Positions 1 through 64,000 of a DNA stretch of 64,000 nt are shown in pieces. The position numbers were made by a program, and so were the translations under genes. Origin of the DNA: an uncultured virus (IMG/VR IMGVR_UViG_2061766007_000494) (Duplodnaviria; Heunggongvirae; Uroviricota; Caudoviricetes); the IMG/VR virus record IMGVR_UViG_2061766007_000494. One strand, given 5' to 3'. Below the pieces are notes generated by a model. The model made no database searches. It had not been told where the DNA came from and was given only the letters and a program-made list of their open reading frames with translations. How positions within the stretch are numbered: the stretch's first letter is position 1; every line of letters starts with the position of its first letter.

Positions 1-23
1 AACACGCCAGGAGGGAAAAACCA

Positions 24-1621
24 ATGAAAGAAGCACCTGCATTTCTGCTTACCGGCGCAGAGCTGGGACTTGTCCGGCGAGCGGGAAATGTCATTGACAA
101 CAGCCTGTCAAAGTTTGGGCTTGAGGATCAGCTTAACGAACTGAGCGAGGCCCAGCTTGCAGAGATTGACACCAACATGAGGGCCGCCAGGCTTGCGCCG
201 CCGACGTGCTGCGCGAAGTTTACGGCAATCCTGNNNNNNNNNNNNNNNNNNNNNNNNNNNNNNNNNNNNNNNNNNNNTATGGCATATATGGCGCTCCGAT
301 AGCAAAGCTCTTGGGGAGCTGGCAATCATGGACGAAATTCCCCCCGGAAGCCCCGCCGATTTTGTCCTCCAATCTATCCCGTATGAAAAGGCGGTCTCAC
401 CGGAGGACGCCCAGGCCGTGCGGGACTACCTGGACTTGCTGGAATATTCGTATCTCCAACTAGACCTGAGAAACACGCTTTGGCNNNNNNNNNNNNNNNN
501 NNNNNNNNNNNAACACAGCAGACGGGCAAAGGAAAAAAGAAACTTTCTCCAACGTCACGATCTCATTTTTCAAATCTCGACTATATGCTTTTTCCCAGCA
601 GAAAGGGCTACACGTCGGCGCTCCTCCCTATCGAAAACGAGATTGCCTATATTGCGACGTTCGACGACAGCTTTATAGACCAGCTCGATTTCCGCNNNNN
701 NNNNNNNNNNNNNNNNNNNNNNNNNNNNNNNNNNNNNNNNNNNNNNNNNNNNNNNNNNNTGATTTTCCCCTTATGGCTGCCATCTATAAATACCGCTGGG
801 AGGCTCTATCTCAAAGAACAGTTACCACGCCCACGGAAATCGGCACAGCTTTCACAATCTCGCGGAAAAGCCTTGCTGAGTTCATGCACACCGATTACGA
901 AACGGTAAAAACGGACGCCGACGGNNNNNNNNNNNNNNNNNNNNNNNNNNNNNNNNNNNNNNNNNNNNNNNNNNNNNNNNNNNNNNNNNNNNNNNNNNNN
1001 NNNNNNNNNNNNNNNNNNNNNNNNNNNNNNNNNNNNNNNNNNNNNNNNNNNNNNNNNNNNNNNNNNNNNNNNNNNNNTAATGGCCCTTTTGCCGCCCGCA
1101 CGTTCCAGCAACCGCAAACAGGCGGACTTTCTTCCTGCAAACAACTTTCTCATTCACAGCACAGCCAACGCGACGAGAAACCGCTGCGCTTTGGAAATCG
1201 TAAAGTATGTTTCAAGCGGCTTGCTCCAGNNNNNNNNNNNNNNNNNNNNNNNNNNNNNNNNAAGAGCGGCGTCAACGGTCAGGCTATGTCACAGCTGAAA
1301 AAGGCGATCTTGAGCGACCCCGCGCACGAACAGCCTACGGCAACCTTTAACCCATCGTTCAAGACGGTAATTGAAAACTGCCCCTTGCTGAAGGCCCGTA
1401 TCGCCAAAGCACAGACGGGCGACAACTCCCGGCAGCTTATCAATACCGCCCTCAAAAGCGCATTTTCCGGGGCCTTTAAGATGCTGAAAAAGGAAACCGA
1501 CTGTTACAAGTATTTTGTGGGCCTCAACGTCCCGGAAGTCTGCCCGACTTCCTCCACGTTGTCCAGCGTTTGGGAGATTACTTTTTTCAAAACAGATCCC
1601 GACTTTAGGAAAAAGCCATGA
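24..1621 (+). CDS. Probable single long ORF broken by N-runs; putative replication initiator of a small plasmid or integrative element
   Basis: Consecutive + strand ORF fragments separated only by N-runs, ending at 1621 just upstream of iteron-like repeats. Function is inferred from context. Confidence 0.4.
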
Positions 1622-1736
1622 ATCAACGAAACTACTTCCCCGAATTTTTTGCTTTTTGCTCATTTTCCCGATGGTGTAATATCTCGGAAACCGTTGAAAA
1701 TAAAGGGATTTTGAAGAAAAAGCAATTCGCCAGGAA

Positions 1737-1820
1737 TCCGGGGAACCTATTTCGTTTTTCCGGGGAACCTATTTCGTTTTTCCGGGGAACCTATTTCGCT
1801 TTTCCGGGGAACCTATTTCG
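1737..1820 (+). repeat. Four tandem 22-bp iteron-like repeats (TCCGGGGAACCTATTTCGTTTT)
   Basis: Direct repeats with 22-bp period and no spacers, followed by an AT-rich tract; typical oriV layout. Confidence 0.8.
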
Positions 1821-2089
1821 CCCCGATCTCGGAAACCCTTGATATATAAGGCTTCAGGGGCATTTTGAGCCGTCCTAATAAAGATAATGCAATCATTATC
1901 TTTAATGCGCTTGCTCCCCCCGCTTGACGCGGGGGAGCTGTGCGAGGAAAATAGACGCAGGAACCGGAGAGGGCTTTTCCATTTATCGGCNNNNNNNNNN
2001 GAAAAGTCCTGCGCCGATTCCTGATTGGTCCAGGAACCGGCGCTTAATCTATGTGTCGGTTCCGTCATAACCGACAGAAGCTATAAATA

Positions 2090-2545
2090 AGGCAGCTCGG
2101 TTATGATGCTGGGGGCATACCGTTTATGAGGGTAGGTGTGTCCCCCGTGTCATACACGGGTTGCTTTTGCTATCCGGCAACCGACTACAATTTGTAGTGG
2201 TTCCCTCATGGATGAAGTGTGGCAAGCTCCTGCATTAGAATCTGCCCGGTAAAGATAGTCTATTTCTCCGAGAACCGCTAAATCTGATGCGGGTTACAAA
2301 TGATGTTGGTGGACAGGGCAGCGAAAGCTGGGGCTATTTGCTGGTATGTGTGCGTGGAACCTGGCGCGAAAAAGCACATACTGGACGCAAAGCGACGGGC
2401 GGCTCCGAGGAGCTAACGTTTCTTCTGGCGGTTGGTTCTTGCATCTGCAAGGGCTAACCGTCTCTACTCAGGGACTCACCAAAGAGCTAACACCGGAAAG
2501 GCCGGACACAGCAAGAAAAGATACGGAGCCCGGGAAAACCAAATA
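2090..2545 (+). ncRNA. Candidate large structured ncRNA (~450 nt)
   Basis: No credible ORF. Many helices with G-U pairs on the + strand, a GNRA loop (CAGC-GAAA-GCTG), a possible pseudoknot (ATGAGGG/CCCTCAT), and a downstream terminator. Confidence 0.55.
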
Positions 2546-2557
2546 AAGAGAAGCGTG

Positions 2558-2584
2558 AGAGCCGGGGATTAACCCGGCTCTTTT
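2558..2584. terminator. Intrinsic terminator, probably bidirectional
   Basis: AGAGCCGGG-loop-CCCGGCTCT followed by T residues, between convergent units. Confidence 0.7.
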
Positions 2585-2602
2585 CCGTAACTATCTTCAC
2601 TT

Positions 2603-2860
2603 TTAGCGACCAACTCGCAGCCCTAACAGCTTCAAATCTCCTCTGACCCCGTATTTTTTGAGGAGGTCGCTGTGCTGATTGAAACCGACTTCTTTCAAAC
2701 CGTCTCTCCTGAGAATCAGAAGCCTACGCTGGTACTCATCCCGGTCGAAACCACATCCAACGCAAGTGTGTCGGCGACGGCAGGCGTTTTNNNNNNNNNN
2801 NNNNNNNNNNNNNNNNNNNNNNNNNNNNNNNNNNNNGCTATACTCTGGCGTAAAGATCAT
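2603..2860 (-). CDS. Phage hypothetical protein, paralog of 21341..21541
   Basis: Shared CxxCGF...LRxDGLxE motif. Confidence 0.55.
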   Translation of the reverse strand: MIFTPEYSXXXXXXXXXXXXXXXXNACRRRHTCVGCGFDRDEYQRRLLILRRDGLKEVGFNQHSDLLKKYGVRGDLKLLGLRVGR

Positions 2861-3108
2861 TCGGCTTCACCGTCCTTTTCGTCCTCAATCATGAAGTCCG
2901 CGTAGTTGTATCCGTTCAGGAAGTCCAGGATTTCATCGCGCTGTTTCTCAAGGCGAACGACCTCTTTGGAGATTTCGCCAGCCTTGAGAAGCAGGGCGGT
3001 CACGACCGATTTCGGAAGCGCCTCGCAGAACCTCTTACGGAGGATTTCCTCCCGCGTCAAATCACAGTCGTCCGTAGCGATAAGGTTATAGTAGCTTTTG
3101 CTGTACAT
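2857..3108 (-). CDS. Phage hypothetical protein
   Basis: ORF overlapping the next gene in the operon. Confidence 0.55.
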   Translation of the reverse strand: MYSKSYYNLIATDDCDLTREEILRKRFCEALPKSVVTALLLKAGEISKEVVRLEKQRDEILDFLNGYNYADFMIEDEKDGEAE

Positions 3109-3181
3109 CGGTCTGCCCCCTCCTGTTCAAATCCTCTACGGATTGCGTCTTTCGTCCTGGCATTTGTTAATCACTTCCATA

Positions 3182-3670
3182 TCAGTCAACACCCTCTGGC
3201 TTTTTGATTCCGATACTTTCCAACCGATCCCATTGTGCCGACTGATACTCTGAGCACCACTTCTGCACGGTGGACTCACTTACGCCAAGCATCTCAGACA
3301 AATCCCGGTTGCTGTATCCATTCTCGTCCTTGAATGCTTGAATTGCGTCATGCTGTCTTCCCTGAAGCCTCGCCCTGGTTCTTGCCGCGCTTCTCTGCTT
3401 ATCCAAGCGTCTGCGCTCCAGGTACTCCGCTTCCGTCTCCGGGGGCTTTTTCGGTTTAGGCGTCGGTGCTTTTTTTGTGGTAGAAGCGCCAATTATGGAG
3501 TCTCCGAATGACGAGACTTGCCTCTTCTTTTTACCATACTGCCGTTGGGTACATCCAGTCCCGGATTTGCAACCGCGACTATGCCCGGTCACAGAAGAGA
3601 AGTTACACCCTTTCCCGTAATAAATGCGGATCAGGTAGACGCAACCCTTGCAGTAAGAATCAACCGGCAT
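3182..3670 (-). CDS. Cys-rich N-terminus plus XRE-type HTH protein
   Basis: C-terminal SNRDLSEMLGVSESTVQKW HTH. Confidence 0.65.
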   Translation of the reverse strand: MPVDSYCKGCVYLIRIYYGKGCNFSSVTGHSRGCKSGTGCTQRQYGKKKRQVSSFGDSIIGASTTKKAPTPKPKKPPETEAEYLERRRLDKQRSAARTRARLQGRQHDAIQAFKDENGYSNRDLSEMLGVSESTVQKWCSEYQSAQWDRLESIGIKKPEGVD

Positions 3671-3828
3671 TGTTTTCCCACCACCCTACGCTTAGTTCTC
3701 CGGTAAGCACGTTCCGCAGGACCTGGACCGTGCAGTTGGTATGAAGTTCCACCTCTTCGTAGAGATTTACTTCGACAATTTCTTCCTCCGCTGGAGTCAG
3801 AGTTTCGTCATTCATCGGTCTTCACCTG

Positions 3829-4134
3829 CTACTGTTCTTCTACAACAGCTGCTTTGAGAAGCAGCAGATAGTTGATGTGGTCTGTTATCTTTTCGTTCCA
3901 CAGTTCAATGGGATAGGAGTGCCCGCTCCGGCACATGTCATAAACGGAGATGGTGTGCTTCGCCATCATCCCGGCCAAGGCTTCTGTCGGAGCACATCCC
4001 ATCATTCCGGAAGCCGCCTTAAAATTGTGTAGGCGATCACCGCCGGTGGCGTACTCTCCCGCTTTCTTTAGCAGAATGCCCTTACAGGTTTCAATCTGAT
4101 CTTCAATAATCTTCTCGAACTGTTCGCTGTTCAT
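3829..4134 (-). CDS. Nucleotide-modification-associated (all-alpha pyrophosphatase-like) protein
   Basis: LLKKAGEYA..DRLHNFK...EKITDHINYLLLL motif; RBS GAAGGAG before ATG at 4134. Confidence 0.55.
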   Translation of the reverse strand: MNSEQFEKIIEDQIETCKGILLKKAGEYATGGDRLHNFKAASGMMGCAPTEALAGMMAKHTISVYDMCRSGHSYPIELWNEKITDHINYLLLLKAAVVEEQ

Positions 4135-4155
4135 TGGTATCTCTCCTTCATTTAT

Positions 4156-4178
4156 TGGCAGGGATGGCAGGATTCGGA
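4156..4178 (-). tRNA. 3' end of a tRNA (partial T arm, acceptor, CCA); remainder lies in the N-run
   Basis: Minus strand ..GAATCCTGCCATCCCTGCCA. Confidence 0.6.
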
Positions 4179-5042
4179 NNNNNNNNNNNNNNNNNNNNNN
4201 NNNNNNNNNNNNNNNNNNNNNNNNNNNNNNNNNNNNNNNNNNNNNNNNNNNNNNNNNNNNNNNNNNNNNNNNNNNNNNNNNNNNNNNNNNNNNNNNNNNN
4301 NNNNNNNNNNNNNNNNNNNNNNNNNNNNNNNNNNNNNNNNNNNNNNNNNNNNNNNNNNNNNNNNNNNNNNNNNNNNNNNNNNNNNNNNNNNNNNNNNNNN
4401 NNNNNNNNNNNNNNNNNNNNNNNNNNNNNNNNNNNNNNNNNNNNNNNNNNNNNNNNNNNNNNNNNNNNNNNNNNNNNNNNNNNNNNNNNNNNNNNNNNNN
4501 NNNNNNNNNNNNNNNNNNNNNNNNNNNNNNNNNNNNNNNNNNNNNNNNNNNNNNNNNNNNNNNNNNNNNNNNNNNNNNNNNNNNNNNNNNNNNNNNNNNN
4601 NNNNNNNNNNNNNNNNNNNNNNNNNNNNNNNNNNNNNNNNNNNNNNNNNNNNNNNNNNNNNNNNNNNNNNNNNNNNNNNNNNNNNNNNNNNNNNNNNNNN
4701 NNNNNNNNNNNNNNNNNNNNNNNNNNNNNNNNNNNNNNNNNNNNNNNNNNNNNNNNNNNNNNNNNNNNNNNNNNNNNNNNNNNNNNNNNNNNNNNNNNNN
4801 NNNNNNNNNNNNNNNNNNNNNNNNNNNNNNNNNNNNNNNNNNNNNNNNNNNNNNNNNNNNNNNNNNNNNNNNNNNNNNNNNNNNNNNNNNNNNNNNNNNN
4901 NNNNNNNNNNNNNNNNNNNNNNNNNNNNNNNNNNNNNNNNNNNNNNNNNNNNNNNNNNNNNNNNNCACCGAGCGAATTATGTCACGAATGCGCCTGTTTA
5001 CCTCCCGGGCTGGGACTAGCGCACCGTCAAAGAGCGACCTCC

Positions 5043-5116
5043 TGGAGCTTCCAGGTGGGGTTGAACCACCGTCTGCTGAGTACGAATCAGCCGTTCTACC
5101 GTTGAACCACGGAAGC
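5043..5116 (-). tRNA. tRNA-Thr(CGT)
   Basis: Cloverleaf with anticodon arm GCTGA-TTCGTAC-TCAGC and encoded CCA. Confidence 0.9.
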
Positions 5117-5241
5117 ATATACCCGCCGCGCTTGGCCTTATCACCGACCCTCGTACGTTTCGCGGCTTACCAAGCCGCCGCTATCCGGATAGCAGACACG
5201 AATCCAGCTTCTCGCGCTTCCTCCACCGCTTGCGGGGTTTG

Positions 5242-5331
5242 TGCCGGGAGCGGGACTCGAACCCGCATCAAGGGCATTCAGGAGCATATCCCTTCAAACT
5301 CCAAAGCTTTGCCACATTAAGCTACCCCGGC
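5242..5331 (-). ncRNA. tRNA-like RNA, class A (no canonical anticodon loop)
   Basis: Acceptor GCCGGGG/TCCCGGC, D arm GCTT/AAGC, T arm GCGGG-TTCGAGT-CCCGC; middle arm GGAG/CTCC with an enlarged loop. Confidence 0.7.
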
Positions 5332-5358
5332 ATGGTGCCGGTCTTTCCCGGCTGTCAG

Positions 5359-5515
5359 CCATTGATGAAATCCCCGCTTTTGGGACGCTGGATCGTTCCG
5401 CATTCACAATCATCGGGGCTTGGGGGCGTTCGTTCAGGACTTCCTACGCCATCCGACTTCTCCACTACTACGGTTTTTGCCGTAACGCTCTCGCTCGCGG
5501 TGTCCACGGAGGAAT
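5359..5515 (-). ncRNA. 157-nt structured RNA just 3' of tRNA-Leu, copy 1
   Basis: Near-identical to 32686..32842 (4 substitutions). Confidence 0.65.
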
Positions 5516-5517
5516 TG

Positions 5518-5593
5518 TGCGCCTGGTGGGAGTCGAACCCACAAATTTAACTGCTTTTGAGGCAGCCGCGTATACCAGTTCCGCTACAGGCGC
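5518..5593 (-). tRNA. tRNA-Leu(CAA)
   Basis: Anticodon arm GCTGC-CTCAAAA-GCAGT, TTCGACT T loop; short variable region, no encoded CCA. Confidence 0.85.
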
Positions 5594-5795
5594 ATAAAAG
5601 GCATGGCCTCCGGGGGTCTCCACCACGGAGGAATCCGGTTTCCCGGACCAGCGCCGCCATGCCATAGCCGCAAAAGAAAGGGAGGATGGGTTGCGGCCTG
5701 ACGCTTCTCAGAAAGGAGTCGCAAACGGAACGCCGAGCCGCGCACTCAGCACCCGCATTCTTATCCTACCACGAGCAAATAACATTTCTAAGATA

Positions 5796-5874
5796 AGGGG
5801 CGTCCCGGAGTCGAACCGGGGGAGGATCTCTGTCCTCAGCAACGCATTGCCGCGCCTCCCTGCGCCTCCGCCCC
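5796..5874 (-). ncRNA. tRNA-like RNA, class B (long variable arm, stunted anticodon arm)
   Basis: Acceptor GGGGCG/CGCCCC, D arm GCGC/GCGC, arm GGCAA-TGCG-TTGCT, variable arm GAGGA/TCCTC, T arm CCCGG-TTCGACT-CCGGG. Confidence 0.7.
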
Positions 5875-5917
5875 GTATCTACTCAAGTGGGAATGTCGGG
5901 TTTCCGACCACGTGGCA

Positions 5918-6336
5918 TCACCTCTTCTCCACCCAGATCTTCGGCTCAGGCCCCCAAATGTAAACCGGGTCTGCGTCAACCGTCCAGTCCTCCCGCTTGT
6001 CCTCCGGCAGCTGACGCCAGAAGAAGTTGCGGATGACCGAGTTCATATCCAGGGCAACCTGAACCTCTTTGGTTTTTCTGAAATGATCGATATCCCCACG
6101 GGACGCCGCCCTCATCGCCAAATCCATAAGTTCCCGCACAGCNNNNNNNNNNNNNNNNNNNNNNNTGTGTACTCGTAGTTTTGGAACGCCAGAGCATCCG
6201 AGAGTTCCCACGTCTGCCCCATTCGCAGACGTGCGTATTCCTCACAGGCGCTCTGCAAAAGCCGGAGCTGACGCTCGTTCAGCGTGATGGTGTACTTCTG
6301 CTCCGCAGGAGTCTCAGGCTTCTTTCTCGTGCTCAT
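5918..6336 (-). CDS. Phage hypothetical protein (frame break at an N-run), paralog of 33695..34111
   Basis: KYTITLNERQLRLL...VDADPVYIWG.EPKI shared with the paralog. Confidence 0.75.
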
Positions 6337-7019
6337 TTCTCCATCTCCTTCCGAAGACTGTCCTTGATGTAATAGTCAACGCCAAGCGTCTTGCACAAGG
6401 CTTCCGCTCTGCACCCGAACTCCTTCCAGTTTATGCCCGACGGATAATAGTTCAGCTTTCCAATCTTCACCTTATCCATCGCTCTGTGAAAACAAGTTAT
6501 CAATTTGATAACCTCATTGGCGTTAAGCACCGGCTCAAACGATACCCAAGTGTGAATACCGTGTGCTTTCGCCACTCTCAAGGTGTTGATGATACTGTAC
6601 ACAGAATCGGTTGACTGGCTTCCGTCCATAGTCACGCCATACCAGTCCTCCCCGTCCAGCAGGTCGAAGTCCCGGCTCCCGTCGCCCTTCGTGAGTATCT
6701 GGACGTGATTGCCGTACTCTTTCAGGAGCTTGATGATTTCCCTCGTGGCCGTGCTGTCATAGCCCGTCGGGTATGGATCGCAAGTGAAGCACAGATGAAT
6801 GAGTTTACCGGAGATTTGCTCCTTATCGAGCTGCTTCTTGACTTCTTCGACGATTCCGGGGCGCGGCTCCACATTGCTGTGAAACTGCTCTCGATCCCGG
6901 TGGAGCACCCCCGGCGCGAAACAGTAGTAGCAGCGGTGGGGGCATCCGGTGTAGATATTGAGCGCCAGGTCCCCATATTCCTTTGCCGCGCCCTTTGGCT
7001 CATAGATTGGCGGTTTCAT
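6333..7019 (-). CDS. Radical SAM protein (spore photoproduct lyase-like family)
   Basis: NIYTGCPHRCYYC (CxxxCxxC), CDPY, QILTK and WVSFEP motifs. Confidence 0.8.
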   Translation of the reverse strand: MKPPIYEPKGAAKEYGDLALNIYTGCPHRCYYCFAPGVLHRDREQFHSNVEPRPGIVEEVKKQLDKEQISGKLIHLCFTCDPYPTGYDSTATREIIKLLKEYGNHVQILTKGDGSRDFDLLDGEDWYGVTMDGSQSTDSVYSIINTLRVAKAHGIHTWVSFEPVLNANEVIKLITCFHRAMDKVKIGKLNYYPSGINWKEFGCRAEALCKTLGVDYYIKDSLRKEMEK

Positions 7020-7221
7020 TATCTTTCACTCCTTCCNNNNNNNNNNNNNNNNNNNNNNTCCGCATACCGGGCAGAATCTGATGGGGAAGCTGCCGTGTTC
7101 CCCCTTATCTTCTTCGTCTTCCAGGTATCGCAGGAATAAGACGTGATAGGGAGGATCGGCGGTTTCGTCTTTCTCCCCGGTCGTCAGGTCGATAGCCGGG
7201 AGCGGCGTTATCTTCACACAG

Positions 7222-7345
7222 TCCAGCTCCCACTCTCCGTATTGACACTCCCCACGGATAAATCCGGAGGATTCTCGCTCGATGGACGCAACCGCCCAAG
7301 CATAAACGAGCTATCCCTGTGTGTCCCACAGTTCTTTTTATAATC
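7222..7345 (-). ncRNA. TnpB omegaRNA (reRNA); predicted guide TACGGAGAGTGGGAGCTGGA
   Basis: Right-end scaffold downstream of tnpB ending in TCAA; guide taken as the 3' flank, as established for TnpB. Confidence 0.7.
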
Positions 7346-7346
7346 A

Positions 7347-8474
7347 CTAAACGACAAGTCTTAGTCCTTCCTCTCTTATATTTATCGCCGCGTTGAGGTC
7401 TCTAAGAATATGCGCCCCACACGAGCAATCCCATTCTCGGTCTTTCAGGGTTAAATCAGCGTTTATACTCCCACAGAAACGGCAGATCTTTGAAGATGGA
7501 TACCACTTGTCTATCGTGATAAGCTTCTTCCCTCTCTCAGCCATCTTATATTGCAGAAAGCCCCTGAACTGTCCGAATGCGTTGTCATTGGTTGCTTTAG
7601 CAAGGTGTAACCCCCGCGCCATATCCTGATAGTTGATATCCTCCACGCAAATGAAGTCGTACTTTTCTGCGAGCCTAGTGCTTTCCTTATGCTGCCAATC
7701 CATCCGGCAGTTCCGAACCCTTTCAAACGCTCTCGCCACTCTGATTTTCTGCTTGCGGTAGTTGTTACTACCCTTCGCCATTTTAGAGAGTTTGCGTTGT
7801 TCCTTCGCCAGCTTTTTCTCCGCCTCACGGTAGAAGTGAGGCATATCCGCTTTGTTCCCCTCACTGTCTACATAGAAATGCGGGGAGCTGTAATCCAACC
7901 CCAAGGCATTGCTCTGGTCTAGTTCCTCTACCGGGTCTTCTACCTCTCGCTCCGTCCCTATAGAAACATAGTATTTACCAGATGGGTCTTGCGATATCGT
8001 AGCGGATATAATTCGGCATCCATCTGGAAGTTCCCGGCTTATCCTCGCTTTGATATAGCCCAATTTTGGAAGATGAATCTTTTTCCTATCAACGCGGATA
8101 TCTTTCCCATTGCTATTTGCCGTTGAATAGGATTTTCGGTCATTCTTCTTGCTCTTGAATTTCGGGAACCCCGGTGCTTCTCCGCTCTTTACCCTTCGGA
8201 AAAAGTTCTGGTATGCGGTGTTGAGGTCTCTCAAAGCGTTTTGCAAAGCGTTCTTATCAGGCTCTTTCAGCCACTCATATTCCTGCTTCAATGCCGTGAG
8301 CAACTTGTTCTGTTGAAAGAACGTCCGTCCAACGCCATCCTCCCGATACGCCGCAATGCGGTCTTCAAGGAAATGGTTGTATACGAACCTTACACACCCG
8401 AAAGTCTTTTGAATTAGTTCTTCTTGTGCCTTGTTCGGATATACCCGGTATTTATACGCCTTGCGTATTACCAT
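7347..8474 (-). CDS. tnpB: RNA-guided endonuclease TnpB
   Basis: N-terminal KAYKYRVYP; RuvC D (GLDYS), E (VEDI) and D (RDLNAAINI) all present; Zn finger CRFCG/CSCG. Confidence 0.95.
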   Translation of the reverse strand: MVIRKAYKYRVYPNKAQEELIQKTFGCVRFVYNHFLEDRIAAYREDGVGRTFFQQNKLLTALKQEYEWLKEPDKNALQNALRDLNTAYQNFFRRVKSGEAPGFPKFKSKKNDRKSYSTANSNGKDIRVDRKKIHLPKLGYIKARISRELPDGCRIISATISQDPSGKYYVSIGTEREVEDPVEELDQSNALGLDYSSPHFYVDSEGNKADMPHFYREAEKKLAKEQRKLSKMAKGSNNYRKQKIRVARAFERVRNCRMDWQHKESTRLAEKYDFICVEDINYQDMARGLHLAKATNDNAFGQFRGFLQYKMAERGKKLITIDKWYPSSKICRFCGSINADLTLKDREWDCSCGAHILRDLNAAINIREEGLRLVV

Positions 8475-8596
8475 TTCATCACCACCTTTCTACCACCATT
8501 ATACGCAAGAGACATACCGCTGTCAACACAAACATGGTATCACCTTGACAGAACCTTAGATGCATGGTATCATCGTTTCGGAAAGGAGGTGGTATC

Positions 8597-8749
8597 ATGG
8601 CAATCTCTCAGGACAAGACCAGAACCAACATTACAATCCCGAAGGACTTGAAGGAAAAACTCGAACAGATAGCCAAAGAGGAAAACCGAAGCTTTAACAA
8701 CCTTTTGATCACCGTTCTTCAGGAATACGTTAAGTTAAGAAAGATTTGA
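8597..8749 (+). CDS. Ribbon-helix-helix regulator divergent from tnpB
   Basis: TRTNITIPKDLKEKLEQIAKEENRSFNNL; strong RBS; TGGTATCA repeated three times upstream. Confidence 0.85.
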   Translation: MAISQDKTRTNITIPKDLKEKLEQIAKEENRSFNNLLITVLQEYVKLRKI

Positions 8750-9824
8750 CCGGTATGCCGCCCTCGACCACATGGCTAAAGTCATGGGATTGCGGGCGGC
8801 TCCGTATTCATCATCAATCCTCCCCCTCCCTGTGCAGAAGTCACACATCGTTATCACGCTCCTTTTGAGTTACGGAATCCTTTGGCACGAGCAATTCCCA
8901 CTCCTGGATGTCCGTCTCATGCGTTTCTTCGCTCACGCGGACACCTAGGAAACTCAGGCGGTTCTTCGCTATGATAGCGTCGTTCTCCGTCTCCATGTGT
9001 ACCATCATCATCTGCCCCGCAGGAGTGACGCCTACCAGCCCGTCAAGGTCTCTGATGGCGAGCACCGTATCTTTCCACTCTCTGCGATGCCGTACCATGA
9101 AGAATGGCGGCACACGCCCCGTCAGCACCGCGAATGTCCACAGTTTCACGTTACTTCCTTTCTCAGAAAATCCAACCAGCAGTCCAGGCACGAGGATTTG
9201 CCATGATGGAGTCTGCAATCCGCATTCATCATCGTCTCGCAGACCACGCAATCAGCTATCTCGGCAAAGGTTTCAGCCAATTCCTCGTCGCCCATCTTCC
9301 TGACTCGATCTGCCTTTGTCATCGTTTCAAAGCACTCAGGCGTTTCGGAATTCGGGTTAAAGTCCCTCGCGCACCAGTCTGCATTTATGCAGCGGTATAT
9401 CTTGTCGCAAAACATACTGCTCATTAGCCGTTTCCCTCTCGGGGGTCGTATTCTTCGCAAATTCCTTGCCCCGTTTCCTGGTCAATTCCAACGACCCAGA
9501 TCGCTACGCCCTCGTCTGCGAAGGCGGTACAAAGGTAGCCGTCCATTACGGTGTGTAGTACGCAACCTTTTTCGGAATAGTCCCACTTCTCCAGCCGATA
9601 GTTCTTCTTGCAGTTGGCGCAGCACCTCTTCTTGATGATGGTATAGATACTGACGCTTTTCCAGTCATACCCAAGCTCTCTGACCTCACGGTACAGTTTC
9701 TCAAACTCCTCTTCCATCTCGCTGACAGAAACCAACGCATCGTAGTGCAGTTCTGCGTTCATCACCGCCTCGCCTACGGTTTCCAGCCCGCAGGCGTCGG
9801 CCAGCTCACAAACTTCTTTCAGAG

Positions 9825-10268
9825 TCACGTTTGTTTTCTTCTCCTTTCCCGCTCCAATAGATGCTCGATGATGTCTGCCGCCGCAAGGTCAAGTCGATCC
9901 CGGCAGGCGTCCCTTTCAAACTTGATAACGTGCAACGAACATCCCTGGCAGCTTTGTCGGCCTCCACATACCCGCAAGTTCCGGATTATGCTCTCCGGTT
10001 GCAGACCGCCCCGGTGGTCTTCCTTTCGCGGGTCGTAGTCCGGGTTTCCTTCGTAATCATCCCATGCCGTGCGCCGGTTCCACATCGCCAACGCTTCCGC
10101 CGTAGTCTTGGCCGTGGGTCTTGTCATAGCTCCGCAGTCCTCGCACACGACATAGTAGTAGGTGTCCCGGAGGAACGGTGGAGAATAGGCTCTCACGCTT
10201 CCGCTTCCTCCACAGTACGGGCAGCGCTCGATGCTACCGTCATCAAAGTCGGTTGAATCGTAACCCAT
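9825..10268 (-). CDS. Lar (restriction alleviation)-like Zn-finger protein
   Basis: CPYCGG...YYVVCEDCGA...EALAMWNRR. Confidence 0.6.
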   Translation of the reverse strand: MGYDSTDFDDGSIERCPYCGGSGSVRAYSPPFLRDTYYYVVCEDCGAMTRPTAKTTAEALAMWNRRTAWDDYEGNPDYDPRKEDHRGGLQPESIIRNLRVCGGRQSCQGCSLHVIKFERDACRDRLDLAAADIIEHLLERERRRKQT

Positions 10269-10847
10269 TATTCCTCTGCCTCCTGTCTCAGCCATTTGAG
10301 CCAGCACTTGACCATTAAATCGGTTCCTTCGCAGGAATTTAGCGGGAAGCAGAGTTCCTCCAAGTCTTCGCCCGGAGGACAGCACGGCAGCGTTCCAAAG
10401 AACTCGGCAAGTTCTTCGTCGCTCTTAGACCGTATGCGGTCGGCATGGGTCTTCTTGCAGAGCTTTTTGAAAAGTTCTCTTTCGGCCTTGCCAACCCTTC
10501 TCAAGTCTTTGTCGTTCATGTCGTACCCGCTCCTTCTTCCGCCTCCTGTCTGAGCCATTCCCTCGTACACTTCGCACAGTCTTCCATAGTGGAGGCTTCG
10601 CACCCATAGCACGATGCCAACCGATAGGCATAAGCCCATGCCAGTTCCTCGTCCGTAGACGACCGCAGGACATCGCCGTGGGTGCGCTTCGGCTGCGGGC
10701 GTGTGAGAGGGCAGGCGTCAGTCCCTTTGAATTTGGAGTAGGTGACGGGGTACGGCCAGTTCCTCAGGTCATCCGTGAGCCTCGCCCGGAAGCACTCCTC
10801 CGGGCATACGCCTTTCTCATAGTCCCAGCAATGGTCGTAGTCGTGAT

Positions 10848-11156
10848 TCATGTCGTCCCAGCTCCCCCTTCCTCGTACAGCAAGTCGTAGGTGGTAGGGA
10901 CATTTATGTCCTTGGCAGGTGCTTCCTTGCCGGACGGGTCGAAGATCAGTTCAAACCTCGGCTGGCTCTTTCCGTCACGCTCCACGGTCTCCAGCCACAT
11001 AGACGCCGGACGCGCCCATACCGCGCCGCCGCTATCATTCTTGGTGTAAATCACGAGTTCTTCTCCCGTTTCGCTATGCTTCGCCAGATACAGCACACGG
11101 TAGACGCCGCCCTTGAAGTGACGCCATATCTGTCCCGGTCGTATTTCAGGTTTCAT
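10848..11156 (-). CDS. DUF1653-family protein
   Basis: WRHFKGGVYRV..LAKHSETGEELVIY...WARP..MW. Confidence 0.85.
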   Translation of the reverse strand: MKPEIRPGQIWRHFKGGVYRVLYLAKHSETGEELVIYTKNDSGGAVWARPASMWLETVERDGKSQPRFELIFDPSGKEAPAKDINVPTTYDLLYEEGGAGTT

Positions 11157-14100
11157 TCCTCTTCCTCCTTAAAGTCCAGGCACACGCCGCGCATACCCGT
11201 TTCGATGTCCCCCTCCAGGTTGCACACGAATCCATAGGGACCGTTGGTATAGTCGTAGAAGATGTCCGTCAAGTGCTGGCAGAAGAAGCAGCTCTTGGGG
11301 TGCGCTTTCACCGCATAACCGGGGCCGCGAAAGATGCGCGTGTGTTCGTTATTCGGCATCATGTTTCCTCCTGCCGTCGAATCCCAAGGACTTGCGTTCT
11401 CCACTCAGGCCATGCGTCATCCTCTGGAATGATGACCGGGGTTTCGCTCAGTCCCATGTCCACGGCATCCATATCAACGTAATTGCCGCCCTCCTGCTCC
11501 GCGATTTTGTCATAGGCAGCTTCACGCTCTATCAAATCCCCATGCGGCGGGACGGGGACGAGGGTGCAATCACTATGCAGCCTTTTTTCTCTGATAGCAT
11601 TGGTATATTCTGCCCACAACGCAGGTACACTCGGCAAAACTTGACAATGCAAGCTATCACCCAACGGGCAATCCTCACAGCTTGTTGGCATCTCCATGCC
11701 CTTAATCAGTACGGACATTCATACCCCTCCTCTGCTGGGATAATAACAGGCTCGTCCATGAGGTCTCCCGAATATTGGTAAGCGTCCCTGTCGATCAGGT
11801 CTCCGTGCGGCGGGAGTTCTTCAACGACGGTATTGACGCCCAGCATGGCGTTGTTCGCTCCGATCCTCGCCATCGTGACGAGTTCTTCCCAGTCTTCCAT
11901 CTTCCAGCCACGGATTAAGATGCTCATGCTTTATATCTCACTCTCCCTTGTTCGGCAAGTTTCTCATAACTGGCCTTAACATCATCGTGGAGCGTTCCTC
12001 CAGACCGAAAAACTGCCCACCACAATTCTTCAAGGGCAACTTCTACCTTCGGCGGGTCTTCCATCAGGAACCGCATGGCGTTATTTACGAAGACGATGCT
12101 TGGATAATCCCCCATCCTGTCATGTCGTTTATGTTTGAACATCATGCTTCCTCCTTCTGTCAAAGATAGCGACGAGCAATCTCGTCTGCGGTCTCTTTCC
12201 CGTATTTCTTGCAGTCGTTTTTATAATCAATCAACTGCCCCACAGGCACGAGGATGATTGCGACGGCCAATCCAAGAAATTGGAAGCACCACCACGGAAG
12301 ACTGAATAAGAAGTCAATCATTTTCTTCCTCCTCCGGTGACACCATCTGCGGGAATTTCTTGGCATAGCATTGGCGGCAAAGATGAAATCTCATGAGTCC
12401 ATAGAGCGGATCGTCTGCCGTCATCTTGACATACGCACCTTTTTCCTCTCGGCTGTCGGTATACATCAGCTTTCCGCACTCATCGCATTTGACCATGTTG
12501 CTCATACTTTCTCCCTCACATCATCGAACTTATGGTCTCTCGCCCACCGCCTGCACCATCCGTCAAAGACCATCACATAGCTGATGTAGTGACCGTCTAT
12601 CTCACAATGGCACGTCACCTCACCCGGCTTCCCCGTGCGGATGTTCCTCCGGCAGTTGCAGCAGCACCTCTTTCGGTCAGGCATCGTCCTGTCCTCCCCG
12701 CTTTTCCCATATCGTCTCATAGGGCTGAGCGTATCCGGCTGATACCCGCACCTGCTTCGGCTCCACGAGCATGTTTGTTTTGAACGGGAAGTTCAGCGCG
12801 TTGATACGGGCTTCGTTCGCAGCGTCCAAGAGAACCCCGCCAGGTCCATAATCGGAGCAAAGACAAACGGGAGGTTTATACAGGGATTCTTCAATGCCCC
12901 TGATGACGGCAGCTTTGAAGGTTTCGACCTGTTCTTCGCTGGGTGCTTCCTGCCCAATGTCCGCCAGCAGCATTGCCCATGAGCTGGATAAGCTGGAGTC
13001 CCCGTTGTCATGTCTGGTATAGCAGCTGATCTCCTTCGCCCACCATTCGGCGGCGACCACAGCCGCTTCATGTATGTCCTTCATGCGTCATGTCCCCCGT
13101 TCTTCATTCTGAACCCGCATTCCGGGCAGAACTTCGTCCGATCTTTCCGCTTCGTTTTGCAGTGGGTGCAGTTCCACTTGGCGTAGGTCTGGCCTTTGCC
13201 TCCAGGAACGCTCATGGTTTTATACTGCCATTCCGCAACCTTATCCGTCTCGGCCAGCATCTTCGTCGCCGCCCGGATTCCCCGTTCGTTCGCCTCGTAC
13301 AGAGCGTTGTAGTTGTGTTCATAGTCCCGGATGATCTGGATAAGCTCTTCCTTTTTCATGCCGCGCAAGGTGCTGTCGGCGTATTGCTTGCCGTGGTACG
13401 GGGTGTGTACCCATTCTTTAAGTTCCATCGTCCTGCCCTCCTTTCAGCGCGGCTTCGGCTTCTTCGTGGCCTAGAACATCGAATCTTTCCCCGATCTCGA
13501 AGTCGTAGAACGCCGCATAATCGTCGGTTCCTGGATTGCCGCAACGGAAGAGCGTTCCCGCTTTGTGTCCGAGTTCAACCGTCTGTATAGTGAAAATGTG
13601 GTCGGCAATCTTATCCCGAACCTTATCCCCAACCTTGCACGGCAGAATCACCAGCCGTCCCTGTTCCTCCGCGTCCGCGTATGGCTTTAGCTTTTCGTAC
13701 AGATCAAGCACTCTTTCGGATTTTTCTTTGAACTCTTCCGGCGAAAGCTCGATATCTTCATAAGCGGCGAGCTTTTCAAGGACATCTTGATAGGTCATTA
13801 CCGCCCCATTAGGGTAGCGTTTTGTCAGTCTCATTCGTCCTTCCCTCCATTCATCGGTCTGTAGTCTTGGCACGGATAATCTGCACGTTGCCTTTCTTCA
13901 AGGTTTTTATATGGGCATTTCAACACCCTGTCCTCGTGTATGTGGGCCGTACAGTAAACACCTTCGTTATCTTCATCCTGCCAAACGCACCATTTCCAAC
14001 CTTCCATCCGCGCCCCGCAGAACTGGCAATAGTGAGACGGCGTTTGCTGTTCTTTCCCACACTCGGAGCACTGGTAGTACGCAACTCCGCACAGGTCAAA

Positions 14101-16851
14101 ATCAAGCGGCTGTTCAATCCACCGCCCATGCCGCACCGGGGCTACATCGGCGGTGGGAAGTTTCTTCAGCGCATAGTGCAATCTCCATTCAAGGTCATCG
14201 TCAAGGTAGCCATCGAATTTATAGACCTCTTTGATTGCCGCTTCCCGACTGATGTACTCATCCATCGTCCTTCCCTCCGTCCATCTTTGCACCGCAGTTG
14301 GGGCAATATCGGTTGTACCGAATGAATTCTTTTCGCCCAAAACTCTGAGATAAATCAACATTATCAGCAATAGTGACACCACAGGAAGTACACACCGCTT
14401 TCGTACACCACGGCATATCTACATCCTCGGTAAATTCCCAGCTTCCATGCCGCACCTCCACAACATCGGCGGCTGGCATAGCCTTTACTTCAAGAGCTGG
14501 CGCTGTGCTGGTGTAGATTGCTTTGAGTGCCGCCTCCCGGCTGATATAATCACGCATCGTCCCGTCCTCCATCCATTTTCGCGCCACAGTTTGGGCAGTA
14601 GTTTGATAACTGCCATTCGTAATATCGTCTGTCCTTGTCATCGCACAGGCTGCAACCATAAACCTTGTCGTTTGACATAGGCTGTGCATCTCCTTTAACT
14701 ATCCACCGCCCGTGCCTCACCTCCACCACATCGGCGGCGGGTGCGCTCTCATACACGGCAGTTACCGTCTTCTCCAAATCTCCGTTTCTCGCTCTGTCAT
14801 AGCCAAGCCCTTCGAGAATCATCCACGCCGACTTAATGGCTGCTTCCTGCGTCATGTGCTTCTTCATCGTCTCTTACTTTCTCACCGCCATTATCAGATG
14901 TAGCACCCCCAAGGCTATCCAATACCCGCCCAGGCTAACGAATAACCTGAACCATTTTTCTTTCTTTGCGAAGAATGAGGCCAAGAAAGACAGACCACCA
15001 AGAGCGGCGTCAATAATCGCAAAAATCATATCAAGTTCCATTGTTCCCTCGCCCAATCGCAGACAGGATGGCGTCCGTCATCACCTTGTCCATATCCACT
15101 TGCCCCACCACAGGGAAATGCTCCCGGTCGTTCTCCAAGTCGTGCGTGTAGTAGGAGGCTTTTGAAACCTTCCACTTTTCACTGTATGGATAAAGCATCA
15201 GCTTATAGCCATACGACGTTGCTGACCGCATTCCCTTTGCAGGTATCGAGCCTTGGTAGACAAAGTATGTCTCATGCCCCGCCCACAGGTTTCGGAATAT
15301 CGTTCCCTTTTTCATCTTTGTCACCCCTGTACTCGAACTTCTCACAAATTCCCCAGCAGCTTCCAAGCTCCTTGTTCTTGAGCTTGCATCCGCCCTCCGG
15401 CATCTTCATACCGTAGTGCTGCCAGCTCGTCCAGCAAAAGTGAATACACTCGTAGATACGGTATTTGCGTTCCATCACATCACCACCGCCAATATCAGGT
15501 GAAGCACTCCACAGGCGAGCCAAAACCCACCAAGGCTAACAAAGCATTTGAACCAACGCTCGTTTTTCGCACAGGTAGAGGCTAGGAATAACAAACATCC
15601 CAACGCTACCCAAAAGGCCGCAACCTTCGCGTTTGTATTCCGCCCTTGTATCGTGGAAAACAGAATCTCGGTTACCATGTTCGCCTCACAGTAGATTCGC
15701 TATCGCTATCAGGACGCCCAATCCGAGGAACGTTCCACCGACACACACGAGCCTGAACCGGATTTTTTCTTCCTTCTCCATAAACGGCGCTACGACAAAC
15801 GCCATGCAGCCGAACAGTGCCAAAAACATCGCCGTAAGCATATCGTTACCACACGAACTCAGGGTGCGCTTCCATGAACGGCTTCACCACTTCGTCAATC
15901 GCAGCCTCAGCAACGTCTCTGCTATTGAAATACACAACGCCGTTCGTCTTGCCGTCTTCACAATAAGATACTTTGAAGCCACAATCCCGCCACCGGCGAA
16001 TGTGATAATGGATAGATAATCTCTCCCATGAGCCATCCCCTCCGTGCGTCTCGCTGTACCGCCACAGCAAACGGTTCAGCGTCTCGTGAAGCGCCCGCTG
16101 CTCCATCATTCCCTTGTCGCGGCAGTAGTTGGCGACGTTGTACTTGTCATCGTCACTTTGGAGTTTGTCATCGGTGTCGTAGTTGACGGTGCCGAAGGTG
16201 GTAATGAAGAAGAACGTGTCGAAGTCCTCCCGCTCAAACGGGCTTTTCAAGTCCTTCTGTGCTTTCTGCTCGGTGACTTCCGCCATCAGCTTCTCCGCCA
16301 GTTCTGTGCTCAGGGTGTATTCCACACCGTTCAAAATAATCTTGTTTTCCATTTTTGCCTCCTCAACCAGTTCCAGTCCCCGAACATCCCAGTTGTAAAT
16401 ATTTCCTTCCAGCAGAACCCCACGCGGGCCATCGAACCCCTTGACGATATAGGTATCGCCGACATACTTGGACATATTCGCAGCCCACCCACAGCAATAG
16501 TTTACAAGATTACTGCCGTCCAGAATTCGCACCTTGTCTCCTACCTTGAGTGTTGTCACCATTCTGCACCTCCCGGATTTTCCGCCACGTCGAAGCTACG
16601 CCACACTTCCACTTGCTCCAATTGGGCGCGAACCGCATCTGCCTTGCTGTCATCGAAATCGTCCCAGTAGCGGTGAAGAATCAAGGTGTCCAGCTTAGCA
16701 TGAAGCTTCTCACGTTCCACATAGCACTCTCGGCACAAATCACCGGTGAAGTGAACCCATTGTGTAGGAGAGGAAGCATCGAACCATTCGGTATCCAGCT
16801 CCTTTGACTTGAAGGAGTTAATTTCCTTCTGGCACATATCACAATATGTTT

Positions 16852-17874
16852 TTACCATCTTTCGTCCTCTACTTTGTACTCCTCGAAGAAATCGTCCCCG
16901 GTGAAAAGCTTCAGCTTGGTAAGAATCTCAACCAGGCTCTTCTTGCCCAGGTTGCGGTAGGTAGTCAGCTTGTGCTCCTTCGCCGCTTTGCAGGCATCGT
17001 TCACAGTCCTTATCCCCGCCCGCCGAAGGCAGTTCCAGCTCCTTACCGAAAGGTCAAGTTCATCAATGGGTACGTCGTAATAGCTCCTCGGAACCTGAAC
17101 CTTAATGGTCTCTGCTTCTTTGGGCATCAGAGCCGTCAGAGTGCCTATCTGAGCCATCTTAGCCCTAAGCTCGGATTCCATGTCGCTCACATACTTGAGC
17201 TTCATACGCAGCTCCTCAGCCGTCTTGGTGAGTTCCCGTTCCTGTTCCATCCCACTCAAGCCCAGCTCAATCAGCTTGCGCTTGACCGGGTGCCGAAGCC
17301 GCCGAACCCCCCTCGCAACAATCTGCCTTACCCTTTCTCTGGTAACGCCGTCAGCGGAGGCAACTTCATCCAGCGTCATGCCATCCTCGTAGTACAGCCT
17401 CAGAAGCCTCTCGTCCCGAGCACCCAGGGAGCTTATCGCCTCCGCAAGCCCCGCTTCCTGGTCGCTGTTCAGTGCGAAGTCCCAAGGCTCTGTACCTTTG
17501 ACATCATCCAGAAGGTTGTAGGGCCAGGGCGCTTCCACGTTGCAGGAAGTAATCCGAAGCTCCTTCCTCCCGCCGTTGAGGTATGCCTCGTACGGCGCTC
17601 TGCGGAGCATCATGAAGTACTCCGCGTAGTCCTGCTCAATCGCGTCATCGTCTATCCTGCCAATCAGGTAGTCCACCGGAACCGCAAAGAAGTCCGCAAT
17701 CCGAACCAGAGGCTCCATGCTCGGGCTGCTCTTCCGCTGCAGATAGGAAACCAAGGTGGATGGGCTTATCCCGGTCGCCTTGGACAGCCTGCTTATCGAC
17801 ATGTTCGCCTGCTCCATCAGTCTGCGGAGCCGGTCTTCCCGCCATGTATAATTAACGTTTTCCATTTTCGACAC
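16852..17874 (-). CDS. Fusion of XRE-HTH, sigma70 region 4 and RNA polymerase alpha-CTD
   Basis: N-terminal HTH; MTLDEVA...VTRERVRQI; PIDELDLSVRSWNCLRRAGIRTV...NLGKKSLVEI. Confidence 0.85.
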   Translation of the reverse strand: MSKMENVNYTWREDRLRRLMEQANMSISRLSKATGISPSTLVSYLQRKSSPSMEPLVRIADFFAVPVDYLIGRIDDDAIEQDYAEYFMMLRRAPYEAYLNGGRKELRITSCNVEAPWPYNLLDDVKGTEPWDFALNSDQEAGLAEAISSLGARDERLLRLYYEDGMTLDEVASADGVTRERVRQIVARGVRRLRHPVKRKLIELGLSGMEQERELTKTAEELRMKLKYVSDMESELRAKMAQIGTLTALMPKEAETIKVQVPRSYYDVPIDELDLSVRSWNCLRRAGIRTVNDACKAAKEHKLTTYRNLGKKSLVEILTKLKLFTGDDFFEEYKVEDERW

Positions 17875-17916
17875 CTCTCCACGCCTTCCTTTGCTTGCCC
17901 CTGAAAATTTCGAACA

Positions 17917-18510
17917 TCAGGCCACCTCGAAATCAATCGTGACGGTGTATTCCTTGTTGACCCCGAGCCAGCTCACCAGCTCGGAGCAAATGTCCGCCAT
18001 GTTCCCAGTGAAGGTCAGGGAACCCTTCGTTGCCACAGCCTTCATGCGAGCCGCAGGAGCCACGGGAGCTTCGTGAACCACAGGAACCGAAGGAACCACA
18101 GCCATCTCCGTGCCGTACACGAACTTTTCCCACGCACTCTGCGCTTCTTCCTTGCTCAGTTCACATCTTTCGGCACCCCATTTGATTCCATTTTGCTTGA
18201 AGTAGTGACACATAGAGGTCGCACGAACGCCGAACATATCGGCAAGTATAACCTGCTTCACGCCGAACCGCCGCTGAACGCCGTCAATGTACTCTTGCTG
18301 GATGTCCAGAGGCATCCCTTTGAAATCGCGCCAAGTCATCGGCACGCTGAGATTATAGGTTGTCACGTTACCGTTAAGCTCCTTTCTCTGTTTGGCAGTA
18401 AGGAAATCGGAGGGGAGCGTACATTTCTTGCTCTTGCTCCCCCTTTTTATGTGCTTTGCCCCACTTGCAATCCGCTTCTTTTGCAGGACATCGTAATCAA
18501 AATCATTCAT
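17917..18510 (-). CDS. Phage hypothetical protein
   Basis: ORF in operon context. Confidence 0.6.
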   Translation of the reverse strand: MNDFDYDVLQKKRIASGAKHIKRGSKSKKCTLPSDFLTAKQRKELNGNVTTYNLSVPMTWRDFKGMPLDIQQEYIDGVQRRFGVKQVILADMFGVRATSMCHYFKQNGIKWGAERCELSKEEAQSAWEKFVYGTEMAVVPSVPVVHEAPVAPAARMKAVATKGSLTFTGNMADICSELVSWLGVNKEYTVTIDFEVA

Positions 18511-18889
18511 GCCACATCACTGCCTCACGCAATGCTCCATTTGAGCCATCCGCTGTCGGTGTTGTCCACGTATTCCCGCCCCAGTTCAAGGCTCATCCCC
18601 CGCTCATTCAGGGTCATCATCAGTTCGGACACCGCCGCGTACTTCCGAAGCCACTCAGCCGCCTTTTCGCTGTCCACCCGCAGGCAAGCAACGTCGCTCA
18701 GGTCGGTGAAGCAATCCTCAACGTCCAGTACCTCTGCGTGACAGCTCCAAAAGTTGAGGTTCCTGACCTCTTCGCCCAGCTCTTCCATCGCACCGGGAAC
18801 GTTCTTGAACATCTTACCCATTGTCAGCGTCCTCCTTGACTTTTGGTAATATCAATCTTGAAGAAATGGCCTCCCCGGCCTTGCAAGAC

Positions 18890-18919
18890 AATATTATCAC
18901 ATCGGTAACGGAATGTCAA
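18890..18919 (-). promoter_or_regulatory. Sigma70-type promoter with an embedded TTACCG operator half-site
   Basis: Minus strand TTGACATTCCGTTACCGATGTGATAATAT, nearly identical to the promoter at 48634 on the + strand. Confidence 0.7.
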
Positions 18920-18936
18920 GTGTTTATTTTATATTT

Positions 18937-19863
18937 TCAAAAATTGTTTTGCAATTCGCTGAACACCTTGTCCTCAAAGTCGCCAATCACCGCCTTGAGG
19001 AGCTTGCGGTTGTGCAATTCTTTTTCCCACATTTTCGGGATTCCCCTGTTTCCGTGGGAACCGTAAATAATGCCTGCAAGCCCACCGGCGACAGCACCAA
19101 CAGTGTCGGTATCAAGTCCCAACCCGGCAGCGGTCATAATGCACTCGCGGTAACTTGTAGTTTTCAGGAGGCACCACAGGGCAGCGGTCAGGGTGTGCAG
19201 GACAAACCCGGAGCCGGAAATCTCGCTTCGCTTATAAGTCGCAACGTTCAGCAGGTGCTTGTATTCCTCGAAGTTGCAGTAAGGCTCTGAGGTCATGACG
19301 TTCTTCAGTGCCTCGGCAATCCCCTCACCGTTCAGCAGCCGCTTGGCAATCGCAACCTGAATCTGGCAGGCATGAATGGAATACTCGTGTCCGTGCGTCA
19401 GGGCGCTCACAGCGGCAATTTCGTCCAGGGTACAAGGGACAAAGGCCAGAGGCAAAATGCGCATCAGAGAGCCGTTCCCGTTGTTGTTGAAGTCCGTAAG
19501 ACCGCACTCAGTCACATCCATGCCGCTGAGGAATCTGGAAATCCCTTTGGCAGTCCCGCCGCCAACATCGAAGGAATATCCGAAGGGAGTGTAGTCCCCG
19601 CCCCGGAACCACATGGCGAAACACAACATCATGTCATCCAGGTCAATACCACCACAGGCGGTGATAGAGTCCATCGTTGCGAGCGTCATTGAGGTGTCAT
19701 CGCTCCAAGAACCGGCAGGCATACCGTTTCCCGCGACCATCTTGTTCTTCACCTTGAATGTCCCCCGCTCATGGAACTGGTACGGAAAACCAAAAGCGTC
19801 GCCGACAGCAACGCCCATGAAACAGTCGTAAACTTTGCTCTTATTGCTCATCTGCATCCTCAC
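18937..19863 (-). CDS. ADP-ribosylglycohydrolase (DraG/ARH family)
   Basis: GVAVGDAFG, WSDDTSM, GNGSLMRILP, LTH and DTDTVGAVAG motifs. Confidence 0.92.
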   Translation of the reverse strand: MRMQMSNKSKVYDCFMGVAVGDAFGFPYQFHERGTFKVKNKMVAGNGMPAGSWSDDTSMTLATMDSITACGGIDLDDMMLCFAMWFRGGDYTPFGYSFDVGGGTAKGISRFLSGMDVTECGLTDFNNNGNGSLMRILPLAFVPCTLDEIAAVSALTHGHEYSIHACQIQVAIAKRLLNGEGIAEALKNVMTSEPYCNFEEYKHLLNVATYKRSEISGSGFVLHTLTAALWCLLKTTSYRECIMTAAGLGLDTDTVGAVAGGLAGIIYGSHGNRGIPKMWEKELHNRKLLKAVIGDFEDKVFSELQNNF

Positions 19864-21533
19864 TTCCTTCGACCTCAGCCGCCACCTGCGGCTCGAAAAT
19901 CGTAATCCCCCGAATCTTCTTCCTTCCGCACCACTTCTTCAGGTACTTCTTCGCCAGCTCCACAATTTCCTGAGTGTCGGCCTTACCGGCATCCGCATAA
20001 GGCTCGTCCATATACCTGACGAAAAGCGTATCGCCAACCAGCTTGAATCGGAATACGTGGTCGTACCGCTGTACCCCGGTCACAGCCGCGCATACATAAT
20101 CGTTCATGCTGCCTTCACCCTCCCCAGGAAGTTCCCGCTCGCATTGAGGAACACATACCACTCGTTCCCGTCCACGTGCTCAACGCCCCATTTGTACCCG
20201 CCAATCTTCTCCCACAGCTCATTCGTGTCGGAGGGGTTGAGGCGCTGGGTGCAGTCGCCATACGTCCCGTCCTCAACCTCGGCCTTCATGTCGCGGAGGA
20301 GCATCCGAGTCTCCGGCATCATGAATTCTTTGGTGAACTCTTCAACGGCGCTCACAGCAGAGTGGGCATACACCGTCATATCCATCGACATCCGCCAGCC
20401 ATCGTCAAGCAGGACAGCCTCCCCATCCTGCTTGTCCTCCCATGCATCGTACTCTTTGAAGCTCTTGAACTTAACCATTGTCTGTCCTCCTTAATACCAC
20501 CGGTGCTCGTCCGGGCCATTGAACTCGTCATCAAACAGGTCTGCCGCCAGTTCATGAGAGCCAAGTTCTTCCCACTCGGTCAGTGTTCCATCTTTGTACA
20601 CAAGGGAAACCTCAGGAACGGCAATCACCTGGCAGGTCGCCCGTTCTCTTTTCGAGCGGGAAATACCGCGCCACAGGTACTCGGCAACGCATTCAGCTTC
20701 GTCTTCAGTGACGAACGACATTGCCACATCTCCATCGTTGCAGAAGAATACAACGTATTTGGTGTTTTCCATTTCCTTACGCTCCCTTCTTATGACGCGT
20801 TCTCTGGAACTCTTCCTCATGCTTCTGAAGAATCACCGCATCCCACCAGTTCTTCGAGGACTCGAACGCTTTGTGGAGGTCATCAGCGGTCATCGGGTAA
20901 AGCCGTCCCAACACATCGTCGAAAATCACATACCGGCCAGCGTTCCAGTTCTCAGCCGCTTCATCGGGGTCGTAAGCGAAATTGCCCTCCATCCCACAGA
21001 CGTTGCACTTGCAGCGGAACCGCCCGTTCCTCTCATTGTGCTCCATCAGCACTTCGTCCTCGTCGCCGCAGCCAGGGCAGTGAGCGTACTCGGCTTCATA
21101 CTGGTACTCCTCGTAATCATCGTGTTCTTCCTGAGCATCCTCGTATTCGTATTCGGCATCCAGGTCGTATCCGAAATCAGGGTCACGCTCAATAAAGTTC
21201 ATCATTTTTCTGCCCTCCATTTGAATTTGTCCCTCAATCAACTTACACCCCTAATATACAGCATTTCTTTTACTTTGTCAAGTGTTTATTTGAAAAAATT
21301 CAAAAAATTTTTGAGGGCAGGAAATCCCACCCTCAATATATTAGATTTTAAGTCCTTGAAGACCGTTATCAAATTCGGTAAGACCATCCTCGCGCAGCTT
21401 CGCAATTCTTTTTTCGTGGACATTGGCGTTAAAGCCACACTTTGCGCACCTGGGGCCAAGCCGAAGCTTATCCTTCATAACGCAGTTGGAGTTGTTCCCA
21501 AGCTGACATTTTACGGTGTCTACAAAATAAAGT

Positions 21534-21812
21534 TCAGCCATTCCTCTCCTCCCTATCCAGCTCCATGACCGTCATGATGCTGTAATTGGCAAGGTCTATG
21601 AGAGTATCGCGGATAGACTCATCCTTCACCTGTCCCTCGGTGCGGATAAGGGTCTCAAAGCGGTTGAGCTTGTCTTCGAGCCTAATAGCCGCCATGGGAA
21701 GTCCCCATTTGAGATAGGTATTGTGATAGGAGTCCCCGTAGTCGTGGTTCTTGCGCTCGTACAGAGCGTTCAGCTCGTCACAGACTGATTTGTGCATCTT
21801 CACATTGTCCAT
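21534..21812 (-). CDS. DUF1599 / nucleotide modification-associated domain protein
   Basis: YERKNHDYGDS...IRLEDKLNR...ESIRDTLIDLANY. Confidence 0.85.
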   Translation of the reverse strand: MDNVKMHKSVCDELNALYERKNHDYGDSYHNTYLKWGLPMAAIRLEDKLNRFETLIRTEGQVKDESIRDTLIDLANYSIMTVMELDREERNG

Positions 21813-21873
21813 GTTCTTCCTCCATATTTTTCGCCGCCTCCGCCTCAGAAATCCTTCCGGCAGCAACGGCGTA

Positions 21874-21942
21874 CCACCGCTGCCTCCGAAGAGGTCTTAC
21901 ATAGTGTCCACGAGCGTTTCGTTCGGGCTTGCCCAGCCCTAC
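21874..21942 (-). ncRNA. Truncated omegaRNA-like scaffold just 3' of tRNA-Met
   Basis: GTAGGGCTGGGCAAGCCCGAACGAAACGCTCGTGGA..GTAAGACC aligns with 32098..32210 but lacks the right-end hairpin. Confidence 0.55.
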
Positions 21943-21958
21943 GTTGCGGATAAACCGC

Positions 21959-22034
21959 TGGTTGCGGGGGGAGGATTTGAACCTCCGTTCCCCAGCTTAT
22001 GAGGCTGGTGAGATAACCACTTCTCTACCCCGCA
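21959..22034 (-). tRNA. tRNA-Met(CAT), possibly initiator-like
   Basis: Acceptor TGCGGGG/CCCCGCA, CCAGC-CTCATAA-GCTGG, CCA encoded. Confidence 0.88.
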
Positions 22035-22150
22035 ATATAAATGGGAGGTTAGACGCAGCCTTTCACTGCGCTGCCCCGAAGGGTGTGCCATCCCCTCCCG
22101 GCACATCTAGAAAGGAGCGTTCCGGCAAAAGCACGAGAAAAACCGGAACG

Positions 22151-22186
22151 TGGTGGAGAGTAATCGGTCATGCCCGACTGCCCCCC
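22151..22186 (-). ncRNA. Candidate tRNA-Ala-type minihelix with CCA
   Basis: GGGGGG-C-AGTCGG-GCATGA-CCGATT-A-CTCTCC-A-CCA; G3:U70 and A73. Confidence 0.45.
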
Positions 22187-22193
22187 ATTCTAT

Positions 22194-23213
22194 TTACACG
22201 GTCATGAAGTTACCTTCATCGAAAAGGCTCGTTCCGCCGTCTTCTTGCTGTTTCTTCTTTCCGCTGACCTTGATACCGTATTCAAGTTCAACCCTTGTGT
22301 CTTCGATTCTCTTTTCCGCCATTGCAACGTACTCAGGGTTCAGCTCCGTTCCGACGTAGTTCCTACCCAATTTCACGCACACAACTCCTGTTGTGCCTGC
22401 TCCGTTGAATGGGTCTAGCACCGTATCGCCTTCCCGGCTTCCTGCAAGGATACAGGGCTTTATCAGTTCCTCCGGGAATGTGGCAAAGTGCGCTCCGCTG
22501 TAAGGTATTGTAGCGATACTCCAAACGTCACGCTTGTTTCGCATCTCGTATTGGTTAGTGGTAAGACCAGCCATCCGCGTTCTACCGGGTGTGTTATTCA
22601 GCTTTGTCGTATCTCGGTCGCGGATTGTATTGTCATAGGTCACGGTTGGCTCCTGAACCGCCTTGTAGTCGTAGTAGTATTTCGGCTTCTTGCTGAGAAG
22701 AAAGATATACTCATGGCTACGGGTACATCTATCCGTAACGCTTTCTGGCAGACAGTTCCGCTTGCTCCAAATTATGTCCTGACGCAGATACCACCCGTCT
22801 TCCCTTAAAGCAAATGCCAACATCCACGGAATTCCGATAAGGTCTTTCTGTTTTATCCCATTCCAAGGCTTTTTATCCGGTCTTTTTCCTGCTTCACGCT
22901 GGTTGGACTTCCCTCCTTTGAGCGTACTCTTGTTGTTTCCTTCGCTTCCGGTTTTGCTCCCGCAATAGCTGTCCCCAATATTCAGCCAAAGAGTACCATC
23001 ATCTTTCAGCACCCTTTTGACTTCTCTGAACACAGCCACAAGGCTCTCGATGTACTCTCGTGGGGTCTTCTCCAGACCAATTTCGCTTTCACCGCCTCCA
23101 TAGTTCCTCAACGCATAATAAGGAGGACTCGTCACGCACATCTGCACGGACTTGTCAGGCAGTTCCTTCAGTTTTTCCCGTGCGTCTCCGCATAGTATTG
23201 TTGTCTGAACCAT
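22194..23213 (-). CDS. N4-C/N6-A DNA methyltransferase (beta class)
   Basis: TSPPY ... HFATFPEEL ... LDPFNGAGTT. Confidence 0.92.
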   Translation of the reverse strand: MVQTTILCGDAREKLKELPDKSVQMCVTSPPYYALRNYGGGESEIGLEKTPREYIESLVAVFREVKRVLKDDGTLWLNIGDSYCGSKTGSEGNNKSTLKGGKSNQREAGKRPDKKPWNGIKQKDLIGIPWMLAFALREDGWYLRQDIIWSKRNCLPESVTDRCTRSHEYIFLLSKKPKYYYDYKAVQEPTVTYDNTIRDRDTTKLNNTPGRTRMAGLTTNQYEMRNKRDVWSIATIPYSGAHFATFPEELIKPCILAGSREGDTVLDPFNGAGTTGVVCVKLGRNYVGTELNPEYVAMAEKRIEDTRVELEYGIKVSGKKKQQEDGGTSLFDEGNFMTV

Positions 23214-23224
23214 CTTTGACTTTC

Positions 23225-23740
23225 TCAGCCTCCGGTCATATTGGACATGGCTTGCTTCGCTTTCTCCGCATACTTCCTCCGCGCTTCCGGAGAACTGCTC
23301 GGATACGAACGCTTCTTAACCCGAATCTCTTCCCTATGGGCTATCGCATAAGCCCTGTTCTTGGCATCCAGCCGCGCTTTATTCCGCTGGTAGTATTGCC
23401 GGTTGTACTCCCGAACTGCCTCCGGGTCACGTCGGTCGCGCTTATAGGCGGCTATCTCTGCCGCGTTTTTCGCTCGGTAAGCGGCCTGGTACTCTCGTAT
23501 CGCATCCGCGTTGGCCCGGTAGTATTCACGGTTCTTGGCGAGAATCTTTTCCTTCTCCCGCTCGTAGTACACCTTATAGCCATCCCGCTTCTTCCGCTGC
23601 CGGTCAGTCATGTGCTCCCGCTCTATCGAACGGTCTATCGCCCTCGCAAGGTCGTATTCTTCCTTGGTGAGCGGGGCATCCTCGCACTCCCTGTCGAACG
23701 CTTCAAGCTCGCGGAGTTCTTCTTTGGTAAGTCCCTTCAA
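23225..23740 (-). CDS. Basic helical-repeat phage protein
   Basis: Repeated REYYRAN/AAYRAKN units. Confidence 0.55.
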   Translation of the reverse strand: MKGLTKEELRELEAFDRECEDAPLTKEEYDLARAIDRSIEREHMTDRQRKKRDGYKVYYEREKEKILAKNREYYRANADAIREYQAAYRAKNAAEIAAYKRDRRDPEAVREYNRQYYQRNKARLDAKNRAYAIAHREEIRVKKRSYPSSSPEARRKYAEKAKQAMSNMTGG

Positions 23741-24501
23741 TCCAACCCCCGGTTCTTCTTCTGCTTCTCGACATCAGAGAGTATCTTCGCCCTCTCGTCC
23801 GCCATCATCGAATCCCACTCGCCTACGTATTCATACGTACAATCCCTGTCGTGCATCGCCCGAACATATCCTCTCAGGGTGTGGAAATCCCTTTGGTAGC
23901 AGTGGAAGGAATTCGCCGTATAGAGCATCCCACCTACTCCGCATCCAACAGCCTCAGCCATCTCCTTCTGAATCATCGCCAGTCCAAACATATTCATGAA
24001 CGTCGCCTTCACCGCGTCGTTTGAGCGGAATAGTACGAACATATCCAACGCATCGTTGCGAACGACGAACTGTAGGTGTTGCAGACAGGGCGCATCAGGC
24101 AGGTCATAGTCACTTGGCAACCTTATTGTCACAGCCGCCCTACGTGAATCCTTGCTCCGCTTCAGCTCCTCCACCGCCTTCGGCATCTGACCCGCTATCC
24201 TTTGGTGGTAGGTGTAGGGTTCCAGCCCAGCCTCCACGCTCCAGTCCAGCAGTCCATCTACCATCTCCATCCTGTACTTCTCCAAGCTATAGGGGTCGCA
24301 GATGGACAGTGACGATATCATCGGCTCGCTCAACGGTTCTGATACCTGTATCGTCGCGCTGGCTTCCACGCACGTAGTGTTCCAATCCGGGCAATCCACC
24401 ATGTCGCCGTCCCGCAGAAGGGCTTCTAGCGCCTTGTGGTAGCTTTCAGGGATAGTCCTGCCGGAAACCGAAATGTGGGGAATCAATTGAGAGCCTCCCA
24501 A
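23737..24501 (-). CDS. Thymidylate synthase-family protein
   Basis: YTYHQRI, SRRA, PCLQHLQF and FRSND...N; Asn at the dUMP-specificity position. Confidence 0.8.
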   Translation of the reverse strand: MGGSQLIPHISVSGRTIPESYHKALEALLRDGDMVDCPDWNTTCVEASATIQVSEPLSEPMISSLSICDPYSLEKYRMEMVDGLLDWSVEAGLEPYTYHQRIAGQMPKAVEELKRSKDSRRAAVTIRLPSDYDLPDAPCLQHLQFVVRNDALDMFVLFRSNDAVKATFMNMFGLAMIQKEMAEAVGCGVGGMLYTANSFHCYQRDFHTLRGYVRAMHDRDCTYEYVGEWDSMMADERAKILSDVEKQKKNRGLD

Positions 24502-25495
24502 CGGTTCTCAATGGCTTCCTTGAAGTCACCGTAAATCCAGTTGCCACAGCTCTTGCAGCGGACACCATAGGTAATCTTCCCACTGATGGTTTTAGTCCCG
24601 CTCTCGCCCTCAATCTGGACGAACTCACGAATCTTAATGGGTTCAGCTTCACCGCCGCATTTCTTACAGGGCTTCACGCTTTCTTCCTCCATTTCTTCGC
24701 ATAGGCTTGATACTTCTCGTTCTCGGAATCCCGCTTCGCCCACAGCCGTTCAGGAAGCTCCCCTTCGCACTGAAGGTATGCCATCGGGATTCCGTAGCAC
24801 AGGATTTTGCCGTTGTAGACCTTGTTGCACTGCTCGGCTTCTTCCGAGGTGAATGAGTACAGATACGGGAAGGCTTTGTCCGAGGAGAAGAAGATGTAGT
24901 TCTTTCCGGGTCGTACCTTCCGAATGTCTACCAGCACTTGACTCGTCTGATATTTAGGTTGCCATACGCAAATTTCCATTAGTTTCTCTCACCGTTGCCT
25001 TTCGGTAATGTCTGAGGTCAGAAAAACGCCGCCCTTGCGGCTTCACTACCGATAGTATAACGCGCCTCGTTACCATCTGTCAAGGGGTTTCGTAAAATTA
25101 TTTTTTCTATCGTCAAGTAAATGCTTTATGTTATTGTATGTATTCTGAAATGCCATAAATTACCAATTCGCGGAACCTTGTGATTGGGGGTAGGCGCTTC
25201 GCGCCTGTATTGTCTGTAAGGGTGAGTGTACCGCTTCCCATCCCCCGCGGGTTTTACGCTCCCCCTCCTTCCTTGCATCCTTCTACCTCTGCTGTTGCTG
25301 TTACTCTTCTGTTTCTGTTACTTTTCAGTTACGGTTACAGCTACAGTTACAGTTACTTATACTGATACAGATACTTATACTGTTACCAACCTTGTAGTTC
25401 CAGCATAGTAACCTTTTAGCTCCAACATAGCAACAATACTGTTGCTGTCTAGTTACAAGTCAATGACTGTATAGAAGGGATAGCACTACAGTACT

Positions 25496-25849
25496 TCAGC
25501 TTTCGGATTTGGCATCTGATTCTTCATTGATTCTTTGTGTCAGGACTATCCATTGGTCTTCTTTCATTGGTGTTCCACCATTGTTTGTAGTTGTTCTTGC
25601 GTAAGTCATGTAGTCTGCGTGAAGTTTACGCTTTTCATAGATAGCCGCATCACGGTCAATCTTTGGCTTGATAATGCGAAGCGCAATCAACACCTGTGGG
25701 TCACAGTCATCATCAACCCACTCTCCATACTGGGAATAGTTCAGCACTGCCTTCATCAGTTTGCCATACATCTCGTCAGTAAGGTAGTCTGCAAACGGTC
25801 TGACATCATCATGATATGTCATGAACCCTGGTTTTTCTCGTTGAGCCAT
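25496..25849 (-). CDS. DUF6291-like replication-protein N-terminal domain
   Basis: GFMTYHD...LTDEMYGKLMKAVLNY...IKPKIDRD..YEK. Confidence 0.65.
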   Translation of the reverse strand: MAQREKPGFMTYHDDVRPFADYLTDEMYGKLMKAVLNYSQYGEWVDDDCDPQVLIALRIIKPKIDRDAAIYEKRKLHADYMTYARTTTNNGGTPMKEDQWIVLTQRINEESDAKSES

Positions 25850-26473
25850 ATTATCCTCCTAATAAAAAAGTCCGGCCTCCGCGTTGTAGCAGAAGCCGGA
25901 CTTGGGTTTGTATTTATGCCGCCCGATGTTCGGAGCAAAGGACGGCATGGGCTAGGTTTCCCTTCGCCCACCTAAACCTCCGGGCATGGAGGATTAAGCC
26001 AAACGAAATCGCAACGCTCCGAACGCTGCTACTATCCACCGGCGCTTGCCCTCACCAGCTTGGTTGTTACCGATAGTATAACAGCGTCGTTACCGAATGT
26101 CAATAGGAGAATCGCGGTTTTATGCGAGCATCCATAGGTTCCATGATGCCCTAGATGCCCAATAGCTTGCGGGTACATCGGCGGTGGATTCTTTCCAGTT
26201 ATGGTATTCGCCCTTGACTATATCTTGACCTTCCTTGGTCTTCATGTAGCGAAGGACAGCCTCCGCATTTGGGAAAGCATCCTTGTAGGATTTGCGGATT
26301 TCCTCTTCGACAATCTTGATGTAGTCCTCATAAGGGATAATCTTAGCCATCGTTTCCACCTCCAATCACCGCATCTCGCTTGCTCATTGTCGATGCTTAT
26401 ATTATAGCCGACAACTGAGCGCTATTCAAGCAAACGGAGGATGTTCCGGCCCCCATAAGGAGGCCGGATGACT

Positions 26474-28261
26474 TCACGCTCCCAGCATCAGTCTGTGGTT
26501 GACTGGCTCCGAGAGGTAGAACTGGCTGTCTGCCATCACCGCCCGGTAGTCCTTCTCGCCCGAACCATCAGTACCGTCACCGTGGAAGGAGTCCACAACT
26601 TCCTTTTCCTTGACATCCAGGTTGGAGTAGTCCGCCTTGCCATAGGAAGGAGGAAGCCAGCCCTTCTTGCGGGAGGCGTAAATGTTCAGCCTGTCCACAA
26701 TGGGCATCGCGTCAGGATGGAACTTAATGTGAACGGTTCCCTTCTTGTAAATGTCCACATCGAAATACTTGAGGTCAATGTTCCGGGTCTTATTGGCATC
26801 CAACGCCCTACGGAGTCTCGCTTCAAGGTTGTAGCCATCACTCACAGGCTTGGCATCAAGGTAATCCAGGGTCTTCTCAATATCGGAGAGGAACTTATAG
26901 GCGGTGTGGAGGTCAAAGGCATCGCTGCTGTACCAGCTCTTGAGGCTCGTAGGCAGAATAACCTTCTTCCCAATCTTGTGTGCCTTGTTGGTCGCCCATC
27001 CCGTGTAGTAATGCCGGTTGTTTGAGCATTCGGGATACCATGAATGTTCCTCGGACAGCTTATCGAACAGGGCAACAATCTCGTCCTCAATGCCCTTCGC
27101 CATCTTCTCGTTCATCTCAGCCGCAACCTGGCGAATGTTGAAGGCGGAGAACTCGTAGTCCGCCATCTTATCCACGGTCTTCCTGTAGGTATCAGCGAGC
27201 TTTGAGGTCAACCTGCCGGTGAACTTCTTGTTGGAGAACAGAGCCGTCCAATACTTCAGGCGAACCGCCCTCATGTACTTGTTAAGCTCAAAGGCATGGT
27301 CGCCAACCCGAAGGCTCACAATCGGAGCTTTCTGGTAGTCATACTCGGCGGTGAGGCTTGACTGAATATACGGGGTCAGAGCCTTGTACTGCCGAACCAA
27401 CTCCAAGGTAGCGGTCACCTCGGTATTGTAGAGCTGAATCGCCTGCTCAATGTAGTCACCGCTTACCAAGGCTTCCAATTCGGGGTCAGGCATCGCCCTC
27501 TCAGCTTCAGCCTTCTTCATGCGCTCCCAAATGTCGCTCTCGTCCTTGACTGTGGGAATATGCACCCGGACAATCGCAACGTCCACCCTCGCCTTGCGCT
27601 CCGCATCCCGAAAAGCATCATCCACGAACTCAATCTGAGCTTCGTACTGCTGTAGCTTCTTGGCAAGTAGCTGTCGGGCTGCTGTATAGGGGTTCCTAAG
27701 TGTTTCTGCGTTCAGGAGGCATACTATAGCACCGCCCCTTTCCTGCAATTCAATGGCTTTCAGGAGGTGCATAGCGCCATTGGAAAACGGAGGGTTCATC
27801 AATATGAGGTCGTACTGCTTCCATCCACGGTAGGTAAAGAAATCGTCGTGGACAATCCTTACGCTGTCATAGGAGTCCGTTTCGCGGTGGTATTCCTCCA
27901 ATTCGGACAGTTCCTTGCGCTCGGCATCGGTCACTTCGCTGTAAGGCTTGCGGCGTAGGTATTCCTGCCGGTTGTAGGAATCCATCAGGGCATCCTTGGA
28001 AAAGTTGTACTTGCATATCTGGCGGAGAAAAGGGTCAATCTCAATGGCATCCACAGAAATATTCCCGCTGTTGTATCTGAGCTTCTTCCACCGGAGGTGA
28101 AGGAAACCTTTAATCAGGTCGCCCTTCCCCGCAGAAGGTTCCAGCACTGAGCCAATCATCCTGTAGTCAATGCCCTCAAGCATCTTCTCAATGAGGGAAT
28201 CAGGGGTGGGGTAGAATTCGTCCTTGCCTTCCGTGACGGTCAGCTCGGTTGTCTTAGCCAT
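26474..28261 (-). CDS. DUF4942-domain N6-adenine methyltransferase
   Basis: EFYPTP, VLEPSAGKG and LILMNPPF; C-terminal KYFDVDIYKKGTVHIKF. Confidence 0.85.
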   Translation of the reverse strand: MAKTTELTVTEGKDEFYPTPDSLIEKMLEGIDYRMIGSVLEPSAGKGDLIKGFLHLRWKKLRYNSGNISVDAIEIDPFLRQICKYNFSKDALMDSYNRQEYLRRKPYSEVTDAERKELSELEEYHRETDSYDSVRIVHDDFFTYRGWKQYDLILMNPPFSNGAMHLLKAIELQERGGAIVCLLNAETLRNPYTAARQLLAKKLQQYEAQIEFVDDAFRDAERKARVDVAIVRVHIPTVKDESDIWERMKKAEAERAMPDPELEALVSGDYIEQAIQLYNTEVTATLELVRQYKALTPYIQSSLTAEYDYQKAPIVSLRVGDHAFELNKYMRAVRLKYWTALFSNKKFTGRLTSKLADTYRKTVDKMADYEFSAFNIRQVAAEMNEKMAKGIEDEIVALFDKLSEEHSWYPECSNNRHYYTGWATNKAHKIGKKVILPTSLKSWYSSDAFDLHTAYKFLSDIEKTLDYLDAKPVSDGYNLEARLRRALDANKTRNIDLKYFDVDIYKKGTVHIKFHPDAMPIVDRLNIYASRKKGWLPPSYGKADYSNLDVKEKEVVDSFHGDGTDGSGEKDYRAVMADSQFYLSEPVNHRLMLGA

Positions 28262-28978
28262 CGTCTTCCCTCCATTCCACAGGGTTGTATCGCGGGTCGA
28301 ACACATACGTTCTGAAAGCATCATCAGAGAGTCTAGCCACGACAACCACCTTGCAATGCCCCTTTGACACGGTGGTACGAACCGCCATTACATCAGGAAT
28401 CGTCCTGACCGCTGTCCTTTTATAGTTGAAAACCTCAACTTTCACGGCTCATTTCATCACAGTTGACAGTGTAGTATTCAGGGTCGAACACATACCTGTG
28501 ACCACCGGAAACTACCACTATCTCGCAGCGGCCATTCAGGAACCGGGTGAAAAGCTGCATCGCAGGCTGAAACACGCGGTATACCTTCCCATCCTTCTTA
28601 GTGACCGTAATTCTCATATTGCCCTCCCGGTAATACCTTTCGGTAATTTCAAAGTGAAAAGATAAGAGGCTTCCGCCCCTCAGCTCTCTTCGTCCGGGTT
28701 GACATCAATGAAGGTGTCACCCTCCCGCCTCATGTTCAGGGGCATCTCCTCGCCCTTCTCGAAGTCAGGGCAGAACCGAATCGCGTAGAGCTTCACGCCA
28801 GCTCCCAGGCTCTTCTCGTAAGCAGCCCAATCGCGGGACTGAATGAACTGGTCGGGAACTTCAAGGAACTCCTGCCCATGACCAGCGGCACCCTTCTTAC
28901 CGTAATAAACAACAGCCTTCATGCTTTCGTCCTCCTTCTCAAATTCTGAGGACATTATAAAGGATTTATTTTAATTTG

Positions 28979-30294
28979 TCAAGTATTTTCTTGAAATTTC
29001 TTTGAAAAACTGAGAAGGTCATCCTTTTCATTGGGAACCTCGCCTTCAAGCACGGCGCTGAGAGCGGCCAAGAGGATAGTGCCAACCTGCTTACCTTCGG
29101 GGACACCGATAGACATTACATCGTTACCGTTGATAGCGAGGTCTTTAAGGGTGAAGCATTGTCTCTCCCGAACGATTTCCCATGCGAGGTCGAGGGTTTC
29201 GTTACGCCTCTTGATACGGGACTCGTTGATAGCGTGAGCCTGCATATCCGCAAGGCGAACGTCCATCAGGCGGAGGAACTGGTCGAAGCCAATTTTGTTG
29301 AGCCACCTCTTAACCACGCGGGGAGTCGGGTCGATGGTCGCGTCATGGTACAGCACAAGTTCAGTGATAGCTTTTTGGCTGTCGTTATCAAAACGGAGCC
29401 GTTTAAGAACCTGGGCCGCAATTTCGCTGCTGGGGACACCGTGACCGTGGAAGTGACCGCCATTCTCGTCTTCGGTATAGCACTGGGGTTTTCCAATGTC
29501 GTGGAGGAGAAGGGCAACCTTAACAATTGCATCGTTGCCTTTATAGTTGGCGACTGCGTGCGCAATGTGGTCGTAGACGGTGTATTGGTGATACTTGTTG
29601 TTCTGGTCGAATCCCACACACGGCTTCAATTCGGGGATGATAGTCGTAATCACATCCGGGAAGTCCAGAAGAACCCGCAGAACATTCTCTCCATTTAAGA
29701 GCTTGAGTAGTTCAGCCTGAATTCTCTCGGCGGAGATGTGCGCAAGAAGCCCCGCGTTATCGTGGATAGCCTTGGTAGTCTTCTCCCCAATTTGGAAGCC
29801 ATAGGTGGAGGCGNNNNNNNNNNGCTGAACCTAGCGTTGGGGTTTCCGACGCAGTTTATGGTTCCTCTGCTCAGGTCATCTATGCCGCTGTAAGGGTCTA
29901 CAATGCCCCTGGATTCGTTGTAGGCGATAGCATTGATAGTGAAGTCCCTGCGAGCCAAATCCTCCCTGATGTCACGCACGAACGTCACGCTGTCGGGTCG
30001 CCGGTTATCGGAGTAGTCACCGTCCACGCGGAAGGTAGTAACCTCGTAGGGCATCCTGCCCATAATGACAGTGACGGTGCCATGCTTCAGTCCGGTGTCG
30101 ATGATTCTCTTATTGGGGAAGCAGGCTTTGACTTCCTCCGGGGTAGCGGCGGTGCAAATGTCCCAATCACTCGGTCTGATACCAAGCAGGCTGTCTCGGA
30201 CACAGCCGCCGACGATATAAGCTTCGTAGCCGCAGAGCGCAAGTTGCTGTATAATCCTTTGCGCTCCGACAGGCATAGCAATCAATTTATCCAC
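28979..30294 (-). CDS. cca: CCA-adding tRNA nucleotidyltransferase with HD domain (one gene; apparent frameshift is the 10-N gap)
   Basis: VGGCVRD, DWD, DLARRDFTINA, ISAERI, LLHDIGKP; sequence after the gap runs in frame into the 28979 ORF. Confidence 0.9.
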
Positions 30295-31009
30295 CCAGTG
30301 CCCTCCTGTTGACGCTCATTACAAAATCCTCGACCTTGTGGTAGTCGGGTGCTTTGGGTAGGCTGGTGTTCTTCTTCGCGTAGTCTAGCCGAGCCTCGAA
30401 GTCGTTGACCATCTGGAAGAACTCGTCCTGATAGGTTCCGTCCGGATTCTGATACTTTCCGTTGCGAATGCTCAGGAGGAAATCCCGGTCGTTCTCCCGG
30501 TAGGTGCAGATTTGTTCCTTTTCCAGAATATCCAGGCACATAAGGTAGAGCCGGATAAGATGCATCGCGTGTTTGTTGAGGTGGTTATCGTCCTTCTTGT
30601 TGCGATGGTTCAGCTTCTCATAGTTGCCGATGATGTTGGTCATGTCGTTGACCATGCTGTGAAGTTCACGAGCGGGATAGTGGCGGAGAGTGATGTCGGC
30701 AAACACTTCCCTGTCCAGGTCATCCCGGCTGCTTTCATCGGTATAGAGCTTGATGCTCCCGAACGGGAATTCAGTATACTTCCGCTCGAAGGAAGCCATA
30801 GAGTTCTCCATAGCCTTCAGCATATGCTCCTCCCGCCTCGCCTGGGGCAGAGCGTCCCTTGCGATAGCGTTCTCAAGGCGGCGGAGCTGTTGATTGGCAT
30901 AGCCCCCGAAGGAAGCAACCGCTCTCTGAGACAGGAACAGGTGTGCGTTGGCGATAAACTCCCTGCCGATGTCGGTGAGGACGATATAGTGTTCAGGCTT
31001 GCAGCCAAG
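30287..31009 (-). CDS. Pol-beta-superfamily nucleotidyltransferase (RlaP-like), 5' end lost in the gap
   Basis: HLFLSQRAVASFGGYANQQLRRL...NKHAMHLIRLYLMCLDIL. Confidence 0.7.
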   Translation of the reverse strand, partial: LGCKPEHYIVLTDIGREFIANAHLFLSQRAVASFGGYANQQLRRLENAIARDALPQARREEHMLKAMENSMASFERKYTEFPFGSIKLYTDESSRDDLDREVFADITLRHYPARELHSMVNDMTNIIGNYEKLNHRNKKDDNHLNKHAMHLIRLYLMCLDILEKEQICTYRENDRDFLLSIRNGKYQNPDGTYQDEFFQMVNDFEARLDYAKKNTSLPKAPDYHKVEDFVMSVNRRALGG

Positions 31010-31019
31010 NNNNNNNNNN

Positions 31020-31042
31020 CCTTACCGCTTGGCTACATCCCC
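31020..31042 (-). tRNA. 5' fragment of a tRNA cut by the gap
   Basis: GGGGATGTAGCCAAGCGGTAAGG. Confidence 0.6.
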
Positions 31043-31084
31043 GTATTTCACAATGTAGAAGTGGAGGAAGGTGATATTGCAGTC

Positions 31085-31345
31085 CATGCGCCCCCCGGAG
31101 TCGAACCGGGAGACAAGCGGACTCGAACCGCTCTCGCACACCTTCGCGGGACCGTCCCGCGTGGACACCCTTCTGATTTGCACAGGCGGCACGTCTGCCG
31201 ATGTGCTTGTCGATCACGGAGCAAAGGAGCTGGTGTCCCCCTGTGATGCGTCCCAGTTGTCTATCGCTCTCCTCGCGCCTGACTCTCACAGGCGGCACGT
31301 CTGCCGGTGCTATGCGGGGAATAGGTTGCTCACCCCGCGATGCGG
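31085..31345 (-). ncRNA. RNA built from repeated D-loop/T-loop modules
   Basis: Two copies of GCAC-..GGCAGAC-GTGC, each followed by a T-loop-like hairpin, then two tandem TTCGA T arms. Confidence 0.55.
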
Positions 31346-31542
31346 TCATTCGCCCCGTTAATCCGCTTTGTACGGTCTTTCCTCTGTACGCAGCCCGACC
31401 GTCAGTTCCCGCGTACCGCTATTCGCGGGTTGCGACCCCGCCCCGTCTCTTTTGCAAAGTCTGTCTGNNNNNNNNNNNNNNNNNNNNNNNNNNNNNNNNN
31501 NNNNNNNNNNNNNNNNNNNNNNNNNNNNNNNNNNNNNNNNNN

Positions 31543-31565
31543 TCTACCAACTGAGCTAATCCAGC
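31543..31565 (-). tRNA. 5' fragment of a tRNA; remainder in the N-run
   Basis: GCTGGATTAGCTCAGTTGGTAGA. Confidence 0.65.
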
Positions 31566-31723
31566 GTGTGCGGTTCCCCCTTAGATTGTCACGTCCCCGG
31601 TTGCGTCATACAGCACCATTACGTTCCGTCTCGGCTCGGCCACGGGGCAGTTTTCAGGTGGGCATTGTCATTCTCTGTGTGGTAATCCGCAGCGCACACA
31701 TCATCCGGTAGCGAACCGGCCAC

Positions 31724-31796
31724 TGGGGCTTCCGGGTGGAGACGAACCACCGTCTGCTGAGTACGAATAGCCGTTCTACCGTTGAACTACGGAAGC
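31724..31796 (-). tRNA. Second tRNA-Thr(CGT) with a 1-nt deletion in the anticodon stem
   Basis: Paralog of 5043..5116; stem GCTA/TCAGC. Confidence 0.7.
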
Positions 31797-31992
31797 AAAA
31801 TGCTCGTCTTTTCCGAGCCGCCATCCTGTATTTTACCATTCCATATGCCCTTATGTTCTGGTGACCGCTTTCCAGGATATATCGGTTCTTCCCTCCTCAA
31901 TGGGCGAGGTGTCCAGCGCTTTCACTATGGTAGTTGCTCACCTTTTGGATGCTGCCACATCCTCACTAGCGTTGACAGCCGCTAGATGGCTT

Positions 31993-32068
31993 TGGTGACC
32001 CCTGCGAGAATCGAACTCAGCGTCTCCGGCTTGAAAGGCCAGCGTCTTAACCGCTTGACTAAGGGGCC
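31993..32068 (-). tRNA. tRNA-Glu(TTC)
   Basis: CTGGC-CTTTCAA-GCCGG; CCA encoded. Confidence 0.85.
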
Positions 32069-32077
32069 ATGTGCCGG

Positions 32078-32210
32078 TCTTTCCCGGCTGTCACCAGTTG
32101 GCACTCCCCATAGCTAAAGCCAGGGGATTCTCGTTTCTCCGAATACCGCCTCTGTCGGGGTCTTACGTATTCTCCACGAGCGTTAAGTTCGGGTGTGCCC
32201 AACCCTACTT
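32078..32210 (-). ncRNA. Stand-alone TnpB-type omegaRNA scaffold plus putative guide
   Basis: GTAGGGTTGGGCACACCCGAACTTAACGCTCGTGGAGA...GAGAATCCCCTGGCTTTAGCTATGGGGAGTGCCAA; no tnpB or left end adjacent. Confidence 0.7.
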
Positions 32211-32302
32211 TTCTGTCAGGGAGATGCCGGTCTTTTTCCGGCTGTCACACTTCTTTGTGCATTTGAATGGTTGCCTTGAAGTGTAGCGCACCCTTCCATT
32301 TG

Positions 32303-32406
32303 TGCCAAGGGCGGGACTCGAACCCGCTACCACCGTTGACGTGTGTTCCGGTTGTATCCCGTTGTTTCAGGGAGCACTCCAAGCTCTACCACTGAGCTAC
32401 CTTGGC
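32303..32406 (-). ncRNA. tRNA-like RNA, class A, copy 2
   Basis: Acceptor GCCAAGG/CCTTGGC, D arm GCTC/GAGC, same T arm as the 5242 copy, ~55-nt non-canonical middle. Confidence 0.7.
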
Positions 32407-32411
32407 ATTCA

Positions 32412-32499
32412 CGAAGAGGGTGAGATTCGAACTCACACAGGCTTGCGCCTTACTGGCGATTTTCAAGACCGCTGCCTTACCAGTTAGGCTTACCTCTCC
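32412..32499 (-). tRNA. tRNA-Ser(TGA)
   Basis: GCGGT-CTTGAAA-ATCGC, long variable arm, G73; no encoded CCA. Confidence 0.9.
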
Positions 32500-32685
32500 A
32501 TGTATCGGTCTATTCCCGATTGTCAACCTAGCGTTTCAGGCTCTTTTTAGGGACTTCTCCCATTCACGCATAGTCCATTTGAGCCAAGGGCTATAGGATT
32601 CACCCCACATCGCCGACAGTGTTTCAGCTTCCCTACGTGTGGGGGATGGTCGATATTTTTTAATCGCATCATCCACTCTGCGATA

Positions 32686-32842
32686 CCATTGATGAAATCC
32701 CCGCTTTTGGGACGCTGGCTCGTTCCGCATTCACAATCATCGGGGCTTGGGGACGTTCGTTCAGGACTTCCTACGCCATCCGACTTCTCCACTACTACGG
32801 TATTTGCCGTAACGCTCTCGCTTGCGGTGTCCACGGAGGAAT
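32686..32842 (-). ncRNA. 157-nt structured RNA, copy 2, abutting the CCA of the CAT-anticodon tRNA
   Basis: 4 differences from 5359..5515. Confidence 0.65.
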
Positions 32843-32918
32843 GGTGTACCCGGAGGGCTTTGAACCCCCGACCCGCTGATTATGAGTCAGCCGCTCTTTC
32901 CTACTGAGCTACGGGTAC
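32842..32918 (-). tRNA. tRNA-Met/Ile2(CAT)
   Basis: GCTGA-CTCATAA-TCAGC; CCA encoded. Confidence 0.88.
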
Positions 32919-33244
32919 ATATCACTTCTTACGAGATGCAATCGACGCGGTGACTATCACGCCCAGTAGAATTCCACCGAAGAACCACGCAACAACAGCC
33001 ATAGCTTTCCTCCGCCTTAATAGAAGGGGCCGCATCGTGAGGAATCATCACCCCACGGACGGCAGAACTGTTCCGCCGCAGCGATATGTTGGGCCATCGC
33101 TTCTCAACACTTCCGAAGGAGGTACACGCATGGAATCCGTACCTGGACTCACCATGCAGCCGAATCGTTCGGGGTCTCCACCGAACGGACATCTTGCGAT
33201 GCAGCGCTAGACGGCCAGTTGCGCTTCTCACGGCTAGAAAGGAC

Positions 33245-33320
33245 GGGGGCGCACCGGATTCGAACCGGAGGGGTATCACAGTACCCAGCGTAGCGCCGTG
33301 CTTCCCTGCACCTGCGCCCC
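33245..33320 (-). ncRNA. tRNA-like RNA, class B, copy 2
   Basis: Acceptor GGGGCGC/GCGCCCC, D arm GTGC/GCAC, stub arm GGCG-CTA-CGCT, variable arm GGGTA/TACCC, TTCGAAT T loop. Confidence 0.7.
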
Positions 33321-33694
33321 ATATCTACTCAAGGGGGAATGACGGATTACCGTACACAGGGCATCACCACCTTCACTCGAACAACTCCTTTGTTTTGAAG
33401 TCGTGCCCTTCCAAGTATTGTTCGATAACCTTAACCCCAGGGAACTTACTTCGCATTTCCTTGACCGGAAGGTAATAGTCCAAAGAGAAGCTACGAACGT
33501 GTTGGAACTCAGGCTTAATCAGTTCCCGGTCTGACCTCTGCCAGTCTGTCTTGATTCTCCCACAAACCTTGCATCGTTGTCCCCAGTTAAAGAAGACGTA
33601 CTTCACTATGCAAGTTTCGTACTCGTGCTTGTGGTCACTTCTCTTTTCGCTCTTGCTTTTGCCGCTAGGTTTCTTTTTCCGGTAGGATGGAACG

Positions 33695-34111
33695 TCACTC
33701 TCCATCGCGCTTCTCCACGGTAATCTTCGGTTCTGAACCCCAAATGTATACGGGGTCTGCATCTACCGTCCAAGTTTCCCGCTTGTCCTCCGGGAGCTGG
33801 TGCCAGAAGAAGTTTCGGATTACTGAGTACATATCCAACGCCACCTGAACATCCTCGGTCTTTCTGAAGTGCTCAAGGTTTCCACCGGATGCAGCTCGCA
33901 TCGCCAGTTCCAACATCTCTTTGCAGGCATCTTGGCGGAGGATACGTTTGTCGAACTCCGGGTCATCGGGCTTGTAATCATAGTGCAGCCATGCCAGGTC
34001 TTCAGCCATGTCCCAGGTCTGTCCCATACACATCCTCGCCCAGCTCTCGCAAACCTTCAGCAAGAGGCGAAGCTGACGTTCGTTCAGGGTGATGGTGTAC
34101 TTATCGCTCAA
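33695..34111 (-). CDS. Phage hypothetical protein, paralog of 5918..6336
   Basis: Full-length similarity. Confidence 0.75.
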   Translation of the reverse strand: MSDKYTITLNERQLRLLLKVCESWARMCMGQTWDMAEDLAWLHYDYKPDDPEFDKRILRQDACKEMLELAMRAASGGNLEHFRKTEDVQVALDMYSVIRNFFWHQLPEDKRETWTVDADPVYIWGSEPKITVEKRDGE

Positions 34112-34512
34112 TCTTCGCCCTCCCAGGTAAGTCGTAGGCCATCTTCATTCTCCAAAGTGTCCAGCATATCTTGTAGCGATAGCCGCTTGTCCCGAATGTC
34201 CCTAAGGTACTCCATCGAGCCATCGTACAGCTTGCGCTTGTCTTCCATTTCGAAACCGAACCTATCGTGAAGAACCCGAAGAACCACAGCCCAGGTAGTC
34301 TTGTGCGTGTTGAAGGTAGCGTTCCGCTTCTCGGTTTCCACAACCCTCCGAAGCTGATTCTCAAGCTCGATTAGCTCTTTCAGGGTCAGCTTTGACTTCA
34401 GCGCCGAACTCAAATCTTCAGACAGAGCGGAGGAGTAGGTAGGCTCGTACACCAGCGGCTTCGGCTTCCGAACTTTCCCGGAACCATGCTTATTCTTCCT
34501 CGACGTTGGCAT
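34108..34512 (-). CDS. Phage hypothetical protein
   Basis: Coupled ORF in operon. Confidence 0.6.
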   Translation of the reverse strand: MPTSRKNKHGSGKVRKPKPLVYEPTYSSALSEDLSSALKSKLTLKELIELENQLRRVVETEKRNATFNTHKTTWAVVLRVLHDRFGFEMEDKRKLYDGSMEYLRDIRDKRLSLQDMLDTLENEDGLRLTWEGED

Positions 34513-34969
34513 CTTTCTCCTCCAGGAATTCCCAACTTTGCGGTGCTCTCGTTAAACCGAACTCGCTCAATTCCCTCGGCTTCTCATAGACCTTCAGGCC
34601 GGAGATGTGCCAGCCATACAGAATCTTTCCGTTGCCGTAGTCAGCGAACTCGTTGGGTGTCAGACACGTCGCCTTGTAGTCAATGTCCTTCGCCAAATAA
34701 GTCCCAGGCTCGACTTTTCGGTAGTAGGTGTGCGGAGAACCAGTCGTGCCTATCCGAGCGTAACGCTCAATGTAGTCGCAGGTGAACTCGCCGACAACCC
34801 TCCCAGCACGCTCGTTCCAATCTCCGAATTTTGGAAGAGTGTGGTAAATGTAGACTTTGAACGGGGTGTCTATCGAAGGACGAGTCTTGCGAACCTCTAT
34901 GGTTTTACTGCCTTCCAGTATCAGCTCCGTCCATTTCGGTTGAATGGAAATCAGAACCGCCCTGCTCAT
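34490..34969 (-). CDS. ASCH-domain protein
   Basis: VLISIQPKW.ELILEGSKTIEVRK...RAPQSW. Confidence 0.85.
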   Translation of the reverse strand: MSRAVLISIQPKWTELILEGSKTIEVRKTRPSIDTPFKVYIYHTLPKFGDWNERAGRVVGEFTCDYIERYARIGTTGSPHTYYRKVEPGTYLAKDIDYKATCLTPNEFADYGNGKILYGWHISGLKVYEKPRELSEFGLTRAPQSWEFLEEKDANVEEE

Positions 34970-36064
34970 GCCCTAGTCCTCCTGTTAAGTTCCTTTTGGA
35001 ACCGACCGTACCACGCATCATCCTCTCCCACAATCCTCATGCAGTTGCGGATGTGTGATTCGGTCATGTTCTTCAAGGCAATCTTCCCGTTCTTGGAGAG
35101 CCAGTAGTCGTTAGGCAACCCGAAAGGGTAGTCCCGCTCAAATGCGTAATCGTCCAGCAGTTCAGAACCCAGACCCACGTTAAACCTCCACAACAGGAAC
35201 CGAATATACGTCTATCGAGAACTCCCCACAATCAAGGTCTATGAATCGCTTGACAAAAGGAACCTTATCGACGTACTCCTTTTCTTTGGCTTCAAGTGCC
35301 TCCCTCAACAGAATGGCAGACGCTTCGTCCTTGACTATCGCCACAGGAGTTACTAGTTGGTCATCATAGTCGCCGTGTGACATCGCAAGAATGTATGCTT
35401 CCATCAGCAAGTACCCTGCCACTTCACGGTGTTGAATTCCTTCAGCGCACGGGAAGCATGGTCAAGGACATCCTTTGCTACTGCCATCTCCTCAGCCTTA
35501 ATGAAATCGTTTTCATCAGCCCAGGGGTGTGACTTTCTGAACTCAGCGAATTCCTTTCCCAGTTCTTTGAGCCGAAGGGAAGCTTCGTTCTTGTAATCGG
35601 ACAGCAGCTTGTGAATCAAAGTCAGGGTTTCAAAGCTCATCTTCGCTCTCTCTTTCCAAAGCTTCTTTGATGTTACCAATGTTTTTGGTGATTATTTCCA
35701 TTATGATATCGGAGTTGATTTTGTGGGCGAATACCGCCATGTCCTGAGCATCTGCTTGGAAATATGCCGTTATCGAACTCTCGTCATCCAATATGGCGAC
35801 AATGCAGGCACTTCTAATTTTTTGACCAGAGCTGAACAGCGCGGCGACCCCTTCTTCCAGCCATGCTGCAAACTCTTCCTGTTCACTGAATCCGTTAAAA
35901 TCGTCCATCGGAACCTCCACAAATGACGCTTTATTACCAAAGCGACAATAATATATCATACCATATGGTAATTGTCAATACTGTGTCAAAAAATAATTTA
36001 CTATATCGCATAAATATGGTATGATTGGCATGGGATAACCTTATATTATAAAGGATGATAAAGA

Positions 36065-37222
36065 ATGAGAAAGAATAATAAGGGTGCGAACGGCGGAGGA
36101 AGCATCAAACATCGGGACGATGGAAGATGGGAAGGGCGCTACACCTATTACGATGAATACGGGAACCAAAAGCGGGGGAGTGTCTATGCGAAGACCCAGG
36201 GTGAATGCCGAAAGCTCCTTGCTACGAAGGTAATGGAGATAGACAGAACCGGGACCTATAAGGAGCCAAGCTCGTTTACCTACAGGGAGTGGTTTGCTCT
36301 GTGGGTGGAGTCCAAATCCGTGAATTGGAAGCCGAACACTAAATACAACTACTGCCAAAAGGCGGAGAAGTATATCATGCCCAAGATAGGGAATCGGAAG
36401 CTGACCGAAATAACGGCAGTGATGTGTCAACGCCTTATCAATAGTTTTACTACCGAAAGGAAACTCAACCCAAAAACGGTGAAGAATCTTCATTCTATCC
36501 TCCATTCCAGCCTCGAAGGTGCTGTAAAGGCAAACGAGATTCCTCATAATCCGGCAAGTGGATTAGAGCTACCAAGGATTACAAAGCCTATTCTACACCC
36601 TCTAATGGATGACGATATTGGTATTCTCCTGAAGGCGGCGGACGGCAGTGAATACTACGACTTCATTGTGGTTGCAATTTTCACGGGTATGCGTATCAGC
36701 GAGCTTATCGGTCTGAAGTGGAAGGATGTGTCGTTCAAGGACAGGCTTATTACGGTGTCCCATCAACTGCAACGCTCCGAAGATACAGGTGAGTATCAGA
36801 GTGTCACCCCCAAGAACGGGAAGCCTAGAATAGTCCCTATCGCGCAATCAATGGTGTCGGTCTTTAAGGGCATCAAGAGCAAGCAGGCTGAACGACAGCT
36901 ACGGGCAGGCGAGCTGTGGGAGGGCGAAGGATACGTATTTACAGACGAACTCGGACATCACTATAAGCAGTCCACCGTTCAGCATCACTTCAAACAGATT
37001 GCTCGGTCAGCAGGCTTTGATGAAACCAGGTTTCATGACCTCCGGCACTCCTGTGCGATATTGGCTCTACAGACAGGTGCAGACATCAAATCGGTTTCGG
37101 ATATGTTGGGTCACTACAGTACCGCGTTTACAATGGATGTCTACGGCGACGTTTCCGAATCCATGAAGGAGCAGACTAGGAATACGATGGAACGGGCGTT
37201 TCTTGCGACAGTAAAGAAATAG
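36065..37222 (+). CDS. int: Tyrosine integrase
   Basis: TGMRISE, HDLRHS and LGH...TMDVY catalytic motifs. Confidence 0.95.
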   Translation: MRKNNKGANGGGSIKHRDDGRWEGRYTYYDEYGNQKRGSVYAKTQGECRKLLATKVMEIDRTGTYKEPSSFTYREWFALWVESKSVNWKPNTKYNYCQKAEKYIMPKIGNRKLTEITAVMCQRLINSFTTERKLNPKTVKNLHSILHSSLEGAVKANEIPHNPASGLELPRITKPILHPLMDDDIGILLKAADGSEYYDFIVVAIFTGMRISELIGLKWKDVSFKDRLITVSHQLQRSEDTGEYQSVTPKNGKPRIVPIAQSMVSVFKGIKSKQAERQLRAGELWEGEGYVFTDELGHHYKQSTVQHHFKQIARSAGFDETRFHDLRHSCAILALQTGADIKSVSDMLGHYSTAFTMDVYGDVSESMKEQTRNTMERAFLATVKK

Positions 37223-37235
37223 ACCAATAATCTAG

Positions 37236-37518
37236 TTGGGGTCAAAATTGGGGTCAAGCCGATACAGCAATACATAGCTGTGAAAAATAAGGGTCAGTAG
37301 CTGTTGCTTATATAATAAAGAATCGGAAGAATTATAACAATTCCTCCGATTCTGACGTGGTGCGGGCACGGGGACTTGAATTTCGCCTTTGGGGTGGTAG
37401 TGTTTAATATCTGTTATCACACAGTATCGTGCATTTGCGGTGACAGGCTCTAGCTTATTATATAATGTTATACACTATCACACATTATCATCGGCTTTGG
37501 GGTCAAAGCTGGGGTCAA
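37236..37518. other. attP: tRNA 3'-end core (37358..37380) flanked by paired TGGGGTCAA arm sites
   Basis: Core reverse complement TTCAAGTCCCCGTGCCCGCACCA (Leu-like); arm repeats at 37236, 37248, 37497 and 37509. Confidence 0.8.
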
Positions 37519-38453
37519 AAAGAACAACGTCGCCTCCCTGTGTGGGAAACGGCGTTGTTGGGAAGGGAGAGGCATACATAGAACAAACCAGAAAGAACCT
37601 ACCGATAGTATATACCATAAGTGCAACAATGTCAACATTGGGTGCAAATGCGCCTGTCCGGTTTATTGGACATAGGAATCTCGTATAATGAGTATAGATA
37701 AAACAAAATACTCAGGAAAAGGACGGAAAACAAAATGAGCGAAGTATTCCTGCATATCATCAACGCACGTACCCTGCTTGGAATCCTGTACGAGTATATC
37801 GACGAAGACAGCGATATTTTCTTTGCCATCGAAACCGCATACAACGAAGTGTCGAAGGCGGAGGAAGCCGCCAAAGAATGCGAGCCGTAAAGAATACCCC
37901 CCTCAATCGAGGGGGGATTCTTCTTCGAAATACTCAGCAATAAAAGCATCCATAGCTTTCGTGAACACTGCGTTCGGTGTGGTGCCTGCGGATTTGCAGG
38001 CAGCTTTGAAACGCTCCACCTTGTCTTTCCTTGCCTTGCAGCTTAGTACGGACATATTGGCAGCATCCCATTTGTTTTTCGCTTTTTTGTGACTATCAGA
38101 AACCGGCAAGATTTCCTCCTCCCCTTTGTTACATATCCGGTACAATACGGTCATACGGTGTAATTTTCGCCAAATCCGCAGGGAATAATTTGTGCAACAT
38201 TCCATCTTGAAATGTACGGTAATACGGTATATAATCACAATCAGAAAGGGAAACAAAACGAATCAAAAAGGAGAACAAACGATGAAATACTTTGTGATTG
38301 CTCGGAAGTGGGACGGAGAGAAGCAGACCACTTACATTGCCGGAGAGTTTTCCGATTGGGCGAACGCGAACATTTTCTGTAAGGCGTACAACGAGCATTA
38401 CAAAGCTGGTGCGCTGATTGTGAGCGAGGATGACCTTGTGAAAAAGTGATTCC

Positions 38454-38690
38454 TCACTCACTTTTTTCTTCGATTTTGGTTGGGATGCAGCCTTCCTCAC
38501 CGTTGTCACGTTCCATTGTCTCGGCGATTGCCCGATTGATAAAGGCATTTACGCTGCCGCCATCCGTTTTCGCCGCGTGAGATTGAATCAGTTCCTTCCT
38601 GCCCTTCGGAACCCTGAGTTCAAGTCGTTCATAGTTTTCTGAATTGTACTTAGCGACTGCCCTACGTTGGGCATCACTCTTGATTGCCAT
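38454..38690 (-). CDS. Arc/RHH-like small regulator
   Basis: AQRRAVAKYN..NYERLELRVPKGRKE...SVNAFINRAI. Confidence 0.75.
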   Translation of the reverse strand: MAIKSDAQRRAVAKYNSENYERLELRVPKGRKELIQSHAAKTDGGSVNAFINRAIAETMERDNGEEGCIPTKIEEKSE

Positions 38691-39168
38691 TATAAAAGCC
38701 TCCGTTTCCAGCATCCGAAGTATAGCACACATTGTCTACTGCCGTCAATATATAAAATCAACAATATGACGGCAGTATATTTGTGCAAAATTCCATCTTG
38801 CAAAAATCTACTGACGGCAGTATACTGTATTCAGACAGGGCAGGGAAGCCGTCAGTGACAAAGCAGCACGGTAAGCTTCGGGATTGAAAGAGCTTGAAAG
38901 AAATGCCAAGAGGCTAGAGACTCATGCCCTCCCGAACGCGGCTTCCTCCCTCAATAAAAAGGAGACAGGTTACATGGACACCTCAAAAATGATGATGCAC
39001 ACGCACAAAGCCGAAAGCCTCCTGAAGTTGGTAATCAACTTTATGGACACGGAAGAAGACGGAAACCGATTCAGTGACATCCGAGATGCGATTGAGGTTG
39101 CACATGACGAATTGGTGGAGATGAAGACGGAACTGTACTTCACCAAGATTGATTAAGGAGGGCGTAAA

Positions 39169-39489
39169 ATGTATAACCTGCGTGAGATTATGATTCGGGC
39201 TTGGGCGAACTTCCGCAAGGGCGGCATTACCTTCGGCGAAGCCCTGCACCGTTCTTGGCTGAGTGCCAAGGCCGCTCCTGTGAACGCCGCCATTATTGAG
39301 GAAGCCAAGGCTGAGGCTGGCATTGATGAAGAGTGCCGCACTTGGAGCGAGTGGAAGAAGCTCGGCTTCGAGGTGATTCACGGCAGCAAGGCGCTGTTCG
39401 GCTGCGACTTGATTTACGGCGCAAAGGGTGACGGCGCGATTTACAAGGCCCGGTTCTTTGGCCTGAGCCAGGTTCAGGCGGTTGCCTGA
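39169..39489 (+). CDS. Small protein with ArdC-N-like ssDNA-binding motif
   Basis: TWSEWKKLGFEVIHGSKA...FFGLSQV. Confidence 0.5.
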   Translation: MYNLREIMIRAWANFRKGGITFGEALHRSWLSAKAAPVNAAIIEEAKAEAGIDEECRTWSEWKKLGFEVIHGSKALFGCDLIYGAKGDGAIYKARFFGLSQVQAVA

Positions 39490-39742
39490 GAAAGGAGAGA
39501 ACGATGCATATTCGGAGCTGGCATATGTGGGAGCCTCTGACCGGTGTTGAGCACTGCCTGGATGCGTACAGGTATTCCGGTGGGTACGTCCTGCTGGTGG
39601 ACGGTGAGTTTTACGCCGACGCGGAAAGCATGGACGGAATTGAGGAAGAAATGGTGGATGCCATTAACGCATACCGCTGGTCTGCACGGAGGCCGGTGGC
39701 ATAACCAATAAAGATACACCCCCGCTTCGGCGGGGTTGTTTT

Positions 39743-40084
39743 TTATTTCTTGTACTTTGCGAGAATCATATCAATAACAGCCTTATCGTCCTTGGAGGCA
39801 CGGTTGTACAGGTGAACCAATTCCGGCACATCATGTTCGTTCATATCATCATTAAGCCCCATGAGCCAATCGGCAGAAACACCAAAATGTTTACACAGAA
39901 CAAGTAGGGACTCCATCGCAGGGAGCCTCTGAGCGGTAACATACCTGCATACCGTGGCGTTGGTTATCCCTGTGTAATATTCAACGTCAGCATATGTGTA
40001 CCCGTGAGAATTGAGTAGTTCCTTAAACCTCTGCCTGAACAATTCCGTATTTTCGCTTACATCATACCTTTTCTTACTTTCCAT
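39743..40084 (-). CDS. CI-like XRE repressor
   Basis: HTH with LCKHFGVSADWLMG; divergent from the cro-like gene. Confidence 0.8.
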   Translation of the reverse strand: MESKKRYDVSENTELFRQRFKELLNSHGYTYADVEYYTGITNATVCRYVTAQRLPAMESLLVLCKHFGVSADWLMGLNDDMNEHDVPELVHLYNRASKDDKAVIDMILAKYKK

Positions 40085-40247
40085 GTGCTTTTCTCTCCCT
40101 TCAAATAATTGACGCTACATTACCACAAAGTGAGAAAATTGTCAACCGTTTGGTAAAACGATTTCCAATTAGTCGAAAAAAATTACCAAAAGTTATTGAC
40201 ATTATGAAGTACAAGTGGTAATATGCGGTCAAAGGAGGCGATTCCAA

Positions 40248-40493
40248 ATGATTGCTATGAGAGAAATAAGAGCTGAACGGATACGCCGAGGCATCAAAGC
40301 ACAGGACATGGCAGCTATGCTTGGCTTAAAGCTGGATAGCTACAGGACGCGGGAGAGCGGCAGGGTGTGTTTCAGCGACCGAGAGAAAGCGGAGATGACA
40401 AGGTTGTTTGGCTGGAGCTACGACCAAATGAACCGTTACCTATACGACGGGGTTCTCCCCGATTTTTTCGGCTCTGAAATTACCGATAGGTAA
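40248..40493 (+). CDS. Cro-like HTH protein
   Basis: IRAERIRRGIKAQDMAAMLG...YRTRESG; first gene of the rightward operon. Confidence 0.75.
   Translation: MIAMREIRAERIRRGIKAQDMAAMLGLKLDSYRTRESGRVCFSDREKAEMTRLFGWSYDQMNRYLYDGVLPDFFGSEITDR
40480..40493. promoter_or_regulatory. Palindromic operator TTACC-N4-GGTAA
   Basis: TTACCGATAGGTAA; perfect second copy at 43857..43870. Confidence 0.65.
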
Positions 40494-40509
40494 GATAGGG
40501 GGAGAACTA

Positions 40510-41157
40510 ATGGTAAGACTTAGAAAAGTGATGTTTCTGGTTTTCTTCTTTGGACTGCTGCTGATGTGCGTTTTGATGGAAGCTTGTATGAAAGAACCTG
40601 AAGCGCAGGCTACGGAAGCTCCTGCGGTGCGGATGGCGGCAAAGATAACTCCGCCATTGGCGGTTGCCTACGAGAAAATGGTGTTAGTAACACCCGCTCC
40701 TACAGAAAAGCCCTCTGAGGGACCGCTGGATGCCCTGTATTTGCTAGAACAGGCTAGGGCGCAGATACGATACTACCGTGAAAATCCTCCCGCAGAAGAA
40801 GCGTGGGAGCCTAGTGACGAAGATATAGCCTATGTGAGCAGGACTGTGTGGGGAGAGGTGAGAGGCTGCGACTACATTGAGCAGCGAGCGCAGGTGTGGT
40901 GCATTCTGAACAGAGTGGATGACCCGCGCTGGCCGGACACGATTGCTGAGGTCGTGCTGGCACCAAGCCAATTCCAAGGCTATTCGATTAACAACCCGGT
41001 TGAGCCGTTTTGGGACTTGGCAAGGGAGATACTGATTATGTGGCACAACGGGGAGAGGGAGATTCCGACAGATATGTGTTTCTGTAGCGGTAAGAACGGA
41101 CACCAAACATTTCGGACGGATTGGATACCGAACGAGAATACGCGGTACTACCCGTGA
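40510..41157 (+). CDS. Membrane-anchored SleB-like cell wall hydrolase
   Basis: N-terminal hydrophobic segment; TVWGEVRG...CILNRVD...TIAEVV..PSQF. Confidence 0.75.
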   Translation: MVRLRKVMFLVFFFGLLLMCVLMEACMKEPEAQATEAPAVRMAAKITPPLAVAYEKMVLVTPAPTEKPSEGPLDALYLLEQARAQIRYYRENPPAEEAWEPSDEDIAYVSRTVWGEVRGCDYIEQRAQVWCILNRVDDPRWPDTIAEVVLAPSQFQGYSINNPVEPFWDLAREILIMWHNGEREIPTDMCFCSGKNGHQTFRTDWIPNENTRYYP

Positions 41158-41585
41158 GAAAGGAAGAAGAACATGAGCGGCGGAAGCCTTAACTACTTTT
41201 ACTCCTACCTGGAAGAGCACGTCGGGGATTTCGGGGACAAGGAGCTGGACGAGCTGGTGAAGGACTTGGCGGAGCTGTTCCACGACCGGGAATGGTACTT
41301 GTCTAGTGACACCGGCGTTGGGAACTGGAACGAAGCCAGGGATGCCTTCAAGGCTAAGTGGTTCACACAGCACGGGCGGCAGGAGAGGATTGAGAAGTAC
41401 CTTGCCGAGTTGGGCAACGAGGTTCGCATGAGTTTCGGGATTGGTGGCGACTACTGCAAGGACTGTCAACATTGGACTGCGGACGAGCGGTACGAAGGCC
41501 GGTACGGCAAGTGTGATTTCCAAAATAGCTGCGTGATGCACCGGAGCGAAAACTGCGAGCAATTTCTGAGGAGGGACAGCGATAA

Positions 41586-42368
41586 GTGAACGTACTGGTT
41601 GCCTGTGAAGAAAGCCAAGAGGTTTGCAAAGCGTTCAGAGATATGGGGCACCGGGCGTTTTCGTGTGATATTCAGGAGTGCAGTGGAGGTCACCCTGAAT
41701 GGCACGTTCAGGGCGATGTTCTACCCCTCCTGAACGGAGACTGTTTCTTTACGACTGCTGACACACACACACACACACAGCGCGGCCCCTGGGATTTGAT
41801 TATAGCCCATCCTCCCTGCACCTACCTGACGATGGTTGCAACGAAGTACCATTCCCTCAAGTGCACACCGCTCGATAAGATTAACGCACGGACGATGCTC
41901 AGGATTGAGGCGATGGACTTCTTTATGAAGTTCGTCAACGCGAATTGCGAGAAGATTGCGATTGAGAATCCGCGAGGCGTGATGAACACGGTGTACCGAC
42001 AGCCCGACCAGACGATAGACCCGTATATGTTTGCGGAGTCTACGCAAGATACCGAGAACTACGTCACCAAAGCGACCTGCCTGTGGCTAAAGGGACTTCC
42101 TCCGCTGGTTGGGTACGGGTTGCCAAAGCCTGACAATGCGGCACTCTACGGTAGATATGCAAACGGGAAAGCGCGGTGTTGGGAAGAGATGCAGAGCGGC
42201 CCCGACCGTAGTAAAACAAGGAGCAAGACGTTCCCCGGCGTGGCAAAGGCCATGTCTGAACAGTGGGGAGGCGGCATGGTTCGTTCGACAGATGCCCTTC
42301 CCGGGCAAATACAGATGGAGTTTGATAATGCAGATTGCAGACAAGATTCAGCTTCCGGTTCTGCCTGA
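41586..42368 (+). CDS. Phage DNA cytosine methyltransferase-like protein with an internal (AC)9 tract
   Basis: VLVACEESQ, AHPPCTYL, IAIENP, RSKTFPGVA. Confidence 0.8.
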   Translation: MNVLVACEESQEVCKAFRDMGHRAFSCDIQECSGGHPEWHVQGDVLPLLNGDCFFTTADTHTHTQRGPWDLIIAHPPCTYLTMVATKYHSLKCTPLDKINARTMLRIEAMDFFMKFVNANCEKIAIENPRGVMNTVYRQPDQTIDPYMFAESTQDTENYVTKATCLWLKGLPPLVGYGLPKPDNAALYGRYANGKARCWEEMQSGPDRSKTRSKTFPGVAKAMSEQWGGGMVRSTDALPGQIQMEFDNADCRQDSASGSA

Positions 42369-42978
42369 ACTGGAATTCGATGAAGAAAGCCACACCTACG
42401 CTGTAAACGGGGTGGAGGTTCCGAGTGTGACCCAGCTCCTTCACCTCCTTCCCGGCAACGACTACGCAAACGTCCCTGACTATGTGCTCGCTAACGCGGC
42501 AAGGCGCGGGACTGCCGTACACGAAGCCATTGAATACCTCATGCAGTTCGGGATAGAGGAGTACGACGAAGAGCTTGCTCCCTACGTAAGCGCATTCAAG
42601 GACTTCTGGAACGGTCTTGGGGCGACACCTATTGGGAACGAGGTTCCCATATACTACGACGATACAGACACCGAGGAAGCCAAGGAACTGTACGGTACGG
42701 GCTATGCTGGTACTCTGGATATGCTGGCGGGTGTTGAAGACCAGATAGTGCTTCTGGACTTCAAATGCACCTCCAAAGTGTTCAAGAAAAAGTACGCCAT
42801 TCAGCTCGAAGCCTACTCTCAGGCACTCAGGAAATTCGGCATTGTGGTTGACCGCAAGATAGTGGTTCAGCTCAAGAAAGATGGCAAGTTCAAGGCATAC
42901 GAGTTCCCCGCGAAGGACGATTACAGTTGGGCTGTTTTCCGCTCTCTGAGGGCACTAAAAAACTACGAAAACAGTTGA
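42328..42978 (+). CDS. PD-(D/E)XK exonuclease (Cas4-like phage recombination nuclease)
   Basis: PSVTQLL, RGTAVH, AGTLD...DFK, QLEAY. Confidence 0.85.
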   Translation: MQIADKIQLPVLPELEFDEESHTYAVNGVEVPSVTQLLHLLPGNDYANVPDYVLANAARRGTAVHEAIEYLMQFGIEEYDEELAPYVSAFKDFWNGLGATPIGNEVPIYYDDTDTEEAKELYGTGYAGTLDMLAGVEDQIVLLDFKCTSKVFKKKYAIQLEAYSQALRKFGIVVDRKIVVQLKKDGKFKAYEFPAKDDYSWAVFRSLRALKNYENS

Positions 42979-43040
42979 CAAGACATTACCGAAAGTGCTA
43001 TAATGACCACAAATGGTAACATGTTTGGGAAGGAGAAAAA

Positions 43041-43796
43041 ATGAGAGAATTTGGGTTGCTCACGCCGGACGAAATTGAGGTTCGGCAGGCAAAGCAGGAC
43101 ACCTACGGGATTGACCTTCTCCTGTACAAGACTGCTCGCACTGACGCGAACATTCTGGACAGGGTGATTGGTTTCGGGTTCTGGCAGAACGACTTCAAGA
43201 AGATTGAGGGCGTTCTGTACGGCGGGATTGGCATTTACCGCAAAGACCTGAACGACTGGATTTGGAAGTGGGATGCCGGTTCCGAAAGCAATGTGGAAGC
43301 CGAAAAGGGTGAAGCGAGTGATGCCTTTAAGCGTGCTGGTTCCAAGTGGGGGATTGGACGTGAGCTTTACACTTCCCCGAAGATTCGGTTCGCCATTGAC
43401 GATGTGAAGCTTTCCAAGAACGGAAAGTGTTACGACAATTTCGTTGTGACCGAGATTGGCTACGACGAAGCTGAGTGCATTAGTCACTTGGCTGTGATGG
43501 ACGAAACCACCGGCAAGGCGTTCAAATGGGATGCCAAGGGCGGATACCGGCCTGGGAGCGTGCCCCCTTCCGAGAAGCCGAAGAAGGCTGAAAAGGCAGA
43601 GGGCGAAGGCGAACTGATTTCCAAGGAGGAAAGAAAACTGCTGTTCGACCTTGGTAAGCAGATTCACGGCGAAGGTGCGGGAGAAGTTGTCAAGGCGGTG
43701 TGTACCGCTCGCGGTATTGAGTCCTCTGCCAAGATTACAAAAGCTTTGTACCCGACCATTCTCAACGAGGTCAAGGAATACAAAAAGAGCGCCTGA
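43041..43796 (+). CDS. Rad52/Sak-like single-strand annealing protein
   Basis: LLYKTAR...EKGEASDAFKRAG.KWGIGRELY. Confidence 0.85.
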   Translation: MREFGLLTPDEIEVRQAKQDTYGIDLLLYKTARTDANILDRVIGFGFWQNDFKKIEGVLYGGIGIYRKDLNDWIWKWDAGSESNVEAEKGEASDAFKRAGSKWGIGRELYTSPKIRFAIDDVKLSKNGKCYDNFVVTEIGYDEAECISHLAVMDETTGKAFKWDAKGGYRPGSVPPSEKPKKAEKAEGEGELISKEERKLLFDLGKQIHGEGAGEVVKAVCTARGIESSAKITKALYPTILNEVKEYKKSA

Positions 43797-44179
43797 TTCC
43801 AGTTGGGCTACTCTGCCGGTTTTTCCGGGAGGGTAGCCCTTTTGCGCCCTTCAACATTACCAAAAGGTAACGACAAGCGGAAAGGGTGGGGGTGTGTACA
43901 GGTTTCTGAAGGATGAAAAGTTCAGGGCGTTAGCCCTGAATGGAAAAATCGTGTATGTGTTCCTGCGGGTTCTATCGAAGGACTTGCAGGCGGAGAATCC
44001 GAGCATCAGCGTCTACGAGTGGCCGATGCGGAGCTTTGTAAGCCTGAGCGGGATAGACGAGGATAGTATTCTTGAAATCCTGAACGAGCTGGCGGCGGAG
44101 GAACTGATAGAGCTTCCTGAGCAGGTGCCGGATAAAGTGCGATGGGTTATATCGCTGGAAGACGAGTGAGGGCGGAACT

Positions 44180-44494
44180 ATGAGGATGCACGAATTACAG
44201 CTTACGGAAGATTTTTTCCGAAACCGTCAGGTAAAGAAGCTGAGGTCTATCGCCGGTGGAGACACCTACACGATTATCTACCTCAAGCTCTTGATTCTCT
44301 CAATTCCAACCAGAGGGAGACTCTACTGCGACAGCGGAGGGAAAATCTCTGTGCAGATAGCAAATGATATCGACGAATCGGTAGAGAACGTGAAGACAAC
44401 GCTTCGACTGTTGGAATCAAGACGGCTTTTGGTGTGGAACACAGACACGGAACTAGAAATAACGCTGCCCGGAACGGAGAGAGTTGGGGGTTAG
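44180..44494 (+). CDS. Phage replisome organiser N-terminal domain protein
   Basis: LTEDFF...VKKLRSIAGGDTYTIIYLKL. Confidence 0.8.
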   Translation: MRMHELQLTEDFFRNRQVKKLRSIAGGDTYTIIYLKLLILSIPTRGRLYCDSGGKISVQIANDIDESVENVKTTLRLLESRRLLVWNTDTELEITLPGTERVGG

Positions 44495-44497
44495 ACC

Positions 44498-45289
44498 ATG
44501 AACATGACCAAGATAAATGTTCCAAGACACAGCAACTTTACAATTATGAGCAACCATCACCTTCAGGAACGGGGGCTATCCCTGAAGGCCAAGGGTCTTA
44601 TGAGTCAGATACTTTCTCTCCCTCCTGAGTGGGATATGACTATCGCTGGGTTGGTTCAAATCAACCAGGAGAAAGAGTGTGCTATTACCGCTGCGCTCAA
44701 AGAACTGAAGGACTTCGGATATATCACGGTAGACAAACGATACCCCGGAGAAACGGAATCCGGCAGAATTGAGTACGAATATACCGTCCATGAAATCCCG
44801 GACGTTGTGAAGGTACAGGAAAAACAAGAGGTAGAAATTCAAGGGGTAGAAAAACAAGGGGTAGATTTTCTAGGGGTAGAAATTCAAGGGGTAGAAATTC
44901 AAGACCTAGAAAATCAAGGGCAATTAAATACTTATAATAAAGAACTAAGTATAAAGGACAAAGAATTAAGGACTAAAGATAAAGATAAGGGGAAAAACCC
45001 GGATGCCGCAAAAAAATCTATGCCTGGGGCGAAGCGGTTTATTCCGCCGACGCTTGAAGAAGTCGAGGAATACTGCAAGAAACGGAACAGCCCTGTTGAC
45101 CCCAAGCAGTTCTATGAGTATTTCACCGTTGGAAAATGGATTGATAGCAAAGGAGAGCCGGTTAAGAACTGGAAACAAAAGCTTCTTACGTGGGAGCAGT
45201 ACAGAAATGGCGGTGCTAGAGGCGCAACTCCTAATAAACGGTTCGAGTGCAAACACGAAGACGGCGAAGAAGACATCAGACCGTGGTAA
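44498..45289 (+). CDS. Phage replication initiator
   Basis: NFTIMSN...LSLKAKGL HTH; C-terminal FIPPTLEEV...VKNWKQKLLTWE. Confidence 0.85.
   Translation: MNMTKINVPRHSNFTIMSNHHLQERGLSLKAKGLMSQILSLPPEWDMTIAGLVQINQEKECAITAALKELKDFGYITVDKRYPGETESGRIEYEYTVHEIPDVVKVQEKQEVEIQGVEKQGVDFLGVEIQGVEIQDLENQGQLNTYNKELSIKDKELRTKDKDKGKNPDAAKKSMPGAKRFIPPTLEEVEEYCKKRNSPVDPKQFYEYFTVGKWIDSKGEPVKNWKQKLLTWEQYRNGGARGATPNKRFECKHEDGEEDIRPW
44830..44919 (+). repeat. Six 15-bp iterons (GGTAGAAATTCAAGG) inside the initiator gene; probable origin
   Basis: Tandem repeats followed by an A-rich tract. Confidence 0.75.
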
Positions 45290-45310
45290 CGGCTTATTGG
45301 AGGAATAAGG

Positions 45311-46165
45311 ATGCGCAGCGTTGACGAAGTATTAAAGACAGTTATAGGCGATATCGCCACTCCTGCTGACGAAAAGAGAGGGGACTGGCGTGACGAAAAC
45401 GGACTTTTGGTTTGCGGAGTATGTGGTGAGCAGAAGGAGTGCTTTATCGACATTCTCGGTAAACCGACCGTTGTACCTGTTATGTGCAAGTGCAAGATTG
45501 AGGAGAGGGCGCGGCAGGAAGCGGCCAGGAAGCAACAGGAGCGCAGGGACGAAGCAATGCGGCTCATGGAAACGGCGGTTCAAGATAACAGCCTGAGACA
45601 CTGCCGGTTTGAGGATGCTGAGATGACCCCTCAGATTGAGACCTGTAAGCACTACGCAGAATATTTCGACGAGTTCAAGGAAATGAATCTCGGACTCATA
45701 TTCGTCGGGCCGGTAGGTGACGGTAAGACGTTCGCTGCGGCGTGTATCGCCAACGACCTGATAGATAGGGGCTATTCGGTTCTGATTACGTCAATGCCAA
45801 GAATTCTCCATGCCGACAGGGATGACTACGAAGAAGTAATGCGCCGAATTGGGAAGTACGACCTGGTGGTGATTGATGATTTCGGCACGGAGCGAACCAC
45901 GGGTTACGGGATGGAAACAGTTCAGTCCTTTCTCGATGAGCGGTACAAGAGCGGGAAACCGACCTTGATTACGACCAACCTCAGCAAGCAGGACTTGGAA
46001 AATCCGAAGACTACTGAGGACGAGCGGATACTGAGCCGAATCAAGGAAATGGGAAGAATCCTTGGTTTTCCAAAGGAAGACCGGAGGGTGAAAAAAAGCG
46101 AGGACAAGAAGAAGGCTGTGGATGAACTGTGGAAGAAGTTGAAGGAAGCCAATGGTGACGCTTAA
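45311..46165 (+). CDS. DnaC/IstB-like helicase loader ATPase
   Basis: GPVGDGKT, VVIDDFG, LITTN. Confidence 0.9.
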   Translation: MRSVDEVLKTVIGDIATPADEKRGDWRDENGLLVCGVCGEQKECFIDILGKPTVVPVMCKCKIEERARQEAARKQQERRDEAMRLMETAVQDNSLRHCRFEDAEMTPQIETCKHYAEYFDEFKEMNLGLIFVGPVGDGKTFAAACIANDLIDRGYSVLITSMPRILHADRDDYEEVMRRIGKYDLVVIDDFGTERTTGYGMETVQSFLDERYKSGKPTLITTNLSKQDLENPKTTEDERILSRIKEMGRILGFPKEDRRVKKSEDKKKAVDELWKKLKEANGDA

Positions 46166-46562
46166 CTACACGGTTCCTGTTGCCCCTGTTACGAAGAAGA
46201 ATTCACAGCAGATACTTACTAACCCCAAGAACGGGAGGCCGTTTATAGTGCCCTCTAAAGCCTACAAGGAGTACGAGGACAAGGCGGGGTGGTTCCTGAA
46301 GCCGAGGCCGGTAAAGCCGATAAGCGAGCCTGTGCAGGTGAAGTGTCTGTTCTATATGCCTACGCATCGGAGGGTGGACTTGAACAACCTCCTGTCTGCC
46401 GCTACCGACGTTTTGGTGAAACACAAAATCCTAGCGGATGATAACTGCGAGATTATCGTATCGCACGATGGGAGCCGGGTTCTGTACGACAAGGCGAATC
46501 CCAGGACTGAGATAGAGATTAGCCCCATGGAAACTGAAAATAAGCAGCTAACTATGCTGTGA
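46152..46562 (+). CDS. rusA: RusA-like Holliday junction resolvase
   Basis: RRVDLNNL...DVLV...ILADDN...PRTEIEI. Confidence 0.85.
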   Translation: MVTLNYTVPVAPVTKKNSQQILTNPKNGRPFIVPSKAYKEYEDKAGWFLKPRPVKPISEPVQVKCLFYMPTHRRVDLNNLLSAATDVLVKHKILADDNCEIIVSHDGSRVLYDKANPRTEIEISPMETENKQLTML

Positions 46563-46927
46563 GAATTTGGAGGAACGAAAATGTACAAGTTCAGTATCGA
46601 AGACGAGACCTTTGACGATGTGCGGGACGCTCTGGATGGGATGCTTCAGAACACCATCTCAACTATGATGGCGAAGAAGAACTCCGAGGGCAGCGTGACC
46701 CTGAAGCTGTCTATCACGCTTGACGGTGACAAAATCGTTGACCCGACCACCGGCGTTATCCGGGATGTCTATGTTCCGAAGTTCGCACATACCGTGTCCA
46801 ACGTGGTTCAGACGAAGAACTCTGTCGGCGGTCAGATTGACATGGAGCGGGAGCTGTACTTCGACTCCAAGACCGGCTGTTGGGCAATGAAGGATTTGGG
46901 CTACGAGCAGGTTGGGTTCGATGACTA

Positions 46928-47635
46928 ATGAAGCCTGCGAACGATACTATTGATGGCCGGATAGTAGATTACGACGAGAAAACCGGCGAGCTGATTATAC
47001 GGGCGAAGTACGAGGACATCGGTATCCTGACGAAGCGTCAGTACGACAAGTGCAGCATCCGCCTGATAGACAAGCGGAAGTTATCCTGCAAGCAGCGGAA
47101 TACCTGCTATATGCTCCTCCGGGAAATCTCCAACTACTCCGGCATGAGCGAAGACCGAACGAAGCAGATAATGAAAATCAAGTTCACGACCGAGATATTC
47201 CAGGACGAGGCCGAGGAGCTGTTTTCGCTGGCGGACGCACCTATGAGCCTTGTGTGCGAGTTCGAGCGGTTCCTGGTAAGGTTCATTCTCGATTGGGACA
47301 TTCCGTGTTCGTTCCGACTGTACGACTTTGTGGACGATGTATCGGACTACCTGTACGCCTGCCTGATGGCGAAGAAGTGCTGCATCTGTGGTCATCACGC
47401 CGACCTCCATCACCAAGACCGGATAGGTATGGGGGGAAACCGCGAGGAAGTCATTCACATAGGTATGGAAGCTGTCCCGCTCTGTAGAGAACACCACCAA
47501 GAAGCGCATCAAATCGGGGAAGCAGAGTGGAAGGAAAAGTACCACATTGAGAAGGGAATCATTATCGACAACGCGATAGCCAAGCTCTATCGCCTGAATA
47601 CAAAGCAAAAGAAAGAAGGAAAAGTTTATGCTTAA
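46928..47635 (+). CDS. Putative HNHc nuclease (DUF968-like)
   Basis: CCICG..ADLHH...PLCREHHQEAH. Confidence 0.8.
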   Translation: MKPANDTIDGRIVDYDEKTGELIIRAKYEDIGILTKRQYDKCSIRLIDKRKLSCKQRNTCYMLLREISNYSGMSEDRTKQIMKIKFTTEIFQDEAEELFSLADAPMSLVCEFERFLVRFILDWDIPCSFRLYDFVDDVSDYLYACLMAKKCCICGHHADLHHQDRIGMGGNREEVIHIGMEAVPLCREHHQEAHQIGEAEWKEKYHIEKGIIIDNAIAKLYRLNTKQKKEGKVYA

Positions 47636-48044
47636 TCTGAACCAAGTGACCCTCTGTGGGCGGCTCGTGCGCGACCCGGATATGCGTGCTACCCAAAGCG
47701 GCGTGTCCGTCACCAGCTTTACTATTGCGGTAGAGCGAGACTTCAGTAAAGGCGATAACAAGGAGGCCGATTTCATCTCCTGCATTGCGTGGCGTAATAC
47801 CGCCGAGTTCATCGCCAAGCACTTCACCAAGGGAAGCGCGATTTGTGTGACCGGCTCCATCCGTACCAGCAACTACACCGACAAGGACGGAAAGAAAGTC
47901 TACAAAACCGACGTGGAATGCCGGGAAGCCAAGTTCGTTGAACCCAAGAACAGCGGTGGGAACAAGGGCGGATACGAAAGCCGCAAGCCCAGCGCACCAC
48001 AGTTCGAGGAAGTAGACGAGGATGATGAATCGTTGCCGTTCTAA
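47628..48044 (+). CDS. ssb: Single-stranded DNA-binding protein
   Basis: LCGRLVRDP...ADFISCIAW; acidic LPF tail. Confidence 0.95.
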   Translation: MLNLNQVTLCGRLVRDPDMRATQSGVSVTSFTIAVERDFSKGDNKEADFISCIAWRNTAEFIAKHFTKGSAICVTGSIRTSNYTDKDGKKVYKTDVECREAKFVEPKNSGGNKGGYESRKPSAPQFEEVDEDDESLPF

Positions 48045-48090
48045 GGATAAAAAATGGGGGAGGTCAATCCTCCCCCAAGAGGGGTGAAAG

Positions 48091-48624
48091 ATGGAATCTA
48101 TCGGAACAATCATCGTAAGGGATTGGCTGCAAAAGTACCGTGGAACCATGCTGGATATAGCTACCCAGCGAGAGCAGCTTGTCAGGCTGACGAATCGGTT
48201 GGAGCAGGTATCCTCACCGCAGATTACAGATATGCCGAGGAACCCTAGCCCAGCCTCCGACCGAATGAGCGACGCTATCGCAAGGAAAGACCAACTGGCA
48301 TCTCGAATTGGTGAGCAGCTTGACTTCATCAAAGTGACCAGAGAATTGATTGAATCCATGCTGTACAACTGTACTCCCAAAGCACGGGCTATCATTCGGC
48401 TGCGCGACATGGAGTGTATGGAGTGGTCAGAGGTGATAAAGTTCATCTACAAAGACGAGCAGATGGACGATAAGGCATACAATAACGCTTACCATGCCTT
48501 GATTAGATGCAGACGCAGAGGTATCGAAAAACTCGCAGCCTTCATGGAAAGGACAGACGGCGTGACCTTCCCGACCCTTGCAGACGTAACCAAGAATAAT
48601 TTAAGGAAATTTTTGAAGAAATAA
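48091..48624 (+). CDS. ArpU/RinA-like late transcription regulator
   Basis: Position before the packaging genes; ARAIIRLR..ECMEWSEV HTH-like C-terminus. Confidence 0.6.
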   Translation: MESIGTIIVRDWLQKYRGTMLDIATQREQLVRLTNRLEQVSSPQITDMPRNPSPASDRMSDAIARKDQLASRIGEQLDFIKVTRELIESMLYNCTPKARAIIRLRDMECMEWSEVIKFIYKDEQMDDKAYNNAYHALIRCRRRGIEKLAAFMERTDGVTFPTLADVTKNNLRKFLKK

Positions 48625-49566
48625 AGAAAACACTTGACAAATCATTACCGATGTGATAATATTAAGCCATCCTAAAGGAAATTTGAAGGAGGGCTTACCC
48701 ATGAAGTTCGTACCGTATGAGAAGATGAGCAAGAAGGTTCAGAAGGAATACAACGCACAGAAGCGTGGGACGTGGCAGTTCAACCCTGTGACCCGCGTGG
48801 TCAAGAACGGCAAGGCTTACAGCCGCAAGAACAAGTGGGGTGAGCAGTATGCGTGAACTGAGCGACGAGAAGAAGGATAAGATTCGGTTCCTCTGCGGGA
48901 TGGGCTTCAACCACTGGCAGAAGGGAAATATGAATCGCCTGTACATCAACGCTGAGGACTTGGGGCTTGAAATTGAACGGCTCGCTCCCGGTGTGGTGGA
49001 GGCAACCTTCTGTGGAGAGGAAATCCCCTACAGGGAAGCGCAGGAACTTAGAAACGCTAAGACCTTCATTTCTCTGCCTGATGGAAAAGCGTACAGCGAC
49101 GATATAAGACTTCAGGAGCTGGCGCAGGAAAAGTTCGACAAAGTGTGGCTTCGATAAGGAGGGCTTCATATGGGATGGATTTCGGTAATGGGATGGTTCT
49201 TCGGTATTCTCGCGGTGTGTGCGTTCGTTTCGGACGAGGTTCTTCCGAGAATTGAAAAGGCGATTAGGGGGGCGAAGAAATCTCGCCTCCCTTAACTTTT
49301 GCCAAAATGTCCGCAAAAATATGGCAACAGTACTTGACGGGCACCTGTCTCATGGTTATTCTGTAAAATAAGGAACAGTAGCAGAAGCCGCTTAGGCGGC
49401 TTCTTTCGTTTTCTATCGGAAAAACGCTCCGTAAAAAGATTCTTTGAAATTTTCAAAAAAACTTTTTACAAAACGCTTGACAAGTGGTAATTTGTGTGGT
49501 AATATGGCACCGTAAGCACGAGAGATACGGACGGTGTGGAAAGCCCACACAAGAAAGGAGCGCAAA

Positions 49567-50490
49567 ATGTCTGCTGCTGTTGAAACCATGATGTATACCC
49601 GCGAAAAGCCCTGGCACGGTCTCGGAACGATGGTTGAGGAAGCGCCGAACAGTGCTGATGCGCTGCGGCTGGCTGGCCTTGACTGGACGGTGGAGCAGAA
49701 GCCGGTGTTCATGGAAGGCTCTGACATTGCCATTCCGAATTACAAGGCGAATGTGCGGAGCAGTGACCAGAAGGTTCTCGGTGTGGTGACTGACCGTTAC
49801 CGCGTGGTGCAGAATGCGGATGCGTTCGCCTTCACCGACGAGCTGGTTGGCGGGGATGTGCGGTACGAGACTGCGGGTTCCCTGCTGGGCGGGAGGAAGA
49901 TTTGGCTGCTTGCCAAGATGCCGACTGTGAAGGTGCTGGGCGACGATACGGAGCCTTACCTGTGCTTCTCCAACACGCATGACGGTTCCGGTGCGGTGAA
50001 GGTGTGCATGACCCCGGTTCGTGTGGTGTGCAACAACACTCTGAACTGCGCTCTGTCCGGTGCGAAGCGGTACTGGAGCGTTAAGCACGTGGGAAGGCTT
50101 TCTGAGAAGATTGCCGAGGCTCACGAGGCTCTGGAACTGGCCGACCAGTACATGAGGGAGCTGGACAAGTTCGCTGACAAGATGGCGAACAAGACCGTGA
50201 AGGACGAGGAGATTCGGAAGATTCTTGACGAGCTGTTCCCGGTGGACGAAAAGGACAGCCAGATTGTGCGTGACCATGCCGAGCGGATGAAGACCGAGTA
50301 CATGACCTGCCTGTTCATGCCGGACATTAAGAAATTCCGGGGGACTGCGTGGGGTGCCATTAACGCGATGGCGGACATGGTGGGGCACACGGCTCCCAAC
50401 CGGCAGACCAAGAATTACCAGGAGAACAACTGGGGGCGCATTATGAACGGGCACGTTCTGATGGACGCGATGGTGGCTGCTCTGGCGTAA
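49567..50490 (+). CDS. DUF932 family protein
   Basis: REKPWHGLG, YRVVQN, ETAGSL, NTHDGSG, RVVCNNT; has its own promoter and terminator. Confidence 0.9.
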   Translation: MSAAVETMMYTREKPWHGLGTMVEEAPNSADALRLAGLDWTVEQKPVFMEGSDIAIPNYKANVRSSDQKVLGVVTDRYRVVQNADAFAFTDELVGGDVRYETAGSLLGGRKIWLLAKMPTVKVLGDDTEPYLCFSNTHDGSGAVKVCMTPVRVVCNNTLNCALSGAKRYWSVKHVGRLSEKIAEAHEALELADQYMRELDKFADKMANKTVKDEEIRKILDELFPVDEKDSQIVRDHAERMKTEYMTCLFMPDIKKFRGTAWGAINAMADMVGHTAPNRQTKNYQENNWGRIMNGHVLMDAMVAALA

Positions 50491-50551
50491 AACCAAACAG
50501 ATACAGCCCTCCGGGAAACCGGGGGGCTTTTCTTATTGAAGGGGTGAGGAT

Positions 50552-51040
50552 ATGGAACGGGCCGCGTGGGAACGGCTGGTTGACGAAGGGGAGAACACAG
50601 TACAGTATCGTTACTTCAGCGAGTACCGTGACACGTCCCCTGAGAACAGGTCAATCGTCGCTCTGTGCGATAAGTTTGGCGTTGATGAAGAAACGATGAG
50701 TTCGTACCGATGGAAGTTCCATTGGGACAAGCGGGTTGAGAAGTTCGATGATTTCGTTGACAAGGAAGCGAGGAGAAAGGGGCTTATCAAGGCTGAGAAG
50801 ATTCGGCTTGCGAGCCTGTCGCTTTCCGAGAGGATGCTGGAGCTTGCTGAACAGAAGATGTCTTCAATGAAATTCAACGAGCTTACCGCAAAGGAGACCC
50901 GCGAATACATCAAGGCGGCGGTGGCGCTGGCCGAGGTGTTCAAGGATGACAATTCCAAGCAGCGGGATTATCTGGATTCCGAGGATACGAGCGCCGAGGT
51001 TGTTATCTACCTTCCTGAGATTGACGGGGAGGTGGGGTAA
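50552..51040 (+). CDS. terS: Terminase small subunit
   Basis: Directly upstream of terL; C-terminal VVIYLPE. Confidence 0.6.
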   Translation: MERAAWERLVDEGENTVQYRYFSEYRDTSPENRSIVALCDKFGVDEETMSSYRWKFHWDKRVEKFDDFVDKEARRKGLIKAEKIRLASLSLSERMLELAEQKMSSMKFNELTAKETREYIKAAVALAEVFKDDNSKQRDYLDSEDTSAEVVIYLPEIDGEVG

Positions 51041-52441
51041 ATGGCAGTCGTTCTAAAGCCTCAGCCGGGGCCGCAGGAGCGATTCCTTTAGTTCGCTTCA
51101 AATGCTGATATCGCTATATACGGCGGAGCAGCCGGTGGTGGAAAATCTTGGAGTTTGCTATTCACTCCGCTGAGATACATCAAGACTCAGGGGTTCGGGG
51201 CTACGATATTCCGAAAGAACTACAATCAGATATTCGCCCAAGGCGGACTTTGGGATGAATCTGTGGGTATGTATGGCAGCATACCATACACCTATTCCAG
51301 CCAATCAAGAGGTCTTTGGATTTTCAAAGACAAGAACGGTGTTCCGGTATCAAAGATAACCTTTGCCCACATTGAGCGTGACGAAGACCTTTCCTCATGG
51401 CAAGGCTCGCAGCTTGCGATGATAGGATTTGACGAGCTGTGCCATTTTACCAAGAAGATATTCTTCTATATGCTGTCCCGTAACCGTTCAACCTGTGGCG
51501 TAAAGCCGTTCGTGAGGGCTACCTGCAACCCAGATGCTGACTCTTGGGTATCCGAGTTCATCGAATGGTGGATAGACCAGGATACGGGCTATCCGATACC
51601 TGAGCGGAGCGGGAAAATCCGGTGGTTTATCCAACGGGACGATGTAATCTACTGGGCGGACAACAAGGAAGACCTGTGGAGCGATTTTGAGCTTATCACA
51701 GAAGAAGAACGGGCGGAACCGAAATCGGTGACGTTCATTGCATCTTCTGTCTACGATAACAAGGTACTTCTGCAAACTAACCCTTCCTACCTGGCTAACC
51801 TGAAAGCCCTTCCTACTATCGACCGGGAGCGGCTGCTGATGGGCAACTGGAAGATTAAGGCGAAGGCGGGACTATACTTCAAACGCGAGCAGGTTGAAGT
51901 AATCAACGAAGTCCCGAACGATATTACTTGGGTGTGCAGGGCGTGGGACATCGCGGCTACCGGAGAGAAGGGAACTGGCGACCCCGACTACACCGCAGGC
52001 GTGTTGATGGGACTTAGGAAAAACAAGACCGTGGTAGTCCTTGACGTTATCAACAGGCGTGTGAAGGCCGGTGACGTGGAGAAGCTGGTTAAGAACACGG
52101 CTGATTCGGATAAAGCAAAATACGGCTCTAGGTACAGAATCAGAATTCCGCAAGACCCCGGAAGCAGCGGAAAGATTCTGGCCGGTAATTTCGTTAAGAT
52201 GCTGGCTGGCTATGCGGTGAGGGCATTGCCTGTGACGGGAAGTAAAGAAGTACGGGCGACACCTTACGCTGCGTATTGGCAGCACGGAAATGTACAGGTA
52301 CTACGCGGAGAATGGAACGAGGCGTATTTCTCGCAACTGGAATCGTTCCCAAGCGGGAAGCACGATGACATGGTGGATAGTAGTTCCGATGCGTACAATG
52401 AGCTGACATCACCGAAGTTCGACCTATCCAGTATGATATGA
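51041..52441 (+). CDS. terL: Terminase large subunit with an in-frame TAG at codon 17 (51089..51091)
   Basis: PQPGPQERFL*FASNADIAIYGGAAGGGKS; GFDEL, RATCNP, RAWDIA and HDDMVD. Confidence 0.9.
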
Positions 52442-52451
52442 GGGATTAAGA

Positions 52452-54410
52452 ATGCGAGACATAAAGAAAGATATTGCCAACTACCGGGCCAAGCGGAAAT
52501 CTCGCATGGACGAGAGAAAGGCCCGGTTCGACTTTGAGGTTGGTGTGTATCCTGCTGACGAGACGGGCGACAAGGAAGGTCATGGCAACACTAGGCTTCC
52601 TTACGGGCTGTGCAAAGCTGCTGGTATAGATACCGAGGGCATGACCCCTGCGGATGCGTGGTCAGCGTTGGAGGACAAGACTGGTATCAAGGCGGACAAG
52701 GCTTACGACAAGATTGAGAAGGACGGCGACGCTAAGAAGCTCGCAAAAGAAGCCGAAAAGCTGTCGAAGAAAAAACCGAAGAAGAAAAAGGAAGAGCCGG
52801 AGGGGGAGGCTGGAACCGAAGAGTTCATTGAGCCTGTGGTGACAGCACCCGATAAGCCTGTGGCGGCTCTGACCCCGACTACTTTCAAGTCAACTATTAG
52901 CAGCCTGTCTTCTACGTCGCATTCGGTCAAGGATTTTTCCAAGGCTATAGAAAAAGAAATCATGCCCCGAATCAAGAAGGGTCAGACGCTTGATGCTGGG
53001 GGACACTCCTACTACTGCAACGGCGAGGGTTTTGAGACTGAGAAGGGCGAGGAGAGAACAAAGGCATTCGTGGCGTATCGTCTGGCTAAGTACGCAAAGG
53101 AGAGCGGCAGTTCACTTTCCCTGAAAACCGAATCGTCCCTTCACAGTTCGAAGGAAAGTGAGAAGGCAGCAATGAAATCCGCTGCTGCGACGCAGTTCAG
53201 GAATGCGATGATGGCGGCTAGAAATACCGTTATGAGCGGTGTGACACATGCTGCTGGTAAATGCGCAAAGCACGTTGAGCTGGTTCTGGATGAACTGCCA
53301 ATTGGCTCCAAGGTCAACTACGTGCTTGTGAACAGCGACGGTACGACTGGGAAGAAGGCAACCGTTGAGAAGGTGGGGGATAATCAATACTACCTGAACA
53401 ACGGGACGAAGAAGAACGCGGAGCAGGTATCGTGGTATCTGACCCGTAATCTTGAAGTGAGTTCGATTCCGAGCTTGGAGGCGGATGACCTGTCCCTCCC
53501 AAGTGCTTTGCTGACTACCGGAGGCTATAAGGGCGTTCCTGAGAGCGTAACTATGTCGAAGACGGCTCCGAGTTTGATGTCACACACAAAGGTTTCTCCC
53601 GCGACGAAGGCTGCGCTGAAGCCCGGTACGCCTATCACGGTGAAGAAAACTGCTTCTGATGCAGGCAACACACCGACTATGAAGTTCGGTAGTAAAGCAC
53701 GTTCCCTGTGGCGTGCGGTAAACTCCAAACTGTTCAAAAGTTCGGATGTCAAGGCTGTTGAAAGCGGTATGAAGCGGCTGATGGACGAAAACGAGTTCTG
53801 CATGAGCCGGAGTGGGAACACGCTGAAAATGATTTTGGAAACTGGCTTCAAGAATCAGATAGAGGTTCTTGAAGGAGATGGAACTTCCGATTCAATCAGC
53901 TACGCAAATCCAGATGAACGTAGGAAAGCTTCACAAAGATTGTTCGGGACACCGTTGGACACGAAATCGGAATCCTACGAGAAATATGGCTTCCTTGGTA
54001 ATCCTTGGAGCTACGACGGCGATTACGGTTCCACCTACGGCGACGTAACTCTAGTGTTCGATAAGGACAAAATCAAGAATCGCACGACGTATACCTTGGG
54101 CGACTCCCTTGGCCCTTCGGTAAACAGGGGAATGGTTGCCGGACAGGTGGGCGACAATCCTACGTTCGAGGGCTGGTATCTGTCGAGGCCGAAAGCAAAG
54201 GCTTTGGATATGCTCAAAAACGGTGCAAGCCTGAGTGAGATTCTTTCCTATACGAAGAATGCGTACCTTGAACTTCAGTTCCACGGCGAGCTGACCATGA
54301 GTGATGTGAAGTATATCGTATTCAAGAGCGAGTCTGCATATAAGAACTACGTCACCGCCGAAATGCAAAAGGCATTTGATGACCTCGGTATCGAAGTTTC
54401 AATCAAGTGA
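52452..54410 (+). CDS. Head-module effector 1 with a C-terminal DUF3626-like (putative ADP-ribosyltransferase-fold) domain
   Basis: GFKNQ, YEKYGFL, YGDV, TYTLGDSL, YLELQFHG; shared basic leader. Confidence 0.6.
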   Translation: MRDIKKDIANYRAKRKSRMDERKARFDFEVGVYPADETGDKEGHGNTRLPYGLCKAAGIDTEGMTPADAWSALEDKTGIKADKAYDKIEKDGDAKKLAKEAEKLSKKKPKKKKEEPEGEAGTEEFIEPVVTAPDKPVAALTPTTFKSTISSLSSTSHSVKDFSKAIEKEIMPRIKKGQTLDAGGHSYYCNGEGFETEKGEERTKAFVAYRLAKYAKESGSSLSLKTESSLHSSKESEKAAMKSAAATQFRNAMMAARNTVMSGVTHAAGKCAKHVELVLDELPIGSKVNYVLVNSDGTTGKKATVEKVGDNQYYLNNGTKKNAEQVSWYLTRNLEVSSIPSLEADDLSLPSALLTTGGYKGVPESVTMSKTAPSLMSHTKVSPATKAALKPGTPITVKKTASDAGNTPTMKFGSKARSLWRAVNSKLFKSSDVKAVESGMKRLMDENEFCMSRSGNTLKMILETGFKNQIEVLEGDGTSDSISYANPDERRKASQRLFGTPLDTKSESYEKYGFLGNPWSYDGDYGSTYGDVTLVFDKDKIKNRTTYTLGDSLGPSVNRGMVAGQVGDNPTFEGWYLSRPKAKALDMLKNGASLSEILSYTKNAYLELQFHGELTMSDVKYIVFKSESAYKNYVTAEMQKAFDDLGIEVSIK

Positions 54411-54424
54411 TATAAAAGAAATAC

Positions 54425-54453
54425 TTGACTAATTCAAGCAAACGTGTTATATT
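54425..54453 (+). promoter_or_regulatory. Internal sigma70 promoter ahead of the putative immunity gene
   Basis: TTGACT-N17-TATATT. Confidence 0.65.
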
Positions 54454-54476
54454 GAGGTCTTAAAGGGGTGATACGA

Positions 54477-54839
54477 GTGGTATTCAAAGTGGTTGGCCGT
54501 GAAGTGAACGGGATGTTTGTGCTGTTCAGCCTTGGCGACGGCGTGTATGCGACCGTCACGAAGGACGGGGAAGTAAGGTACAGCCTCGGATGGGCGAACA
54601 TGACGAAGTTTGTAACGATAGACACGAGAGGCGCGGGGGCTGTTCCGGCTGAGGAGCTGCGGACGGCTAAGTTTGTGCTGAACAGCAAGTACGACCCGGC
54701 TGAGGTTGAAGAGCTTCGGACGATGGCGATTGAAAATATGGATGAAGTGGAGTTCAACGAAGCTGCACAGGAGCGGTACAGCGAGCGGATAGCTCAGTTG
54801 CCGGTGAATCCTGACGGTTCGTTGAGGCTATACCGATAG
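54477..54839 (+). CDS. Putative immunity protein 1
   Basis: Small gene following effector 1; paralog of 56524..56916. Confidence 0.55.
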   Translation: MVFKVVGREVNGMFVLFSLGDGVYATVTKDGEVRYSLGWANMTKFVTIDTRGAGAVPAEELRTAKFVLNSKYDPAEVEELRTMAIENMDEVEFNEAAQERYSERIAQLPVNPDGSLRLYR

Positions 54840-54849
54840 GAGGATTACG

Positions 54850-56511
54850 ATGGGCGTGGTTGTCTACATTGATGAATACAGGAAGCGCAGGCAGAAGCGT
54901 CTTGATGAACGCGGTGTGCGAATGGACTACGAGGTAGGCAACTTCCCTGGAGACGAAGCTGGAGACAAGGTTGGAAAGCATGGAGGAGCTTCTACGAGGC
55001 TTCCCTACGGGCTTTGTAAGGCAGCGGGTATAGACACCACCGGAATGACTCCGAGCGAAGCGTGGGCGGCTCTGGCAGGTGAGACGGGCATCAAGCCGAA
55101 GGATGCCTACAAGGAGCTTGAGAAGAAGGGTTCCGCTAAGGACTTGGCGAAGGAAGCCAAGGAGAAGGCGAAGGAAGTCCCTGAGAAGGAGAAGCTGACC
55201 GGCAGTGAGTATCTTGTGAACGCTCCGAAAACGAAGGATGCTGCGGACAGGTTCAAGGCTGCGATTGATATGTCCACGGACAGGGAGACGGTGGAGAAGG
55301 CTCTGACCGGCGTTCCTGTGGGAGGTGTGGTTCATTACACTCCGATAGACAAGCACGGGACAATCACCGAGAAGGACGCAACTGCGAAGAAGAACGCGGA
55401 CGGTACGTTCACTACGGATATCGGGACTACGGTAAGTGCGGAGCTGTTGAGCTACTGGGTGAACCGGGACAGGAAGCGCGGAAAACCGTTCAGTCTGGAA
55501 GCGGATGACTTCACGATGCCTACTGGTGCAACACTGGCTACACCTCCTGCGCCGAAAGCTCCCGAAGCTCCGAAGACCGCTGAACCTGCGAAAGCTGCTG
55601 AACCTGCGAAAGCTCCTAAGAAGACAACGAGCAAGAGTAAGTCCCCGGCACATTTGGTGCTTCCTGCGGCTCCGGCGATTACTGGGACGAAGATTCCGGT
55701 GAGGACAACGAAAGAAGTTGACATCCCGAAGCTGAAAACGGTTATAAACGCTCAGGCAAAACGCGATGACTGGGCAGCGAAGCATCCGAAATATGAGCCT
55801 TACAAAGAAAAGCTTACAGCGGGAATGAAGTACCTGTTCGACAAGAATGAGTTCTGCATGAACTTCAGACCGCAGGTGCTCGAAAGCATTCTCAGAAAGG
55901 GATTCCTGAATCAGATGCAGACCGCAAAAGACCCTGAAATTTCGCACAAGACGGGCGGTTCGTACACACCTGATGGGCGGAAGAAAGCGTCTGCGAATAT
56001 GTTCGGTACTCCGAAGGGCACGAAGGCGGAGGACTATGAGCGGTACGGATATCTTGGAAATCCTTTGAATCCCAAGACGGAGGCCGAGGGATACGCGAAG
56101 TGGTACGGCAGCGTTACGGTACTGTTCAAGAAGGACAACGTGAAGAATAGAGTAACGTACACCTACTCCGACAGCCTTGGCATGGGACATTCCGGGAGTG
56201 CTGTACCTGGCAAAGACGGAGACGATACATCATGGGAGGGAGCTGGATTCTCCGGTTTTTCGTACTATGGAGGAGATAAACCTTCTCACATGATGCAGCA
56301 GGTTATGGATGCTCCAAGCAAGAAGCTTGGGTTGGAGGACGTGGTAGACACCGGATACTTGGAGCTTCAGTATCACGGCGATTTGACAATGAGCGACGTA
56401 GATACTATAGTGTTCAGAAGCCCCAGCGATTACAGCTATGTGACCCCGGACATACAGGAGGCGCTTGACGCACTTGGAGTTAAAGTGGTCAAGCTGTGGG
56501 AAAAAAAGTGA
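54850..56511 (+). CDS. Head-module effector 2, paralog of effector 1
   Basis: Same leader, RLPYGLCK module, and GFLNQ/YERYGYL/YLELQYHG domain. Confidence 0.6.
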   Translation: MGVVVYIDEYRKRRQKRLDERGVRMDYEVGNFPGDEAGDKVGKHGGASTRLPYGLCKAAGIDTTGMTPSEAWAALAGETGIKPKDAYKELEKKGSAKDLAKEAKEKAKEVPEKEKLTGSEYLVNAPKTKDAADRFKAAIDMSTDRETVEKALTGVPVGGVVHYTPIDKHGTITEKDATAKKNADGTFTTDIGTTVSAELLSYWVNRDRKRGKPFSLEADDFTMPTGATLATPPAPKAPEAPKTAEPAKAAEPAKAPKKTTSKSKSPAHLVLPAAPAITGTKIPVRTTKEVDIPKLKTVINAQAKRDDWAAKHPKYEPYKEKLTAGMKYLFDKNEFCMNFRPQVLESILRKGFLNQMQTAKDPEISHKTGGSYTPDGRKKASANMFGTPKGTKAEDYERYGYLGNPLNPKTEAEGYAKWYGSVTVLFKKDNVKNRVTYTYSDSLGMGHSGSAVPGKDGDDTSWEGAGFSGFSYYGGDKPSHMMQQVMDAPSKKLGLEDVVDTGYLELQYHGDLTMSDVDTIVFRSPSDYSYVTPDIQEALDALGVKVVKLWEKK

Positions 56512-56523
56512 GAGGGGAGAACA

Positions 56524-56916
56524 ATGAAGTACGAGAAAGTGGTTGGGAGGCAGATTAACGGCGGATGGGTGCTGTTTAAGCTTCCGAACGGAACCGCTGC
56601 GCTGGTTACGCCTGATGGAGAGGTTGGATTCTTCTACTCTTGGGCACAGGCGCTTCGGTTTACGATGATTGATGCGAGAGGCGCTGACTGCGTACCCGCA
56701 GATGAACTGCGAAAGGCTATTGAAGTTCTCAAACAGACCAAAGAGGACGAGCCGGAGTACGTGGCAATGACCGAAAAGCGAAAAGAATTGAGCCAGCATG
56801 AAAACGGCACGAAGTTCCTAGACGATATGGAACGTGAACACGAAGAGTGGTGTGCGAATGCCCCTACCCACAAGGACGGACGTTTGGTGTGGGGCTACGA
56901 TGACGAAGAAGACTGA
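56524..56916 (+). CDS. Putative immunity protein 2
   Basis: KVVGR..NG..VLF.L..G..A.VT.DGEV...IDARGA..VPADELR shared with 54477. Confidence 0.55.
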   Translation: MKYEKVVGRQINGGWVLFKLPNGTAALVTPDGEVGFFYSWAQALRFTMIDARGADCVPADELRKAIEVLKQTKEDEPEYVAMTEKRKELSQHENGTKFLDDMEREHEEWCANAPTHKDGRLVWGYDDEED

Positions 56917-56953
56917 GGGGGCTGACAGCGCCCTCTAAGAGAGGTGCGCAAAA

Positions 56954-57832
56954 ATGGCAGACCTGAAGGCGATTCTGAATTACTACATTCGCAGAAACCG
57001 GAGGCTTAGAGACCGAGGGTGCGATTCGTTTTCGATACGCGACTCCATATTTGCGATTGGCTCCATTCATAACGACAGCAAGAAGCAGCGCGACAAGCGG
57101 CTGAAAGAGCTGGTAGATGCCGGTAAGGCGCATTGGGTCACGGTCAAAGGAACTGCAATCTGTATCGGGAATTACAGCGGGAAAATCGTAGGAGGCCCCA
57201 AGAAGTTCATAGGGAAGACCAGAGCCGAAGCGTTCAGTGGCGAAGAGATACAGGAAATAGAAGCCCAAGAGAAAGCAGCCGCGCAGAAAGCCGAAGAAGA
57301 AAGAAAAGCCAAGGAAGAACAAGAACGGAAAGAAAAGCTCCATCAAGACCGGATTCGCAGGGGACAGCTTACCGGTGAAAAAATCAAAGAACTTCAAAAG
57401 AACATCAAAATATCTGCCAAAGGGAAAAACAAAAGCATCGGAGGATACCGCATCACAGACACAGCCGACTTCCTTGATAGGCACAAGAAAAAGCACGGTG
57501 GAGAGCCGCCGTTCCTTGGAATGACAGATGATGAATTTGAGGCCGCAGGTGTGGCGCTTTTATCGGCTCCGTGTGGGAATGGGATAATGGGAGGTATTGT
57601 TGCGGAATTCGTCGATGGAGTTCCAGTTGATGCGCTTATCCGATATAACCGAAAGACCGGAGAAATGGTCAAGGGAATACCTGGCGCTTATCTCCTGACA
57701 CACTCCGTATTGAAGTATTGGGAAGATACAGACGCCGACGATGACAAGAAAGTAGTCAATAAGAACTGGAAGGAAGACGGATACGATTATTTTCTGCGGC
57801 AAATGGGATGGACGAGAGGACGTGAGGGATAG
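56954..57832 (+). CDS. Head-module effector 3 with a putative RNase toxin C-terminus
   Basis: Leader, WVTVKGT..GKIVGGP module, then HKKKHG...LIRYNRKTGEM...GYDYF. Confidence 0.55.
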   Translation: MADLKAILNYYIRRNRRLRDRGCDSFSIRDSIFAIGSIHNDSKKQRDKRLKELVDAGKAHWVTVKGTAICIGNYSGKIVGGPKKFIGKTRAEAFSGEEIQEIEAQEKAAAQKAEEERKAKEEQERKEKLHQDRIRRGQLTGEKIKELQKNIKISAKGKNKSIGGYRITDTADFLDRHKKKHGGEPPFLGMTDDEFEAAGVALLSAPCGNGIMGGIVAEFVDGVPVDALIRYNRKTGEMVKGIPGAYLLTHSVLKYWEDTDADDDKKVVNKNWKEDGYDYFLRQMGWTRGREG

Positions 57833-58136
57833 GATGGTTGACGGCGCTCATTACTGCCCTGTGTGCGGGAAGCACATTTTCAACAGCTCTGATTCTTACG
57901 AGGATTGCCCTGTGTGCGACTGGACAGACAATAGATATCAGGAGCAATACCCTGATGAGAGCGGATGTGAAAACCTGTTTAGCCTGAACAAAGCGAAACG
58001 AAGATACGAGCAGTACGGAACAGTACTTCCTTATGACCTTTGGGAAGATTGGGCTAAGACGGACGAAAAGTGGGCCAGCAAACTCAAAAACACCGACATG
58101 GCTCCTGATAAGTATACCGGATTCCTGAGACGGTGA
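57822..58136 (+). CDS. CPCC-type cysteine-rich protein (putative immunity)
   Basis: CPVCG...YEDCPVCDW.D...N..SLNKAK. Confidence 0.8.
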   Translation: MRDRMVDGAHYCPVCGKHIFNSSDSYEDCPVCDWTDNRYQEQYPDESGCENLFSLNKAKRRYEQYGTVLPYDLWEDWAKTDEKWASKLKNTDMAPDKYTGFLRR

Positions 58137-58161
58137 TGGAGGACACTGTGCAAGAAAGACC

Positions 58162-58194
58162 AAAGCGGCGGGATAACACCCGCTGCTTTTTATT
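58162..58194 (+). terminator. Intrinsic terminator after the CPCC gene
   Basis: AAAGCGGCGGG-loop-CCCGCTGCTTTTT. Confidence 0.7.
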
Positions 58195-58212
58195 TGCCGG
58201 GAGGCTATAGAT

Positions 58213-58977
58213 ATGGACATTGCAAAAGACATTCAGGCGTATCGGATGCGCAGACAGCATCGCCTTGATAGTCGAGGGATTCGGCTTGACGAGGAAGAAG
58301 CGAAAAAGACTGGTACGAGGCTTCCCTATGCTCTTTGCAAAAAGGAAGGAATTGACACTACCGGTATGACCCCGCGTGAGGCGTGGAAAGCCTTAGAAGG
58401 TCAGACCGGCGTTAAGGCGAAAGACGAGTACGCCAAGCTCAAATCCCGAAGTACGCCGAGAAGCGGCGAATTCGCCTTTGCGACAACCTCCGATAACCTG
58501 CAGATAGGGAAGACGGACTACGGTGCGGTGACGAAGAAGGTCAAAGACAACGCCGCGTGGAAAAAAGAAATCGCAGACGAATTGGACTCACTTCCGAAAG
58601 GCGCGGTAGTTGATACTGGCGGTAGAAAGGTGGTTAAGCTGGGGAATGGCGTGTGGGGCGGGGACGGCTCCGAGTACGACCCCCGCTACCAGATGTCGGA
58701 GAGTGACCTGGCGAAGAAGCTGGAAACGAATGCCCTGATGTATAGCAAAGCACCAACCTACGAAGTGGGGAAGCGCAAAGCTAAAGGGAACCCGGCTAAG
58801 GTAAAAGTTGAGCGTATGGAGTACGCCAAGAAAGTGTATCCTACAGCCAAGATAACGGCGATTAAAAGCACTAGAAACTATACTGACTATACGGTAGACC
58901 GAGGAGAAAAAAGTGAGCGTTACCGTGTCTACGAAAGCCGTAACGGAAATCGGTACGGATGCCCGCTCAGGGCTTAA
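58213..58977 (+). CDS. Leader-bearing head-module protein
   Basis: YRMRRQHRLDSRGIRLD leader and RLPYALCK module. Confidence 0.7.
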   Translation: MDIAKDIQAYRMRRQHRLDSRGIRLDEEEAKKTGTRLPYALCKKEGIDTTGMTPREAWKALEGQTGVKAKDEYAKLKSRSTPRSGEFAFATTSDNLQIGKTDYGAVTKKVKDNAAWKKEIADELDSLPKGAVVDTGGRKVVKLGNGVWGGDGSEYDPRYQMSESDLAKKLETNALMYSKAPTYEVGKRKAKGNPAKVKVERMEYAKKVYPTAKITAIKSTRNYTDYTVDRGEKSERYRVYESRNGNRYGCPLRA

Positions 58978-58988
58978 AGGAGTATAAG

Positions 58989-59654
58989 ATGGAAAAACAG
59001 AAAGCCATTGAGAGATACAATAAGAAGCGCGAGGCGCGGATTGCCAAACAAGCGCGGATGGACTGGCGGGATTTCAGCGGTTTGGAAGATACGCTGGACG
59101 AGTACGACTACGTAGACAATCGTTCTCAGAGCCAGGTGTTGAATCCTCCAAGCGCGGTGAGGAAAGTAAACCCGAAGGATGAGATTGAGGAAATCAACCG
59201 TTTCCTGAACAACTACCGCAGACTTGGGAACTTCGGGCAGGTACACATTGCTATCACCAAATTCCCCAACGGAAGCGCTATCAGCTACGACGGCGAAGAC
59301 TGGGTAAAGGACGGCGACAAGTGGAACCCGCGAGAAGCAAAGCCCCTCCGTACTATCGACTTCGCTAAGAAGATTCTCCAGGACGGCAAAGAGGTTGAGT
59401 ACGACCCGAATGGGAAGAAGAAAGCCGCGCAGAATACGGAGAACCTGATGCGGGAGCTGTGGCAAAGTGGCGACCGGGGCGGGCTGAACAAGCTGCTGGA
59501 AAGCAGACCAGAGGGAAGCAAGTTGTCCATCGGCGGCGTTGAATACCGCAAAGACGGTTACCTCAAGTGGGAGAACAACGGCGAGAAGTACGGCAGCAGG
59601 AGCATGACCGAGCGCATCGACAAGGCCGGAGGAAAGTTTACGTATAACTGCTAA
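58989..59654 (+). CDS. Leader-bearing head-module protein
   Basis: YNKKREARIAKQARMD leader. Confidence 0.65.
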   Translation: MEKQKAIERYNKKREARIAKQARMDWRDFSGLEDTLDEYDYVDNRSQSQVLNPPSAVRKVNPKDEIEEINRFLNNYRRLGNFGQVHIAITKFPNGSAISYDGEDWVKDGDKWNPREAKPLRTIDFAKKILQDGKEVEYDPNGKKKAAQNTENLMRELWQSGDRGGLNKLLESRPEGSKLSIGGVEYRKDGYLKWENNGEKYGSRSMTERIDKAGGKFTYNC

Positions 59655-59667
59655 GGGGTGATTCGAG

Positions 59668-61995
59668 TTGGCAGATATCGAAAAATACGAAAAAGGGTAT
59701 GAGCGGATGCTTCACAAAGCAACCGGGCAATCTGTCAGCTCATATCACGCGGATTCCGCCGACTTCCGGGAAGACGGCTATGTGAATATGCTCAACAAGT
59801 ACGGCACATCTCAGGACGTGACGGAGCATTATCACTTTGTACCGGAGTTCCCTGTACCAGATGTGGTGCTGGCGGCGAACTACGAATCAAATGGACTGTT
59901 TGCCAAAATCATAGATACTCCTGCTGAGGAAGCTACGAAGCACGGGTTTGAGTTGGAAGGAATCACAGACAAGGTTATCGAGGACTATGCGATAGATATG
60001 TTGGATGACCTTGACTGGGAGGAAGTTGCTACCACCTGCATCAAGTGGGCGAGGCTATTTGGCGGCTCAATGGCGGTGATGCTGATAGACGATGGCCGAG
60101 GGCTTGAAGAACCCCTTGATTGGAAGCACATCAAGTCTATCGAAGACATCAGAGTGTTCGACCGTTCGAGAATCCAGCCTGATTACGGAAGCATCTATCA
60201 CTACGACCCAAGGAACAAAATACGTGGTTCCCGCTTGGGAATGCCCGAATACTACCAGGTATTCAGCCGAGCGGGAAACTTTGTGGTTCATGACAGCCGA
60301 TGCCTCACCTTCCAGAACGGGATTCTTCCTGAGATAACGACTAATTCCCTGTACCGCGTCTGGGGCGTTCCAGAATACCTCAGAATCAACAAGGCTATAA
60401 GGGATGCGGAAGTAGCCCACGGAAGTGCCCCGAAGCTCCTAGACCGCTCTGTGCAGCCCATATACAAAATGCGGGACTTGTCCGCAGAGCTGGCTACAGA
60501 AGAAGGGGAAGACCGGGTAATTCGGAGATTACAGGCTATCGACATGGCGAAGGGTATGATGAATACTATCGCAATCGACAGCGAGGGCGAGGAGTACGAC
60601 TTCAGAACCTTCCAATTCTCCGGCGTATCGAGCGTGATTGATTCAAGCTGCAACTTCCTGTCCGCTGTGACCTCAATTCCGCAAACGATACTGTTTGGGC
60701 GTTCTCCTGCGGGTATGAACGCAACCGGACACGCGGACTTTGAGAACTACTACAACTACGTTGAGCGGATTCAGAAGAGGATGCTTCGGAAGAATCTGCG
60801 ATACCTCTTGTCTATCATCTTCAAAGCGGGAATTGCTCAGAAGAAGATAGATGAAATGCCAACGATAAACATTAAGTTCAATCCTCTGTGGAGCCTTACC
60901 GAAGAAGAAGAAACCGCATTGGAGCAGCAGAAGGCGCAGGCGCAGCTTGCAAGGGCGCAGGTTGCCCAAGCCTATGTTGCTATGCAGGCGCTTGACCCAA
61001 GCGAGGTCAGAAATAGTCTTGCCAAGAGCGATGACTTCGATGTGGAAACCATGCTGGATGACTACACGGAGGAAGAGCTTGAAGAATTCGCCCCGCAGGG
61101 AGGAGACCCGATGGCCGCTATGATGGGCGGCGGCGGTGGTAATCCGATGGCTGCTATGATGGGCGGCGGGGTGCCTGATTCCCCGAAGGAATCCAGAACG
61201 GGAGAATCGGGGGCGAAGGTAGAACTTGAAGAATTGCAGCAGGCCCACGAAATCGACAAGGCGCAAGAAGAACTGAGGCTTGCCCATGAAGTCGATAAGG
61301 AGCAGGAAGAACTTCAGCTCGCTCATGAAGTTGATAAGGAATTGGAATCCGATGAATTGGAACCGGAAGAAAACACCGACGAAGCGGAGGATTCCGAGAA
61401 CCCTTATGAAACTACCTACTGGAAGAGCCGGGTGATGGATGTTGCGAATCATACCGGCGCTGACTACGAAGACAGCGAATCCATGCTTGTCGCTATCGAA
61501 GATTTCATAGAATCTCCCGACCGCATTGTGAGCGTCCAGAACGGCCTTAGCGAAGAGGAATATGCTGACGAGTACGGTGATGATTACGACATTTCTGACG
61601 CAGAGGGAAAGCTTCTGGAACGCTACATCGCTATGTCCTTCAAATGGCGGGGAGGAAACCTGTTCAGGGTGATTAACGTCCCCGCAGAGGAAGCGGTTGA
61701 ACTTCTGAAGAACATGGAAGAAGGACGAAAGTTCGCCTTTGACGTTACGACCCTTTGGACTGTCCGTGGTGCTTTGAAAGATAGCGATTTTGAAGAGATA
61801 AAGGAAAAGGGCGAAACGCCTGTGGTGTTCGTCTGGAAGCGTGCAAAGAGCGGAACTGCGGTGACTTACCTTGCCCCTGGAAGCGCAGAAAAGGTAATTG
61901 CAAGCCGGAATCTTATGCTTGCGGCTAGAAAGGCATATGAACTGGACGGCGTAGTGTTCGTGGAGTGCAAAGAGGTGAGCGATAATGAGCTATGA
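59668..61995 (+). CDS. Portal protein (DUF1073 type) with a long C-terminal extension
   Basis: YESNGLFAKIID.PAEEA, WARLFGG, IPQTILFGRSPAGMNATG..D.ENYY, FNPLW. Confidence 0.9.
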   Translation: MADIEKYEKGYERMLHKATGQSVSSYHADSADFREDGYVNMLNKYGTSQDVTEHYHFVPEFPVPDVVLAANYESNGLFAKIIDTPAEEATKHGFELEGITDKVIEDYAIDMLDDLDWEEVATTCIKWARLFGGSMAVMLIDDGRGLEEPLDWKHIKSIEDIRVFDRSRIQPDYGSIYHYDPRNKIRGSRLGMPEYYQVFSRAGNFVVHDSRCLTFQNGILPEITTNSLYRVWGVPEYLRINKAIRDAEVAHGSAPKLLDRSVQPIYKMRDLSAELATEEGEDRVIRRLQAIDMAKGMMNTIAIDSEGEEYDFRTFQFSGVSSVIDSSCNFLSAVTSIPQTILFGRSPAGMNATGHADFENYYNYVERIQKRMLRKNLRYLLSIIFKAGIAQKKIDEMPTINIKFNPLWSLTEEEETALEQQKAQAQLARAQVAQAYVAMQALDPSEVRNSLAKSDDFDVETMLDDYTEEELEEFAPQGGDPMAAMMGGGGGNPMAAMMGGGVPDSPKESRTGESGAKVELEELQQAHEIDKAQEELRLAHEVDKEQEELQLAHEVDKELESDELEPEENTDEAEDSENPYETTYWKSRVMDVANHTGADYEDSESMLVAIEDFIESPDRIVSVQNGLSEEEYADEYGDDYDISDAEGKLLERYIAMSFKWRGGNLFRVINVPAEEAVELLKNMEEGRKFAFDVTTLWTVRGALKDSDFEEIKEKGETPVVFVWKRAKSGTAVTYLAPGSAEKVIASRNLMLAARKAYELDGVVFVECKEVSDNEL

Positions 61996-62575
61996 AGTCC
62001 TGTTTGACAAGGACGCGGAGGAAACATGGGGCGATAACCCGCAGACGATAGGCGAAGGAAATCCTCCTGAAGAAATCGGGGGGAGAAAGGCTGTCGGCGT
62101 TCTGGTAGTCAAGGATGGCAAGTATCTTGTCGGAACCAGAATCAGCAATACCGGCTACGGGCAAATCTGCGGCCCCGGTGGACACGTGGAACCGGGCGAG
62201 AATCCTGCCTACGCCGCGATGCGCGAGACGGACGAAGAATTCGGTATCATCCCAAACGACCTGTACTTTATCGACTGTAAAGAACCTGATTCGGAAACCG
62301 GGTTGGAAAGCTACATGTTCCTCTGTACGGACTTCGAGGGCGAGCCGAAATGCGATGACGAAGAAATGACCGGTGCGCATTGGCTGTCCGACAAAGAAGT
62401 TGCCCTGCTGGAAGACAACGCATTCCCCGCATTCCTGAACGGGATAGAAAGAGTTAAGAAATCTCTTGAACACCCGGAGGAAGAACCTGACGAAGAATAC
62501 CCCAACGTAAGAGACAAAGACGAAGGGAAACCGATGGTTTCAGCCTTCCGAGGCGGAATCGAAACCAGAATATAA
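61985..62575 (+). CDS. NUDIX hydrolase
   Basis: GGHVEPGENPAYAAMRETDEEFGI Nudix box. Confidence 0.9.
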   Translation: MSYEVLFDKDAEETWGDNPQTIGEGNPPEEIGGRKAVGVLVVKDGKYLVGTRISNTGYGQICGPGGHVEPGENPAYAAMRETDEEFGIIPNDLYFIDCKEPDSETGLESYMFLCTDFEGEPKCDDEEMTGAHWLSDKEVALLEDNAFPAFLNGIERVKKSLEHPEEEPDEEYPNVRDKDEGKPMVSAFRGGIETRI

Positions 62576-62825
62576 AGAAAACTCTTGACAATATCACAAA
62601 TTTACGGTATGATATCGTAAAGGAGTGATAAAGCATGAAGGTCAAGAGTGTTGAAGAACTGAAGTTCATGAGCGAGGAGCTGCAAAGGGCTTACGTTGCG
62701 AAGTGTGCGGACTACTGGGAAAAGAACTTCATGGGAAAAGACTGGGAGAAGATGAACCCGGAGGAACAGGAAGAAGACGATAAGTTGAGGGACATATTCC
62801 GGTACGCGAGAATAAACCTTGATGA

Positions 62826-63656
62826 TTGAATAGCGGGGAGGGAAACCTTCCCGCTTTCTTTGTGGATATGGACGAGATTGCCAAGAAATTCAAAGGGCGG
62901 AAAGTGCTTCCGAGCAGAACCGTACCGATATATCCGAAAAGCGCCGAACGAGAGATACAAAGACTCGTTGGCGCTTATTTTATTGAGCTTTCAAAAGTTG
63001 TTCGTGACGGCGGAAGCTATAAGCGCATTGAACGGATGGCGACCGGGAAGTCTGTGTCGGGCAGGATTGACAAGATATCCCGTCAGGTACAATACCACGC
63101 AATCAGAGAGTGGAAGCGATGCCTGCAAGATACCTTGGGTGCGGATGTCCCCGCAGACTACTACACTAATCTGTTCAAGGATACAGCCGAAGAGTGGAAG
63201 AAGTCCGTAGCGGAGCAGCTTTCCGGTTTTCCAGAGGCGGCGAAGCAGTACAAGAAGGAAATACTTCGAGAGTGCCGCAAGAAGGGCATGACAAAGCAGG
63301 AAACCAGACGGGAACTGAGCATGAAACTTGCGTCACAAAAGCGGCAGGCGAAAGCAAGGGCTGTGGCTTCTGTTGCGAATCTGTTTGGCGATTTGAGCAG
63401 GCTTCAGCAGAAGGACGCGGGATGCAAAAGGTACAAATGGAGAACTCAAAGGGACAGCCGCGTGAGGTCATGCCACAGGGCGCTGGAAGGAAAGATTTTT
63501 TCTTGGGACAATCCGCCTATGATGTGGAGAGAAACTGCACACGGAATCGTTTACACGGGCGAGAGATGCAATCCCGGTGAAGACTGGGGATGCAGATGCA
63601 TCGCAATTCCTGTGTTTGATATAAGTAGCCTGACATTACCTGATATGGGGGAATAA
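62826..63656 (+). CDS. MuF / SPP1 gp7-like head morphogenesis protein (short, no toxin tail)
   Basis: YKWRT.RDSRVR..H..LEGKIFSW..PP...PGEDWGCRC. Confidence 0.88.
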   Translation: MNSGEGNLPAFFVDMDEIAKKFKGRKVLPSRTVPIYPKSAEREIQRLVGAYFIELSKVVRDGGSYKRIERMATGKSVSGRIDKISRQVQYHAIREWKRCLQDTLGADVPADYYTNLFKDTAEEWKKSVAEQLSGFPEAAKQYKKEILRECRKKGMTKQETRRELSMKLASQKRQAKARAVASVANLFGDLSRLQQKDAGCKRYKWRTQRDSRVRSCHRALEGKIFSWDNPPMMWRETAHGIVYTGERCNPGEDWGCRCIAIPVFDISSLTLPDMGE

Positions 63657-63658
63657 TA

Positions 63659-64000
63659 ATGGACAACAAAGAAGCAATCGCCGCTTGGAGAGCACGGAGG
63701 GAAAAACGCCTATCGGCACGTGGTATGTCCCATAAGGACGAAGACCAATGGGTGACTATAAAGGGTACGCATGTTCTTGTTGGGGAAAACGGGAAAATCA
63801 AGAACAACTTCATCGACGGGAAAGCAGAAGCTCGTTTAGGCGGAAAGAATATGCGTGAAGTAGACAAGGGAATCCAAAAGAAAAGCGAGCCTGAAGGTGC
63901 CGAACAGAGTGTCGGAAAGAAAAACAACAGGCACAATGAAGTATACGGGCCAGTTACCCTAAGCGATGAAATAAAAGACATGGCTGTAGATTTCAAGGAT
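63659..64000 (+). CDS. Leader-bearing head-module protein (runs off the window)
   Basis: MDNKEAIAAWRARREKRLSARGMSHKDEDQWVTIKGTHVLV. Confidence 0.7.
   Translation, partial: MDNKEAIAAWRARREKRLSARGMSHKDEDQWVTIKGTHVLVGENGKIKNNFIDGKAEARLGGKNMREVDKGIQKKSEPEGAEQSVGKKNNRHNEVYGPVTLSDEIKDMAVDFKD

Follow-up and report, generated by a model that had tools for sequence, protein, structure and literature searches.

The window analyzed here, a stretch of 64,000 nt from an uncultured member of the Caudoviricetes (IMG/VR record IMGVR_UViG_2061766007_000494), contains a large terminase gene, terL, whose otherwise unbroken frame is interrupted by a TAG near its 5′ end (table 1). The TAA of the preceding terS-like gene abuts the terL ATG (TAAATG), and the ribosome-binding site GGAGGTGGGG is located just 5′ of the terL start. 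Matches to Pfam PF03237 (8.1e-25) and PF17289 (5.4e-17), the Terminase_6N/6C models, and to PHROG 979 (terminase large subunit, 1.4e-156) identify the product as a large terminase of the Terminase_6N/6C (T4-like TerL) family. The best structural matches to a predicted model of a 77%-identical relative (P0004) are the large terminases of D6E, Sf6, and T4, and in this model the equivalent of residues 11–17 forms a short helix directly before strand 1. Searches of the PDB with the protein or with a 16-sequence profile gave no sequence match to TerL, and the GenBank phage collection contained only distant matches (71–76% identity over 11–14% of the query). The gene resides in a prophage (integrase at 36065–37222), in which the surrounding genes (integrase, replication, terS, portal, and head genes) are undamaged. 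Elsewhere in the window, no comparable case emerged from a scan for single stops that connect two long open frames.

Table 1. Features of the terL locus (positions in the window).
Feature	Position	Strand	Remark
terS-like gene	50552..51040	+	PHROG terminase small subunit, 3.4e-11
terL	51041-52441	+	ATG at 51041 to TGA at 52439-52441; frame unbroken apart from TAG
terL first 16 codons (MAVVLKPQPGPQERFL)	51041..51088	+	family-invariant P-Q-x-G-x-Q motif
SD-like AGGAG in Gln-Glu codons	51075..51079	+	ends 6 nt before CTT
Proposed take-off codon CTT (Leu16)	51086..51088	+	
In-frame TAG, codon 17	51089..51091	+	kept in L214 (94%-identical metagenome relative) and in X3's contig
Proposed landing codon TTC	51092..51094	+	CTC in L214
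terL body, resume codon GCT to TGA	51095..52441	+	contains nuclease domain; Pfam Terminase_6N/6C
Walker A GGAAGGGKS	51122-51148	+	same frame as TAG, downstream

An earlier sequence-only reading of this DNA reported the codons CAG GAG CGA TTC CTT TAG TTC GCT TCA AAT GCT GAT, with the TAG upstream of Walker A and the frame unchanged, all of which we confirm. It also claimed that TAG TTC is a 6-nt extra, and comparison with relatives bears this out: F[LM] and IYGG are separated by seven residues in relatives and by nine in the window. Among uninterrupted unique relatives, 14 residues separate the G.Q motif from Walker A in 137 of 137 scored, a count that leaves out L076 (one extra residue) and L152 (two fewer), and the inserted length is exactly two codons relative to the family. 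The same reading proposed conservation of TAGTTC in close homologs as a check. This holds for the TAG, which is kept in the metagenome relative L214 and in seven viral contigs, but not for the TTC, in place of which these sequences have CTN: CTT TAG CTT in L072, L165/L166, L247, and L302, CTT TAG CTC in L214 and L253, and CTT TAG CTG in L249. A scan permitting TAA, TGA, or TGG at the stop position gave eight matches; six have a stop, always TAG and always in the context TTT CTT TAG CTN, and the other two are Trp codons in uninterrupted genes. CTT precedes the stop in every CTT-TAG lineage found, whereas in uninterrupted relatives it accounts for 24 of the 95 Leu codons at the equivalent position.

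The window insert belongs to a broader set of inserts led by a stop codon, with at least six designs at four codon positions within the first ∼35 codons, carried by gut and rumen phages whose hosts are probably Bacillota. The other designs are ATG TAG TG followed by GCN (5 nt, landing GUG, 15 contigs); GGY TAG GA followed by GCN, together with one GGT TAG GT (5 nt, landing GGA or GGT; eight of eight scan matches); GGT TAA C GGA followed by AAA (a 7-nt insert); ATT TAG AAA ATC followed by AGC (a 9-nt insert, Ile to Ile); and type C, GGC TAG CCA CGC GGG, which has no clean landing codon restoring the spacing. In each of the six insert types, the stop lies directly after the final codon that aligns with the family, as in a stop-hop, in which a slowly decoded A-site codon immediately follows the take-off codon; it is TAG in 35 of the 36 contigs and TAA in one. 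Judged by sequence, the landing triplet could re-pair with the take-off tRNA in nearly all inserts (CTT/CTT, CTT/CTC, CTT/CTG, ATT/ATC, GGT/GGT, GGY/GGA, and ATG/GTG), and the window pair CTT/TTC has two Watson–Crick pairs and a possible G–U.

The interrupted state changes at least seven times on the gene-body tree, and closely related genes have inserts at different sites; these relatives are a biased sample, given that the query P0030 is itself interrupted and three pattern scans were built to find interrupted forms. A search of the class to which L001's genome belongs, with 399 genomes scored, found the family in only four, none of them newly interrupted. The first 16 codons of the ATG TAG TG type are 85–92% identical among four of the five lineages compared, with gene bodies at 67–81%, and pairs with the fifth lineage, L001, are at 68–75%; this N-terminal conservation may be one hint, and only a hint, of a nascent-peptide signal. 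Inteins occur at the Walker A site in some relatives, 3–21 nt from three of the insert positions.

A short hop from CUU over UAG onto UUC, giving FLASNAD, probably produces full-length TerL and is the best-supported account of how this terL works. This is the mechanism that the sequence-only reading put forward, and among the explanations considered it is the one that the comparative data favor, both through the matched codons that flank the stops and through the stop-led inserts of 5, 7, and 9 nt. A ribosome holding peptidyl-tRNA-Leu on CUU (51086–88) would have UAG in its A site; the peptidyl-tRNA would unpair, the mRNA would slide by 6 nt, and the tRNA would re-pair on UUC (51092–94). A GAG-type anticodon on UUC would form a G–U pair at the first position and Watson–Crick pairs at the second and third. 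Decoding would restart at GCU to yield ...PQERFL-ASNADIAIYGGAAGGGKS, with the invariant spacing of the family: the predicted hop product restores the 14 residues found in all of the uninterrupted relatives scored. The predicted junction peptide is FLASNADIAIYGG for the hop and FL-x-F-ASNAD for readthrough. Given that the window landing codon is not a Leu codon, re-pairing would require the first-position G–U, and the window allele could hop less well than the CUC of L214. We infer that ribosomes hop here instead of reading through, as we do the efficiency of the hop and its role. The likeliest role would be to throttle or gate TerL production, and cheaply, since ribosomes terminating at UAG would release only a tiny peptide of 16 residues.

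Amber readthrough by a suppressor tRNA, a near-cognate tRNA, or pyrrolysine, which would add x-Phe between the Q-motif helix and strand 1, is an unlikely alternative. The frame is unchanged across the TAG, readthrough with two added residues is conceivable for the in-frame inserts, the residue after the stop differs conservatively between strains (F vs. L), and the N-runs of the window (75 to 787 nt) could conceal a suppressor tRNA. However, none of the eight tRNAs in the readable window has a CUA anticodon, nor was such a tRNA found in the records of four related phages, and four of 30 prophage genes end in TAG; together with the single TAG in terL, these observations indicate that TAG is not reassigned. 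The invariant spacing of the uninterrupted relatives also speaks against two extra residues. Readthrough further offers no account of the constant pairing match between the codons on the two sides of the stop, of the exclusive use of CTT among Leu codons before the stop, or of the 5-, 7-, and 9-nt versions that sister lineages have at the same sites; where the insert is out of frame, readthrough cannot rescue the gene.

It is very unlikely that the insert comes and goes at the level of DNA, between short direct repeats (CTT...YTN, GG...GG, TG...TG), such that a minority of intact terL copies supplies the enzyme. Microhomology of 2–3 nt flanks every insert, and matched end triplets are expected from microhomology-mediated DNA insertion or deletion as well as from hopping; the repeated changes of state on the body tree and the different insert sites of near relatives are also compatible with such switching. 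Microhomology, however, leaves the in-frame stop at the start of each insert unexplained. Moreover, L214 and contigs from four independent studies all carry the insert, at a nucleotide divergence of ∼6%, although contigs cannot show minor variants. These four studies also provide the read support that the sequence-only reading had named as a check, given that their contigs, assembled from four runs and from studies distinct from the likely source of the window, bridge 51089–51094 with no indel there. Over 50552–51927 the X3 contig differs from the window by one letter, at 51871, and thus carries TAGTTC exactly; the six bases are present in the X5, X7, and X8 contigs, in which a substitution within them is possible.

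A tolerated or decaying lesion, that is, a 6-nt mutational scar in a terL that the prophage has ceased to need, or a TerL that starts 3′ of the stop, is highly improbable. The element is a prophage, and gene callers shorten close relatives (P0002 to 428 aa and P0003 to 392 aa), but the pattern of substitution argues strongly against decay: the terL genes of the window and L214, which both carry the TAG, differ at 82 codons, 78 of them synonymous and 4 non-synonymous, indicating selection on the TerL protein. One of the four is the codon after the stop, TTC in the window and CTC in L214. Likewise, 30 of the 33 listed differences in the terL body among the other-study contigs, mostly those of X8, fall at third codon positions, and stop-carrying relatives show protein-level conservation of the first 16 codons. 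No ATG, GTG, or TTG occurs between the TAG and the last codon of Walker A, the next canonical in-frame start being the TTG at 51155, and initiation downstream of the stop would therefore cost TerL its ATPase P-loop. Each of five phage records has the interrupted gene as its sole Terminase_6N match, and one of these records (G405) is a genome with direct terminal repeats and a CheckV completeness of 100%. Random lesions of terL also look different from stop-led inserts. Among 172 unique genes, the body (∼430 codons) is broken only in L050, in which it is split across several frames, and in L142, which has a deletion of ∼14 nt and no stop at the break. The TAG is therefore real, inherited, and situated within a gene under strong purifying selection across the stop, which rules out the inactivating mutation that the sequence-only reading had allowed for. 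The assembly error it had also allowed for, or a sequencing artefact, can be dismissed for practical purposes despite the many N-runs in the window, given that the independent X3 contig is identical at the site, the three further studies keep the six bases, and L214 and the truncated calls P0002 and P0003 stem from other assemblies.

Turning to what might promote the proposed hop, the AGGAG that was suggested as a hop element does end 6 nt before the CUU, as had been described, but its case is weakened by comparison. An SD-like 4-mer is present in four of the six type-A lineages and absent from the other two, and it is found in 47 of 138 uninterrupted genes and in 44 of the 58 uninterrupted genes that encode QE there; lacking conservation and being as common in uninterrupted QE genes, it is probably a by-product of the Gln-Glu codons. 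Folding of 105-nt RNA windows from seven type-A sequences gave no significant structure (z −1.2 to +0.7), and a 5′ hairpin that ends just before CTT in several of the minimum-free-energy folds has no statistical support. On these two counts, we identify no dedicated stimulator. Synthetic hops without stimulators are inefficient, with yields of a low per cent. The prfB-style +1 shift at CUU-stop that had been cited as a known behavior does not apply because the +1 frame dead-ends, stopping after 28 codons and missing Walker A. Reinitiation is ruled out in the window by the lack of a start codon; it is conceivable for the ATG TAG TG type, owing to the GTG within TAGTG, and for L072 and L253, in both of which a GTG is found in frame three codons upstream of YGG.

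More tentatively, and with considerable doubt, we suggest that these inserts may be natural, heritable mini-bypass sites, which would make them the first natural stop-hops, and that they may constitute a recurrent and partly mobile class in the terL genes of gut and rumen phages with an adaptive purpose, the ATG TAG TG design having a conserved N-terminal cassette of ∼50 nt that may carry its own stimulatory signal. One possible purpose would be to make synthesis of the TerL nuclease/ATPase depend on the activity of release factor 1 or on the stage of infection; another, by analogy with a proposal made for T4 gene 60 and in view of the inteins near the inserts, would be to break the recognition sites of homing endonucleases.

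If the hop is confirmed, the terL inserts would provide a natural family of sites that vary in take-off codon, landing codon, and gap length (5, 6, 7, and 9 nt), so that the rules of peptidyl-tRNA re-pairing and of competition with release factor 1 would become directly testable, and they would represent a novel means by which phages adjust how much of a packaging nuclease is made, or when. There is also a practical consequence, given that gene callers split or truncate these terminases, with effects on phage detection, completeness calls, and terL-based phylogenies. Thirteen of the best 120 database homologues are N-terminally short, with a stop-led insert confirmed as the cause only where the DNA was compared. 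Short calls among the homologues include P0042 and P0057–59 (428 aa) and P0039 (444 aa), and the N-terminus of P0039 resembles an in-frame reading of the GGY TAG GA loci.

The terL locus shares individual features with several known systems. In a preprint (10.1101/2021.08.26.457843), Borges et al. reportedly described stop-codon reassignment in gut phages, with TAG read as Gln (code 15). The shared feature is a TAG within the frame of a late gene in a phage associated with the gut; unlike those phages, with their many in-frame TAGs and usually a suppressor tRNA, the window has one TAG in terL, TAG as the terminator of four of 30 genes, and no detected CUA-anticodon tRNA. The frameshift site of prfB likewise has CUU before the stop and an SD-like sequence upstream. 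The SD spacing in prfB is 3 nt, in contrast to 6 nt in terL, and the +1 frame of terL lacks Walker A.

Besides T4 gene 60 and the phiHau3 terminase candidate, the closest likeness is to the synthetic stop-hops in Escherichia coli, known from engineered reporters since 1987, in which matched codons flank the stop (Weiss, Dunn, Atkins, and Gesteland 1987, as described in PMC5009743), and to tRNA hopping (O'Connor et al. 1989, as described in PMC5009743 and bioRxiv 10.1101/2024.12.09.627546). As these accounts outline, the peptidyl-tRNA re-pairs 5–6 nt downstream, such that 9 nt specify one amino acid, and the CTT TAG CTT of the relatives is exactly the synthetic design they describe. The synthetic hops were made in reporter constructs, whereas the terL sites are natural, conserved, and located in an essential phage gene, and the window landing codon UUC is only a near-match. 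In its sections on bypassing, the review of Atkins et al. (2016; PMC5009743) states that no natural in-frame stop hopping is known, and the corresponding sections of a 2024 preprint from the same group (bioRxiv 10.1101/2024.12.09.627546) name as natural bypassing only gene 60, the phiHau3 terminase candidates, and yeast mitochondria. Our search of open-access main texts likewise found no report of natural stop-hops or of stop-hops in gut-phage terminase genes.

As in T4 gene 60, a UAG lies right after the take-off codon, a landing codon matches it, and one polypeptide would be made from an interrupted coding sequence, the terL hop being predicted; the GGY TAG GA type also has a Gly take-off codon. 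Gene 60, however, skips 50 nt with the help of a take-off stem-loop, a nascent-peptide signal, and further mRNA elements, whereas the terL gaps measure 5–9 nt (at most 12 nt if type C lands on GGG) and showed no significant structure in the type-A folds. With its 6-nt gap, and with z scores of −1.2 to +0.7 across the type-A sequences folded, the window site lacks the long gap and stem-loop of the gene 60 type.

The terminase of Streptomyces phage phiHau3 is a candidate for bypass triggered by UUA (Smith et al. 2013; Antonov et al. 2023, PMC10732093, in its treatment of this gene). The blocks described there are 10 nt long, open with the rare sense codon UUA, and occupy two internal sites in 3 of 100 genes of actinophages (PMC10732093); those of terL open with a stop codon, are confined to the N-terminal ∼35 codons, and come from phages of the gut and rumen that probably infect Bacillota. 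The two cases are nonetheless alike in that short non-coding blocks lie inside the large-terminase gene of a phage and their flanks are contiguous in relatives, and the same account of phiHau3 proposes a regulatory role in terminase supply (PMC10732093).

The in-frame TAG of terL is real. Contigs from four sequencing runs, each of a different study and none of the likely source study, were compared with the window over 50552–52441, and all four span 51089–51094 without an indel there. The contig of run X3 differs from the window over 50552–51927 by one letter, at 51871, and so matches TAGTTC letter for letter; for X5, X7, and X8 the absence of an indel is established at 51089–51094, the letter-exact sequence being established for X3 only. 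In the X8 strain the terS-like gene is longer by two codons close to its C-terminal end, through a 6-nt insertion at window 51024. A metagenome contig, L214, has a terL that is approximately 94% identical to that of the window in DNA and 98–99% in protein, and it carries the stop insert at the same codon, as TAG plus CTC. The six bases thus have support from other assemblies, and the four studies together with L214 contradict the assembly error that the sequence-only reading had listed as an alternative. Codon by codon, the window and L214 genes differ at 82 positions, 78 synonymous and four non-synonymous, one of the four being the codon directly 3′ of the TAG (TTC in the window). Such a ratio would arise only if selection kept acting on the protein during the time that the stop was present in the lineage, and it contradicts the further alternative of an inactivating mutation.

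Re-reading of the window confirms the sequence originally described around the amber codon: terL reads MAVVLKPQPGPQERFL before the TAG, and the frame is unchanged after it, running through FASNADIAIYGGAAGGGKS to the TGA. The product belongs to the Terminase_6N/6C large terminases. The first canonical start codon in frame 3′ of the TAG is TTG at 51155, past Walker A, so a downstream start would cost the ATPase P-loop. The surrounding prophage is otherwise intact-looking in its gene content. The two large ORFs between terL and the portal gene have N- and C-terminal sequence in common; neither has a Pfam match, and the sole PHROG match is weak (phrog_8314, of unknown function, 1.7e-07).

Features of the terL locus and its prophage
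Feature	Coordinates	Strand	Remarks
terS-like gene	50552-51040	+	TAA immediately precedes terL ATG
terL	51041-52441	+	ATG 51041; TGA 52439-52441
In-frame TAG of terL	51089-51091	+	read from window sequence
Walker A of terL	51122-51148	+	same frame as codons before TAG
Paralogous ORF, 652 aa	52452-54410	+
Paralogous ORF, 553 aa	54850-56511	+
Integrase	36065-37222
Methyltransferase, Erf-like protein, replication initiator, DnaC-like loader, SSB			present
terS, terL			packaging genes
Portal gene	59668-61995
Head-morphogenesis gene			present

The proposal that TAG TTC is a 6-nt extra is borne out by the spacing of homologs. Full-length homologs (57–77% identity) have PQ.GPQ..F[LM], seven residues, and [IV]YGG, where the window has nine residues in place of seven. 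All 137 unique uninterrupted relatives with a scorable motif have a distance of exactly 14 residues from the second Gln to Walker A; L076 (+1) and L152 (−2) stand outside this count. The AlphaFold model of P0004, a 77%-identical relative (mean pLDDT 81), matches the large terminases of D6E, Sf6, and T4 best in structure; in this model the site falls where a short helix (residues 11–17) bearing the conserved Gln ends, four residues ahead of strand 1 and the P-loop.

We gathered 246 loci around TerL relatives from GTDB genomes, IMG/VR, and metagenome contigs, and in addition ran three degenerate pattern scans of IMG/VR. The interrupted N-termini sort into a few designs, every one of which opens with an in-frame stop right behind the last family-aligned codon and closes with a triplet similar to the pre-stop codon, after which the family sequence picks up.

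Designs of stop-led inserts in terL relatives
Type	Sequence and site	Insert	Contigs
A	TTY CTT TAG YTN, after F-L	6 nt, in frame	nine; landing triplet TTC (window), CTC (L214, L253), CTT (L165/L166, L072, L247, L302), CTG (L249)
A-Ile	TTC ATT TAG AAA ATC AGC	9 nt	L292
A3	TTT ATG TAG TG GCN	5 nt, frame changed	15, including a Clostridia MAG (L001) and two human-gut contigs
B	TAT GGC GGY TAG GA GCN (one GGT TAG GT), after IYGG	5 nt	8
C	GGC TAG CCA CGC GGG, after IYG	9 nt, in frame	2; landing codon ambiguous
D	GGT TAA C GGA AAA, inside Walker A	7 nt	1; tentative

The stop is TAG in 35 of the 36 interrupted contigs, window included, and TAA in one. The scans left room for other outcomes and none turned up. 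Permitting TAA, TGA, or TGG yielded six TAG matches, all CTT TAG CTN, plus two uninterrupted genes with Trp there; permitting any NTN before the stop and anything after it yielded TAG in 14 of 14. When any two bases were permitted after the stop at the type B site, the first was G in all eight matches, so that it joins the G of the TAG to form a Gly triplet. The take-off codon is CTT in all type A lineages; at this position in uninterrupted genes CTT makes up 24 of 95 Leu codons. A stop-led insert within the first ~35 codons is present in 15 of 172 unique gene bodies, a frequency inflated because one query, P0030, is itself of type A3; less biased scans found interruption in 2 of 46 loci and 13 of 80. 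When the full protein was compared by tblastn with all 247 sources, lesions in the ~430-codon body came up in two only: L050, split across several frames, and L142, with a ~14-nt deletion and no stop at the break. Other irregularities of the body are one large insert (L048) and Walker A inteins (L021, L062, and L063). These three intein-like inserts extend ~200 codons before the start of the match and end in ...THN followed by T or S; database matches P0077 and P0109 have LAGLIDADG/Hom_end domains, and the inserts of types B, C, and D are all within 3–21 nt of the intein-like insertion point. L292 (IMGVR_UViG_3300011005_000113) leaves the family right after the Walker A lysine of GGSAGGGK (AQPEDE...), which may reflect an intein or a second interruption. 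Several N-terminally short gene calls (P0042, P0055, P0057–P0059, and P0071; 418–428 aa, 65–67% identity) begin past Walker A.

Stop-hopping from CUU over UAG onto UUC, as first suggested, is the best available interpretation of these comparisons, and a probable one. With UAG in the A site, peptidyl-tRNA-Leu on CUU would unpair and re-pair 6 nt downstream, and decoding would restart at GCU to give FLASNAD. In the type A relatives the hop would land on CUU, CUC, or CUG; at the UUC of the window a GAG-type anticodon could pair via a first-position G-U, and the AUG take-off and GUG landing of type A3, which would restore FM plus ATPA..., would need the same kind of first-position pair. In type A-Ile the hop would be Ile-to-Ile, restoring FI, SSPASIV, and IYGG. 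The window allele may hop less well than that of L214; it circulates in another study (X3). No stimulator was identified among the SD-like element and local RNA folds, the latter being not significant around the sites. The AGGAG noted upstream of the window's CUU is indeed present; however, it is missing from two of six type A lineages and occurs in 44 of 58 uninterrupted genes encoding QE there, and the Gln-Glu codons appear to explain it. The N-terminal siting might be favored since a failed hop would cost only a 16–35-residue peptide and leave no truncated terminase able to poison the motor, and infrequent hopping would hold down the supply of a nuclease needed in few copies.

The rival that survives best is readthrough by an amber suppressor or pyrrolysine system encoded in the host genome, which is possible; however, readthrough is unable to rescue the 5- and 7-nt insert types and would not need matched codons on either side of the stop. 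Reinitiation is conceivable only for type A3, whose TAGTG contains GTG, and is impossible in the window, which offers no start codon. A prfB-style +1 shift at CTT TAG T reaches a dead end after 28 codons. Reassignment of TAG is rejected: TAG terminates four of 30 prophage genes, terL contains this one in-frame TAG, and no CUA-anticodon tRNA was found in four related phage records or among the eight tRNAs of the window, where the search is limited because N-runs interrupt the tRNA-gene regions. These thirteen runs (10–787 nt; 1–7058 and 29814–31542) look like masked stretches near rRNA/tRNA operons. Adjoining an N-run within the host tRNA cluster, a tRNA at 31727–31796 (−) is given a four-base anticodon, 'cgta', by ARAGORN; in the Rfam alignment (50.1 bits) it is Thr(CGU)-like, with the anticodon stem one base short on its 5′ side. 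In each of five related phage records, one with direct terminal repeats and rated 100% complete, the sole Terminase_6N match is the interrupted gene. Locus L266 (phage record G405, direct terminal repeats, 53.8 kb) has a tRNA-Thr(TGT) (1501–1576) and a second tRNA-like gene (1647–1716; 48.8 bits, anticodon arm 3–4 nt too short, no ARAGORN call) between terS and a terL of the CTT TAG CTC form.

On a FastTree phylogeny of 136 unique gene bodies the interrupted state changes at least seven times. The window groups as sister to L214, and one clade contains both type A and type C. Types A3 and B occur interspersed within a single well-supported clade, whose members are closely related and have the insert at either site. 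Among five type A3 lineages (L010, L215, L088, L057, and L001), the first 16 codons are 85–92% identical in four, with bodies 67–81% and the upstream 300 nt 61–78% identical; pairs including L001 are 68–75% identical in these codons. Against their nearest uninterrupted or type B relatives, the A3 N-termini are 46–66% identical and the bodies 67–81%. The N-terminal ~50 nt of type A3 thus behave as if they were a separate cassette, far better kept than the body or the upstream gene, and this segment may be either recombination-mobile or under nucleotide-level constraint such as a recoding signal.

Full-text searching of the open-access literature turned up no description of stop-led hops in the terminases of gut or rumen phages. 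The available text of Atkins et al. (2016; PMC5009743) describes synthetic stop-hops with matched codons around the stop and states that no natural in-frame stop hopping was known. The window would belong to a broader, apparently undescribed group of short bypass sites occurring in nature. In the portions available, Antonov et al. (2023; PMC10732093) support bypass of two 10-nt UUA-led blocks in the terminase-encoding gene of Streptomyces phage phiHau3, and a 2024 preprint (bioRxiv 10.1101/2024.12.09.627546) from the group behind PMC5009743 lists as natural bypass gene 60, the phiHau3 terminase, and the mitochondria of Magnusiomyces.
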